NCBI GenBank assembly: GCA_963842425.1
Contig: CAWJGQ010000007.1
Span: forward strand, 370,486-434,485
Direction: 5' to 3'
DNA length: 64,000 nucleotides
DNA from: an uncultured Acidobacteriota bacterium
Lineage (GTDB): Bacteria > Acidobacteriota > Terriglobia > Acidiferrales > UBA7541
The translations under genes and the position numbers were made by a program. The notes under the pieces were generated by a model that was given only the letters and a program-made list of their open reading frames with translations, did not search any database and was not told the origin of the DNA. This document shows, one piece after another, positions 1 to 64,000 of the stretch. Every line of letters starts with the position of its first letter. Position 1 is the stretch's first letter.

Positions 1-8931: not shown

Positions 8932-9997
8932 TCAAGCTGTTTGTGGTTTCAGATGTTGGGCGTCGAAGCACACTCCTCTCTTCCACACGATCAGAACGAT
9001 GGTGGCAATCTTCCTGGCCAGAGTCAGCCGCGCCATTTCCGGCCGCATGCCCTTGGCCACCAATGCCGCATAGAACTCCGCGAAGGGACCGGGCTTGGTC
9101 GCGGCGACGATCGCTGCTCCCTTGAAGAGATTTTTCAGATCATGATTGTAGTTTCTGTTCAGCCCGCGAATCTCGACGTGCTTCTTCCGTTCCAGCTGTC
9201 CTTTCACAACATGGTGATCCGCGCTGCTGCTGGTCTCGATGCCGACACCGCCATAGGTCCATAGTTGCCGCTTGGTGCGGAACCGATGCGGGGTCTGTAG
9301 AATGCCCAGCAGCACAGCGGCCCGGATCGGACCGATCGAGGGGATCTGGCAGAGCCGTTTCCAGGCCGGGTGCTTTTTGCTCTCCACCAGCAGATCCCGC
9401 CGCACCTCTTGGCGCAGACATCGCAGCGCATCCAGCTGCTGGTAGTAAAACTCCGCTCGCCGGCGCACTCCTGGTTCATTGATTTTCGCCAGCCACGCGG
9501 CACGATGGCGCGGTGCATAGACCTGCTTGCCACTACAGGGGATGGCCCAACTCCGATAGAGGGCCTTCACCCGGGTCATCACCCGGCTGAGATCTTGGGT
9601 GATGGTGAGATAACTGCGCACCAGTTCCTTCAGGCTTCGCAGGCCGTGTTCACCGTGATAGACGGAGCTGAGATGATTCAGCCGCAGCAACTCGGCCAAC
9701 CGGCGGGCGTCGATCTTGTCACTCTGGTTGCCTTCCCTCATGGAGGCATTCTTTCGCGGATCGCACACCACCAATTTCGTGACGTGTGGTTTCAGCAGGT
9801 CGTACAACCAGGCGGCCCAGGTTCCTTCTTCAAACGTGACCTGCAAGTCTCCGCGCAGCCCGTCGATAAACTGCAGAATCATGCTGGCTTTCGTCTCGAT
9901 CACGCATTCCATCACGATCTTTCCGGCAGTCATTCCTGACCGCAATCGAAATGCTTTCCTTGTGCACGTCCATGCCGATATATTTGGCGCTGGTCAT
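8932..9997 (-). pseudogene. IS110 family transposase, disrupted by a 1-nt insertion near 9929
   Basis: 1066 nt versus 1065 nt for the intact copy 12506..13570. The N-terminal MTSAKYIGMDVHKESISIAVRNDAG (first DEDD Asp) is out of frame, so the ORF track only recovers 8932..9945. Confidence 0.85.
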
Positions 9998-10128
9998 AAA
10001 GGGCGTTCCTTTCTGGAGGGGTTGAGGCGAACACTCAAAACCCTACTCCAAAAGGGGCGCCCTTTTATATTGCGTCGGATAACCGGTAACTTGGGTACCG
10101 GAACCAACTCTTCCGGTTAACGCGCTTT

Positions 10129-10491
10129 TCAGGCACGTCGGATGAGTGCAATACCAACGAGCCCAGCCAGAGCAATTGCTAACTCAACCCACGCGATCAC
10201 CACAACCAGCTGCATCGCCTTCAACGGGCCTTGGTTGTCTAACGGGTTCTTGATATTCCAAAGCCATCGAGCCATGAGGATCGAGACCAGCGCAAACCCG
10301 CCAGCGCATGAACGGACGATGTAATCCAAGGTGAAATCAGCGTCGTGCACAGGACGCGGAACCAGTGACAGTAGCCAAGAAACAATTAGAGTCAATGTTC
10401 CGATCACGTAGACCAGCCAAAACATGAGCCGCCATAAGCCCGTCGGATCAATCAATTCCGGTTTATCGGTTTCAGATTCCTGTGTCGTCAT
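10129..10491 (-). CDS. Hypothetical membrane protein
   Basis: 120 aa with several predicted TM helices. Sits between IS-A copy 1 and IS-B. No recognisable family. Confidence 0.5.
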   Translation of the reverse strand: MTTQESETDKPELIDPTGLWRLMFWLVYVIGTLTLIVSWLLSLVPRPVHDADFTLDYIVRSCAGGFALVSILMARWLWNIKNPLDNQGPLKAMQLVVVIAWVELAIALAGLVGIALIRRA

Positions 10492-10557
10492 GGCGGACGC
10501 GTTCCTGCGATCTTTTCGAGATTATGCCACGGAACACGGTTAAGTCCTGATTAGTTC

Positions 10558-12070
10558 TGATATGGAATGACCTGTCAACAACGAGCAATTGTTTTCTTCT
10601 TTTTTCTTTCTCTTAGAAGGCAGCGCGGGTCGTGGTCGAGGTAGTTTTCGCGACGGTTGATCACTCTGATATTCGCGGGTCGAAACCGCATAATCGTGAT
10701 CCGTCGGGAGCTGCCTCGGACTATAAGCGCGGATTCGGTCCGAAGACCTACCGCATAGAACTTTCGAGGATTCTCCTTTCCGTGTACCCCTCGACCACTA
10801 CCCACGCTGCCTCCTTCGAGCTTCTTCAGAACAAATTCACTCTAAGCCGCACGCTGCAGAGGTTCTTTGTGCGTTGTTTCTGCTTTGATCCCGATGGCCC
10901 AGATAAAACCCAGCAACTCGCGTCCTACCGCCGCCATCACAACTCCCTTGTTCTTGCCCTTGCCCAGCAACTTTCGATAACGCTCATGCAACCGATGTTG
11001 TGCTTTCCAAGAGATCTCTTTGACCCCTTCACTGACATGCGCTTGCCGCTTCCGCAACTTTGCTCCCACGGCCGGTCGGTGCCGGTAGGCCCACGCAGCT
11101 TCCACAACCACCCGCCGTAAATGCGCATTCCCTGTCTTAGTGATATTCCCGCGTCGGCTGCGCTCTCCACTGGAGTCTTCGCTGGGTACGATTCCTCCGT
11201 AAGCCATTAACTGTTTTGCTCTGGCAAACCGAGACAGTTCCCCCACTTCGGCTACGACTGTCACCGCCGAGACCTGTGCGATCCCTCGTAGTGCCTGCAA
11301 TGCCTCGATCACTGCACGCATCTGGGGCGGCACACTCTTCACCGCTTCTGTAATCGCACTCTCCAGCCGCGCGATGCGTGCTGCACCATGCTCCACCTCA
11401 TGAAGGTAATCCAGCAACGTGGCTTCCTGGGCCATTTGCTCGAAATGTACTTCTCGCTTCACCCACTCCAGGTACTTCATCGTCCAGGCCTTTACTCCCG
11501 TCGCCGGCCGCCGGCCATGCCGCAATAGAAATTTACTCAACCGATGCCGTGCTCGAAGTTCATCCTGCTTGGCCGCTTCCCGAGCCCGCACCAAATCCCG
11601 CAATGCCTCGTGAGCCGCATCCGGCACCCATACCGCCGTCAACTCTCCTGCCCGATAATTCCTCGCTAGTTTCAAGGCATCCCGCCGATCCGTTTTCACA
11701 CGATCCCCGGCTTTCACCGGCACCAAGGTGGGCGCCACCACCTCGCACTTGGCCCCCATCCGAGTCAATTGCCAGTACAGCACGTAGCCTGTCGGACCCG
11801 CCTCATAACAAAACTGCAGCTCTTCCACCGCCCCGAGTTTCTTCACCAGTTTCCGAATCGATTCTTCGCGATTCGGTATTACCCCCAGCGATCTAATCTC
11901 CCCGCCCTGCTCCGCTACAGCCACCGAAATCGTCTCGGCATGGACATCCAACCCAACAAACTTTATTCTCTTCATCGACCGGCTCCTTTCGCTTGTGGCT
12001 CTGTACTGCCTGTCTTCCGATTCGCAGCATAACCCACGTCTGCGAATCGAGCCGGTCATTCCATTATGAC
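10558..12070 (-). mobile_element. IS110-family element 'IS-B' (different from IS-A), inserted at the flank/IS-A copy 2 junction
   Basis: Bounded by CT on both sides (gttCT|gatatgg ... attatgaCT|ataaaggg). Subterminal inverted repeats atggaatgacc (10562-10572) and ggtcattccat (12054-12064). 283 nt are noncoding 3' of the transposase. Boundaries are ambiguous by 1-2 nt. Confidence 0.75.
10842..11975 (-). CDS. IS110 family transposase (IS-B)
   Basis: Start set at MKRIKFVGLDVH (ATG 11975). DEDD-type motifs (GLDVH, YEAGPTGY, KTDRRDALKLA) and a C-terminal IS116/IS110/IS902 domain (GIVPSEDSSGERSRRGNITKTGNAHLR). Confidence 0.9.
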   Translation of the reverse strand: MKRIKFVGLDVHAETISVAVAEQGGEIRSLGVIPNREESIRKLVKKLGAVEELQFCYEAGPTGYVLYWQLTRMGAKCEVVAPTLVPVKAGDRVKTDRRDALKLARNYRAGELTAVWVPDAAHEALRDLVRAREAAKQDELRARHRLSKFLLRHGRRPATGVKAWTMKYLEWVKREVHFEQMAQEATLLDYLHEVEHGAARIARLESAITEAVKSVPPQMRAVIEALQALRGIAQVSAVTVVAEVGELSRFARAKQLMAYGGIVPSEDSSGERSRRGNITKTGNAHLRRVVVEAAWAYRHRPAVGAKLRKRQAHVSEGVKEISWKAQHRLHERYRKLLGKGKNKGVVMAAVGRELLGFIWAIGIKAETTHKEPLQRAA

Positions 12071-12505
12071 TATAAAGGGAGGAGTCAAGAAAAAACACTT
12101 CTCCACTGGCCGGAAGTTTTCTTGCTTCTCAGCCCCCTTGGATGAGCAGGATCTGTTCTGACCGCCCGCGCCAGGTGCTCGGTTGCTGGACCCTTTGGTC
12201 CAACGATGTGGAGTTCTTCTCTCAGCGATTTTCATCGCCTATTCGCAACGAAGCCGATCTGTTCCGAAACCAGCAAAGCAGAACGTTGGTCGTTTAGTGT
12301 CAACCATGGTTCTATCCGGGACTCGTGGCCCATAGCTTTTTCTGGTTATCCGAGAGGGCCTAGGGTCGCATGGGAGACTCGGTGCCCGAAGCACGCAGCG
12401 CCTAACTAATCAGCTGAGACTCGCTCTCGAACCAGAATGTCTCGAGAACCTGCCGGCCACCGCCCGAGAAGATCCCCGGGATGGAGCGGACTCGCTCAGA
12501 GACAC
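12071..12505 (-). ncRNA. Candidate guide RNA region of IS-A copy 2
   Basis: Same segments as copy 1 (aactaatcag, ggttatccga). The left flank 10547-10556 matches 10/10. The right flank tcggattatc (13648-13657) matches 8/10. Confidence 0.3.
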
Positions 12506-13570
12506 TCAAGCTGTTTGTGGTTTCAGATGTTGGGCGTCGAAGCACACTCCTCTCTTCCACACGATCAGAACGATGGTGGCAATCTTCCTGGCCAGGGTCA
12601 GCCGCGCCATTTCCGGCCGCATGCCCTTGGCCACCAATGCCGCGTAGAACTCCGCGAAGGGACCGGGCTTGGTCGCGGCGACGATCGCTGCTCCCTTGAA
12701 GAGATTTTTCAGATCATGATTGTAGTTTCTGTTCAGCCCGCGAATCTCGACGTGCTTCTTCCGTTCCAGCTGTCCTTTCACAACATGGTGATCCGCGCTG
12801 CTGCTGGTCTCGATGCCGACACCGCCATAGGTCCATAGTTGCCGCTTGGTGCGGAACCGATGCGGGGTCTGTAGAATGCCCAGCAGCACAGCGGCCCGGA
12901 TCGGACCGATCGAGGGGATTCCGCAGAGCCGTTTCCAGGCCGGGTGCTTCTTGCTCTCCACCAGCAGATCCCGCCGCACCTCTTGGCGCAGACATCGCAG
13001 CGCATCCAGCTGCTGGTAGTAAAACTCCGCTCGCCGGCGCACTCCTGGTTCATTGATTTTCGCCAGCCACGCGGCACGATGGCGCGGTGCATAGACCTGC
13101 TTGCCACTACAGGGGATGGCCCAACTCCGATAGAGGGCCTTCACCCGGGTCATCACCCGGCTGAGATCTTGGGTGATGGTCAGATAACTGCGCACCAGTT
13201 CCTTCAGGCTTCGCAGGCCGTGTTCACCGTGATAGACGGAGCTGAGATGATTCAGCCGCAGCAACTCGGCCAACCGGCGGGCGTCGATCTTGTCACTCTG
13301 GTTGCCTTCCCTCATGGAGGCATTCTTTCGCGGATCGCACACCACCAATTTCGTGACGTGTGGTTTCAGCAGGTCGTACAACCAGGCGGCCCAGGTTCCT
13401 TCTTCAAACGTGACCTGCAAGTCTCCGCGCAGCCCGTCGATAAACTGCAGAATCATGCTGGCTTTCGTCTCGATCACGCATTCCATCACGATCTTTCCTG
13501 CATCATTCCTCACCGCAATCGAAATGCTTTCCTTGTGCACGTCCATGCCGATATATTTGGCGCTGGTCAT
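12506..13570 (-). CDS. IS110 family transposase (IS-A, intact)
   Basis: 354 aa with MTSAKYIGMDVHK..., EEGTWAAW, NQSDKIDARRLAELL and the C-terminal domain ...GVGIETSSSADHH... Confidence 0.9.
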   Translation of the reverse strand: MTSAKYIGMDVHKESISIAVRNDAGKIVMECVIETKASMILQFIDGLRGDLQVTFEEGTWAAWLYDLLKPHVTKLVVCDPRKNASMREGNQSDKIDARRLAELLRLNHLSSVYHGEHGLRSLKELVRSYLTITQDLSRVMTRVKALYRSWAIPCSGKQVYAPRHRAAWLAKINEPGVRRRAEFYYQQLDALRCLRQEVRRDLLVESKKHPAWKRLCGIPSIGPIRAAVLLGILQTPHRFRTKRQLWTYGGVGIETSSSADHHVVKGQLERKKHVEIRGLNRNYNHDLKNLFKGAAIVAATKPGPFAEFYAALVAKGMRPEMARLTLARKIATIVLIVWKRGVCFDAQHLKPQTA

Positions 13571-13739
13571 AAAGGGCGTTCCTTTCTGGAGGGGTTGAGC
13601 CGCACACTCAAAACCCTACTCCAAAAGGGGCGCCCTTTTATATTGCGTCGGATTATCGGACAAGTGGGTACTGGTCCCAATACGTCCGGCTAACGTGTTT
13701 ACTAAGAGTTAGACGGGTGGCCCAAATTCTACCGTTTAA

Positions 13740-13900
13740 GTTCTTGGGGCGCCCCATACTTTGCGCAGCAAAGGGTGGGGATTTTCCCCGCTCCTCGCTC
13801 CCTTGGCGCGCCGTAGTCCGCTCGCTTGGCACGCCGTAGTTCGCTCCTGCGGACGAAGGCGGCAGCGAACGTAGGCGGCTCATCAAAAAGTCCACAGGCG
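13740..13900. repeat. Cluster of short GC-rich palindromes/hairpins plus a 23-nt tandem duplication (REP-like dispersed repeat material)
   Basis: ggggcgcccc (13746-13755), ctttgcgcagcaaag (13759-13773), ggggattttcccc (13777-13789). Tandem units cttggcgcgccgtagtccgctcg / cttggcacgccgtagttcgctcc (13802-13847, 20/23 identical). Confidence 0.6.
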
Positions 13901-14485
13901 CCGCTTGACAACTCCGAGCCTCCTCCCTGCTAGCGTGAGTCGGGGCGCAGTTTGGCCCGGAAAGGAAGACAAATGGACACGCGCTCCGCTTCGAGGTCAG
14001 AGATGGCGAATCACGGTGGTAGCTCCGCCGCGACATTTGCATGCCCACATTCCGGGCCGCGAGAATATACCGTCACCCCGGAGCTGATGAAATATTCAAC
14101 CTTGCCTTGCCAGATGGCGTTTTTACTCGACACTGCGTGCCGAGTAGAAAGAGATGCAAATGATTGAAAACACGCAACCGCGACCATCGCTACCCGTCAC
14201 TGGAACAGATGATAGGGCTCCCAGGGCGACGGTTAGTCGAGCCTGGGAGATCAGTCGTGTGCCACTACGCGATCACGAGTCCGCAACGGCTCAGCCCGGG
14301 ACCAAAAGAAGTGACACACCATGCAAAGTAAAAAAGGGGCTAAAGCGTTGAAAACAAACGATGGAGTACCCAATAAAGTGACACACAAATCACCGCGCCG
14401 TGTGTGCCTTGTAGGGCGGGGTTTGAACCCCGCCGAAAACGACGCACTTGCGCTCCTACCTTCCGCACCGTCCCGGCCTTTCGCG

Positions 14486-14749
14486 TCAAATGCGAACTTG
14501 CCTGGGCGGATCGGCTATCGTTTCTTCGGGCTTGCCCTTCGTCACGCGATCTATTTCGCCGCGAGCCTCTTGCAGCGCGTTTTCGTCGGCCAGGTCCTTC
14601 GTCGCGAATTCCGCCTTTCCCGGATGGGTCGTGCGAGTTCTAATTCCGTCCGGGTGCAAGATCAATGTGTAATCGCACTTCCATTGGTCATGCGCCTGTT
14701 GATGACTCTCCAATTCAATTTCCACGCCTTTGTGAATAGATTGAATCAT
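14486..14749 (-). CDS. Small hypothetical protein (87 aa)
   Basis: Start moved to ATG 14749 (MIQSIHKGVEIE...), preceded by the RBS gaggag. No recognisable family. Confidence 0.5.
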   Translation of the reverse strand: MIQSIHKGVEIELESHQQAHDQWKCDYTLILHPDGIRTRTTHPGKAEFATKDLADENALQEARGEIDRVTKGKPEETIADPPRQVRI

Positions 14750-14899
14750 TCTAGTTCTCCTCGTTATGAAATGGCCGTTGACCTGAGGCCGATGGGACGA
14801 CAGAACGGAATCGTGGGTCTTCCGGTCGCCAGCAAGAAGCAGGATGCCACGCGCGCGCAATGGGTACTGTGCCATTCAGCACAGCGCCGCCCCGAGGCG

Positions 14900-15454
14900 C
14901 TATATCTTCGGCAGAACGATTCCTTGCTGCGACTGATACTTTCCCTTTTTGTCTTTGTAGGAGACTTCGCACTGCTCGTCGGATTCGAAGAAGACGACCT
15001 GCGCGAGTCCTTCGTTGGCGTAGATTTTGGCGGGAAGAGGCGTGGTGTTGCTGATCTCGAGCGTGACAAAGCCTTCCCACTCGGGCTCGAACGGCGTCAC
15101 GTTAACGATGATGCCGCAGCGCGCATAAGTCGATTTTCCGACGCACAGCGTGAGCACGTTGCGCGGGATGCGGAAAAATTCCACGGATCGCGCGAGCGCA
15201 AACGAATTCGGCGGCACGATGCACACGTCGCCCCGGAACTCGACGAACGAATTCGGGTCGAAATGTTTCGGGTCCACGATCGTGGAATTCACGTTGGTGA
15301 AGATGCGGAATTCCTCGGCGACGCGCATGTCGTAGCCATAGGAGGAGACGCCGTAGCTGATCACGCCGTCGCGCACCTGGCGGTCCTCGAACGGCTCAAT
15401 CATTCCGTGCTCGCGCGCCATTTTTCGAATCCACTTGTCCGACTTCACCGACAT
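14900..15454 (-). CDS. dcd: dCTP deaminase
   Basis: Start at ATG 15454 ([13 protein letters not shown]...) after aaggagga. Motifs SSYGYDMRV and [24 protein letters not shown] are typical of Dcd. Confidence 0.9.
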
Positions 15455-15566
15455 TGCATCCTCCTTGAAGAGCGCGCAGTGTATTACAGGGCGTCGTGCT
15501 TGACAACCCGCAAACCCCTGTCTAGCATAGGTTTCCGGCCTGAGCAGGCGATTCCCGGAGGCATTC

Positions 15567-15869
15567 GTGATTAAGCTCGACATCGTAAACGCTATCGTTC
15601 AGAAAACGAATATTACCCGCACGAAGGCCGAGCAGGCGGTTGAGACCGTTTTCGAGGCCATGAAAAATTCGCTTGGCCGCGGACGCCGCATCGAATTGCG
15701 CCGCTTCGGCGTCTTCAACGTGAAGCCGCGCAAGACCGGCATCGGGCGCAACCCGCGCACCGGCCAGCAGGTGAACATCCCGCCGGGCAAAGCCGTGCGT
15801 TTCAAGCCAGGCAAGGAACTCCAGTCGCTTCCAACCCCTGCGGCCACATCACCTGCGGCAAAGTCCTGA
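15567..15869 (+). CDS. Integration host factor / HU family DNA-binding protein
   Basis: 100 aa. ...[41 protein letters not shown] is the HU/IHF beta-arm signature. GTG start. Confidence 0.85.
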
Positions 15870-15963
15870 AATTTGGCGCGGCGTCGCGCGATCGTTTTCC
15901 AAACGCGCATCGGGTTCCCGCGGCGCCGCATCCAATTTCTAGCAACCGTATGAGCGCACGCAC

Positions 15964-16950
15964 ATGAGCGACGGCAGCGGCTACACCCGGACGCCGGTCG
16001 AAATCCTCGACATCCATTCGCCGCCGTCCGCGGAATTTCCTCCGCCGCGGCCCCCGCGCGACGCGCTGTGGCCCGCGCTGATTCTTTTTCTGCTCACCGT
16101 GGTTTCCACGCTCGCGGTGGGCGCGGAGTTCGGACTTTCGTACGCACAGAACCGCGAGCCGTTTTCCGGCTACCAGGATCCGTTCGCGCTGATGCTGCTG
16201 CCGTTCCAGCACCCGGCGCTGCTCGTGCTCGGGATTCCGTTCTCGTTCACGCTGCTCTTGATTCTGTTCACGCACGAGATGGGACATTACGTCGCGTGCC
16301 GGATTTACGGCATTGACGCCAGCTATCCGTATTTCATTCCCGCGCCGACACTTTTCGGCACGTTCGGCGCGTTCATTCGGATTCGTTCGCCGATCACGAC
16401 GCGGCGCGCGCTCTTTGACGTAGGTCTCGCGGGACCTGTCGCGGGATTCCTGGTCGCGCTACCCGCGCTCGCGTACGGAGTGGCGACTTCGAGAATCGTG
16501 CCGGGCGCGGAGGCAAGCTCCGCGGTTGTCTTCGGGCATCCGCCGCTGACACGAATGCTCAGCGCGCTATTTCATCCGAATATTGACGTGACCTGGCTGC
16601 TGCTGAATCCTGTGGGGCGCGCCGCGGCCATTGGGCTGTTGGTGACGGCGCTGAATCTGCTGCCGGCGTGGCAGCTGGATGGCGGGCACATCATGTACAG
16701 CCTGACCAGCGCGAGGCATGGGCGCGTTTCGCTCATCGTGTCGCTCGGATTGATCGGACTCGGAATTGTGGCGTGGCGCGGGTGGGCGACGTGGGGAATT
16801 ATCCTGCTGATTCTCTCGCTGCGGTTTCGCCATCCGCCGGTCTACGATCAGTGGCAGCCGCTCGATCCGGCGCGGCGCGCATGGGCATTCGGCGCGCTGG
16901 TGATTTTTCTGCTGTGCTTCACTCCGTGGCCAGTCACGCTGCAGCAGTAG
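15964..16950 (+). CDS. Site-2 protease family (peptidase M50) membrane protein
   Basis: HEMGHY zinc motif in a polytopic membrane protein, with a second motif region NLLPAWQLDGGH. Confidence 0.85.
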   Translation: MSDGSGYTRTPVEILDIHSPPSAEFPPPRPPRDALWPALILFLLTVVSTLAVGAEFGLSYAQNREPFSGYQDPFALMLLPFQHPALLVLGIPFSFTLLLILFTHEMGHYVACRIYGIDASYPYFIPAPTLFGTFGAFIRIRSPITTRRALFDVGLAGPVAGFLVALPALAYGVATSRIVPGAEASSAVVFGHPPLTRMLSALFHPNIDVTWLLLNPVGRAAAIGLLVTALNLLPAWQLDGGHIMYSLTSARHGRVSLIVSLGLIGLGIVAWRGWATWGIILLILSLRFRHPPVYDQWQPLDPARRAWAFGALVIFLLCFTPWPVTLQQ

Positions 16951-16970
16951 TTCGCGCTTCCAAATCCCTC

Positions 16971-19391
16971 TCAGGACAAATTGGTCGGATCAACGTCCAC
17001 GATGACGGCGGTTTCGGGGATTTCTTTTGCGGCGCAGAATTCGAGAGCGCCGGCCAACGCTTTTCCGAGCGAGGAGCGGTGCGGCGATTTCAGCACGAAT
17101 TGGAAGCGGTAGTCGCGGCGCAGGCGCGCGAGCGGTGCCGCTGCAGGACCGAGGATCTTCACGCCGTGCTTTTCGAATGGCGCGAAATATCCGGCGAGCG
17201 CTCGCGACCAGCGGATTGCGTTCTCGACTTTGCGGTCGCGCACGAGGACGGTTGCGAGCGCGGTGAACGGCGGGTAGTGCAACACGCGCCGGAAGTGCGC
17301 TTCCTTGTCGTAGAACGAAATGTAATCCTGCTGCGCGGCAAATTGAATGGCGTAATGCTCCGGATAATACGTTTCGACGAGAACTTCTCCTGCAAGCTCG
17401 CCGCGTCCCGCGCGGCCTGCGACCTGCGTGAGCAATTGGAAGGTACGCTCGGCGGCGCGGAAATCCGGACGGCCGAGAGCGAGATCCGCGGCGACAACGC
17501 CGACCAGAGTGACGCGCTCGAAATCATGGCCTTTCGCCACCATCTGGGTTCCGACGAGGACGTCCAGCTCGCCTTTGGCGAATGCGCCGAGCACCTGCTG
17601 GTATTCGCGCTTGGTGCGAACCGTGTCGCGATCGAGGCGCGCGATGCGTGCGGCGGGGAATTGCTCGCGCAGATATTCGTCCACACGCTCGGCGCCGTCA
17701 CCGACGAAGTACATGTATTCGGCGCGGCATTTCGGGCACTGCTTCCGCGGACGGAGCGAATAGCCGCAGTAGTGGCATTCGAGGCGCTGGCGGCTCTTGT
17801 GATACGTCAGCGCGATGCTGCAATTCTGGCACTGGACCATCGCTCCGCAACCGCGGCACATCAGCGACCATGAATAGCCGCGGCGGTTGATCAGCACCAT
17901 CGCCTGCGTATGCTCCTCGAGGCGCAGTGCGATGGCCGAGCGGAGCGCCTCTGAAATCGGAGCGGCGCGATGCTGGCGGCGAAAATCCTCGCGCAAATCC
18001 ACGATGCGAACTTCGGCGAGCGGGCGATTTTCCACGCGCGACGTGAGCTTGAGCAGATGATATTTTCCGGCACGGGCGTTGTGGTAGGTCTCAAGCGATG
18101 GCGTGGCGGAGCCAAGCAGCACGGCGGCGCCCTCGAGGCGCGCGCGATAGACGGCGGTGTCGCGGCCGTTGTAGCGCGGCGTTTCTTCCTGTTTGTAGCT
18201 CGACTCCTGCTCTTCGTCCACGATGATGAGGCCGAGATTTTCGAGCGGCGCAAAAACCGCCGAGCGCGTGCCGACAACGACGCGGGCTTCTCCGCGGCGG
18301 ACGCGCCACCATTCACGCGCACGTTCGATGTCAGGCAGGCCGCTGTGCAGTACGGCGACGCCTTCACCGAATCGCGCGCGGACCAGGCGGCCGACCCACA
18401 GCGTGAGCGCGATTTCGGGAACGAGGACAATGGCCGTCTTGCCGCGCGAGAGAACTGCTTCGATGGCGCCGAGATAGACTTCCGTCTTGCCGCTGCCGGT
18501 GACGCCGTGGATCAGGCCGGCCGCGAATTCGCCAGACAGGAGCCAGCGCCAGATTTCGGCGAGCGCTATTTTCTGCTCGGCGTTGAGCACGTTCGCGGGC
18601 GGGACGAAGTCTGTGTCCCACGGATCCTCGCCGGGCGTGAGCGGTTCTTCCCAAGTGACCAGCATGCCGGCTTTCTCCAGGCCTCGCGCGACAGCGCGGG
18701 ATGCGTTCGCTTTTGCGAGCAGATGCGCGAGTGGCAGCGGGCCGCGCGTGGAGGTGAGCACCTCGCGAATTCTTTTTTCGGCCTCGCCGGCGAGCAGCTC
18801 GGTGGTGCCCGGGCGCCAGGCGACGATCTGTTGCATGCGCGTCTTGCGATGGCGCACGACATCGCGCGCGGAGAGATAGCCAAGGCGCACGAGTTTTTCC
18901 GCGGCTGCTTCGTTCACGCGCTTTCGGCGTGAGCGAGAGGCTGTACCGCCCACTTGCTGGAGGAGCGTTAGTTCGGCGCTCTCGACGCCGGTGGTTTCCT
19001 CGGCGGTGGCAAGGTCGCGAAGGTAGGCGCGGCCGGAGTCGGTGAGCGAATACTCGCGCTCGTGGCGCAGCTCGATTTCCGGCGGAAGCATGGCGCGAAA
19101 TGTCTCGCCGATGGGCGCGAGATAGTAGCGGCTGATCCAGTGGCCCAGTTCGATGAGCTTTGAAGGAAGCGCGGGAAGGGAGTCCATCACCTCGGCGATT
19201 TCTTTTATGCGAGGGATATCCGGCGGGCGGTCGGATTCCGAGAGGGCGACGCCGATCATCGCGCGCCTGCCGAAGGGAACGACGACGCGGCGGCCTACGA
19301 GGGGTTCGCCATCGAGCGCCGGCGGCACGGCGTAGGTAAAAGTCGAGCGCAGCGGAACCGGGAGCGCGACCTCGCAATAGCGTGGGGGCAT
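16971..19391 (-). CDS. priA: Primosomal protein N' (replication restart helicase PriA)
   Basis: 806 aa. Walker A GVTGSGKTEVY, DEEQ box, and a Cys-rich zinc region (CRGCGAMVQCQNCSIALTYH...CHYCGY...CPKC). Confidence 0.95.
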   Translation of the reverse strand: MPPRYCEVALPVPLRSTFTYAVPPALDGEPLVGRRVVVPFGRRAMIGVALSESDRPPDIPRIKEIAEVMDSLPALPSKLIELGHWISRYYLAPIGETFRAMLPPEIELRHEREYSLTDSGRAYLRDLATAEETTGVESAELTLLQQVGGTASRSRRKRVNEAAAEKLVRLGYLSARDVVRHRKTRMQQIVAWRPGTTELLAGEAEKRIREVLTSTRGPLPLAHLLAKANASRAVARGLEKAGMLVTWEEPLTPGEDPWDTDFVPPANVLNAEQKIALAEIWRWLLSGEFAAGLIHGVTGSGKTEVYLGAIEAVLSRGKTAIVLVPEIALTLWVGRLVRARFGEGVAVLHSGLPDIERAREWWRVRRGEARVVVGTRSAVFAPLENLGLIIVDEEQESSYKQEETPRYNGRDTAVYRARLEGAAVLLGSATPSLETYHNARAGKYHLLKLTSRVENRPLAEVRIVDLREDFRRQHRAAPISEALRSAIALRLEEHTQAMVLINRRGYSWSLMCRGCGAMVQCQNCSIALTYHKSRQRLECHYCGYSLRPRKQCPKCRAEYMYFVGDGAERVDEYLREQFPAARIARLDRDTVRTKREYQQVLGAFAKGELDVLVGTQMVAKGHDFERVTLVGVVAADLALGRPDFRAAERTFQLLTQVAGRAGRGELAGEVLVETYYPEHYAIQFAAQQDYISFYDKEAHFRRVLHYPPFTALATVLVRDRKVENAIRWSRALAGYFAPFEKHGVKILGPAAAPLARLRRDYRFQFVLKSPHRSSLGKALAGALEFCAAKEIPETAVIVDVDPTNLS

Positions 19392-19425
19392 GGCAGCGCA
19401 ATAGTGTAACAGCCCGCGCGAGCAG

Positions 19426-19725
19426 CTAAGCGGCTTCGACAGTCAGTTTGAGGCCGATCGCTTTGGTGACGGCGACCAACGTGGAGAGCCGGGGATTGCC
19501 GTGAACCGACAAGGCGCGATATAGGCTCTCTCGCTCGATACCGGCTGCTCTTGCGACTCGTGCAATGCCTTGCGCTTGAGCAAGGTGACGGAGCGCGATA
19601 AGCAGAGCACGAGGTTCGTCGTCATCTTCCAATGCAGCTTTGAGATATTCGGCGGCAAATCCAGGATCCTTCCGGAGCCTGCGAACCATCGCGTCGTCGT
19701 GGGTGACGCTTGTTTTGCGTTTCAT
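19426..19725 (-). CDS. Addiction-module antidote protein (HigA-type HTH antitoxin)
   Basis: 99 aa. ...FAAEYLKAALEDDD...GIARVARAAGIERESLYRALS..GNPRLSTL pattern. Overlaps the upstream toxin gene by 4 nt. Confidence 0.8.
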   Translation of the reverse strand: MKRKTSVTHDDAMVRRLRKDPGFAAEYLKAALEDDDEPRALLIALRHLAQAQGIARVARAAGIERESLYRALSVHGNPRLSTLVAVTKAIGLKLTVEAA

Positions 19726-20051
19726 TGAATTCCGGTCCTTTCCTTGTAGTCCCTGAGATACCTCTGCGCTCGTTCGATGTCCGACGACTGCCTTCGTTTA
19801 TCGCCGCCACAGAAAAGCAATACGCAAACTTTTCCGAGCATCGTGTAATAGACGCGATATCCAGGTCCCCAATCGATTCGCAGTTCGAACAAACGATTCC
19901 CGAGCCTCTTGCAGTCGCCAAAGTTCCCGGCGGCGAGCCGGTTGATTCGGCTTGCAATCTTTGCCTGTGCGCGGGAGTCGGCCAGTTTCGTCAGCCAGGC
20001 GTCAAAGACGTCTTTCCCGGCGCGGTCGAGGTAGTGGCGAATCTCGATCAC
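19722..20051 (-). CDS. Type II toxin, RelE/ParE superfamily (HigB-like addiction-module killer)
   Basis: 109 aa. ...LAAGNFGDCKRLGNRLFELRIDWGPGYRVYY... pattern. The toxin is encoded upstream of the antitoxin. Confidence 0.8.
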   Translation of the reverse strand: MIEIRHYLDRAGKDVFDAWLTKLADSRAQAKIASRINRLAAGNFGDCKRLGNRLFELRIDWGPGYRVYYTMLGKVCVLLFCGGDKRRQSSDIERAQRYLRDYKERTGIQ

Positions 20052-20128
20052 GCGTATGAGTGTAACTTATAAATCACAACATGACAAGCCAGTTGGTGGA
20101 ACGAAGAAGTCCATTCGTCGGTGCCGAA

Positions 20129-21013
20129 TCACAGGCTGACGAGGACGATGCCGACGAAAATCAGGAAGATGCCGAACCACTGGCTGCGGTCCATGCGTTC
20201 GCGGAGGAAAACGCGGGCGAGAAGCACGGTGACGGCGCCGTAGAGGGACGCGAGCACGCTGACGACGGCGACGTGGCCGGAGCCGAGACCGGTGTTATTG
20301 GCGACGAAAGCGGAGGTGTCCGTAAGGCCGGTGAGGAGCAGCAACCACCAGACGTTGCCGCGCGGGAGCGGGAGAGCTTTGCCGCTGGGCAAGCCGACCA
20401 GCAGCAGGACGTTGAGAGTGGTGAGGCGAATGACCCACACGGACATAACTCCTCCAACGAGCGGCACGACGTGGAAACCCAACCACCAGAACATTACGCC
20501 GTAGCCGGTGGCGGCGGCGATGGCGAAAGCAGCGCCTTTTGACAGATGCGCGTGGGCGTGATGCGTTTGTGGGTCCACGGCGTGTTTGTCGTCGGGCGCG
20601 AAAGTGAGCGCGGCCAGGATCATTCCGATGAACGTGAGCGCGAGGCCTGCGCCACGAAGGGCGTGGACGCGTTCGCCGCTGGCGATCGCGAGCGCGACGG
20701 TGAGCGCCGGGTAGGACGAGGAGACTGGTCCGGCGATGCTGATGGCACCGACTTCAAACGAACGGTAGAGACAAAGCCCCGCAACGGTATTGATCAGGCC
20801 GGCAATGGCGGCGAAAAGCCAGGGTGTCCAACCGGGTGGGAAGCTGCGAGAGAAGCCTCCGGTCAGCCAGAGAAAAGCGCTGAGGGCGGTAAAGCCGAAG
20901 AACTGGATGACCATGAGCGTGCGAAAAGCGCCGACGCGACGCGCGGCAAAGCGCGCGGAAAAGTCCGCCACACCCCAGCCGAGAGCCGCCGATATTCCGA
21001 GGATGATTTCCAA
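20129..21013 (-). CDS. DMT superfamily transporter (EamA-like)
   Basis: 294 aa, about 10 TM segments, with the duplicated EamA-type architecture. Confidence 0.75.
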   Translation of the reverse strand: MEIILGISAALGWGVADFSARFAARRVGAFRTLMVIQFFGFTALSAFLWLTGGFSRSFPPGWTPWLFAAIAGLINTVAGLCLYRSFEVGAISIAGPVSSSYPALTVALAIASGERVHALRGAGLALTFIGMILAALTFAPDDKHAVDPQTHHAHAHLSKGAAFAIAAATGYGVMFWWLGFHVVPLVGGVMSVWVIRLTTLNVLLLVGLPSGKALPLPRGNVWWLLLLTGLTDTSAFVANNTGLGSGHVAVVSVLASLYGAVTVLLARVFLRERMDRSQWFGIFLIFVGIVLVSL

Positions 21014-21164
21014 GAGAGATTGATTGTAGGAGTGTAATCCCCGGGGCTAAAGCCCGATTTTTCGCCGGCGATTTCTTGCGGAGCTGGAAGCCCCAAGCTT
21101 CGCGACGTGCTCGGCTCGTTGCACGATGTGTCGGCTTGCCCGCGCGATTGGCATTTGAGCCCTC

Positions 21165-21530
21165 AATCGTCCCTCCGGGACTTGGGACTCCTCTTATCCT
21201 TTACCCGGCACTGCGCTGCGCTTCGTGCCGGGCTAATTACTGTCGCCGCTTCGCGGCTGAGAATCGGAGTGAGAGATGAGCGCCGCACGCTTCCATCCGT
21301 GCGCCTTCGTTATATATCGCCCAATCGGGACCGCGGGTAAAATGTGCCGTACCTACGGCGCTTGGGATTCGGCGGTTTGGTTTCCCCGCCCTGCCGGGCG
21401 GGGCTAACGTCTGCCGCGCCTACGGCCCTTGTCCGAACACTTTGCTTAGAATGACTGACGTCCGCGGGATTTGCGACCAATGGTATTAGGGAAGCCAAGG
21501 AACCGCGCCGGGCATGGCATGCCATGCCCC
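21165..21530. repeat. Cluster of GC-rich hairpin repeats (REP-like) in a 520-bp gene-free gap
   Basis: gtccctccgggac (21169-21181). cccggcac...gtgccggg (21204-21232). gccgcttcgcggc (21245-21257). gccgtacctacggc (21345-21358). ccccgcc...ggcgggg (21385-21404). Perfect 20-nt palindrome gggcatggcatgccatgccc (21510-21529). Confidence 0.6.
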
Positions 21531-21563
21531 TACGGCCGAAAAGCTTGATTGCGTGATGGGCCC

Positions 21564-22445
21564 TTATTTTTTCTTTGGGGGCTCGAGGCCGAGGACGGCC
21601 ATCACCTTCTGCAAATCCTTCCAGACTTCGCCCTTCGCCGCGGGATTGCGCAGCAGGTAGGCCGGGTGATAGGTCGCGATTAATTTCGAGCCTTTGTAGT
21701 CGAACCATTCGCCGCGAAATTTCGAGATGCCCTGCGTGGTTTGCAGCATGGTCTGCGCGGAGCAAGCGCCGAGGCAGCAGATTACCTTGGGCTGAATCAC
21801 GGCGAGCTGGCGAAGCAGATACGGAGAGCACGTTGCGATCTCGTCGGGCTCGGGGAGGCGATTTTCGGGCGGGCGGCATTTTACGACGTTGCAGATGTAG
21901 ACGTCCGGGCGGCGGAGGCCCATGGCCTCGATCATTTGGGTGAGAAGTTTTCCAGCGCGGCCGACGAAGGGTTCGCCCTGAGCGTCTTCGTCTCGGCCGG
22001 GACCTTCGCCGACGAAAACGAGCTGCGCTTTCGGATTGCCGACGCCAAAGACGATGTTTGTGCGCGCTTTGTGCAGCTTGCAGCGGGTGCAATTCGGGCC
22101 GATGTCGGCGCGAATGCGCTCGAGCGAGTCATTCTCAATTTTTTCCTCGAAGAGCGACGGACTGGCGACGGCGGGAATAAAAGCGGACACGGACTTGGAC
22201 GCCGGAGGAGGTTCGGGAGCGCGGCGTGGAGATGCGGCTTCAAGTGCCGGGGATGGATTTGCCGCAGGGGCGGATATCTCCAGCGAAGTTCCCACCCTTC
22301 CCTCCGGGAAGGATGGGGCACCCGTAAAGCCGGGCGACGCTGATTGCGACCCGCGGTCGCGATAATACGGGCCGAGGCGGAGATCTTCGGCGTAGCGGAG
22401 CCATGCTTCGATTTGAGGACTTCTCATTTTTTCGGCAGCCGTCAC
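21564..22445 (-). CDS. Uracil-DNA glycosylase, family 4, with a ~110-aa N-terminal extension
   Basis: CTRCKLHK...VFVGEGPGRDEDAQGEPFVGRAGKLL...HPAYLLRNP are family-4 UDG motifs. Confidence 0.85.
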   Translation of the reverse strand: MTAAEKMRSPQIEAWLRYAEDLRLGPYYRDRGSQSASPGFTGAPSFPEGRVGTSLEISAPAANPSPALEAASPRRAPEPPPASKSVSAFIPAVASPSLFEEKIENDSLERIRADIGPNCTRCKLHKARTNIVFGVGNPKAQLVFVGEGPGRDEDAQGEPFVGRAGKLLTQMIEAMGLRRPDVYICNVVKCRPPENRLPEPDEIATCSPYLLRQLAVIQPKVICCLGACSAQTMLQTTQGISKFRGEWFDYKGSKLIATYHPAYLLRNPAAKGEVWKDLQKVMAVLGLEPPKKK

Positions 22446-23344
22446 TAGAATAAGACGGACGGCAAGTACGCGCCCGCAGGTTCGTTATAGAGACCGATGG
22501 TCATCAGATTCATGGGTTGAATGGTACGCATGCCGCGATCGAGGCACCAGCGGAAAAGCGAGGCATTGCGCATCGGGACGAGAATGCCAGGCGGCGGAAT
22601 TTCCGGAGCGCCAGCGATCAGGGCCTTCATGTCTTCGTTCGTCTCGGCGACGGAGTGTCCGAACATAGAGACAGAAGAAGCGTAGCCGGTGATGCGGCCG
22701 CGAGATTCGACCACCAAGGCCGAGCCCGACTGAATAGCTTCGCTCAGCTCGGCGCCGCGATCGTAGCCGTGCACACGAAACGCGATCGAGTTGCAGGCAG
22801 CGAGATCGTGCGTCTGCGCGGGGCGTACGCGGAAGCCGGGAGTTTCCTGGCGGATGGACGGGCCGAGCATGCAGGCGAGAGGCTCGCGAACGACGAATCC
22901 GAGTTTTGCGTAGAGAGAAAGCGAGCGCATGTGAAATCCGGCCTGCACGAGGCGAACACCGGCGAATTTGTGTTCTTCGGCGCGGTCGAGGACTGCCTTC
23001 ATCAGCCGGCGACCCACGGATCGGTTTTGCGAGGCCGGGTCAATGGTGATCGGGCCGATGCCGGCGATTGCGGTGCGCTCGTCCATGCAGTTGCTGCCGA
23101 CGATTCGGCCGTCCTGTTCCGCGACGACGCAGAAAACGCGCGGGTGTCCGAACAGCCTGGTGAGAAAACTCGCGGCATGTTCCGCTGACGCAATATCAGC
23201 GGGGAAAGCGTGCTTCGTGGAAATCGTGAGGAATGCTTCGTAACAGATCTTGCCGCAGGCCTGTGCATCCGCCGGAACAGCGCGGCGAATCAAGACAGTC
23301 GGCCGCGGATTGCTGCCTTCAACCTGTCGAGGCGAAGACGTCAT
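22445..23344 (-). CDS. GNAT family N-acetyltransferase
   Basis: Acetyl-CoA binding-type segment QNRSVGRRLMKAVLDRAE. 299 aa, probably a tandem GNAT fold. Confidence 0.7.
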   Translation of the reverse strand: MTSSPRQVEGSNPRPTVLIRRAVPADAQACGKICYEAFLTISTKHAFPADIASAEHAASFLTRLFGHPRVFCVVAEQDGRIVGSNCMDERTAIAGIGPITIDPASQNRSVGRRLMKAVLDRAEEHKFAGVRLVQAGFHMRSLSLYAKLGFVVREPLACMLGPSIRQETPGFRVRPAQTHDLAACNSIAFRVHGYDRGAELSEAIQSGSALVVESRGRITGYASSVSMFGHSVAETNEDMKALIAGAPEIPPPGILVPMRNASLFRWCLDRGMRTIQPMNLMTIGLYNEPAGAYLPSVLF

Positions 23345-23358
23345 GCACGATTTCTCCC

Positions 23359-24702
23359 TTACATCTTCGGCTTGACGAGCGCTTGATACACGGTCGGGTG
23401 GCTGATGGCCTCCACGTCGGGCGCGGTGCCGCCGAACATGCGCTGGGTCATGCCGATGAAAATGAGATCGTTCGTGGGATCAATCCAGAACCAGGTGTTG
23501 GCGGCGCCAAACCAGAAGTAGGTGCCCTTGCCGACAGGCTCATTGGCCATCGCGGGATCGTTGAAGACGGCGCAGTCGTAGCCCCAGCCCATGCCAGGGC
23601 GAATCACTTCCGGGCCGATCGAGAATTCGCCGGTCATCAGGCTCGGGGCGAGATGGTTTGTGGACATAAGCTGCACGCTTGCGGGCGAGAGGATGCGCAC
23701 GCCATCGAGTTCACCGCCGTTGAGCAGCATCTGCGCAAAGCGGAGGTAATCCTGCGCGGTTGAGGCGAGACCACCGCCGCCTGAAGGCATCGTCGGCTGC
23801 GAAGCGAAATCGGTGCCGAGCCCATAGGTCGCGGGAGCGGGGATGATGTCACCATTCGGACCTTGCATGTAGAGCGTGGCGAAGCGGTTCCACTTTTCCT
23901 TGGGAACGAAGAAGGCGGTGTCCTTCATGCCCAGCGGCCCGAAAAGACGCTTCTGCAGGAAATCGGGGAAGGTCTGTCCCGTCAGCTTTTCGATGATGTA
24001 ACCCTGAATGTCCATCGAGACGCTGTACACCCAGCGCGAGCCCGGCTGATAGAGCAGCGGAATCTTCGCGAGCTTATCAATCATTTCCTGCAGGGATTTC
24101 GAAGCCATCACGCCCGAGCTCTGATAGAGCTTGTCCACGGGACCGTCGCCGAAGACGCCGTACGTGAATCCCGCGGTGTGGGTCATCAGCTCGCCCATGG
24201 TCGGCGGATGAATGGGATCCTCGAGAATCATTTTGCCGTTCGCGTCCACGCCCTTGAAAACTTTCAAGTGCGCGAATTCGGGAATGTATTTCGAGATCGG
24301 ATCCTTCGGCAGCCACTTGCCTTCCTCGTAGAGCATCATCATGGCTACGCCGGTGACGGGCTTGGTCATGGAGAAAATGCGGAAGATCGTGTCCGTGGTC
24401 ATCGGAGCGCCGCTGGCGAGATCTTTTTTGCCATAGGCGCGAAGGTCGGCCACTTTGCCGTGGCGCGCCAGCAGCGTAACGACGCCGGCGAGTTGCTTCT
24501 GATCCGCCAGTTGCTGCATCTGCGCATGGAGACGGTCGAGGCGCTCGGAGGAGAAGCCAAGCGATTCGGGCTTGGCTATCGCAGCCGCGTCGGAGGATTT
24601 GGCCGCTGCTTGCTGGGCCTGAGCGGGATGCGCGCCAGAGATTACCAGCGGCGCGGACAAAAGCAGCGATAGTGCAAGACGCAAAACGTTTGTGTTTTTC
24701 AT
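23359..24702 (-). CDS. Serine hydrolase, beta-lactamase (class C-like)/PBP family, secreted
   Basis: Signal peptide, SxxK motif (FSMTKPVTG), 447 aa. Confidence 0.8.
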   Translation of the reverse strand: MKNTNVLRLALSLLLSAPLVISGAHPAQAQQAAAKSSDAAAIAKPESLGFSSERLDRLHAQMQQLADQKQLAGVVTLLARHGKVADLRAYGKKDLASGAPMTTDTIFRIFSMTKPVTGVAMMMLYEEGKWLPKDPISKYIPEFAHLKVFKGVDANGKMILEDPIHPPTMGELMTHTAGFTYGVFGDGPVDKLYQSSGVMASKSLQEMIDKLAKIPLLYQPGSRWVYSVSMDIQGYIIEKLTGQTFPDFLQKRLFGPLGMKDTAFFVPKEKWNRFATLYMQGPNGDIIPAPATYGLGTDFASQPTMPSGGGGLASTAQDYLRFAQMLLNGGELDGVRILSPASVQLMSTNHLAPSLMTGEFSIGPEVIRPGMGWGYDCAVFNDPAMANEPVGKGTYFWFGAANTWFWIDPTNDLIFIGMTQRMFGGTAPDVEAISHPTVYQALVKPKM

Positions 24703-24755
24703 GCTGGAGGTTTTAGCTCAGCCGCGCGAAGGTGTCAACGAGATGCGGAAGGGGA

Positions 24756-25967
24756 TTATTGCTTCTGGAATTCGAGGACGCGATCGAGGATGCGATTGGC
24801 CACTTCGAACTTCGAGAGCTTCGGGAGTGGAAGCTCACGGCCGTCGCGGAGGAACAGGGTGACGATGTTGGTGTCGGTGTCGAAGCCGGCGCCTTCCTGC
24901 GTCACGTCGTTGGCGACGATCATGTCGGCGCCCTTGCGCGCTAATTTGCCGCGAGCGTTTTCGGCGAGGCGGTCTGTTTCGGCGGCAAAGCCTACCAACA
25001 CGCGGCCACTTTGTTGCGCAGGGTCGCGGCTAAGCTCGGCGAGAATGTCCGGCGTGGGTTCAAGCTCCAGCCTGAGCCCACCGTCGCCGCGCTTGAGTTT
25101 TTGCGATTGCGCGGCAGCGGGGCGATAGTCCGCCACGGCAGCGGCCATGATCACGACGTTCGCATCCGAAGAGCGCTCGCGCACGGCACGACGCATTTCC
25201 TCGGTTGACCGCACGGGAACCCAATCCACGGTTTCGGGAATGGGCAGGTCCGTGGGACCGCTGACGAGCACGACGTGAGCGCCGCGGCGGGCCGCTGCTT
25301 CCGCGAGCGCATAGCCCATCTTGCCGGAGGAGCGATTCGTGAGAAAGCGCACGGGATCGAGATCTTCACGGGTGGGGCCGGCGGTGACTACAATGGTCTG
25401 GCCTTCGAGATCGCGGCGAAGTCCCAGCACCTCGCGGACCTTTTCGACGATGGCATCGGTGGCGGCGAGGCGGCCCGCGCCCGTCATTCCGCAAGCGAGA
25501 TAGCCTTCGTCGGGGTTCACGATGTGGACACCACGCGCGCGAAGCTTTTGCAGATTCTCCTGCGTGGCGGGATGCTCCCACATGTTGACGTTCATCGCTG
25601 GAGCAACGACGACCGGAGCTTTCGTGGCGAGATACAGTGTCGAAAGGAAATCGCGCGCGATGCCTTGCGCGAAGTGGGCGAGGATATCGGCAGTAGCCGG
25701 CGCAACGAGCAGGAGGTCTATGCGCTGCGCGACCGCGATGTGCTCGATGGCGCTTTCGACGTTCGCGGCTTCCGCGCCGCCAGCGCCGAACATTTCGGTG
25801 ATAACTTTTTTTCCGGTGAGCGCGGCGAAGGTGAGCGGCGTGATGAATTCCTGCGCCGAGCGCGTCATCACCACCTGCACGTCGAGCTTTTCCTGCTGCA
25901 GGCGGCGGACGAGCTCCGCGGCCTTATAGGCTGCAACTCCGCCGGTGACGCCGAGAGCGATCTTCAT
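24756..25967 (-). CDS. coaBC: Bifunctional phosphopantothenoylcysteine decarboxylase / phosphopantothenate-cysteine ligase
   Basis: 403 aa. N-terminal flavoprotein domain (GVTGGVAAYKA...) and C-terminal DFP domain (VTAGPTREDLDPVRFLTNRSSGKMG). Confidence 0.93.
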   Translation of the reverse strand: MKIALGVTGGVAAYKAAELVRRLQQEKLDVQVVMTRSAQEFITPLTFAALTGKKVITEMFGAGGAEAANVESAIEHIAVAQRIDLLLVAPATADILAHFAQGIARDFLSTLYLATKAPVVVAPAMNVNMWEHPATQENLQKLRARGVHIVNPDEGYLACGMTGAGRLAATDAIVEKVREVLGLRRDLEGQTIVVTAGPTREDLDPVRFLTNRSSGKMGYALAEAAARRGAHVVLVSGPTDLPIPETVDWVPVRSTEEMRRAVRERSSDANVVIMAAAVADYRPAAAQSQKLKRGDGGLRLELEPTPDILAELSRDPAQQSGRVLVGFAAETDRLAENARGKLARKGADMIVANDVTQEGAGFDTDTNIVTLFLRDGRELPLPKLSKFEVANRILDRVLEFQKQ

Positions 25968-26030
25968 GGCTAGAAGGCCTTACTCGAGGAAAAACCGACG
26001 AGAAAATCCCCGTCGGGAATACGCACGCCG

Positions 26031-26255
26031 CTACTTGCGGCGCTTGCCGTCCTTGTCCAGCGTGCCTTCGGGCACTTCGGGCAAGGAATATTCGAGGAGT
26101 CCCAACAGCAACTCCTCTTCGGCGATGCGCGAGGTCTTGCGCGATTTCGGGTTATCAATCATGGCCCGGCCGCCAATCATCAACTGGCGAGCGCGGCGCG
26201 AGACGACGACTACGTATGCGAACTGACTTTCCGGAATACTTGTGAGTGCCGCCAT
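26031..26255 (-). CDS. rpoZ: DNA-directed RNA polymerase subunit omega
   Basis: Start set to ATG 26255. ...QFAYVVVVSRRARQLM... is the omega signature. Conserved gmk-rpoZ order. Confidence 0.8.
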   Translation of the reverse strand: MAALTSIPESQFAYVVVVSRRARQLMIGGRAMIDNPKSRKTSRIAEEELLLGLLEYSLPEVPEGTLDKDGKRRK

Positions 26256-26262
26256 TAGAACG

Positions 26263-26883
26263 TCAACCTCCAAATGATTTCAGAATTTCTCGAATATTAT
26301 CTTCGGTCCGGGCCACCCTGCAACGCGAACTCAGTGCGATGGCCTGCACTTCACGGCCGGCGCGCTCGAGATCGTCGTTGACGACGGCGAAATCATAACT
26401 GCTGTAGCTGAGCATTTCCTGCCGCGCGCGTTCCAGCCGCCGCCGAATTTCGTCTTCCGAATCCTGCCCGCGATCCCTTATGCGACGCTCGAGATCATCG
26501 CGAGAAGGCGGCATCACGAAAACAGCGATGGCGCCCGGCAACTTCTGCTTCACCTGCAACGCCCCCTGGACGTCAATTTCCAGGACCAGATCTTTGTGCT
26601 GCGCGAGGGCCTCGTCCAACGCCTTGCGCGGCGTCCCGTACCAGTTCTTTCCGAAGACTTGCGCGTATTCCAGAAACTCGCCCCGCTGGACCATGCCCTG
26701 GAATTCACTCTCGGAGACGAAATTGTACCATTTGCCGTTGCTTTCCGTCTTGCGCGGCGGGCGCGTGGTGGACGAAACAGCCAGCATCGTGCCGGGGACC
26801 TCGAGAATCTTCTGCACCAGCGTGGATTTTCCGGAACCGGACGGCCCGGAAACGATCAGCACCAGTGGATCCGTTCGGCTCAT
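26263..26883 (-). CDS. gmk: Guanylate kinase
   Basis: P-loop GPSGSGKSTLV, ...TTRPPR..E..G..Y.F, 206 aa. Confidence 0.93.
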   Translation of the reverse strand: MSRTDPLVLIVSGPSGSGKSTLVQKILEVPGTMLAVSSTTRPPRKTESNGKWYNFVSESEFQGMVQRGEFLEYAQVFGKNWYGTPRKALDEALAQHKDLVLEIDVQGALQVKQKLPGAIAVFVMPPSRDDLERRIRDRGQDSEDEIRRRLERARQEMLSYSSYDFAVVNDDLERAGREVQAIALSSRCRVARTEDNIREILKSFGG

Positions 26884-27836
26884 TCGATGTTCTGCACCTG
26901 TTCGCGAAGTTTTTCGATTTCGGACTTGATCTCGAGAGCCAGTTCGGTAATTTCGAGGCTTTCCGCCTCGTTGCCGGGAGTCTTCGACAAAAGCGTGTTG
27001 GCTTCGCGCTGCATTTCCTGGAGCAGGAAGTCGAGCTTCTTGCCGACGTCAGATGCGCTGGCAAGAATGGACTCGAACTGGTTCACATGGCTCGCGAGCC
27101 GAGCCAATTCCTCGGACACATCGCTGCGTTCAGCGGCCAGCGCCGCTTCCTGCGCGATGCGCGTGGGATCGATCGGTGCTTCGCCGAGCAAATCCTTCAA
27201 TCGCAATTCGAGGCGGCGCGCGAATGCGGGCCGGGCGCGCTCCGCGAGTACTCCGACGCGGGCAGCCAGGCTTTCGATGCTGGTGAGGCGGCCGGACATA
27301 TCGTCGCGCAGTGCGCTCGCCTCCAGTTCACGCATTTGGTCGAGCTTGTCGAGCGCTTCGGTGAGGCAGCGAGCGACGACTGATTCGAGGCGCGCGATTT
27401 CGTCGTCGGACGATGCAGGACCAGCGGAGGAGCCGATTACTCCGGGCAGGCGCAGGATCGCAGCGAGATCGGGTTCTGCCTTCATGCCGAACTGCGTCCG
27501 CAGATCCGCGACGGCTCGCACGTACGAGGCCGCGACTTCCTGATTCACCGCGACGGCCGCAGGTCCCGCGAGCTCGTAGCGCAGGGTGACGTCAAGATGG
27601 CCGCGGCGCACGCGATCACGAACAATCTGCCGGATGCGAGGTTCGAGCGGCTCGAAACCCTCGGGTACGCGCAGATGCAGATCGAGAAAGCGGTGATTCA
27701 CGCTGCGCACGGAGATGCGGAGACCGATGCCATTTTCGGCGGTTTGAGCCTGAGCGTAGCCGGTCATTGATTTCAGGCCCTTCGACGCGGCCTTGGGCGG
27801 ATGCGAGAGCTGGGATTTTGTGCCGGACATTTTCAC
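26880..27836 (-). CDS. YicC/YloC family stress-induced protein (endoribonuclease family)
   Basis: KSMTGYA near the N-terminus, SVNHRFLD, and C-terminal ...LLQEMQREANTLLSK... are typical of the YicC family. Conserved position upstream of gmk. Confidence 0.85.
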   Translation of the reverse strand: MKMSGTKSQLSHPPKAASKGLKSMTGYAQAQTAENGIGLRISVRSVNHRFLDLHLRVPEGFEPLEPRIRQIVRDRVRRGHLDVTLRYELAGPAAVAVNQEVAASYVRAVADLRTQFGMKAEPDLAAILRLPGVIGSSAGPASSDDEIARLESVVARCLTEALDKLDQMRELEASALRDDMSGRLTSIESLAARVGVLAERARPAFARRLELRLKDLLGEAPIDPTRIAQEAALAAERSDVSEELARLASHVNQFESILASASDVGKKLDFLLQEMQREANTLLSKTPGNEAESLEITELALEIKSEIEKLREQVQNIE

Positions 27837-29710
27837 TCGAGACCTGCGACGCGCGTTACAGGCTCGGCGTCGCGAAATTGAATTTCGTACAGGCGCGCGT
27901 AGATTCCATTGCGCGCCAGAAGTTCCTCGTGCGTGCCGCGTTCGCGAATCGCTCCATCGTCGAGCACCGCGATCATATCCGCCCGGCGGATGGTCGAGAG
28001 GCGGTGCGCGATCACAAATACGGTGCGGCCAGTCATCAGATTATTGAGCGCGCCCTGAACGAGCATTTCCGACTCGGAATCGAGTTCGGAGGTCGCTTCG
28101 TCGAGGATCAGTATCGGCGCATTCTTCAGCAGCGCACGTGCGATGGCCAGTCGTTGCCGCTGGCCTCCGGATAGACGCTGGCCGCGGTCGCCGACGATGG
28201 TCTGATAGCCCAGCGGCATCTGCAAAATGAAATCGTGAGCCATTGCCGCCTGTGCCGCGGCGACCACCTGAGCTTCCGGCATATCGGGACGGCCGTAGCA
28301 CAGATTATTGCGGATGGTGTCGTTGAAGAGGATCGTTTCCTGGGTGACGATGGCCATCTGTTCGCGGAGCGAGCGAAGGGTGCAGTCGTTCACGCCGAAC
28401 CCATCAATGCGAAGCGTACCGGTGGTCACTTCGTGAAAGCGCGGAAGAAGATTTACGAGCGTGGTTTTGCCCGCGCCACTTGAGCCGACAATCGCCACCA
28501 CGGCGCCGGCGGGAACCTTTAGGTCAATATTCTTGAGGATCGGCGGCCCGTCGTCGTACGAAAAACTCGCGCGATCGAATTCGATTGATTTCGAGAATGG
28601 CGGCAACGCTTTTGCGCCCGGCGCTTCCATCGCTTCTTCCGGCAGGTCGAGAAACGCGAAAACCTGTGTGGAGATGCCCACGGCCTGCAGAAATTGCTGG
28701 TAGATGTTGCCGAGCCGCTTCACCGGTTCATAGGCCTTGAAAAGAGCAAAGACAAAGGCGCCGAACGCACCGATGGTCATCCGGCCGGCCTTTATTTCGC
28801 CGCGGGCGAAGAGCAGGACCATCGAAATGACCACGGCGCCCAGCACGTCCATCATGGGCGAAGTGGCGGCGGAAGCCCGGATCCAGCGCATGTTCTCGCG
28901 CAGAAGATTGCGCGCCGCCTCCCGGAATTTGCGGATTTCGAACCCTTCCATTCCGAAAGCTTTCACGATCCGATTGCCGCTGATGGTTTCCTCGAGGATC
29001 TGGCTCAAGTCCGCGAGGCGCGCCCTGCTTTTTTCCGAAGAGCGGCGGATGCGGCGTCCAAGTTTTCCGACCGGCCAGACCACGAGCGGAATCAGAACGG
29101 CGGAGCCGACAGCCATCCTCCAGTCAATCAGGAGCAAAACCGCAATAAAGGCGATGAACGCGAATATCTGGCGGAAAAAATCAGCCAGCCAGTCTGAGAA
29201 TACGCTGCGTATCTGTTCGATGTCGCTGATGACCGCCGACATCACGCGGCCGACCGGATTGTGCTGGAAGAAGCCGACGGGCTGCTGCACGATTTTGCTG
29301 TACACGTTGTTCCGCAAGTCGGTTACGCCCGACAAGCCAACGAACTGGATCAGATTGGTGCCGAAATACTCCGACACTCCCTTGACCAGAAAAATAAACA
29401 AGAGCGCGAGACCGAAGACCGACCAGACGTGATGAATGCGGTGCGGCACGAAGGAATTGAGATAGATGACGCGGTGGGTGTGCGGAATCGTGAACAGCGC
29501 CAGCGTTTGCAAGGTTGAGTGAGGATTCAGAACGACATCGAGAGCCGGTTTGATGGCCAGGGCAATGAGCCCATCCATCATTCCCATGATTGAAATCAGG
29601 AAAATCCCGAGCGCAAGGAGCGGCGTATAGGGGCGCAAATATCGCAATAGCCGCCGGATCTCGTAGCGTTGGTTCACGTGCGGGATGCCGTCAATGGGTT
29701 CGAGTGCCAA
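27833..29710 (-). CDS. ABC transporter permease/ATP-binding fusion protein (MsbA-like exporter)
   Basis: 625 aa. Six-TM N-terminal domain plus NBD (GSSGAGKTT, LSGGQRQRLAIARAL, ILILDEATS). Confidence 0.85.
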   Translation of the reverse strand: MALEPIDGIPHVNQRYEIRRLLRYLRPYTPLLALGIFLISIMGMMDGLIALAIKPALDVVLNPHSTLQTLALFTIPHTHRVIYLNSFVPHRIHHVWSVFGLALLFIFLVKGVSEYFGTNLIQFVGLSGVTDLRNNVYSKIVQQPVGFFQHNPVGRVMSAVISDIEQIRSVFSDWLADFFRQIFAFIAFIAVLLLIDWRMAVGSAVLIPLVVWPVGKLGRRIRRSSEKSRARLADLSQILEETISGNRIVKAFGMEGFEIRKFREAARNLLRENMRWIRASAATSPMMDVLGAVVISMVLLFARGEIKAGRMTIGAFGAFVFALFKAYEPVKRLGNIYQQFLQAVGISTQVFAFLDLPEEAMEAPGAKALPPFSKSIEFDRASFSYDDGPPILKNIDLKVPAGAVVAIVGSSGAGKTTLVNLLPRFHEVTTGTLRIDGFGVNDCTLRSLREQMAIVTQETILFNDTIRNNLCYGRPDMPEAQVVAAAQAAMAHDFILQMPLGYQTIVGDRGQRLSGGQRQRLAIARALLKNAPILILDEATSELDSESEMLVQGALNNLMTGRTVFVIAHRLSTIRRADMIAVLDDGAIRERGTHEELLARNGIYARLYEIQFRDAEPVTRVAGLE

Positions 29711-29827
29711 GAGTCAGCTGTCACGTTTCAGAACAGCAACGATTTTTCCGCCAAATGAAACTTGCCTAGCCTATGCATGGCCCCGGCATCTTGCAAGCCG
29801 TAATCGCAAAACGAGTACCCCGTGAGA

Positions 29828-30715
29828 TCAGGCAGTGGTCTTTTCCAGATCGCGATGCACGACCTTGGCCGAGTACCCCTTGTGCTGCAGGGAGCGCCGA
29901 ATCACTTCGGCGAGCGCAACAGAACGGTGCCGTCCGCCCGTGCAACCGAGAGCGATGGTCAGATAGCTTTTGCCCTCGCGGATATAATGGGGAATCAGAT
30001 ATCCCAAAAGACTCTCGATGCGGCGGAGAAATTCTCCGGTCTGCGGGAACGAGCGAATGTAGCGCGCGACGCGAGGGTCCTTGCCGCTGAACGGGCGAAG
30101 TCGCGGAACGAAGTGCGGATTCGGAAGAAAGCGCACGTCGAAGACCAGATCCGCGTCCGCGGGAATTCCGTAGCGAAATCCGAAACTGACCACCGATACC
30201 AGCAGCGGACGGCGTCCACGGCCCTGAAAGCGCTCGGTGATCAGGTTGCGGAGCTCGTGCACGCTGAACTTGGTGGTGTCAATGATGATGTCGGCGAGGC
30301 GGCGGATCGGCGCCATGCGCCGGCGCTCCTCGCGAATTCCGTCGGCGACGGAACCGCCCTTGCTGAGCGGATGTGGGCGGCGGGTTTCGCTGAAGCGGCG
30401 CTTGAGCTCAGCGTCACTCGCTTCGATGAACACGAGAGTTGCGGCGCGTTCGCCGGCCAGCTTGCGATAAATTCCCGGCAGCTGGGCAATCTGTTCGCCC
30501 TCGCGCGCGTCCACCAGAAGGGCAGCGCGCTCCACCTCGCCTTGGCCGCCTTCGTAAAGCTCGCTTAAAGTGGGAATCAGCGCGACGGGTAGATTGTCCA
30601 CGCAATAGAAGCCGAGATCTTCGAAGGTGTTCAGTACCGATCGCTTGCCCGAGCCGGATAGCCCGGTGAGGATTACGAGTTGGTGGGCGTTTCGTTTCCG
30701 GTCGGAGGGCTTCAC
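29828..30715 (-). CDS. rapZ: RNase adapter protein RapZ
   Basis: LTGLSGSGKRSVLNTFEDLGFYCVDNLP... and C-terminal ...GCTGGRHRSV. Next to rpoN. Confidence 0.9.
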   Translation of the reverse strand: MKPSDRKRNAHQLVILTGLSGSGKRSVLNTFEDLGFYCVDNLPVALIPTLSELYEGGQGEVERAALLVDAREGEQIAQLPGIYRKLAGERAATLVFIEASDAELKRRFSETRRPHPLSKGGSVADGIREERRRMAPIRRLADIIIDTTKFSVHELRNLITERFQGRGRRPLLVSVVSFGFRYGIPADADLVFDVRFLPNPHFVPRLRPFSGKDPRVARYIRSFPQTGEFLRRIESLLGYLIPHYIREGKSYLTIALGCTGGRHRSVALAEVIRRSLQHKGYSAKVVHRDLEKTTA

Positions 30716-30725
30716 GGGAAAACGG

Positions 30726-32168
30726 TTATGCCTTTACCCGGCGACGATGCGTGCTCGGGATGCGGAGATCTTCGCGATATTTCGCCACGGTCCGGCGCGT
30801 TACATGGATGCCTTCATCGCCGAGTTTCTTCGTGATTTGCTCGTCGGTGAGCGGATGAGACGTGTCTTCCTCTTCGATCATCTGCTTCACCCGCCGCTTC
30901 AGGGACAGCAGCGACATCTCGCCGCCCTGCGGCCCGTTGACCGATTCTGAGAAAAAGCTGCGCAGCTCGAGCACGCCTCGCGGCGTGTGAACGTATTTAT
31001 TGGCCACAGCGCGGCTGACGGTCGAGGGGTGCACGCCGACTTCCTCGGCAACTTCCTTGATCATCATTGGTTTCAGATGATCGGGCCCGTAGTCGAGGAA
31101 ATCTCCCTGGCGGCGCAGGATTGAATTGCAAACACGCAGAATTGTGTGCTTCCGCTGTTCGATATTTTTCATCAGCTGGATGGCGGCGGTGAAGCGTTCC
31201 TTGACGTAGTTGCGGACGTCGCGATCGGCTGCGTCGCGGGCGAGCAAGCGGCGATAAGTGGGGCTCAGGCGGAGCTGCGGCACGTCGTCGTCGTTCATGA
31301 AGACCTGCCACTCGCCGTCCACTTTGCGGAACTGCACGTCCGGTTCGACGAGACGGGGCTCGATCTTGTTGTAGCGCAGGCCGGGCTTCGGATCGAGGCG
31401 CTTAATCAAATCCACGGCGCGCTTGACGAGTTCGATGGGGCGATTCAGGGCGCGGGCGACTTCCTTTAGCTGGTTATTCTGCAGCAGCTTCAGATGCTCG
31501 GCGATGATTTGCTGCGCGAGCGTGTTCTGCGGATCAATCAACTTCACCTGCATGATCAGGCACTCTTCCAGATTGCGCGCGGCCACGCCGGGAGGGTCGA
31601 ATTCCTGCACTACGGCCAGCGCTTCTTCGACGTCCTCCATCGAATAGTTTCCGGATTGCGCAATTTCGTCGAGCGTCGCCGTCAGATAGCCGTTCTCATC
31701 GAGATTGCCGATGATCGAGTCCGCGATTTTGCGGACCGTTTCGCTGCAGATGCTCACGCTCAATTGCCATGCGAGGTGGTCGGTGAGGCTCGCCGGTGAG
31801 GAAAGGAACTTGTCGAACGACGGTTTCTCAATTTCCTCGTGCTCGCCGCCCGCCGCGCGCTCCGCGCCGGTGTCGAGGTATTGGCCAAAGAAGGAGCCGA
31901 AATCGAATTCGTCGAATGGATTTGGCGCCGGCGTTTCAGGAACTTTTTCGGTTTCCTTTTTCAGGAAGGCTTCGTCGGTGTAATTGTCGGCGGTGACGCC
32001 GTCGTCGCCCAGCTCTTCCAGAACCGGATTCTCCATGATCTCCTGATTGATCATCTCCCGCAGCTCGAGACGGTTCAGCGCCAGCACGCTGACCATCTGG
32101 ACGAGGCCCGGCGTCAGAATCTGCTTCTGAGCCAGCCGGAGATGCAATTTGGGTGCGAGCCAGTTCAT
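30726..32168 (-). CDS. rpoN: RNA polymerase sigma-54 factor
   Basis: 480 aa. The C-terminal RpoN box ARRTVAKYRE is read as ...TRRTVAKYREDLRIPS. lptB-rpoN synteny. Confidence 0.95.
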   Translation of the reverse strand: MNWLAPKLHLRLAQKQILTPGLVQMVSVLALNRLELREMINQEIMENPVLEELGDDGVTADNYTDEAFLKKETEKVPETPAPNPFDEFDFGSFFGQYLDTGAERAAGGEHEEIEKPSFDKFLSSPASLTDHLAWQLSVSICSETVRKIADSIIGNLDENGYLTATLDEIAQSGNYSMEDVEEALAVVQEFDPPGVAARNLEECLIMQVKLIDPQNTLAQQIIAEHLKLLQNNQLKEVARALNRPIELVKRAVDLIKRLDPKPGLRYNKIEPRLVEPDVQFRKVDGEWQVFMNDDDVPQLRLSPTYRRLLARDAADRDVRNYVKERFTAAIQLMKNIEQRKHTILRVCNSILRRQGDFLDYGPDHLKPMMIKEVAEEVGVHPSTVSRAVANKYVHTPRGVLELRSFFSESVNGPQGGEMSLLSLKRRVKQMIEEEDTSHPLTDEQITKKLGDEGIHVTRRTVAKYREDLRIPSTHRRRVKA

Positions 32169-32172
32169 GGTG

Positions 32173-32898
32173 TCAGTTCAGCTTAAAACCTTCTCCCAAG
32201 TAGATCCGTCGAACTTCTGCGTTGGCGGTGAGCTCCGCGGGAGTTCCGGCAGCCAGAATTTTCCCGTCGCTGATAATGTAGGCGCGCTTGGTCACTGCCA
32301 GTGTATTGCGAACATCGTGATCTGTAATCAGGACTCCGATGCCCGTCTCGCTCAGATCGGCGATGATCTTCTGAATGTCCACGACGGTGAGGGGGTCAAT
32401 TCCCGCGAAGGGTTCGTCGAGCAGCACGAACGACGGCGACAGCACGAGTGAGCGCGCGATTTCCAAGCGGCGCCGCTCGCCGCCGGATAGAACGTGCGCC
32501 TGGCTTGTTCGCACTCCTTCAAGTCCCATCTGGGCCAAAAGCTCCTCGACCCGGTCGCGCCTCTGTTCGGGCGTAACCGAGAGCGTTTCCAATACAGCGA
32601 GCAAGTTCTCTTCGACTGTCAGTTTGCGAAAAACCGAAGGTTCCTGAGGGAGGTAGCTGATGCCGCTGCGGGCCCGGAGATACATGGGGAGGTCGGTAAT
32701 GTCCTCGCCGTCCAGCATCACACGCCCGTAGTCCGGACGCGCCAGACCGACCAGGATGTAGAACGTCGTGGTCTTTCCCGCGCCATTCGGGCCGAGCAGC
32801 CCAACCACTTCACCCTGTTGAACTTCCAAATTAACGTCGTTAACGACCTTCCGACCCCGGTAAGATTTCCTCAGATCGGCGGCTTGGAGTTTCAACAT
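32173..32898 (-). CDS. lptB: LPS export ABC transporter ATP-binding protein
   Basis: 241 aa. [27 protein letters not shown]. Position between an OstA-like gene and rpoN. Confidence 0.93.
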
Positions 32899-32904
32899 AC
32901 CGGT

Positions 32905-35283
32905 TCATTTCTCAACCCGGTGCTTGGTTAGTGTGCGCGAACCTTCCTGCGAATCAATCAAAATCGTATCATTCGCCACAAAGAAGGTCAACGAATGGCC
33001 CGTCGTTGTGTCGCTGGAAGCATCAGCAATCGTGGGTTCGCCGCCGGAAAGCACGAATTTTCCGTCAGCGGCGGTGTATTCAGCCTGCTCGGCCATGGCC
33101 CGGCGGTCGCCCTGCCGGACAACCACGGCTCCCTGAGCCAGGGCCCGTTCGAGCTGACGGCCGCCCGGGGCGCCGCCCGGCGTCTTTGATGTCGAGGGGG
33201 GCGAGCCGCCACCTGCGGGCGCGGGTGCCGCTGGATCGAGAAACAGGTCCAGGGTGCGGGATTGCAGGTAACCCTGGTCGGAACTGGCGATTACGCCGCC
33301 TTCGAGATGCGCCTTACCCTGGTCGCTCCAGTAGGTGAGGTTCGGAGCCAGCACCCTCCAAAGCGTGGGGCCAGAGCTTGAGCCAGAGTTCGAACGTGGC
33401 GCGGGCTTGAGGCCGGCATTGATTGCAGGCATGGCACCGAACGGACCCGAAACCTGCGAGAACACGGCGATCACGTGTCCAGTGGCCTGCAACTTCTTGT
33501 CGTCCTGCCACACCTCGATCTGGTCGCTGTCGAGGACGGATTCTCCCTGCCACAACCGCGCGCGCCCCGTGTAGGTGACGATCACATGATTGGAACCGAC
33601 CGTTCCGGAAAGTGTGTCCGCGGAAATATGGGCCGTGCCGGAACCGAGGCTCAGCGCGTCTCCCTGCGCGGTCGGCAGGTAGGTAGATACCACGCCGCCG
33701 GCGGCGAGCAGCTCTCCCGATTTCTGATTGACGACCACATTCGCGGCTGTCGTGCGGCTCATGGCGTCGGAAATTACCGGCGATCCATCCATCGTGATCA
33801 TATCCGTCGCGCGAATGATTGTCGCGTGGTCCGCGGTCGCCTGGCGATCAGCCTGCTGAAAGCGCACATTTCCGCGTTGATCGAGCGTGTCCCAGTCACC
33901 GTGCGCGCCAAACGTGGCGACCAGCTCTGCTGCTGAAAGCACCTGCGGCGCGGTGTTGCCGATCTGCCTGTGGACTTCGACGCCCGCATGCCCGAGCAGT
34001 TTGTCGAGGTGGCCGCTGGGGCCCAGTTGCGCAACAAATTTCTTCGCGCGAAGCGTTGTCGTGTCGCTGCTGCTCTTTGATTCGATGGTCGCAGGCGCCA
34101 GCGTTTCGGCGCTTTCAATTCTCTGCTGATCAGCTTTGCCTTTCGGCTGTCCTAGACGCGCGCCGCCGGAGCCGGTCGAGAAGGTCACGCGCAACGCCTC
34201 GGTTTTCAGAACACGCGAATCGTTTCCTTGATGCGACTCGGCCGTCACGCCACCGGTCGCGTTCATGTCCTGAATCAGATTTTTCTGCGGCACCATTGTG
34301 AATTCCGCATGCGCGGCGGAAAATCGGTCCGTTCCGGCGGCGGTCTGGCGAGTGCCCGAAATATTCCCATCGGCGACGACGTGTTCGACCCAGCCATCCG
34401 GATTCAGGACAGCCTCAAACCGCGCAGCCGAAACGGAGATGGTGCCTCCGCCTTCCGTGCTGCGAATTTGGGGATGGCCCTCGGCGACAGCGCGACGGGC
34501 GTGATAATCCGCGTCGAGATCCACCGAGAATGTGTCCGCGGACAATTCGCGCGCACCCTGTTTCACCGTCGCGGGCCCGTTGAGCACGGCAGTGCGGTCG
34601 GCGCGCCGGATCTCGAGGCTGCGACCGGTCGCGGTTACGGGCATGCCGCCCGTTTGGTCGGAAGCGTTCAGCTCGAATTCAACTCCCTGGTTGATGCGCA
34701 CGATCGAATCGCTCGTGCTGTAGGAGACTCCCACGCCGCGCCCCTGGCCGGACGGGAAGTGGAACTCCACCGGCGCGGGAGTGGACGCTTCGCCCGTGCT
34801 GCGGTTAATCGAGAGATTGCTGGTTTTCACCTGGAGAGTGCCCGTGGAAAGCAGGCCGGCCTGCCCGGCTGCCTTTCCGGACGCGGAGTTCGCATTCGCC
34901 AGGTCAATCTCCACATCGCCTTTGCAGCGGACGTCTTGCGTTCCCTCATAAGTGCATTCGCTCGTGTGAATGTTGTCGTTGCGGCTGCCGTCGCGTCCGT
35001 AGAGGGTGATCCACACGTCCTCGAGCACGGCGCGATTCTGATCCTTGTACTGCGTGGCGTGGGACGCGCGAACAGTAAAGATCGTTCGCTGCTGCTCGAC
35101 TTTCGAAAATGAAAACTGCGCGGATTGCTGCTGCACCGTGATGGGAACGGACACTGGCGCATTGCGATTCGCCCGAGCGCGGCGGAAGGCGCGCTCCGCG
35201 TACACGCCGCCGACCGCCAATGCGATCAGCCCCGCGGTGATGGCCGCCCAGCGCGCGTAGCGCGCCGCTTCCCGGTTGCGCAA
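32905..35283 (-). CDS. Large LptC/LptA (OstA)-family LPS-transport protein, membrane-anchored
   Basis: 792 aa. N-terminal TM anchor and LptC-like start, repeated OstA-like beta-jellyroll segments, a Pro/Gly/Ser-rich linker and an LptA-like C-terminus. Immediately upstream of lptB. Confidence 0.65.
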   Translation of the reverse strand: MRNREAARYARWAAITAGLIALAVGGVYAERAFRRARANRNAPVSVPITVQQQSAQFSFSKVEQQRTIFTVRASHATQYKDQNRAVLEDVWITLYGRDGSRNDNIHTSECTYEGTQDVRCKGDVEIDLANANSASGKAAGQAGLLSTGTLQVKTSNLSINRSTGEASTPAPVEFHFPSGQGRGVGVSYSTSDSIVRINQGVEFELNASDQTGGMPVTATGRSLEIRRADRTAVLNGPATVKQGARELSADTFSVDLDADYHARRAVAEGHPQIRSTEGGGTISVSAARFEAVLNPDGWVEHVVADGNISGTRQTAAGTDRFSAAHAEFTMVPQKNLIQDMNATGGVTAESHQGNDSRVLKTEALRVTFSTGSGGARLGQPKGKADQQRIESAETLAPATIESKSSSDTTTLRAKKFVAQLGPSGHLDKLLGHAGVEVHRQIGNTAPQVLSAAELVATFGAHGDWDTLDQRGNVRFQQADRQATADHATIIRATDMITMDGSPVISDAMSRTTAANVVVNQKSGELLAAGGVVSTYLPTAQGDALSLGSGTAHISADTLSGTVGSNHVIVTYTGRARLWQGESVLDSDQIEVWQDDKKLQATGHVIAVFSQVSGPFGAMPAINAGLKPAPRSNSGSSSGPTLWRVLAPNLTYWSDQGKAHLEGGVIASSDQGYLQSRTLDLFLDPAAPAPAGGGSPPSTSKTPGGAPGGRQLERALAQGAVVVRQGDRRAMAEQAEYTAADGKFVLSGGEPTIADASSDTTTGHSLTFFVANDTILIDSQEGSRTLTKHRVEK

Positions 35284-35684
35284 CGAAGAATCTCCCTGGT
35301 TACGTTAGAAGCCGAGTATAGGCGGTTGGTTTTCGCGGGACAACTAATGGTGGGGTTAGGTTACAAGGCGGGGAAAAGTGATACACCCTAGGCGCTGCGA
35401 ATCTCAGGGCGCGACTTGCGGCCACCTTGCGATCATATGTGCGACAATATTCCGCCGGGATTAAACGGAATCTGCGTCCGTGTGAATCGAAACATGATCT
35501 GCTCATAAACGGAACTCTATCTCCCGTGTTTACGCTATCTTGCAAGCCGCCGATACGAGATTTAAAGGCGTGCAGTCCAGTTAAATCGCGTTAAATGCGC
35601 GCACAATTTTCGTGCGCTAATCAAATTCCGCTGAAATTGCGAGTCGCGTGTTGAATTTCATGAAATGGACTAGTACCCACTTGA

Positions 35685-36874
35685 TTGCATAACAATGTCG
35701 GCTCCTTAGACCCGGTAGACTTTGGTTTGTCGAGACCAAGGTTCGGGAGGAAGGAGCCGAACATGATGATTATAGGCGTGGATTATCACCCGAGCGATCA
35801 GTACATCGCGTTTACGGATACAGAGACTGGCGAGAGTGGCGAACGGCGATTGTGCCACAGTGGTGGGGAAGCGGAGAAGTTCTACCGGGAGCTGGCGGCG
35901 CGAGGTGTCAGCGTGCGGGTAGGAATGGAGGCCACCGGCTATTCACGTTGGTTCGAGCGGTTACTGGCAGCGTTGGGTATTGAGCTGTGGATGGGCGATG
36001 CGGCCGAGATCAAGACGAAGCGAGTCCGCAAGCAGAAGACTGACCGCAACGATGCTCACCTTCTGTTGAAGCTGCTGCTGGAAAATAACTTCCCAACGAT
36101 CTGGATACCGAGTCCCGGAAATCGTGATCTGCGGCAACTGCTGTGGCATCGGCACCGCATGGTGCAGATGCGAACGCGAATCATGAATCAGCTGCAGGCC
36201 CTGGCGATGAACGAAGGCCAACGAAGGAAGAAGAAGCTGTGGAATGAAGCAGGACGAGCACAACTGGAAAAGCTTCCGCTGGCAACTTGGGCATCACGGC
36301 GCCGGCACGATCTACTCGAGTTGCTGGACCGAATGAACCCGACCATCGAAGAGTTAACCGCGGTGGTCGGGCAGGAAGCGAAGAAATGGCCTGAGGTGCT
36401 GCGGCTGATGACGCATCCGGGCGTAGGTCCGTTGACGGCACTGGCTTTCGTGCTGATCATCGGAACTCCGGAGCGGTTCCAATGCGGGAAGCAGATCGGC
36501 AGCTATGTGGGACTGATCCCGTGCGAGGACTCCAGTGCTGGCCATCAACGGCTGGGACACATCACCAAACAAGGCAGCTCCCTGTTGCGTTTCTTGCTGG
36601 TAGAAGCAGCACAAGCGGCGGCACGTTGGGATGCAGACTGGAGACGACGGTACATGCATCTGGCGATGCGTCGGCAAAACAGTATTGCCAAGGTGGCGAT
36701 GGCTCGAAGACTCGCAGTTCGGCTGTACTGGATGTGGCGGAGGGGTTGGGAGTATTCGCGGTGGGTCGAATTCGGTTCGAACGCGGGACAGCTCGGTACC
36801 GGACATGGCGTGAACTAGAACGTTGTCCACTTGAATGGGCATCCCGCTCCCTCGTGAGAGGGAGTTTGAAGTGG
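35685..36874 (+). mobile_element. IS110-family element 'IS-C'; boundaries uncertain
   Basis: Transposase at 35763..36818. The 8-mer ccacttga occurs at 35677-35684 and 36827-36834. A long imperfect hairpin at 36827-36874 directly follows the stop codon. The true ends could lie further out. Confidence 0.45.
35763..36818 (+). CDS. IS110 family transposase (IS-C)
   Basis: Start at ATG 35763 after ggaaggag (MMIIGVDYHP...). Motifs MEATGYS, KTDRNDAHLL, and C-terminal GLIPCEDSSAGHQRLGHITKQGSSLLR. Confidence 0.9.
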   Translation: MMIIGVDYHPSDQYIAFTDTETGESGERRLCHSGGEAEKFYRELAARGVSVRVGMEATGYSRWFERLLAALGIELWMGDAAEIKTKRVRKQKTDRNDAHLLLKLLLENNFPTIWIPSPGNRDLRQLLWHRHRMVQMRTRIMNQLQALAMNEGQRRKKKLWNEAGRAQLEKLPLATWASRRRHDLLELLDRMNPTIEELTAVVGQEAKKWPEVLRLMTHPGVGPLTALAFVLIIGTPERFQCGKQIGSYVGLIPCEDSSAGHQRLGHITKQGSSLLRFLLVEAAQAAARWDADWRRRYMHLAMRRQNSIAKVAMARRLAVRLYWMWRRGWEYSRWVEFGSNAGQLGTGHGVN

Positions 36875-36937
36875 TAATCATGGTCTGAAGCATAGGATCG
36901 AAGAGATGTTTGGGTCGGACCGAAACCGACCGAAAGA

Positions 36938-37309
36938 TTACAGACGAACCGTGGTCATCGACAGGGCCAAAGAACACGACGAACAAAGACACTCATTGAA
37001 GTGAACGGAGAAGTGCGCTCGAAAACGATTTGACAGAGCCGACGTTGTTAGAGATGTCCGGTTAGCGCACATCCCATGCGCACAGTGCAACTTGGTTCGG
37101 GAGCCACAGCGCATGCAACCATATCTCTCAAAATAGTCCCGCATTCTGAGTAGATATTCTCGCGGAACCATTCTTGCGATCGTCCGATAGGTCGAGTTCG
37201 GCAGAAACCAAGGTTGGAAAATTAGTGCATTCATCTGCTCCTCGGTCAACCTTGGTGAAAAGCGCCCGCTGGGCGCACCGTCCCACTTATTCCTTCCACT
37301 GTTTTGCAT
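36938..37309 (-). CDS. Hypothetical Cys-rich small protein; the 3' end may be altered by the neighbouring IS
   Basis: 123 aa with YGCMRCG....LHCAHGMC (zinc-finger-like). The start is 3 nt after the recombinase stop. Confidence 0.35.
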   Translation of the reverse strand: MQNSGRNKWDGAPSGRFSPRLTEEQMNALIFQPWFLPNSTYRTIARMVPREYLLRMRDYFERYGCMRCGSRTKLHCAHGMCANRTSLTTSALSNRFRAHFSVHFNECLCSSCSLALSMTTVRL

Positions 37310-37311
37310 TC

Positions 37312-37926
37312 TCAGGCTCCTCTTGGATGAGAGTCTCGATACGCCGCTATTAAATTAACCTTACTGACTTGCGTATAAATCTGAGTCGTCTGGAGCCATG
37401 CGTGACCCAGCAGCTCCTGCACGACGCGGATATCTGCGCCTCCGTCTAGAAGGTGTGTCGCAAAGGTGTGGCGCAAAATTCGAGGTGTGACCCTGCCCAA
37501 CCCAGCGAGATTTCCGATCTTAGCGACGGCGAGCTGAAGTGTTACTGGTCGTGGAGGTCTTTCGCGGTCGGGACGAATCGACTGTTCGCGGCGAAGCAAG
37601 CTTGCTAGGCGGCTTCTTGCTTCCCAATAGGACATTGTTTCGACGCTGCCCAGATACCTCTGCTTAGGTTTCGGCTTACCACCTGTGACGCCGTAGTCCA
37701 TCCATTTGCCAATCCAAGACTTGTTTCTTCGGACGGCGCTACCAAATTGCCGAGGCCAGTCTGACGTGAACAAATATCCTTCGCGACGGCCTCCGACATA
37801 ATTAACAATCGCCTTTAAGGCCTTCCTGCCGAACGGCACGATTCGCGTTCTGCCTTTGCCGAATACACGCATCGTGCGCGCCTTGAAATCGACGTTTTCT
37901 AATCGAATCTCCGCCACTTCGCGCAC
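37312..37926 (-). pseudogene. Tyrosine recombinase/integrase, catalytic domain only (N-terminal core-binding domain missing)
   Basis: ...[16 protein letters not shown]..., [39 protein letters not shown] (R...HxxR...Y). The frame upstream of about 37950 has no integrase-like sequence and stops at 38038. Confidence 0.7.
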
Positions 37927-39275
37927 CCTGACTGTGCAGCCGCATGTCGACGCCGCGACTCTGATCTTTGTTCTTGAGCCTGCTGAGACTGCCCCGCAAC
38001 GCGGCCGTTCTTTGCAATTTGAATCATGCGAGCCGCGCTAACTTCTTTGACGCAGTCGGCGCAATAGGTACGTTCACGACCAATTTCAACGCCGCAGTTC
38101 TTGCAAAAACTTTCCGGGCGCGGCGGCGCTACATGCGGCAAACCGGTTGGAATGCCTTTCGCCTCACGCCGATGGTGTTGTGTCAGTCGAGTCGGGGGCC
38201 GATCCTGCCCGCGTGAATTTGATATCGTCGACCAAAGCATCCGACATACCGATTCCGCGACCGGCGCAACCGCACGGCTCCAGCTGGGTGCGGTCTCAGA
38301 TAGCTTTGCGGCGAACGATCCCATGAGGCGACAGGAGCCGTCTCGCTGTTCGAAGAACCAATCACGCCGTAGAGTTTCGCAGCTAATCCACCTCAGAACG
38401 TAGGCGTCCACGTCCGGGCGTATGGGCTCCATAACGTCACACGCCAGACTGTCGCGCGCCTGCGAGTCGACGTGCAAGACGCCGAGCCCGGGATCTAGTC
38501 CGAGAGCAGCGATTGATAAGCGAGTTTCAGATTCAAGCACGGCGTAGAGGTAATTAAGCATGGCGTTAACAGGATTTGTGGCGAGCCTGGGTGATCCAGT
38601 TAGCGGAGAAACGCGAGTTGCGAAAATTCGCCAACGTTCGGGCACGCGGTGGAGATCGCGCTTGGGAAAATTGACCGGTACTCTTCTCCACGCATTCCAA
38701 TAAGCGTGCGCGGCTCGCGATTCGAGCAGACGGGCTAGTTCGATTGTCTTAGCGGACGTAAGGCCCTCGGGGACCCGTGCAATTGCGTTCGCTGTTTCAC
38801 CATTGTTTAGCCCGTCGCGGGCGAGTTTTTCTTGTCCCTCCAGTTTCTTGCCGATCAACTCGCGCACAATTTGCAAGGCTGCGCCTGACTGAGGCGCGAG
38901 CGCCTGGGCGCGCCGGAGGCGGGCATCGGATGGCCGAACGGGACCAGTCACGGCAAGCACTGATCCATCTCGGTTGAGCATCACGAATGAGGCGTCCTGA
39001 TCCGCCAGCCAGCGGAGTGCACCAAGTGTCACCATTCCATCAGATCCGATTACGACCAAGCGGCGTAGACCGTGTCCGATACGTGGAAGGCAGGCGTGGC
39101 GACGTTTTGGGCCGATCCCGTCGTCAAGAATCAGATGACCTCGGTCTACATAGGCCTTGATGCCGTACCCGACAACTAATGGTGAGGGTACAGGATACGC
39201 ACCCTGAAAAGTACCCCGCCTCCGCTCAAGGAACACGAGCGCGTGGAATTTGAATATGGCTGGCCAGCGCGTCAA
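37899..39275 (-). CDS. Cas1-family endonuclease/integrase homologue, stand-alone, with a C-terminal zinc-ribbon tail
   Basis: [59 protein letters not shown] reproduce the Cas1 Glu/His/Asp-Glu core. The tail carries CKNCG...YCADC. No cas2, other cas genes or array in the window. Confidence 0.85.
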
Positions 39276-39369
39276 GCAGGCGGCTTGACTTGTTACGTAT
39301 GAGGCATCAATGTGACCGAACTATACGGACGTCACCATGTGAAGGTCAGCTCAAACCAGCCGGTTGCAC

Positions 39370-40708
39370 TTAGAAAGGCAGCCACTCGAAGGGAAACAAC
39401 TTTCCCGCCGCTTCGGGATCGAGTTTCACTCCTGCGACCTCGGCGGCCCGAGCGAGAACGGGATCTCGCTCGGCGGCGAGATCCTGTGGTGTCGGCAGGA
39501 CGATTTCATCTGGCGTTACGCCAACGTGCTCAAGGCTCTTGCCGTCCTTCATGATCAAATCGGCCTCCGTAACAGAAAACCCATAGTAAATCTCCGCACC
39601 CAGCCCGTGAGCGAACGGGTATATTTGCGCTTCCATAACACTCCCCGAGCTGCGATCTCCTAGAACGAGTCCGCGATGTTCCAACTGAATCACGCGGGCA
39701 AATAGTTCCGCGGCCGATGCTGACGCGCTGTCCACGATGACGATGATTTCGCCCGCGAAAGCGTGGCCGCCCAAGGTCTTGGCGACCTCTGGCCTCAGAT
39801 CCTTTCTACCTACGCGATCGGCGATCTTCACGTCATGATCGAATACGTTTCCGAGCATGCGGTCCAGCGTCGTCACCGCACCGCCGGGGTTGCCTCGAAG
39901 ATCGAGAATCAACGTGTTGTGCTTGCGGACGGCGTCAAAGAGATGATCCACTTCGGGATCAGAAATAAAGAACCTCGGCATCTTCCAGATCACTGCGTCG
40001 TCCATCACCTGCTGTTGCTGCCGAAGCACGTGACCTTCATTCTCACTTTCTCTCAACAACTGGTAATAGTCATTGCCGGACGTGCCCGTAATATTGCGTT
40101 CGGCCTTCAATTGACGGGTCGCGGTGTCAACCAAGACTCTGCGGGACGGCTCCATCGGGATCACGCAGGTCCAGCTGTGTTTTGCTTCGGGGACTGAGGC
40201 CGTTAAACATGTACATGAGATCGCTGAAGTCGTTTCTGTTCACGGAGTTGGTTTCATAGGCAAGCACTTGGTCTCCCGGATGCATTTTCGATTCCGCATC
40301 CGTACCGGGGCGGATGCGGGTGATGAATGCGTTGTCGCCGAACAATTGCATTCGAAATCCGTAATGGAACCGGAACGGACGATCGGGCGGTATCATGAAC
40401 GTATGGCTGTCTTTCAGGCTTCCGAGAAATGCGGCCACCATGCGAAGGCATTCGTTGAAGCTTGACGCGTTCTTGATTCGCTCATCGTACTGCTGATACA
40501 AGGCTTCCAAGTCGAGACCGTGGTACGCAGGGTCGTAATAGTATTTCTTCACCGAATCACGGCCATCGCGCAGTATTCCGCGCCCTCGATCGATTTGCAT
40601 GTTGTCGAATTTCTGTTGGGCGCGCGCGACGCTGGGCGAGGTCAGAAACGCACTCGTACTCAGCAACAAGATCAACGCGATGCGGATGCGTTTTTTAAGC
40701 ACTGACAA
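39370..40708 (-). pseudogene. Peptidase S41 (tail-specific protease family), split by a frameshift near 40127-40164
   Basis: The N-terminal ORF (signal peptide plus PDZ-like part, 40127..40708) and the C-terminal ORF (LILDLRGNPGG, VDSASASAAE catalytic Ser region, 39370..40164) overlap by 38 nt in different frames. Confidence 0.6.
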
Positions 40709-40832
40709 CCTCTTCCAGTCTGCCTGAGCTGCTCACACGACGTGCCTATACATGACCCCGAATCACTAGTCAATAACGGTATTGAAGAAGGAATCACGGG
40801 TTATAGCTGTGGGGCGAACGACGGCCGAATCG

Positions 40833-41990
40833 TCAGACGGTGGGAAGCATGCCGACGCCGGCGGCGGCGACGCTGTCGCGCGACGTGTTCTTCACGAGGT
40901 ACATCGCTTCGTCGGCAAGATGCAGAAGCTCGGCTTTGGTGCGGGAGTCGGTGGGATACGCGGCCACGCCGACGCTGGCGGTCAGGCGCACAGGCGTCCC
41001 GGTGCCCTTCAACCATTCCGTCTCGCGGATCAGCTTATGCAGGCGGTGCGCCACGCCGAGCGCATTTTCCTTGGACGTTTGCGGCAGCAGGACCACGAAT
41101 TCGTCGCCGCCGTATCGGAACGCCAGGTCAATCAGGCGGCACTTCTCCTTGATTGCCTCTCCAATTTCGGCGAGCAGTTTCGAGCCGACCAGATGTCCAT
41201 GCGTATCGTTGACCATCTTGAAGCGGTCGAGGTCTATGAAAATCAGCGAGAACTCAAAAGCGTAGCGGTGCGAGCGATAGATCTCGGTATCGAGCATGAA
41301 ATTCAAATGCCGGGCGTTGTAGAGGCTGGTGCAATCGTCGGTGATCGTAAGCTCGTGAATGCGCTGGACGTGCCGCGCATTTTCGATGGCGATCGCGGCG
41401 TAGTCGGCGAGCGCCTCGAGCAGCGCGAGATCTCGCGCGCTGAATCCCTCCGGGCCGATGCAATTGATCAGCTCGATCACGCCGAGGCACTGGTCTCGGA
41501 AGCGGACCGGCACGGCGACGATCGAGCGTGTCGCCATTTTCGTCTTTTCATCCACTTGGCCGAAAAATCTGGAATCCTTGCTTGTGTCTGCGACCACCAC
41601 CGCTTCGCCGGACTCCGCCACCCAGCCTGCGAGTCCCTGGCCGACCTTGATGCGCACGTCCTTGAGTGCGTCCGCGCCCGCGCCCGTTGCAATCTGAAAG
41701 TACAGCTCGCGCTTCTCGAGGTCCATCAGCAGCAGCGACCACGTGTCCGGGCGCAGGACCTCATTGATTTTTTCCATGATCGTGCGCAGTACCTGATCGA
41801 GCTGCAGCGACGAAGTGAGAGCTTTGCCGAGTTCGTGGAAAACGTTTACTTCGGTTGTTTCCGGGACCGGAGGCTCGATGTCCGGATTACGGCGCCGTTC
41901 CACGCCCTCAAAGGGCTTGGAGTCAGCGGCTCGCCGCAATCGGTCGGCGGGGCTGCGCGACTTGGCGTCTTGGGATTCGGGGAGCAACAT
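40833..41990 (-). CDS. GAF domain-containing diguanylate cyclase (GGDEF)
   Basis: N-terminal GAF-like region and a C-terminal GGDEF domain with RYGGDEFVVLL. The longer + strand ORF 40782..42002 is its antisense shadow. Confidence 0.88.
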   Translation of the reverse strand: MLLPESQDAKSRSPADRLRRAADSKPFEGVERRRNPDIEPPVPETTEVNVFHELGKALTSSLQLDQVLRTIMEKINEVLRPDTWSLLLMDLEKRELYFQIATGAGADALKDVRIKVGQGLAGWVAESGEAVVVADTSKDSRFFGQVDEKTKMATRSIVAVPVRFRDQCLGVIELINCIGPEGFSARDLALLEALADYAAIAIENARHVQRIHELTITDDCTSLYNARHLNFMLDTEIYRSHRYAFEFSLIFIDLDRFKMVNDTHGHLVGSKLLAEIGEAIKEKCRLIDLAFRYGGDEFVVLLPQTSKENALGVAHRLHKLIRETEWLKGTGTPVRLTASVGVAAYPTDSRTKAELLHLADEAMYLVKNTSRDSVAAAGVGMLPTV

Positions 41991-42138
41991 TTGCCATTAT
42001 AGTGAACCATTTTCAACTCTAGCAACGGGCATTCCAATTCGATTGCTGAAAGGCCAATGGCCTGTCCTTTCGGCATTAATTCCCGGGCAGCATTGACACC
42101 CCACCTACCGACGCCTATATTTTTGATGGTCCCTGCGG

Positions 42139-42933
42139 ATGTCTTCGACACCTTTCGGCGAACACCTTCGGCGCGAACGTGAAATGCGCGGCGTTTCTCT
42201 TGACGAGATCTCCGCCGCCACGCGCATCAGCACGCGTTTTCTCGAAGCCATTGAAAAAGATCAATGGGAATTGCTGCCGGGAGGGGTTTTCAATCGCGGC
42301 TTCATTCGCTCGATCGCGCGTTTTTTGGGGCTCGATGAAGATAGCCTCGTCGCCGAGTACGCGCTGGGGACGGCGAGCGATGCTCAGGTCCACGTCGCCG
42401 CTCAGCGATCCCGTCAGATGCCGCGAAACTGGCGTCCGGCTGCGGCCGCGGTTGTCGCCATCGCGCTGATTATCGCCGGCGGAATCTTCGGATACCATCA
42501 CTACGGCTCAGGGATCGCTGCGCGGCTTCACGAGCGTTTCCTGACGGGCCGTGCAGGCGCGCGCACCGGAGTTGCCACCAGCCAACCCGCCGCACCGAAT
42601 CCTGGCGCAGCCAACGAATTACCCACCCCGGCTGCTGCGCCGCCGGTGAGCGACCAGGCACCCGCCGGCCTCGCTCTCAACGTGCAGGCTGCAAAGCAAG
42701 CGGAACTGAAAGTGATCGCGGACGGGACAGTCGTTTTCGATGGCTCCGTCCAGCCGGGTGACGTGAAGCAATTCAACGCGCAGGACAATTTCGAAATCAC
42801 GTCCAGCGAATCCAGCGCGGTGTCGCTCGAGCTCAATGGGCAAACCATGGCACCGATAGGGACGCCGGGAAAGCCCGCAAGCGTCGCATTGACGCGAAAC
42901 AATTTGAAGCCCGCGACTGGAGGGTCCCATTAG
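42139..42933 (+). CDS. RodZ-like helix-turn-helix membrane protein
   Basis: XRE-type HTH (FGEHLRREREMRGVSLDEISAATRISTRFLEAIE), a central TM segment, and a C-terminal DUF4115-like beta domain. Confidence 0.75.
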   Translation: MSSTPFGEHLRREREMRGVSLDEISAATRISTRFLEAIEKDQWELLPGGVFNRGFIRSIARFLGLDEDSLVAEYALGTASDAQVHVAAQRSRQMPRNWRPAAAAVVAIALIIAGGIFGYHHYGSGIAARLHERFLTGRAGARTGVATSQPAAPNPGAANELPTPAAAPPVSDQAPAGLALNVQAAKQAELKVIADGTVVFDGSVQPGDVKQFNAQDNFEITSSESSAVSLELNGQTMAPIGTPGKPASVALTRNNLKPATGGSH

Positions 42934-42985
42934 CGCTGAACTGCGCACCCAAATTTGTTCCGGCCACGCGCGTCCGGAACAGAAG

Positions 42986-43891
42986 ATGGCCGTCTGCTCC
43001 GGAGGAGTGCAAGTTGCCCCCGAGGACCGCGTGGAAATGCTCGCGGTGCTGGCTTCGGACGCCGATCCCGCGATCGCCGACCGCGCGCAGAATGCGCTGC
43101 TGACGCAGCCTTTGGAGTCATTCCTCGCTGCGACTGCACGGCCCGACGCGGACGCGCGTTTCTTCGCTTACTGCACCGATAACTTGGGCGAAAAGCCGGG
43201 TGTAGCCGATGCGCTGGCGAAGAGCACCGCCTGCCCCACAGCGCACGTCGCGCGCCTGGCGAATTATCTGACCCCGGTGGGAATCCAGTCGTTGCTCGAT
43301 AATATGGATCGGTTCACGTCCGATCCGCAGTTGATCATCGCCGTAGGCGCTTGTCCGGGTGCGAATCCGGAACAGCGCGACTTGCTCGCGGAAATGCAAA
43401 AGGGCGCGGTCGCATCCGCGGAGATTGCGGAGGCTGCTGCGGAGGTCGAGCCGGACCCCGTGAAGCGCGAAACGCTGATGCAGAGAGTCACGCATATGAA
43501 CGTGGTGCAGCGGCTCACGCTGGCGCTCAAAGGCGGCCGCACCGAGCGGATGCTGCTGATCAAGGACCCGAACAAGCTCGTTCAAAGGTGCGTGCTGCAA
43601 TCGCCCCGGCTGACTGACACCGAGGTCGAGGCATTTGCCTCGATGACCAATCTGACCGGAGAAATCCTCCGGGCGATCGCGCTGACTCGTCTTTTCATGA
43701 AGAATTATTCTGTCGTGCGGAATCTCACCAACAACCCGAAGACTCCGCTCGACGTCTCGCTCCACCTGTTCCCTCGTCTTACGGCGACAGACCTGGTGAA
43801 ACTCACGGCAAACAAGAATGTTCCCGAGACGCTGCGATCTTCCGCCCTGAAGCTTCACAAGAAGCGCAAGATGAACGCACCGGGCGCCTGA
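42986..43891 (+). CDS. Hypothetical protein (alpha-helical repeat-like)
   Basis: 301 aa in a coding-like frame between rodZ-like and rlmI. No motif I can name. Confidence 0.55.
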   Translation: MAVCSGGVQVAPEDRVEMLAVLASDADPAIADRAQNALLTQPLESFLAATARPDADARFFAYCTDNLGEKPGVADALAKSTACPTAHVARLANYLTPVGIQSLLDNMDRFTSDPQLIIAVGACPGANPEQRDLLAEMQKGAVASAEIAEAAAEVEPDPVKRETLMQRVTHMNVVQRLTLALKGGRTERMLLIKDPNKLVQRCVLQSPRLTDTEVEAFASMTNLTGEILRAIALTRLFMKNYSVVRNLTNNPKTPLDVSLHLFPRLTATDLVKLTANKNVPETLRSSALKLHKKRKMNAPGA

Positions 43892-43958
43892 GCGGCGAAA
43901 GCAAGCGCTGTTCCCGGCGGAAGAGCGAGGCTTCAGCCTGGCGCTGCTTCGTGCGACA

Positions 43959-45161
43959 TTGGATTGGTTTCAGCCCATGGCTACCGCAAGACCAGTTACC
44001 GAAGGATCTGTGGTGATCACCCCGCGGGGCGTCGAACGCCTTCGCTCGGGTCATCTGTGGATCTATCGCAGCGACGTTCGGTCGGCCCATGCCGAACCCG
44101 GCGCCGTGGTCCGGCTCACCGACGAGCGCGGCAATTTTTTCGGGCGCGCCTTCTATAGCGACAAATCGCAAATCTCCATACGGCTTCTTACGCGCGAGGA
44201 CGTTCCCATTGACCGCGCATTTTTTGCGGCGCGAATTCGCAGGGCCGCCGCCTACCGCGATTTGGTGGTTGAAAACTCTGACGCCTGCCGGATGGTTTAT
44301 GGTGAAGCCGATCTTCTGCCATCCGTGATTGTGGACCGCTACGGCGATTACATTGTCCTGCAGACCCTCAGCCAGGCCAGCGACCGCCTGAAAAGCCTGC
44401 TCGTCGAAATCCTGGTAGAACAATTTTCGCCGAAGGGGCTGGTCGAGCGAAATGATCCCAAAGTACGAATGCTGGAGGGGCTCGACCAGCGCGTCAGCGT
44501 CCTTCACGGTGACGTGCCTCCCGAAGTTCTCGCCAGGGAAAACGGAGTGACGTTTGTTTGCGATCTTGCCAAAGGGCAGAAGACCGGCTCCTTCCTCGAC
44601 CAGCGTGAAAACCATTGGGCGGCCCGGCGATATGCTTCCGGAGACGTCCTCGACTGCTTCAGCTATCAGGGCGGATTCGCGCTGACTGTCGCGGACCGGT
44701 GCGAACATGTCGAGGGGATAGACATGGCGCCCGCGGCCATCGAAGCGGCTCGCCGAAATCAGCAGCTGAACTCGATTTCGAATGCCACCTTCCGCGAAGG
44801 GAACACCTTCGACCTGCTCAAGGAATACGACGAGGCTGGCCGCCGCTTCCAGATGGTCATTCTCGATCCCCCGGCGTTCGCCAAGAATCGGGACAGCATT
44901 CCGGCGGCGCGCCGGGGATACAAGGAGATCAATTTGCGGGCGCTGAAGCTGCTCAAGCCGGGCGGCTTTCTGGTTACGTGCTCGTGCTCCTACCACATCA
45001 CCGAGCCGCTGTTCCTACAGATCGTCGCCGAGGCGGCGAACGACGCCCGCAAGAATGTCGTGGTCGTCGAGCGGCGGACCCAGGCCCAGGATCACCCGAT
45101 CATGCTGACGATGCCGGAAACGCACTACCTGAAGTGCATGATATTCAAGGTCATGGATTAG
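43959..45161 (+). CDS. rlmI: Class I SAM-dependent rRNA (cytosine-C5) methyltransferase, RlmI-like
   Basis: PUA-like N-terminus (LRSGHLWIYRSDV), SAM motif (VLDCFSYQGGFAL), ...ILDPPAFAK..., 400 aa. Confidence 0.85.
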   Translation: MDWFQPMATARPVTEGSVVITPRGVERLRSGHLWIYRSDVRSAHAEPGAVVRLTDERGNFFGRAFYSDKSQISIRLLTREDVPIDRAFFAARIRRAAAYRDLVVENSDACRMVYGEADLLPSVIVDRYGDYIVLQTLSQASDRLKSLLVEILVEQFSPKGLVERNDPKVRMLEGLDQRVSVLHGDVPPEVLARENGVTFVCDLAKGQKTGSFLDQRENHWAARRYASGDVLDCFSYQGGFALTVADRCEHVEGIDMAPAAIEAARRNQQLNSISNATFREGNTFDLLKEYDEAGRRFQMVILDPPAFAKNRDSIPAARRGYKEINLRALKLLKPGGFLVTCSCSYHITEPLFLQIVAEAANDARKNVVVVERRTQAQDHPIMLTMPETHYLKCMIFKVMD

Positions 45162-45205
45162 TGTAAACATAGGTATTCACTTGCTTTAGCCCATCCAATT
45201 TGTAC

Positions 45206-45234
45206 TTGACAGTGACACGCTAAGATAATATCAT
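45206..45234 (+). promoter_or_regulatory. Possible sigma-70-type promoter upstream of clpB
   Basis: TTGACA (45206-45211), a 17-nt spacer, then TATCAT (45229-45234), about 80 nt upstream of the clpB ATG. Read by eye only. Confidence 0.3.
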
Positions 45235-45315
45235 GTGCCAACGCTAATTCAAAGTGAAGCGCAATATTCGGCGATATTCTTTACTCACGTTTTGAGAAAG
45301 TGAGAGAATTCCAAC

Positions 45316-47928
<2,613 letters not shown>

Positions 47929-47950
47929 GCGGGCGCCAAGGACAACGGCC

Positions 47951-48790
47951 ATGAAGACATTCAAGACTGCGTTCCTGCTGACGGCTTTGACTCTGCTGCT
48001 GGTCCTTGTTGGCGCGCGCTACGGCGGGCCCAACGGCATGGCGCTGGGGCTTGGTTTCGCCGTCCTGATGAACGGTACGGCATATTTTTTCTCGGATAAG
48101 ATCGCATTGATGTCCAGCGGCGCGCAGCCGATCAGCCGCGAGCAATCGCCGCGCCTCTATGCGGTGATGGAGCGCCTGGCCGCAAAGGCGAATTTGCCTG
48201 TTCCCAAGCTCTATATGATTCCGCAGTCTGCGCCGAACGCCTTCGCCACCGGCCGCAACCCGAGCCATGCGTCGGTCGCGGTCACGCAGGGCCTGATGCA
48301 ATTGATGGACGACGAAGAACTCGAAGGCGTGATCGCGCACGAACTCTCGCACGTCCGCAATTACGATATTTTGACGTCTTCGATTGCGGCCACGATCGCC
48401 GGCGCCGTCACGTTTATTGCGCGGATGGGATTCTGGTTCGGCGGCGGACGCGATCGCAACCGCCAGGGCGGCGGTATCGCCGCGATTCTAATGCTCATTC
48501 TCGGGCCGTTTGCGGCGATGCTGCTTCAGCTCGGCGTCTCCCGCCAGCGCGAATACCAGGCGGACGCTTCCGGCGCGCAGATGGTGGGCTATTCGCAAGG
48601 TCTGGTTCGCGCGCTTCAGAAGCTGGGTGCATACAACCAGAAAATCCCGATGGACATCCCGTCATCCACAGCCGCGCTGTGCATCGTGGCTCCGTTGACC
48701 GCCCGGGAATTCATGTCCAGCATGTTCAGCACGCACCCGCCGCTGGCGGATCGCATCGCGCGTTTGCAGAGCATGACCATCACGCGCTAA
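47951..48790 (+). CDS. htpX: Zinc metalloprotease HtpX (peptidase M48)
   Basis: Start set to ATG 47951 (MKTFKTAFLL...). HELSHV zinc motif and TM segments. Confidence 0.9.
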   Translation: MKTFKTAFLLTALTLLLVLVGARYGGPNGMALGLGFAVLMNGTAYFFSDKIALMSSGAQPISREQSPRLYAVMERLAAKANLPVPKLYMIPQSAPNAFATGRNPSHASVAVTQGLMQLMDDEELEGVIAHELSHVRNYDILTSSIAATIAGAVTFIARMGFWFGGGRDRNRQGGGIAAILMLILGPFAAMLLQLGVSRQREYQADASGAQMVGYSQGLVRALQKLGAYNQKIPMDIPSSTAALCIVAPLTAREFMSSMFSTHPPLADRIARLQSMTITR

Positions 48791-49091
48791 GCGCATTGCG
48801 CGGGCAATCTGCGGGGACTCATCTGCCGTATCTGGTACGAAGTAAGCGCCGCGCCCACAGCAAGCCTACTCCCGAGCCCCCTTCTAGTGCCTTTTTTGTC
48901 ACTGCGCAGAAACCATTAAAGCCACGTAAAATTTGCAGGGTAAGCCCCCCTTCCAGGCTGTAGTACCCAGGCGTACCCCACCGTATATCATTCATTCTGG
49001 GGGCGTTACCGACGCCACGCCGAAATCGTGCATTTGGCTTCGCGCGTGCTTTTATTAGTTTCTGCAAGGGGTTCCCACGGAGGAAACGAAA

Positions 49092-49934
49092 ATGATTGAC
49101 GAAAAGCCGGTAATCGTAGAACAGGAAGGGGCCGCCCCGCGATGGATCGGGATTGTTGTCGTGGTGTTGGCCATTGTTTCGCTCGCAGCGCTCGGTGTGG
49201 GCTGGACCGCTTCAAATCGCGCGAACGCGCTTCAGCAGACGCTGACGGCGCAGACGCGTCAATTCACCCAGAGCGATGACGTGATGAGCCAGCGGCTCGC
49301 GAAGGCGGAAGACACCAACGCGCAGCTGCAGGGCGAACTCAGCGTCGTGACCGATAAGATGAAATTGACGGAATCCGAACTCGGCCGCGCCCGCACGCAG
49401 ACCAAAAAGATCAAGGAAGAAGACGCGCAGCAGCTGACAGACCTCACGAACAACGTGAACGGTCAGTTGGCCACGAAGGCCAGCGTTGATGACGTCAACA
49501 AGCTCGGCACGGACGTCACCGGTGTCAAGACCGACCTCGACGCGACCAAGAGCAACCTGAACATGACTCGCGGCGAATTCGGCACGTTGATCGCGAAGAA
49601 CCACGACGAAGTCGAAGAGCTCCGCCGCCTGGGCGAGCGCGACTATTATGAGTTCACCATCGACAAGAAGAACACCCGCGAAAAGGTGGGCAGCCTGATG
49701 GTCGAACTCCGCAGCGTCAACACAAAGAAGAGCCAGTATTCGGTCAGCATCTTCGTTGACGATCAGCTCCACGAAAAGAAGAACCTGTCGGCTAACGAGC
49801 CGCTGTACTTCTTCTCGAATGGCAGCCGCGCCCCGCTCGAGTTCGTCGTGAATTCGATCGGCAAGGATAAGATCGTCGGATACCTGAGCACCCCGAAGGC
49901 TGGAGCAGCGCACGCACAGGCTTCCGGAAACTAA
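49092..49934 (+). CDS. Hypothetical membrane-anchored coiled-coil protein
   Basis: 280 aa. One N-terminal TM helix, a long heptad-like region and a globular C-terminus. Followed by a strong terminator. Confidence 0.6.
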   Translation: MIDEKPVIVEQEGAAPRWIGIVVVVLAIVSLAALGVGWTASNRANALQQTLTAQTRQFTQSDDVMSQRLAKAEDTNAQLQGELSVVTDKMKLTESELGRARTQTKKIKEEDAQQLTDLTNNVNGQLATKASVDDVNKLGTDVTGVKTDLDATKSNLNMTRGEFGTLIAKNHDEVEELRRLGERDYYEFTIDKKNTREKVGSLMVELRSVNTKKSQYSVSIFVDDQLHEKKNLSANEPLYFFSNGSRAPLEFVVNSIGKDKIVGYLSTPKAGAAHAQASGN

Positions 49935-49980
49935 CCTGACTGGCTGCCATTCCCCTGGCGGGGGCGGCCGGCAAAAACAA

Positions 49981-50016
49981 AAGGGCGTCCGCCGCGGCGG
50001 ACGCCCTTTTTCTTTT
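49981..50016. terminator. Bidirectional Rho-independent terminator between convergent genes
   Basis: aagggcgtccgcc-gc-ggcggacgccctt forms a perfect ~13-bp GC stem, flanked by an A-run upstream and tttttctttt downstream. Confidence 0.85.
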
Positions 50017-50025
50017 CGGTCGAAG

Positions 50026-50196
50026 TTATTCTGCTTTGCTGAGGGCCCGCATTTTGCGGGTCAGAAACTTCTTGGCCAGCGCGGGAAGCTTGTCGTGCGG
50101 AAGTTTTCCCTGCTCGTAGAGCTTCACTTTCGCCTTGGCTGTCTTGCGCCGGCGCCGCTGGCGCTTCTGCGCCACGTAACGCTTGTCATATGCCAT
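50026..50196 (-). CDS. Small highly basic hypothetical protein (56 aa)
   Basis: Start at ATG 50196 after ggagga (MAYDKRYVAQKRQRRRRKTAKAK...). Ends at the bidirectional terminator. Confidence 0.5.
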   Translation of the reverse strand: MAYDKRYVAQKRQRRRRKTAKAKVKLYEQGKLPHDKLPALAKKFLTRKMRALSKAE

Positions 50197-50323
50197 TCCA
50201 TTCTCCTCCGAATTTGAGCGACAGTTGATTGTAACGAAGAAGCACACGGATGCAAGCTCGGCTGTGTTTTAGCCGCCCGCTTCCGGTAGCATTCTTGAGT
50301 AGCCCCGGGGAAAGCTGGAGACG

Positions 50324-51508
50324 ATGCAGACCACGGTTATCCATGCCGGCAGGATTCTGACGCCCGACGAAGAGTTCAACGACTCGATCATCGTTGTGGA
50401 AGGCAGCCGCATCGCCGCGATCGGACATCGCGACGAAATCCGCGTGCCTGCCGACGCCGTGGATTACGTCGCCGCAGAAATGACGGTCGTGCCCGGATTT
50501 GTGGACGTGCATATTCATGGCGCAGGCGGCCACGACGTGATGGAAGGCACCGCTCGTGCGCTCGACCGCATTGCCGCAACCGTGGCGCGCCACGGCACCA
50601 CGTCGCTCGTCGCCACCACCGTCACCGCGCCAATCGAGGAGACCTGCCACAGCCTGGAAGGCATTGCGCGCTACATTCACAATCACGAGGAGCTGAAAGA
50701 GCCGCAGGAGAATGGCAAGCTCGCGGCCGAATTCGTCGGCATTCATCTCGAGGGACCATTCATCAGCAAGGCGCGCCGCGGAGTGCATCCGCCGGATTCC
50801 ATCGCCCGGCCGTCGGTCGAAGTGCTCCAGAAGTTTCTCGACGCCGCGGATGGACTCGTGAAAATTGTCACCATCGCGCCGGAAATTCCGGGCGCGTGCG
50901 AGCTGATTCAATATGCCGCCGCGGCCAAAATTGTCGCCGCCATCGGCCATACCGACGCGGACTACGATCAAGCGCGCGCTGCGATTCAGGCCGGAGCGCG
51001 CCACGCCGTTCATATGTTCAACGCCATGCGGCCCTTCGCTCATCGCGATCCCGGTGTCGTGGGCGCCATCCTCACCGATCCCGAAGTAACGGCCGAGATC
51101 ATCGCCGATGGCGTGCATGTCGCTGGCCCCACAATTCAGGTCCTGCTCGGCTGCAAGGGATTCGATACGGTGCTCCTCGTGAGCGACGGCATCGCCGCCA
51201 CGGGTATGCCGGACGGAAATTATCGCCTCGGAAATTTCGAGGTCACGGTCAGGGACGGAGTCGCGCGAAATTCGGAGGGAAAGCTGGCCGGCAGCACGCT
51301 GACCCTTGATCGGGCTCTGCGCTATCTGGTTGCGCTCGGCGTGCCGCTGAAGGATGCGGTGCGTATGGCAACCGTGCTCCCGGCCCGACGGCTCGGGCTG
51401 GCGGGCAAGAAGGGAATTATCGCCGTCGGCGCGGACGCCGATCTCGTCGCGCTGACGCCCGACCTTCGCGTCGCCGGTGTAATGACCCGCGGCATGGGTC
51501 TCGTCTAG
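50324..51508 (+). CDS. nagA: N-acetylglucosamine-6-phosphate deacetylase
   Basis: 394 aa. PGFVDVHIHGAGG, ...HLEGPF..., ...GHTDA..., ...HMFNAM... are amidohydrolase/NagA motifs. Confidence 0.9.
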   Translation: MQTTVIHAGRILTPDEEFNDSIIVVEGSRIAAIGHRDEIRVPADAVDYVAAEMTVVPGFVDVHIHGAGGHDVMEGTARALDRIAATVARHGTTSLVATTVTAPIEETCHSLEGIARYIHNHEELKEPQENGKLAAEFVGIHLEGPFISKARRGVHPPDSIARPSVEVLQKFLDAADGLVKIVTIAPEIPGACELIQYAAAAKIVAAIGHTDADYDQARAAIQAGARHAVHMFNAMRPFAHRDPGVVGAILTDPEVTAEIIADGVHVAGPTIQVLLGCKGFDTVLLVSDGIAATGMPDGNYRLGNFEVTVRDGVARNSEGKLAGSTLTLDRALRYLVALGVPLKDAVRMATVLPARRLGLAGKKGIIAVGADADLVALTPDLRVAGVMTRGMGLV

Positions 51509-51792
51509 CTCTTCGATTGGGGATTCAGCGGGATCTTCAATTCGTCGGCAAGCTTATACGGATCAAACGGACTGCACGCAAAAAAGCGGCCATCGAGTTC
51601 GAGGGTAGGCACCTTGCGGCGGCCGTCGTTTACGCGCAGGACAAGCTCCTCCGCGCCCGGCGTGTCGTCAATATTCACCTCGCGGAACGCAATGCCGCGC
51701 TCGCGCAAAAACTGCTTCGCGCGGCGGCAATCGCAACACCACTTGGTGCAGTACATCGTAACTTCAGCCATTTCCGTCTTTCCAAGCGTCAT
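51505..51792 (-). CDS. Glutaredoxin-family (NrdH/mycoredoxin-like) protein
   Basis: VTMYCTKWCCDCRRAKQFL..GI.F.EVNID...VPTL fits a thioredoxin-fold glutaredoxin-like protein with a CxxC-type motif (CCDC). Confidence 0.75.
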   Translation of the reverse strand: MTLGKTEMAEVTMYCTKWCCDCRRAKQFLRERGIAFREVNIDDTPGAEELVLRVNDGRRKVPTLELDGRFFACSPFDPYKLADELKIPLNPQSKS

Positions 51793-51906
51793 GAAAACGA
51801 GAGGGAAGCTAGCTCAATCTTGCCATTTATTAGATGTGGAGGGAAGTACCGGGATTCGATGCGGAGTAACCAGAAGTGGACATCCTCGTAACGCGCCGCA
51901 GCCATG

Positions 51907-52350
51907 CTAGTGTTGCCCGCCACCGGCCGCTGCACCGGTACGAGCCGCAGCCTGCATGCGTATCAGCGCGCGGTCCAGCGCAAGTTTTTCGCGCTGCCAT
52001 TCTTCGCTGCCCACGCCCGCTTTCGCCAGCTCGGCCTGTGCGCGATTTTGCGCCGCGCGGCTGCGCTCCACGTCAATGTCTTCGGCCTTCTCGGAAATTT
52101 CAGCGAGCACGATCACGCGGTCCGGCAGCACTTCGGCGTAACCGTTAATGACGGTGAGGAAGTGGTTCTCTGTGCCCTCGCGATACGCCAGGATTCCCAC
52201 GCCGAGTTCCGTGATCAGCGGAGCGTGCCCCGGCAGAACGCCGAGGTAGCCTTCCTTGCCGGGTATTTCGACCGACTGAACGGTCGCCTGCAGGACGTGC
52301 CGCTCCGGCGTCACGATTTGCAGTTCGATCGCTTCGGGTAACGTGGCCAT
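51907..52350 (-). CDS. atpC: F0F1 ATP synthase subunit epsilon
   Basis: 147 aa. LQIVTPE... beta-sandwich plus helical hairpin. Last gene after atpD. Confidence 0.9.
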   Translation of the reverse strand: MATLPEAIELQIVTPERHVLQATVQSVEIPGKEGYLGVLPGHAPLITELGVGILAYREGTENHFLTVINGYAEVLPDRVIVLAEISEKAEDIDVERSRAAQNRAQAELAKAGVGSEEWQREKLALDRALIRMQAAARTGAAAGGGQH

Positions 52351-52382
52351 GGTTTCGATTCGTTTCGGCGCGCGCCTGAAGG

Positions 52383-53864
<1,482 letters not shown>

Positions 53865-54797
53865 TTACGATTTCGCGGAGGCCGCCCCGCTTACGATTTC
53901 GATCAGTTCCTTCGTGATGCTCGCCTGGCGAATCTTGTTCATATCGAGCGTGAGCGATTCGATCAGATCCGAGGCGTTCCGCGTGGCGGAGTCCATCGCG
54001 GTCATTCGCGCAGCGTGCTCCGCCGCCGCCGATTCCAGCAGGATCCGGAAGACTTCCGCTTCCAGATAGCGTGGCACCAGACCGCCGAAAATCTCCTCAA
54101 CGGGTTCTTCGTAAATGTAGTCCACCAATTGCGCTTTGCCGCTGGCGGATAAATCATGGGGAAGCGCAGATTCTTCCGCTGCGGACAGTCCGGTTTTTTC
54201 CGCCGATTCTTCGTTCAGGATGCCGGGATCGATTGGCAGGAGCTTTGCCGTCCTCAGCTTCTGCACCATCACGTTCTTGAATTCGTTGTACACCGCGTAC
54301 ACGGCGTCCACTTCGCGAGCGGCGTACATTTCGGCGATCTTTCCCGCGATTTCCTTCGCGATGGAAAAATCGACCTTGCTCGACACATTTAGATACTCGC
54401 CCGCGATCGACCAGCCGCGCTTGCGCAACTGGTCCCGGCCCTTCTTGCCAATGGCAAGTACTTGCGACTTCTTGTTCGAATTTTCATGAATAAACAGGAT
54501 CGCGCGGCGAATCACGTTCGTGTTGAACGCCCCGGCAAGGCTGCGGTCGCCCGTCAGTACAACGACAAGAATTCTTTCTTCGGTACGCCGCTCAAGTAGG
54601 GGATGTGCTGCGGATTCCATGCGCGCCGCAGCCGAGCGCATCACGCGCAAAATCTCGCCGGCGTAGGGTCGCGCCGCAAACACACCTTCCTGCGCCCGAC
54701 GCAACTTCGCGGCGGAAATAAACTTCATCGCGCGGGTGATCTGCTGCGTGCTCTTCACCGAGCGGATGCGGCGCCGATAATCGAGAAGTGTGGGCAT
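53865..54797 (-). CDS. atpG: F0F1 ATP synthase subunit gamma
   Basis: MPTLLDYRRRIRSVKSTQQITRAMKFISAAKLRRAQ N-terminus and C-terminal ITKELIEIVSGA. Confidence 0.95.
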   Translation of the reverse strand: MPTLLDYRRRIRSVKSTQQITRAMKFISAAKLRRAQEGVFAARPYAGEILRVMRSAAARMESAAHPLLERRTEERILVVVLTGDRSLAGAFNTNVIRRAILFIHENSNKKSQVLAIGKKGRDQLRKRGWSIAGEYLNVSSKVDFSIAKEIAGKIAEMYAAREVDAVYAVYNEFKNVMVQKLRTAKLLPIDPGILNEESAEKTGLSAAEESALPHDLSASGKAQLVDYIYEEPVEEIFGGLVPRYLEAEVFRILLESAAAEHAARMTAMDSATRNASDLIESLTLDMNKIRQASITKELIEIVSGAASAKS

Positions 54798-54816
54798 GAA
54801 AGAAACTTAGCCGGCT

Positions 54817-56358
54817 TTAATCGGCCGCGGCAGCTGCTCCCACGGTCTGCAGGAACCGCTCCTTGAACGCATCGAGCGCGGTCTTCATTTCCGCTCGCAA
54901 TGCATCGTCGAGAGCCTTTTTCTCGCGGATGTTTTTCAGAACGCCGCCGTAGTTTGCTTCGATAAATGGATAGAGCTCGCGTTCGAATCGCCCGCACTCG
55001 GAAACTGCAATATCGTCCAGGTACTTGTTGGCGCTGGCGAAAATCAGCAGGACTTGCTTTTCCACGGGCAGCGGCTGGTATTGATCTTGTTTCAGGATTT
55101 CCATCAGGCGCTGTCCACGAGCCAGCTGCGCTTGCGTGGTCTTGTCCAGCTGATCGGTGCCGAACTGCGCGAATGCCGCGAGGTCGCGATACTGCGCCAT
55201 ATCCAGCCGCAGTGTTCCCGCCACCTGGCGCATGGCCTTGATTTGCGCGTTGCCGCCCACGCGGCTCACGGAAATGCCCGCGTTGATCGCGGGGCGAATG
55301 CCGGCGTTGAAAAGATCCGCTTCCAGGTAGATCTGGCCGTCGGTAATCGAAATGACGTTGGTCGGAATGTACGCGGATACGTCGCCGGCCTGCGTTTCGA
55401 TCACGGGCAGCGCGGTCAGCGAACCCGCGCCCAGCTTGTCGTTCAATTTCGCCGCGCGTTCCAGCAGGCGCGAGTGGAGGAAGAATACGTCTCCCGGGAA
55501 AGCTTCGCGGCCGGGCGGACGCCGCAAGAGAAGCGAAATTTCGCGGTAGGACTGCGCGTGCTTCGAAAGATCGTCGTAGAAGCAGATCGCGTGGCGCTTG
55601 CTATCGCGGAAATATTCGCCCATGGCGGCTGCGGCAAAGGGTGCGATGTATTGCATTGTTGCGGGTTCGCTGGCCGTTGCGGCGACCACGATGCTGTACT
55701 CCATCGCGCCGTAATCCGTCAGCGTCTTCACCACCTGCGCGACCGTCGAGCGTTTCTGCCCGATCGCGCAGTAGATGCAAATCATGTCCCCGCCCTTTTG
55801 ATTCAAAATCGTATCGAGGATGATGGCGGTCTTTCCGGTCTGGCGATCGCCGATAATTAATTCGCGCTGCCCGCGCCCGATGGGAATCATCGAATCAATG
55901 GCCTTGATGCCCGTTTGCACCGGCTCGCGCACCGGCTGCCGATCCACCACGCCCGGGGCAATGCGCTCAAGCGGATTGCGTTGATCCGTCTGCACCGGGC
56001 CCTTGCCGTCGAGCGGCTGCCCGAGAGGATCCACCACGCGGCCGATCATTCCCTCGCCCACCGGCACGGACATAATTCTGTTCGTGCGCTTCACTGTGTC
56101 GCCTTCGCGGATTTGCGTGTAGTCGCCGAGCAGCACCGTGCCGACCTGATCTTCTTCCAGGTTCAGCGCGATGCCGAATACGCCGTGCGGGAATTCCAGC
56201 ATTTCGCCGGACATGCAGCGGTCCAGGCCGTGAACGCGCGCGATGCCGTCGCCGACGGAAATCACCGAGCCGACTTCCTCCACCGCGACCGTCTGCTGAT
56301 AGTTCTCGATCTGCTCGCGCAGTATTTTTGTGATCTCGTCTGCCTTGATGTTCGCCAT
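54817..56358 (-). CDS. atpA: F0F1 ATP synthase subunit alpha
   Basis: [10 protein letters not shown] Walker A, 513 aa, conserved throughout. Confidence 0.97.
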
Positions 56359-56367
56359 CCGTGGCTC

Positions 56368-56907
56368 CTATTCCGCTTCCAGCTGCTCGCGCAGCCGGGT
56401 CAATTGCTCGCGCACCGAACCGTCATAGACGGTTGAGCCGACGCGCACGACGGCGCCGCCCACGAGCGACTTGTCCTCGTGGAAACGCGCTTCGATCTTT
56501 TTCCCGCTTCGCTTTTCGAGTGCCGCGGTCAATAGCTTTCGTTCCTCGGCGCTCAATTCGCGCGACGAAGTCACATCGGCTTCAGCGATGCCCAGCCGGG
56601 AATTCAATTCCACGTGGAACGCCTGCTGAATCTCACCCAGCATGTCCGTGCGGCGATTGTCCACCAGCACGCAGATGAAATTGCGCACCGGCGGCGTCAG
56701 GTCCATGAGCGCGGCAATCTTCTGGACAACATGCAGTTTCGCTTCGTGGCCTACCGCGGGACTTTCGAGCGAATTTCGCAGGTCGGCCGAGGAATCGTAT
56801 GCCGCCAGGAAAGCGGCGAGGTCGCGCTTCACGCGGTCCGCGCTCTTTTTTTCCAGCGCCACATCCGCCAGCGCCGCTGCGTACCGTGCCGAAACCGCGC
56901 CGTTCAA
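56368..56907 (-). CDS. atpH: F0F1 ATP synthase subunit delta
   Basis: 179 aa. OSCP-like (ARYAAALADVA...), positioned between b and alpha. Confidence 0.88.
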   Translation of the reverse strand: MNGAVSARYAAALADVALEKKSADRVKRDLAAFLAAYDSSADLRNSLESPAVGHEAKLHVVQKIAALMDLTPPVRNFICVLVDNRRTDMLGEIQQAFHVELNSRLGIAEADVTSSRELSAEERKLLTAALEKRSGKKIEARFHEDKSLVGGAVVRVGSTVYDGSVREQLTRLREQLEAE

Positions 56908-57491
56908 TTCGCGCCCCCTGCCAGCTCCGCGACGAACTTGCTGAAGCGCGTGCTTTCCACTTTCGGCGTCAGCTCCTGCCGCAGCAGGGCTTCCGCTCGC
57001 TCGATGGCCATTCGCGCGGCCAGCGTCTTCAATTCCAGCCGGGCGGCGCGCTCCGTAGCGGCGATTTCCGCTTGCGCGGCCCGCTCGATTGTGTCCGCTT
57101 CGGTCCGTGCTAATCCGCGAACGCGCTCAGATTCCAGCGCCGCCGCCCGCTTCGCCTCCAGACGCATTTCAGCGACGTCCGTGCCGATGTTCGCGAGCTT
57201 GGCCTGCGCCTCGCTGCGCCGCTTTTCCGCGGCTTCGCGTGCCCGCGCGCCTTCGGCAATCTTCTGCGAGATTTCTTCCGCATGCGTCCGGAAAGCGGGG
57301 AGCGCCTTGCGGAAGCCATAAACCAGCAAGCCGAGAACGATGGCAAAATTGATCCAGCGGAATACCTGTCCAATGGGAGCGTCGGCTGGTGATTGTTTCG
57401 CTTCCTCCGCGAACGCAGGCGCGGCCGCGACCAGGAATAGCATGCCGAAACGCGCGAAGGATGGCACTAAATTCCGTACGCTGCGCGTCAT
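56904..57491 (-). CDS. atpF: F0F1 ATP synthase subunit b
   Basis: One TM helix then a long Ala/Glu/Arg-rich helix. Overlaps delta by 4 nt. Confidence 0.8.
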   Translation of the reverse strand: MTRSVRNLVPSFARFGMLFLVAAAPAFAEEAKQSPADAPIGQVFRWINFAIVLGLLVYGFRKALPAFRTHAEEISQKIAEGARAREAAEKRRSEAQAKLANIGTDVAEMRLEAKRAAALESERVRGLARTEADTIERAAQAEIAATERAARLELKTLAARMAIERAEALLRQELTPKVESTRFSKFVAELAGGAN

Positions 57492-57967
57492 CTTGCCGAA
57501 CCTCTGCCTGAACCGCCGCGCAACGACGAAGGTTTGTCGAGTATGGCGCGGGCGATCTGCGCGGCCAGAGCGGGTGTTTCGCTTTCCACCTGCGCCCGGG
57601 CCGCAGCGAGCTCTGCCGCAATTCTCTTCTTGGCGGCGTTCACATCTTCCGTCGCCCGCGCGCGCATGGCCTTCAGCAGCTTGGTGCGATTGTCGTTGGC
57701 TTCCTGCCGCGCCAGTTCCTGCTCGGCATAAATTTCCGCGCGAGCCTTGCGCAGTGCGTCATGGTAGGTATCCAGCTCCTGCTTCGCGCCGGCTTCGGCC
57801 GCGGCGGCTTCCGCTCGTGCCCCTTCGATGCGGGCGTTGCGCTCCGCCATGGCCTTCTGAATCGGCCCGAAGAACGCCCAGCGCATGAAGTAATAGAAAA
57901 GCAGGACGACGATGACTGTCGGCAGAGCACCGAGGAACAGTTTGCCGAGCTGGTGTGCGATTTCCAT
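57488..57967 (-). CDS. F0F1 ATP synthase subunit b' (second b-type stalk subunit)
   Basis: Start set to ATG 57967 (MEIAHQLGKLFLGALPTVIVVLLFYYF...). Same TM plus long-helix architecture. Overlaps atpF by 4 nt. Confidence 0.75.
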   Translation of the reverse strand: MEIAHQLGKLFLGALPTVIVVLLFYYFMRWAFFGPIQKAMAERNARIEGARAEAAAAEAGAKQELDTYHDALRKARAEIYAEQELARQEANDNRTKLLKAMRARATEDVNAAKKRIAAELAAARAQVESETPALAAQIARAILDKPSSLRGGSGRGSAR

Positions 57968-58082
57968 TGAGAAGGAAAGGTACTGCGGCCAATCTCCTGG
58001 TTGTTGTTTGCGATTTCCGGCGTGCTGTCCGCCGCCACGGCACACGCTTCAACGGACGAACAAAGGCGAGAAATTATCGCAT

Positions 58083-58111
58083 CGGCTCTGCCGCGCGTCA
58101 AATCCTTTGGC
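58083..58111 (-). promoter_or_regulatory. Probable sigma-70-type promoter of the atp (b'-epsilon) operon
   Basis: On the minus strand: TTGACG (58111-58106), a 17-nt spacer, then GATAAT (58088-58083), about 115 nt upstream of the b' start. Confidence 0.45.
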
Positions 58112-58165
58112 TGATTGAAAGCAAGTCAGTTTGCAAGGTGTGTAGGCAAGGTTTCACTTCCTGAA

Positions 58166-59773
58166 TCAAGGCAAACTGAAGGCTACGAAGCAGTTTCCGG
58201 ATGCCCCGATCACATATTGTTTGCCATCCACTTCATATGTGATGAGATTCGATTCGGCATTGGCTCCGCCGACCGTAAAATCCCATAACAACTTGCCAGT
58301 GGCCGCGTCGAGCGCGAAAAAATTGCCTTCGTTGCTTACGGCGAAGACGAGCCCGCCCGCTGTCGCCAGCGTGTTGGTTTCCGCTGGAGCGAGCAACTTG
58401 TACTCCCACTTCAGCTTGCCCGTCGTTGCTTCCAGCGCGCGAATCGCGCCGGAGACTTCATCTCCGGAAAGGTTGATTCGTCCCCCGCCGCCGAAGCTTG
58501 GAAAATCCACTTTCGGTTCGCCAGCGACGCCGTAGGCGCCGGTTTCGCGCGCCGATACGTAAAAAAGTTTCGTCAAAGGGCTGTACGACGGGCTGTTCCA
58601 GTTCGTGCCGCCGTGGCCATCGGGATAGACCAGTTGCCCCTTCGGCGTCGGCTCCGTATTGGGCAGCATGATCGGACGGCCGTTCTCGTCGAGGCCCTTG
58701 GCCCAGGTTTGCTTCACGAAGGGAACGCCAGCGACGAACTTGCCCGTCACCCGGTCGAGTACGTAATAAAATCCATTGCGATTCGCGAACGCCAGGAGCT
58801 TTCTGGGTTTGCCGTCAATCGGCTCGTCGAATAGCACGGGAACCTGAATCGCATCCCAGTCGTGCGTGTCGTGCGGCGTAAACTGAAAATACCATTTCAT
58901 CTTTCCTGTGTCCGGATCAATGGCCAGCAGGGAATTCGTGTACAGATTGTCGCCCGGACGATCGCTGCCGTTGTAATCGGGGGCGGGATTCCCCGTGCCC
59001 CAGTACAACAGGTTGAGTTCCGGATCGTACGAGCCGCTGCCCCATGTGCCTCCGCCGCCCGTTCCGCTCATATCCTTGCCCCATGTTTCCGAGCCCGGTT
59101 CGCCCGCAGCCGGAATGGTGAAGCATCGCCAGAGGCGTTTTCCTGTTTTCGCATCGTAGGCGTCAATGAAGCCGCGAATGCCAACGTCCCCTCCGGAAAT
59201 TCCCACGATTACCTTTCCATTCAGCACGCGAGGAGCGGCTGTCATCGCGTATCCCTCGCCATTTTCGTCCACGTGAACTTTCCACTTCACGGCGCCGCTT
59301 GTTGCGTCCAGAGCGTACAGGTACGCATCGAGCGTCTCGACGTACACCATATTGTCGAAGACCGCGACTCCGCGATTCGAGCGATGCACGCCAATGGTGT
59401 ACAGCCTTGCGGGGAGTTTAGGCGTCCAGCTCCAGATCTCGGCGCCCAGGCGTGCATCGAGTGCCGTTACCGTGCCCAGCGGCTCGGTGAGGTACATGAT
59501 TCCGTTGACGACAACTGGAGACGATTCCATCGGCTGGACCGGCGGGTTGGGCTGATATATCCAAGCCGCCCTCAGGCTGTGAACGTTCTCGCGGTTGATC
59601 TGCGTAAGCCTTGAAAACCGCTGCGAATTAAAATCGCCGCCGTACATCAGCCAGTTTTGCGGGGTGCTATCGGCGTGCAGCAACTGATCGTAGGTCACGT
59701 CCTGCGCCTGCGATTGCGGCGAAGCCAGGAAGAGAGCAGCTGCAAAGACAAGCGCCCACCGGCAGGTTTTCAT
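58166..59773 (-). CDS. PQQ-dependent dehydrogenase (methanol/ethanol quinoprotein family), secreted
   Basis: Signal peptide, then the typical N-terminus ...YDQLLHADSTPQNWLMYGGDFNSQRFSRLTQIN and eight-bladed propeller W-motif repeats. 535 aa. Confidence 0.85.
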   Translation of the reverse strand: MKTCRWALVFAAALFLASPQSQAQDVTYDQLLHADSTPQNWLMYGGDFNSQRFSRLTQINRENVHSLRAAWIYQPNPPVQPMESSPVVVNGIMYLTEPLGTVTALDARLGAEIWSWTPKLPARLYTIGVHRSNRGVAVFDNMVYVETLDAYLYALDATSGAVKWKVHVDENGEGYAMTAAPRVLNGKVIVGISGGDVGIRGFIDAYDAKTGKRLWRCFTIPAAGEPGSETWGKDMSGTGGGGTWGSGSYDPELNLLYWGTGNPAPDYNGSDRPGDNLYTNSLLAIDPDTGKMKWYFQFTPHDTHDWDAIQVPVLFDEPIDGKPRKLLAFANRNGFYYVLDRVTGKFVAGVPFVKQTWAKGLDENGRPIMLPNTEPTPKGQLVYPDGHGGTNWNSPSYSPLTKLFYVSARETGAYGVAGEPKVDFPSFGGGGRINLSGDEVSGAIRALEATTGKLKWEYKLLAPAETNTLATAGGLVFAVSNEGNFFALDAATGKLLWDFTVGGANAESNLITYEVDGKQYVIGASGNCFVAFSLP

Positions 59774-60645
59774 TGCGCGCCCTTCAGAGTCAGGAGATAA
59801 GCCACGAGATCGTCCAATTGTTCCGCGGTCAGGGTGTCCTTGAAGCTCGGCATGATGCTCTTGCCGGGCTCTTTTTCGAGAGAGCGCAGATCGGGCTTTC
59901 GGAGCCCATGGAATTTCCCGGTCGCATCCTTCAGCGTGATCGTAAACGAGTCCTCGCTCATGCGAATCCCTTCCACTACGTGCCCGTCCTTTTCGACCGC
60001 TCGGTACATCGCATATTCAGTCCAACTGTTGCCCATCATTCCCCCGCCGCCCAACTTGGGCAGATTCGCGGCGGGATCGAGCAGTCTCTGCTTCAGGCCC
60101 GTGGGGCCGCGTGCCGCGCCGATGCGCGTCAAATCGGGTCCGATGCTGCCGCCCTGTCCGGCGACCATATGACACGCGGAACATCCGCTCGACTTGAAGA
60201 GAGCCGCGCCTTTTTGGGGATCGCCGGACGATGTCCCGGAGTCAACGCTGGTGGCCAGCGTGTGAAGGTAAGCCACAATGTTTGCCGCGCCTGCGTCGGT
60301 AGTATTGTAGAACCCCACCATCGCCGTGCCTGGAATTCCTCGCCGGATGATATTTGCCACGGCCGCGTCACCTAGCTCGGCCGGAGCTCCGCGAAGGTCG
60401 GGACCGTCTTCACCTCGCGCATCCACTCCGTGACATGTGGAGCAGTTCGTATCAAACAGATTCTTGCCTTGTGGAATATCAACGGCCGCCGGTGCCCGCG
60501 ATGCCGTCTGAGGCGCGGGTGTGGGCTCGCTTTCCTGGCCCGCGGCCCGTGAAGCGGAGAACAGATTCAAAATCAGAGCGCACGCCGCGAAAACCAGGGC
60601 GGCAAGCCGCAAGCATTTCATTCCACTCACGCAATCCCTCCGCAA
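59770..60645 (-). CDS. Dihaem c-type cytochrome, secreted
   Basis: Two CxxCH motifs (CSTCH, CSACH) after a signal sequence. Overlaps the PQQ dehydrogenase start by 4 nt. Confidence 0.85.
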   Translation of the reverse strand: MRRDCVSGMKCLRLAALVFAACALILNLFSASRAAGQESEPTPAPQTASRAPAAVDIPQGKNLFDTNCSTCHGVDARGEDGPDLRGAPAELGDAAVANIIRRGIPGTAMVGFYNTTDAGAANIVAYLHTLATSVDSGTSSGDPQKGAALFKSSGCSACHMVAGQGGSIGPDLTRIGAARGPTGLKQRLLDPAANLPKLGGGGMMGNSWTEYAMYRAVEKDGHVVEGIRMSEDSFTITLKDATGKFHGLRKPDLRSLEKEPGKSIMPSFKDTLTAEQLDDLVAYLLTLKGAQ

Positions 60646-60675
60646 TGGCCCTTCATCCCAAACATCCTTCGCGTA

Positions 60676-64000: not shown

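Follow-up and report, generated by a model that had tools for sequence, protein, structure and literature searches.

A solitary cas1 gene in an Acidobacteriota genome as a probable casposon remnant, and its intact relatives

What is a Cas1 homolog doing in a bacterial genome segment that contains no CRISPR array? The question is posed by a 64-kb stretch of DNA (64,000 nucleotides, hereafter the window) from an uncultured member of the Acidobacteriota. An earlier note, made from the sequence alone, had described a stand-alone Cas1 with intact active-site motifs, abutting a truncated tyrosine recombinase, and had proposed either the decayed remains of an integrative element with a Cas1-type integrase or a role of Cas1 outside CRISPR. 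Comparison with related loci now points strongly to the first of these: positions 35352-39170 are very probably the wreck of an inactive casposon, located upstream of an lptC-like envelope-gene operon. The wreck itself is ordinary, and its intact relatives look like a large group of casposons that integrate at -35 boxes of the sigma-70 type.

A Cas1 gene fragment among pieces of other mobile elements

In a Pfam profile search, the product of the ORF at 37899..39275 (minus strand) matched Cas_Cas1 (PF01867, E=2.3e-39), and it scored 105 bits against TIGR00287 (cut-off 71.7), which bears out the Cas1 homology read from the sequence. Alignment with related proteins showed that the catalytic residues E185, H268, D280 and E283 are invariant, as are the cysteines C391, C394, C405 and C408 of a CxxC..CxxC zinc ribbon. 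The catalytic set is therefore complete as originally described, but the gene is not intact, being truncated at both ends. Homology to cas1 is limited to 37929-39170 (minus strand), an internal casposase gene fragment that spans codons 30-443 of about 515 and matches locus L007 at 88% of the nucleotides without a gap; both break points are located to within a few base pairs. Of the 458 codons in the open frame, 414 belong to the true cas1 fragment, and the N-terminal 35 aa, which begin at a TTG start, and the last 10 aa are unrelated read-through.

In the fragment, the N-terminal beta domain is largely preserved, and the catalytic helical domain, the zinc ribbon and a long helical hairpin are present; codons 1-29 and the C-terminal domain of four helices are missing. 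The tail of about 110 aa that had been noted after the Cas1 core does carry its four invariant cysteines but is itself cut: relatives continue for about 70 more residues, which form the helical domain cut off in the window. Since this domain is indispensable in family 2 casposases (PMC8464041), the Cas1 fragment is most likely inactive. For an AF2 model of a full-length relative (P0004), the best structural match was the casposase of M. mazei (6OPM, E=6e-18), which ranked above CRISPR Cas1 structures at a sequence identity of only 23-24%.

Downstream, the fragment abuts the remainder of a XerC/D-like tyrosine recombinase (37312..37928, minus strand), its C-terminal 204 aa with the catalytic domain from Arg-I on. 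The corresponding ORF, 37312..37926 (minus strand), covers only positions 40-170 of the 172 in the Phage_integrase profile and aligns with the C-terminal ~204 aa of relatives 333-348 aa in length, beginning at the first catalytic Arg. The SAM-like core-binding domain that the relatives carry at the N-terminus (PF13495 and PF02899) has no counterpart here, so that the truncation reported earlier is confirmed. The cas1/recombinase join falls on an ACAGT(T)CA microhomology, which supports the previous suggestion of a deletion that joined two genes of mobile elements.

The recombinase belongs to a module with a small ORF, which occurs elsewhere with a full-length recombinase (for example, in L092), and this recombinase was not found in the intact casposons. 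In the window, the first 81 codons of this Cys-rich small ORF, which normally follows the full-length recombinase, are preserved at 37067..37309 (minus strand), with 67% identity over 81 aa to the ORF directly downstream of the L092 recombinase. The homology ends at 37067, and the listed ORF 36938-37309 continues into an IS110-family insertion sequence (35668..37066, plus strand, ends approximate) that interrupts the small partner ORF. The IS110 transposase ORF, 35685-36818, matches PF01548 and PF02371 (DEDD N-domain and Transposase_20 C-domain), with 208.9 bits against NF033542 (cut-off 140). Divergence between the window and contig L091 is a mosaic, with 0-1% in cas1 and IS110, including a zero-divergence block at about 35700-37070, and ~12% in the recombinase and the neighboring S41 peptidase gene. 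The patch at 35-41 kb has a GC content of 54-59%, against 60-65% in the flanks, in line with the AT-richer appearance noted before.

Ends, target duplication and insertion site of the remnant

The remnant of 3.8 kb is bracketed by a 14-bp duplication, GACAACTAATGGTG, which is exact at 35339-35352 and 39171-39184. Both copies of this target-site duplication (TSD) read GACAACTAATGGT(G); copy 1 (35339..35352) directly adjoins the tip of a casposon terminal inverted repeat (TIR), and copy 2 (39171..39184) adjoins the 5' break of cas1. By chance, 0.15 matches like copy 2 are expected anywhere in 64 kb. The TIR, of type A (GGGGTTAGGTTACAAGGCGGGGAAAAGTGATACACCC...), occupies 35352..35401 on the plus strand, with the tip at 35352 and the interior to the right. 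A BLAST search of the window with the TIR ends of the family gave nothing significant, and the repeat was detected through a 50-nt sequence common to L001, L004, L028 and L064. It is 88% identical over 52 nt to positions 3405-3456 of L001, beside the casposon of the closest genomic relative, and a 36-38-nt version of it is found at both termini of a 15.5-kb casposon in L004. Interior to the TIR lies casposon subterminal sequence (35402..35667, plus strand), which is collinear with L094; within it, 35454-35667 is 81% identical to L023 2657-2872, just interior to the TIR of that element. A second TIR of the remnant was not found in the window, the opposite end being the break inside cas1. The earlier statements that the locus has no terminal inverted repeats and is not a casposon thus do not hold, given one TIR, the pair of TSD copies, and closest relatives that are casposons with a family-B DNA polymerase (PolB), TIRs and 14-bp TSDs.

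A consensus scan identified a promoter-like sequence, TTGTCC-N17-TATACT, at 35315..35343 (minus strand), preceding the lptC/lptA-like gene, whose start codon is at 35283. The -35 hexamer of this site falls within TSD copy 1. With the lptC-like protein as a synteny anchor, the empty site was located in the closest relatives, L136 and L093, where the GGDEF gene lies ~110 bp from lptC without a TIR and the promoter-like sequence is conserved. Across close relatives, the orthologous site is either empty or carries casposon TIRs, and no CRISPR module was seen there. L094 (82% nucleotide identity) has the same TIR, subterminal sequence and IS110 junction as the window, which suggests an old insertion or recurrent site-specific events.

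Beyond TSD copy 2, a second TIR-like sequence of a different type, GGGTACAGGATACGCACCCTGAAAAGTACCCC, is located at 39185..39222 (plus strand), with its tip beside the TSD copy. It points inward to the S41 gene, fits the TIR pattern of the family, resembles the TIRs of L011, L065 and L071, and is probably the relic of a tandem casposon insertion. The S41 peptidase gene segment (39355..40794, minus strand) had been counted as part of the patch but lies outside the TSD-bounded remnant and is given here for context only. The frameshift ascribed to it is a single C3/C2 homopolymer difference, at 40145, from the 99.7%-identical assembly L008, in which the gene is intact. The segment is missing from the empty sites in L136 and L093, and copies of ~86% nucleotide identity occur in unrelated contexts in L088, L089 and L090. 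The S41 peptidase was also tried as a synteny anchor and abandoned: its closest homologs (86-90% aa identity) are in unrelated contexts and yielded no empty site. Both this segment and the second TIR-like sequence show that the locus has had a more complex history than one insertion.

Intact relatives in soil Acidobacteriota

Among 79 related GTDB loci, of which all except one are labelled Acidobacteriota, 73 encode a polymerase within 10 kb of cas1. Because PolB is absent from the window (tblastn and tblastx, as the earlier reading by eye had it) though present in nearly all of these loci, the window element is a remnant and not a complete casposon. With one TIR surviving and no polymerase, its assignment to the casposons rests on homology and the TSD. 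The locus combines a Cas1-type integrase with the E/H/D/E tetrad, a TSD in the 13-15-bp range, and occupied versus empty sites; a PolB inside the element and TIRs at both ends are the casposon features that it lacks.

The polymerases of the relatives are family-B enzymes of the protein-primed type, ~960-1000 aa in length, a classification based on motif conservation and Pfam. Their alignment shows ExoI/II/III, motifs A/B/C and KxY; matches to PF03175 are weak (15 of 23 members, best E=2e-8), and when PDB sequences were searched with a PolB profile, the sole result was a marginal match to Pol alpha at motif C. A large PF03175-like polymerase is present in each of the three closest genomic contexts, which have neither cas2 nor an array. 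The casposases (~515 aa) consist of an N-terminal beta domain, a catalytic helical domain, the zinc ribbon and a C-terminal helical, HTH-like domain. Essentially all Cas1 relatives are full length and inside casposons.

Inverted repeats sought near the polB and cas1 stop codons were almost entirely lacking there. Comparison of whole flanks revealed the TIRs 2-6 kb beyond these stop codons, with lengths of 33-499 bp, enclosing both polB and cas1. All 26 TIR-bounded elements have perfect TSDs (14 bp in 22, 13 bp in two and 15 bp in two). The intact elements range from 6.6 to 17 kb, most being 12-17 kb, and differ in their cargo, among which are defence-like genes. Promoter-like sites with -35 and -10 elements flank 22 of the 23 intact family members, versus 6% of random control positions. 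One casposon next to a GGDEF gene (L031) was considered as an orthologous insertion and rejected: it occupies the GGDEF/rodZ-like spacer, and the same spacer is empty in the window.

At least 173 copies of the family were counted in GTDB species representatives, and 1187 clusters at 50% identity were obtained at E<=1e-30; the source databases name the Cas1 clade 'CRISPR-associated endonuclease Cas1'. A literature search found no description of acidobacterial or protein-primed-type bacterial casposons. We consider it an evenly balanced proposition that these elements constitute an undescribed, very abundant and recently active casposon family of soil Acidobacteriota, which would combine a protein-primed-type PolB, a ~515-aa casposase with a zinc ribbon and a C-terminal helical domain, and defence-like cargo, and would produce its 14-bp duplication exactly at a sigma-70-type -35 box (N8-9-TTGAC), without disrupting the promoter of the host. 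Promoter recognition may fall to the C-terminal domain of the casposase.

Very few casposons have been described from bacteria, and to our knowledge none of these has been characterized biochemically. A family this large, in which TIRs and TSDs are perfect, sites are found both occupied and empty, and a defined 14-bp target lies at the -35 box, would offer a tractable bacterial system for casposase targeting. It would also test how a Cas1 integrase reads a target of the 'leader/repeat' kind and add a data point to the casposon-to-CRISPR scenario. As for the window, its Cas1 without CRISPR is best explained as a fragment of a dead transposon, and neither as a CRISPR marker nor as a functional 'Cas1-solo'; soil metagenome surveys in which CRISPR prevalence is judged from cas1 need the same caution.

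Origin of the locus, alternatives and comparison with known systems

For the window, we infer the following order of events and mechanism of deletion. The intact elements are TIR-bounded, self-synthesizing transposons encoding PolB and a casposase. The casposase would recognize a target of the form N8-9-TTGAC, the -35 box of a sigma-70-type promoter, and there attach the 3' ends of the TIRs at two positions staggered by 14 bp, producing the 14-bp duplication. A casposon of this kind would have inserted at the -35 box in the promoter of the lptC-like operon and later lost its polymerase side, from the terminus as far as codon 30 of cas1. The resulting end of the remnant at cas1 reads GGGTACGG and resembles the TIR tip GGGGTTAGG, a likeness from which we take it that the polymerase half was lost either by a short-homology deletion or by use of a cryptic end. 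The 3' end of cas1 and the downstream cargo would have been lost when cas1 became joined, at a microhomology, to the middle of a foreign tyrosine recombinase gene, presumably derived from another mobile element; an IS110 element also lies within the remnant.

An alternative that differs from this scenario only in how the polymerase half was lost is that an already truncated element, or a precursor with its end in cas1, was mobilized as such by a casposase acting in trans, with a genuine TIR at one end and either the TIR-like GGGTACGG inside cas1 or a broken end at the other, its integration at the lptC promoter creating the TSD. The TSD copy does adjoin the cas1 break exactly, the new end GGGTACGG agrees with the TIR tip GGGTTAGG at six of eight positions, and published casposases tolerate non-TIR ends (PMC9939771, PMC8464041). 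However, the TIR tip and cas1 share a direct microhomology of 4-5 bp (GGGT), through which a simple deletion in situ explains the junction, and no second copy of a cas1-truncated element was seen, so we regard mobilization in trans as unlikely, if worth keeping in mind. A domesticated, expressed 'Cas1-solo' with a cellular role outside CRISPR, for example as a nuclease or in repair, is clearly improbable, and this part of the earlier proposal finds little support. The 458-codon open frame with all four catalytic residues could be taken to favor it, as could the dN/dS of 0.13 between the fragment and L007, the 18 synonymous versus nine non-synonymous changes on the window branch, and the near identity of the fragment in L008 and L091 despite ~12% divergence of neighboring modules in the latter. 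A dN/dS this low in an open 414-codon frame would indeed be surprising if the fragment were an old pseudogene, but a recent truncation also accounts for it. Furthermore, the limits of the fragment are accidental breaks, one on the TSD and one on a microhomology with an unrelated gene; both termini of the predicted product are read-through, the N-terminal beta domain lacks its beginning and the C-terminal domain is absent altogether; and the relatives are nearly always full-length genes within casposons. Nor does the fragment resemble Cas1-solo group 1 of Methanomicrobiales, which is archaeal, has incomplete catalytic residues and is not linked to PolB (PMC4046053), whereas the tetrad in the window is complete, the hosts are bacterial and the relatives are PolB-linked.

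It is very improbable that Cas1 and the catalytic domain of the recombinase form a functional fusion protein. One gene call in L091 (P0242) does run in frame from the Cas1 tail into the recombinase, and the recombinase part has a dN/dS of 0.15 between L091 and the window. Yet the window and L008, which are 99.7% identical, have the two parts in different frames, with cas1 ending 28 nt into the recombinase ORF, and the recombinase has no core-binding domain; P0242 was rejected because L091 is indel-rich (23 gap openings over 5.2 kb) and has S41 as well as cas1 broken. Least credible of all is a degraded CRISPR-Cas adaptation module from which cas2, effector genes and array have disappeared; only the Cas1 family match speaks for it. 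TRF, direct-repeat, Rfam and k-mer periodicity searches of the 64 kb were all negative for CRISPR-like repeats, as the earlier note had concluded by eye, and no array was found in any of the 147 related loci; the neighbors of cas1 in the window are the recombinase fragment and the S41 peptidase, not cas2; neither cas2 nor other cas genes are among the called genes of the relatives' loci, and Cas families are missing from the Pfam lists of their neighbor genes. The relatives are linked instead to PolB, TIRs and TSDs, and the orthologous site in close relatives has no CRISPR. The view that the locus is what is left of an integrative element with a Cas1-type integrase was thus essentially right, and the casposon wreck remains the reading that we prefer.

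Among described casposons, family 1 of Thaumarchaeota (Ca. Nitrosopumilus koreensis AR1; Krupovic et al. 2014, PMC4046053; see also PMC8464041) resembles the acidobacterial elements in having a Cas1-type integrase and a PF03175-like, protein-primed-type PolB, a likeness that rests on motifs and weak Pfam matches in the relatives. Shared as well are a few small ORFs, TIRs, a TSD of ~13-14 bp and sequence-specific targeting. The family 1 casposase, however, is ~347 aa long and has no HTH, whereas the acidobacterial one is ~515 aa with a zinc ribbon and a C-terminal helical domain; family 1 elements are archaeal and compact, and the acidobacterial ones are bacterial, mostly 12-17 kb, variable in cargo and targeted to -35 boxes. 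Family 2 (Aciduliprofundum boonei and Methanosarcina mazei), which includes the best structural match of the modelled relative (6OPM), shares a C-terminal DNA-binding domain after the Cas1 core, a TSD of ~14 bp and tandem insertions that re-use the duplicated target, but is archaeal, with an RNA-primed-type PolB, HNH genes and targets at the ends of tRNA or EF-2 genes. Family 3 (for example, NitAL212-C1, PMC4046053) is similar in its bacterial hosts, extra zinc-binding and HTH modules on Cas1, and heterogeneous cargo. Its Cas1 clade is described as sister to other casposases. The PolBs of family 3 are reported to branch from family 2, the RNA-primed type, whereas the acidobacterial PolB matches the protein-primed PF03175; in NitAL212-C1 the zinc-binding domain is N-terminal, whereas the acidobacterial ribbon follows the Cas1 core.

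The Cas1-Cas2 adaptation module of CRISPR systems has the same Cas1 fold, catalytic tetrad and duplication of a short target (the repeat in CRISPR, the TSD here), but the acidobacterial element has no cas2, array or effector genes, and its integrase would mobilize the whole element. Pipolins, piPolB elements that carry tyrosine recombinases, are likewise self-synthesizing, with a PF03175-type PolB; the tyrosine recombinase beside cas1 in the window, present only as a fragment, comes from the unrelated recombinase and small-ORF module and was not found in the intact casposons. In piPolBs, the KxY motif is replaced, whereas the acidobacterial PolB keeps it.

Identity and truncation of the Cas1 gene

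The ORF at 37899..39275(-) encodes a true Cas1 homolog, with significant matches to both Cas1 profiles (PF01867, E=2.3e-39; TIGR00287, 105 bits, cut-off 71.7). E185, H268, D280 and E283, and likewise the four cysteines C391, C394, C405 and C408, are invariant in the alignment of the window Cas1 with ten relatives, which bears out the active-site residues and the CxxC...CxxC ribbon reported in the earlier note. The completeness of the gene was misjudged there, however. Relatives are typically ~515 aa long; in the alignment, the window protein diverges over the first ~35 residues and ends ~70 residues prematurely. The closest DNA relative of the cas1 fragment, locus L007 (88% nucleotide identity, ungapped), matches only at 39170..37929, that is, L007 codons 30-443 of 515, and tblastn searches with three intact cas1 genes gave the same limits; the rest of the 458-aa ORF is unrelated read-through. 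What the window carries is a casposase gene cut short at both ends and presumably inactive.

In the AlphaFold model of P0004, a full-length relative (pLDDT 75.5), a beta domain (residues 25-104) and a helical catalytic domain (112-343) are followed by a disordered linker, the Zn ribbon (~383-392), a pair of long helices (400-444) and, at the C terminus, a four-helix domain (456-508). The last of these domains is missing from the window copy. In family 2 casposases, the HTH domain has been reported to be indispensable (PMC8464041). In structural comparison, the P0004 model matched the casposase of M. mazei (6OPM) best (E=6e-18), with CRISPR Cas1 structures ranking lower; in a sequence-profile search, 4N06 and 6OPM scored about equally.

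As described previously, cas1 abuts a truncated tyrosine recombinase gene. The ORF at 37312..37926(-) matches tyrosine recombinase models in its C-terminal part only and retains the last 204 aa, from the catalytic Arg-I onward, of a protein that in full-length relatives spans 333-348 aa and includes an N-terminal SAM-like domain. The cas1 sequence up to the junction is ...GCTGCACAGTCA, the recombinase sequence continues as GGGTGCGCGAAG..., and L092, a locus with a full-length recombinase, reads ...TACAGTTCAGGATGCCGC at this point; the two genes are joined on the microhomology ACAGT(T)CA. A small ORF 3' of the L092 recombinase is 67% identical over its first 81 residues to the Cys-rich ORF of the window, where the homology stops at the start of an IS110 element (about 35668-37066). 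The recombinase module is not part of the intact casposons among the relatives. Two more IS110-family transposase genes, at 8935-9997 and 12509-13570 (both on the minus strand), are about 74% identical at the amino acid level to the IS110 immediately downstream of cas1 in locus L001; GC content is likewise lower, at 52-58%, in the 15 kb at the start of the window.

The casposon remnant and the history of its locus

The 50-nt sequence at 35352-35401 is a terminal inverted repeat (TIR) of an acidobacterial casposon family, 88% identical to the TIR next to the L001 casposon and of the same type (type A) as the ends of the 15.5-kb casposon in locus L004, the target-site duplication (TSD) of which is TTCGGTCTTTGAC. 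The ~270 bp that follow the window TIR are similar to subterminal casposon sequence in locus L023. Outside the TIR tip lies the 14-bp sequence GACAACTAATGGT(G) (35339-35352), and a second copy of it, at 39171-39184, adjoins the 5' break of cas1 (chance expectation for an equally good match anywhere in the window, 0.15); the remnant thus extends from 35352 to 39170. A TTGTCC-N17-TATACT site precedes the lptC-like gene, and its -35 hexamer falls within the TIR-side copy, in keeping with the target rule of the family. The TIR and the TSD pair overturn the earlier claim that the lack of obvious inverted repeats spoke against a casposon. The broken end, GGGTACGG, resembles the TIR tip, GGGGTTAGG; a deletion that ran inward from the terminus by way of short homologies, or the use of a cryptic end, could explain it. 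A piece of the recombinase module and an IS110 element overlie this TSD-bounded casposon remnant, and the 35-41 kb patch is, as suspected, more AT-rich (GC 54-59%) than its flanks (60-65%).

No tandem or CRISPR-like repeats were found across the 64-kb window, and an Rfam scan detected no CRISPR repeat family, in agreement with the array-free reading of the earlier note; the only Rfam matches are two Acido-Lenti-1 RNAs (RF01687, gathering score 37) at 21204-21258 (47.2 bits) and 21384-21429 (40.9 bits), both on the plus strand. L001, L004 and L006, the loci with the three closest contexts, contain neither a cas gene nor an array. The doubly truncated casposase gene inside the remnant is not a CRISPR relic, and a role as a working Cas1-solo is very improbable. 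The dN/dS of the fragment compared with intact genes is 0.12-0.15 (18 synonymous and 9 non-synonymous changes on the window branch), indicating that most of its history passed under purifying selection. That the fragment itself has been domesticated for a function is unlikely, since it is bounded by accidental break points and has lost its first 29 residues as well as the C-terminal domain.

From these values, the truncation looks recent, which conflicts with two observations. Locus L094, 82% identical, has the TIR, subterminal sequence and IS110 junction in common with the window, and the divergence of locus L091 (compared over 35382-40597) is mosaic, switching at module junctions: 0-1% for the cas1 fragment together with 184 bp, 0% for IS110, and about 12% in the S41 peptidase gene and the recombinase/small ORF (dN/dS 0.14-0.27, and ~0.15 for the recombinase and S41). 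These patterns might have arisen by gene conversion, by recombination between lineages, or through a chimeric consensus.

The proposed search for an empty site, anchored on the lptC-like protein, was successful: in the closest relatives, L136 (LptC 92% and GGDEF 98% identical to the window at the amino acid level) and L093, the GGDEF-lptC distance is about 110 bp and the spacer, ...ACAGCT|GTTGTCGCGCGAAAACC..., contains no TIR. In relatives L094, L096 and L132, a type-A TIR lies directly upstream of the lptC promoter, which is therefore a recurrent casposon target, or hotspot. Between L097 and the window, collinearity reaches no further than the inner part of the type-A TIR (to 35369), and L132 has other TIR types too. 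In the GGDEF-lptC spacer of relatives (L132 3419-5930, also L096 and L097), an M13 peptidase gene is placed between two type-A TIRs, most clearly in L132, and is accompanied by solo TIRs of other types. The M13-containing spacers are casposon relics reduced to a cargo-like gene.

Straight after the second TSD copy comes another TIR-like sequence, of a different type, at 39185-39222; it faces the S41 gene, an arrangement similar to that of the tandem casposon arrays reported from M. mazei. The empty sites lack the S41 segment (about 39184-40804), and the TSD consists of the last 7 bp of this segment plus GTTGTC, so that S41 was there before the casposon remnant. The S41 gene (39355-40794) is a ~1.4-kb module with copies of about 86% nucleotide identity in at least three unrelated contexts (L088, L089, L090). 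Its reported frameshift corresponds to a C3 versus C2 difference at 40145 from L008, a 99.7%-identical assembly in which the gene is intact (443 aa), and this single-homopolymer frameshift is possibly an assembly error. Between 40785 and 35899 (4.9 kb), the window and L008 differ at only 2 positions; most of their differences cluster at 40786-40893, at the GGDEF gene end/S41 junction (including a 6-bp indel), suggesting a recombination boundary.

Intact casposons of Acidobacteriota and their targets

The main interest of the remnant lies in the casposon family behind it. A scan of GTDB species representatives yielded 173 relatives, and 79 loci were kept, all labeled Acidobacteriota except L049, an acidobacterial-type casposon on a contig labeled 'Candidatus Micrarchaeota archaeon' that is probably mis-binned. 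Upstream of cas1 in L001, L004 and L006 lie small ORFs and a gene for a 612-994-aa protein with faint PF03175 matches; the large gene is present within 10 kb of cas1 in 73 of the 79 loci, mostly divergent and co-directional in four. Its alignment contains the exonuclease motifs ExoI (FDTET), ExoII (GFNLPFD) and ExoIII (YxRxDV) and the polymerase motifs A (DFxSQYP), B (KILANSxSYG), C (CDTDS) and KRY, and 15 of 23 members match PF03175, the protein-primed-type PolB model (best E 2e-8). Near-perfect inverted repeats of 33-499 bp surround polB and cas1 in about 30 loci, spanning 6.6-17 kb, and perfect direct repeats flank the TIRs in 26/26 tested elements (14 bp in 22, 13 bp in two and 15 bp in two). 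PolB, a Cas1 integrase, TIRs and TSDs are the defining features of casposons (PMC4046053), and these elements are therefore casposons. When 1.84 billion cluster representatives were searched with phmmer, 1187 were recovered at E<=1e-30; the alignments of the top 150 are mostly full-length, tail included.

Two short contigs, L072 (10,550 bp) and L081/L082 (8,658 bp), each consist of one whole element with TIRs of 139-187 bp at the contig ends, which would fit linear extrachromosomal copies or elements assembled apart from the host genome. A type-A TIR copy directly after the TSD of another casposon in L028 (17778-17814) and two type-A TIRs in L064 (14930-14965 and 20681-20716) indicate tandem or nested insertions re-using the duplicated target. 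Defense-like cargo (L031 12223-18534; L001 3988-5549) includes a Schlafen-type helicase (PF09848), a ThiF/DUF6791 protein, and GmrSD_N and FRG-domain proteins.

Throughout the family, the duplicated target ends in TTGAC or TTGTC, and a -10-like TAnAcT follows 16-18 nt further on in 22 of 23 elements, compared with 6% of random control positions, although some of the 23 targets are orthologous promoters and independent sites number nearer 14. Given these target ends and this spacing, the family appears to integrate at sigma-70-type -35 boxes. Across L009-L087, the -35 hexamer TTGAC(N) forms the end of the 14-bp TSD, and the host promoter is kept on one side; examples of promoter-site insertions are L031 19945-20020 and L004 200-235 and 15683-15720. 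The GGDEF/rodZ-like spacer of the window contains an unoccupied TTGACA-N17-TATATT (42085-42110); the equivalent site is occupied by a 17-kb casposon in L031, a Terriglobia MAG.

Relationship to published casposon families

A literature search with incomplete coverage found no paper on an acidobacterial casposon family. Among the published families, family 1 is found in Thaumarchaeota, with a protein-primed PolB and a casposase without HTH, families 2 and 4 in Euryarchaeota, and family 3 in a few bacteria, with a PolB related to that of family 2 (PMC4046053, PMC9939771, PMC8464041). The acidobacterial casposons have bacterial hosts and appear to target promoters; their PolB is of the PF03175 type, and their long casposase carries both a Zn ribbon and a C-terminal domain. 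With this combination, they may represent a new family.
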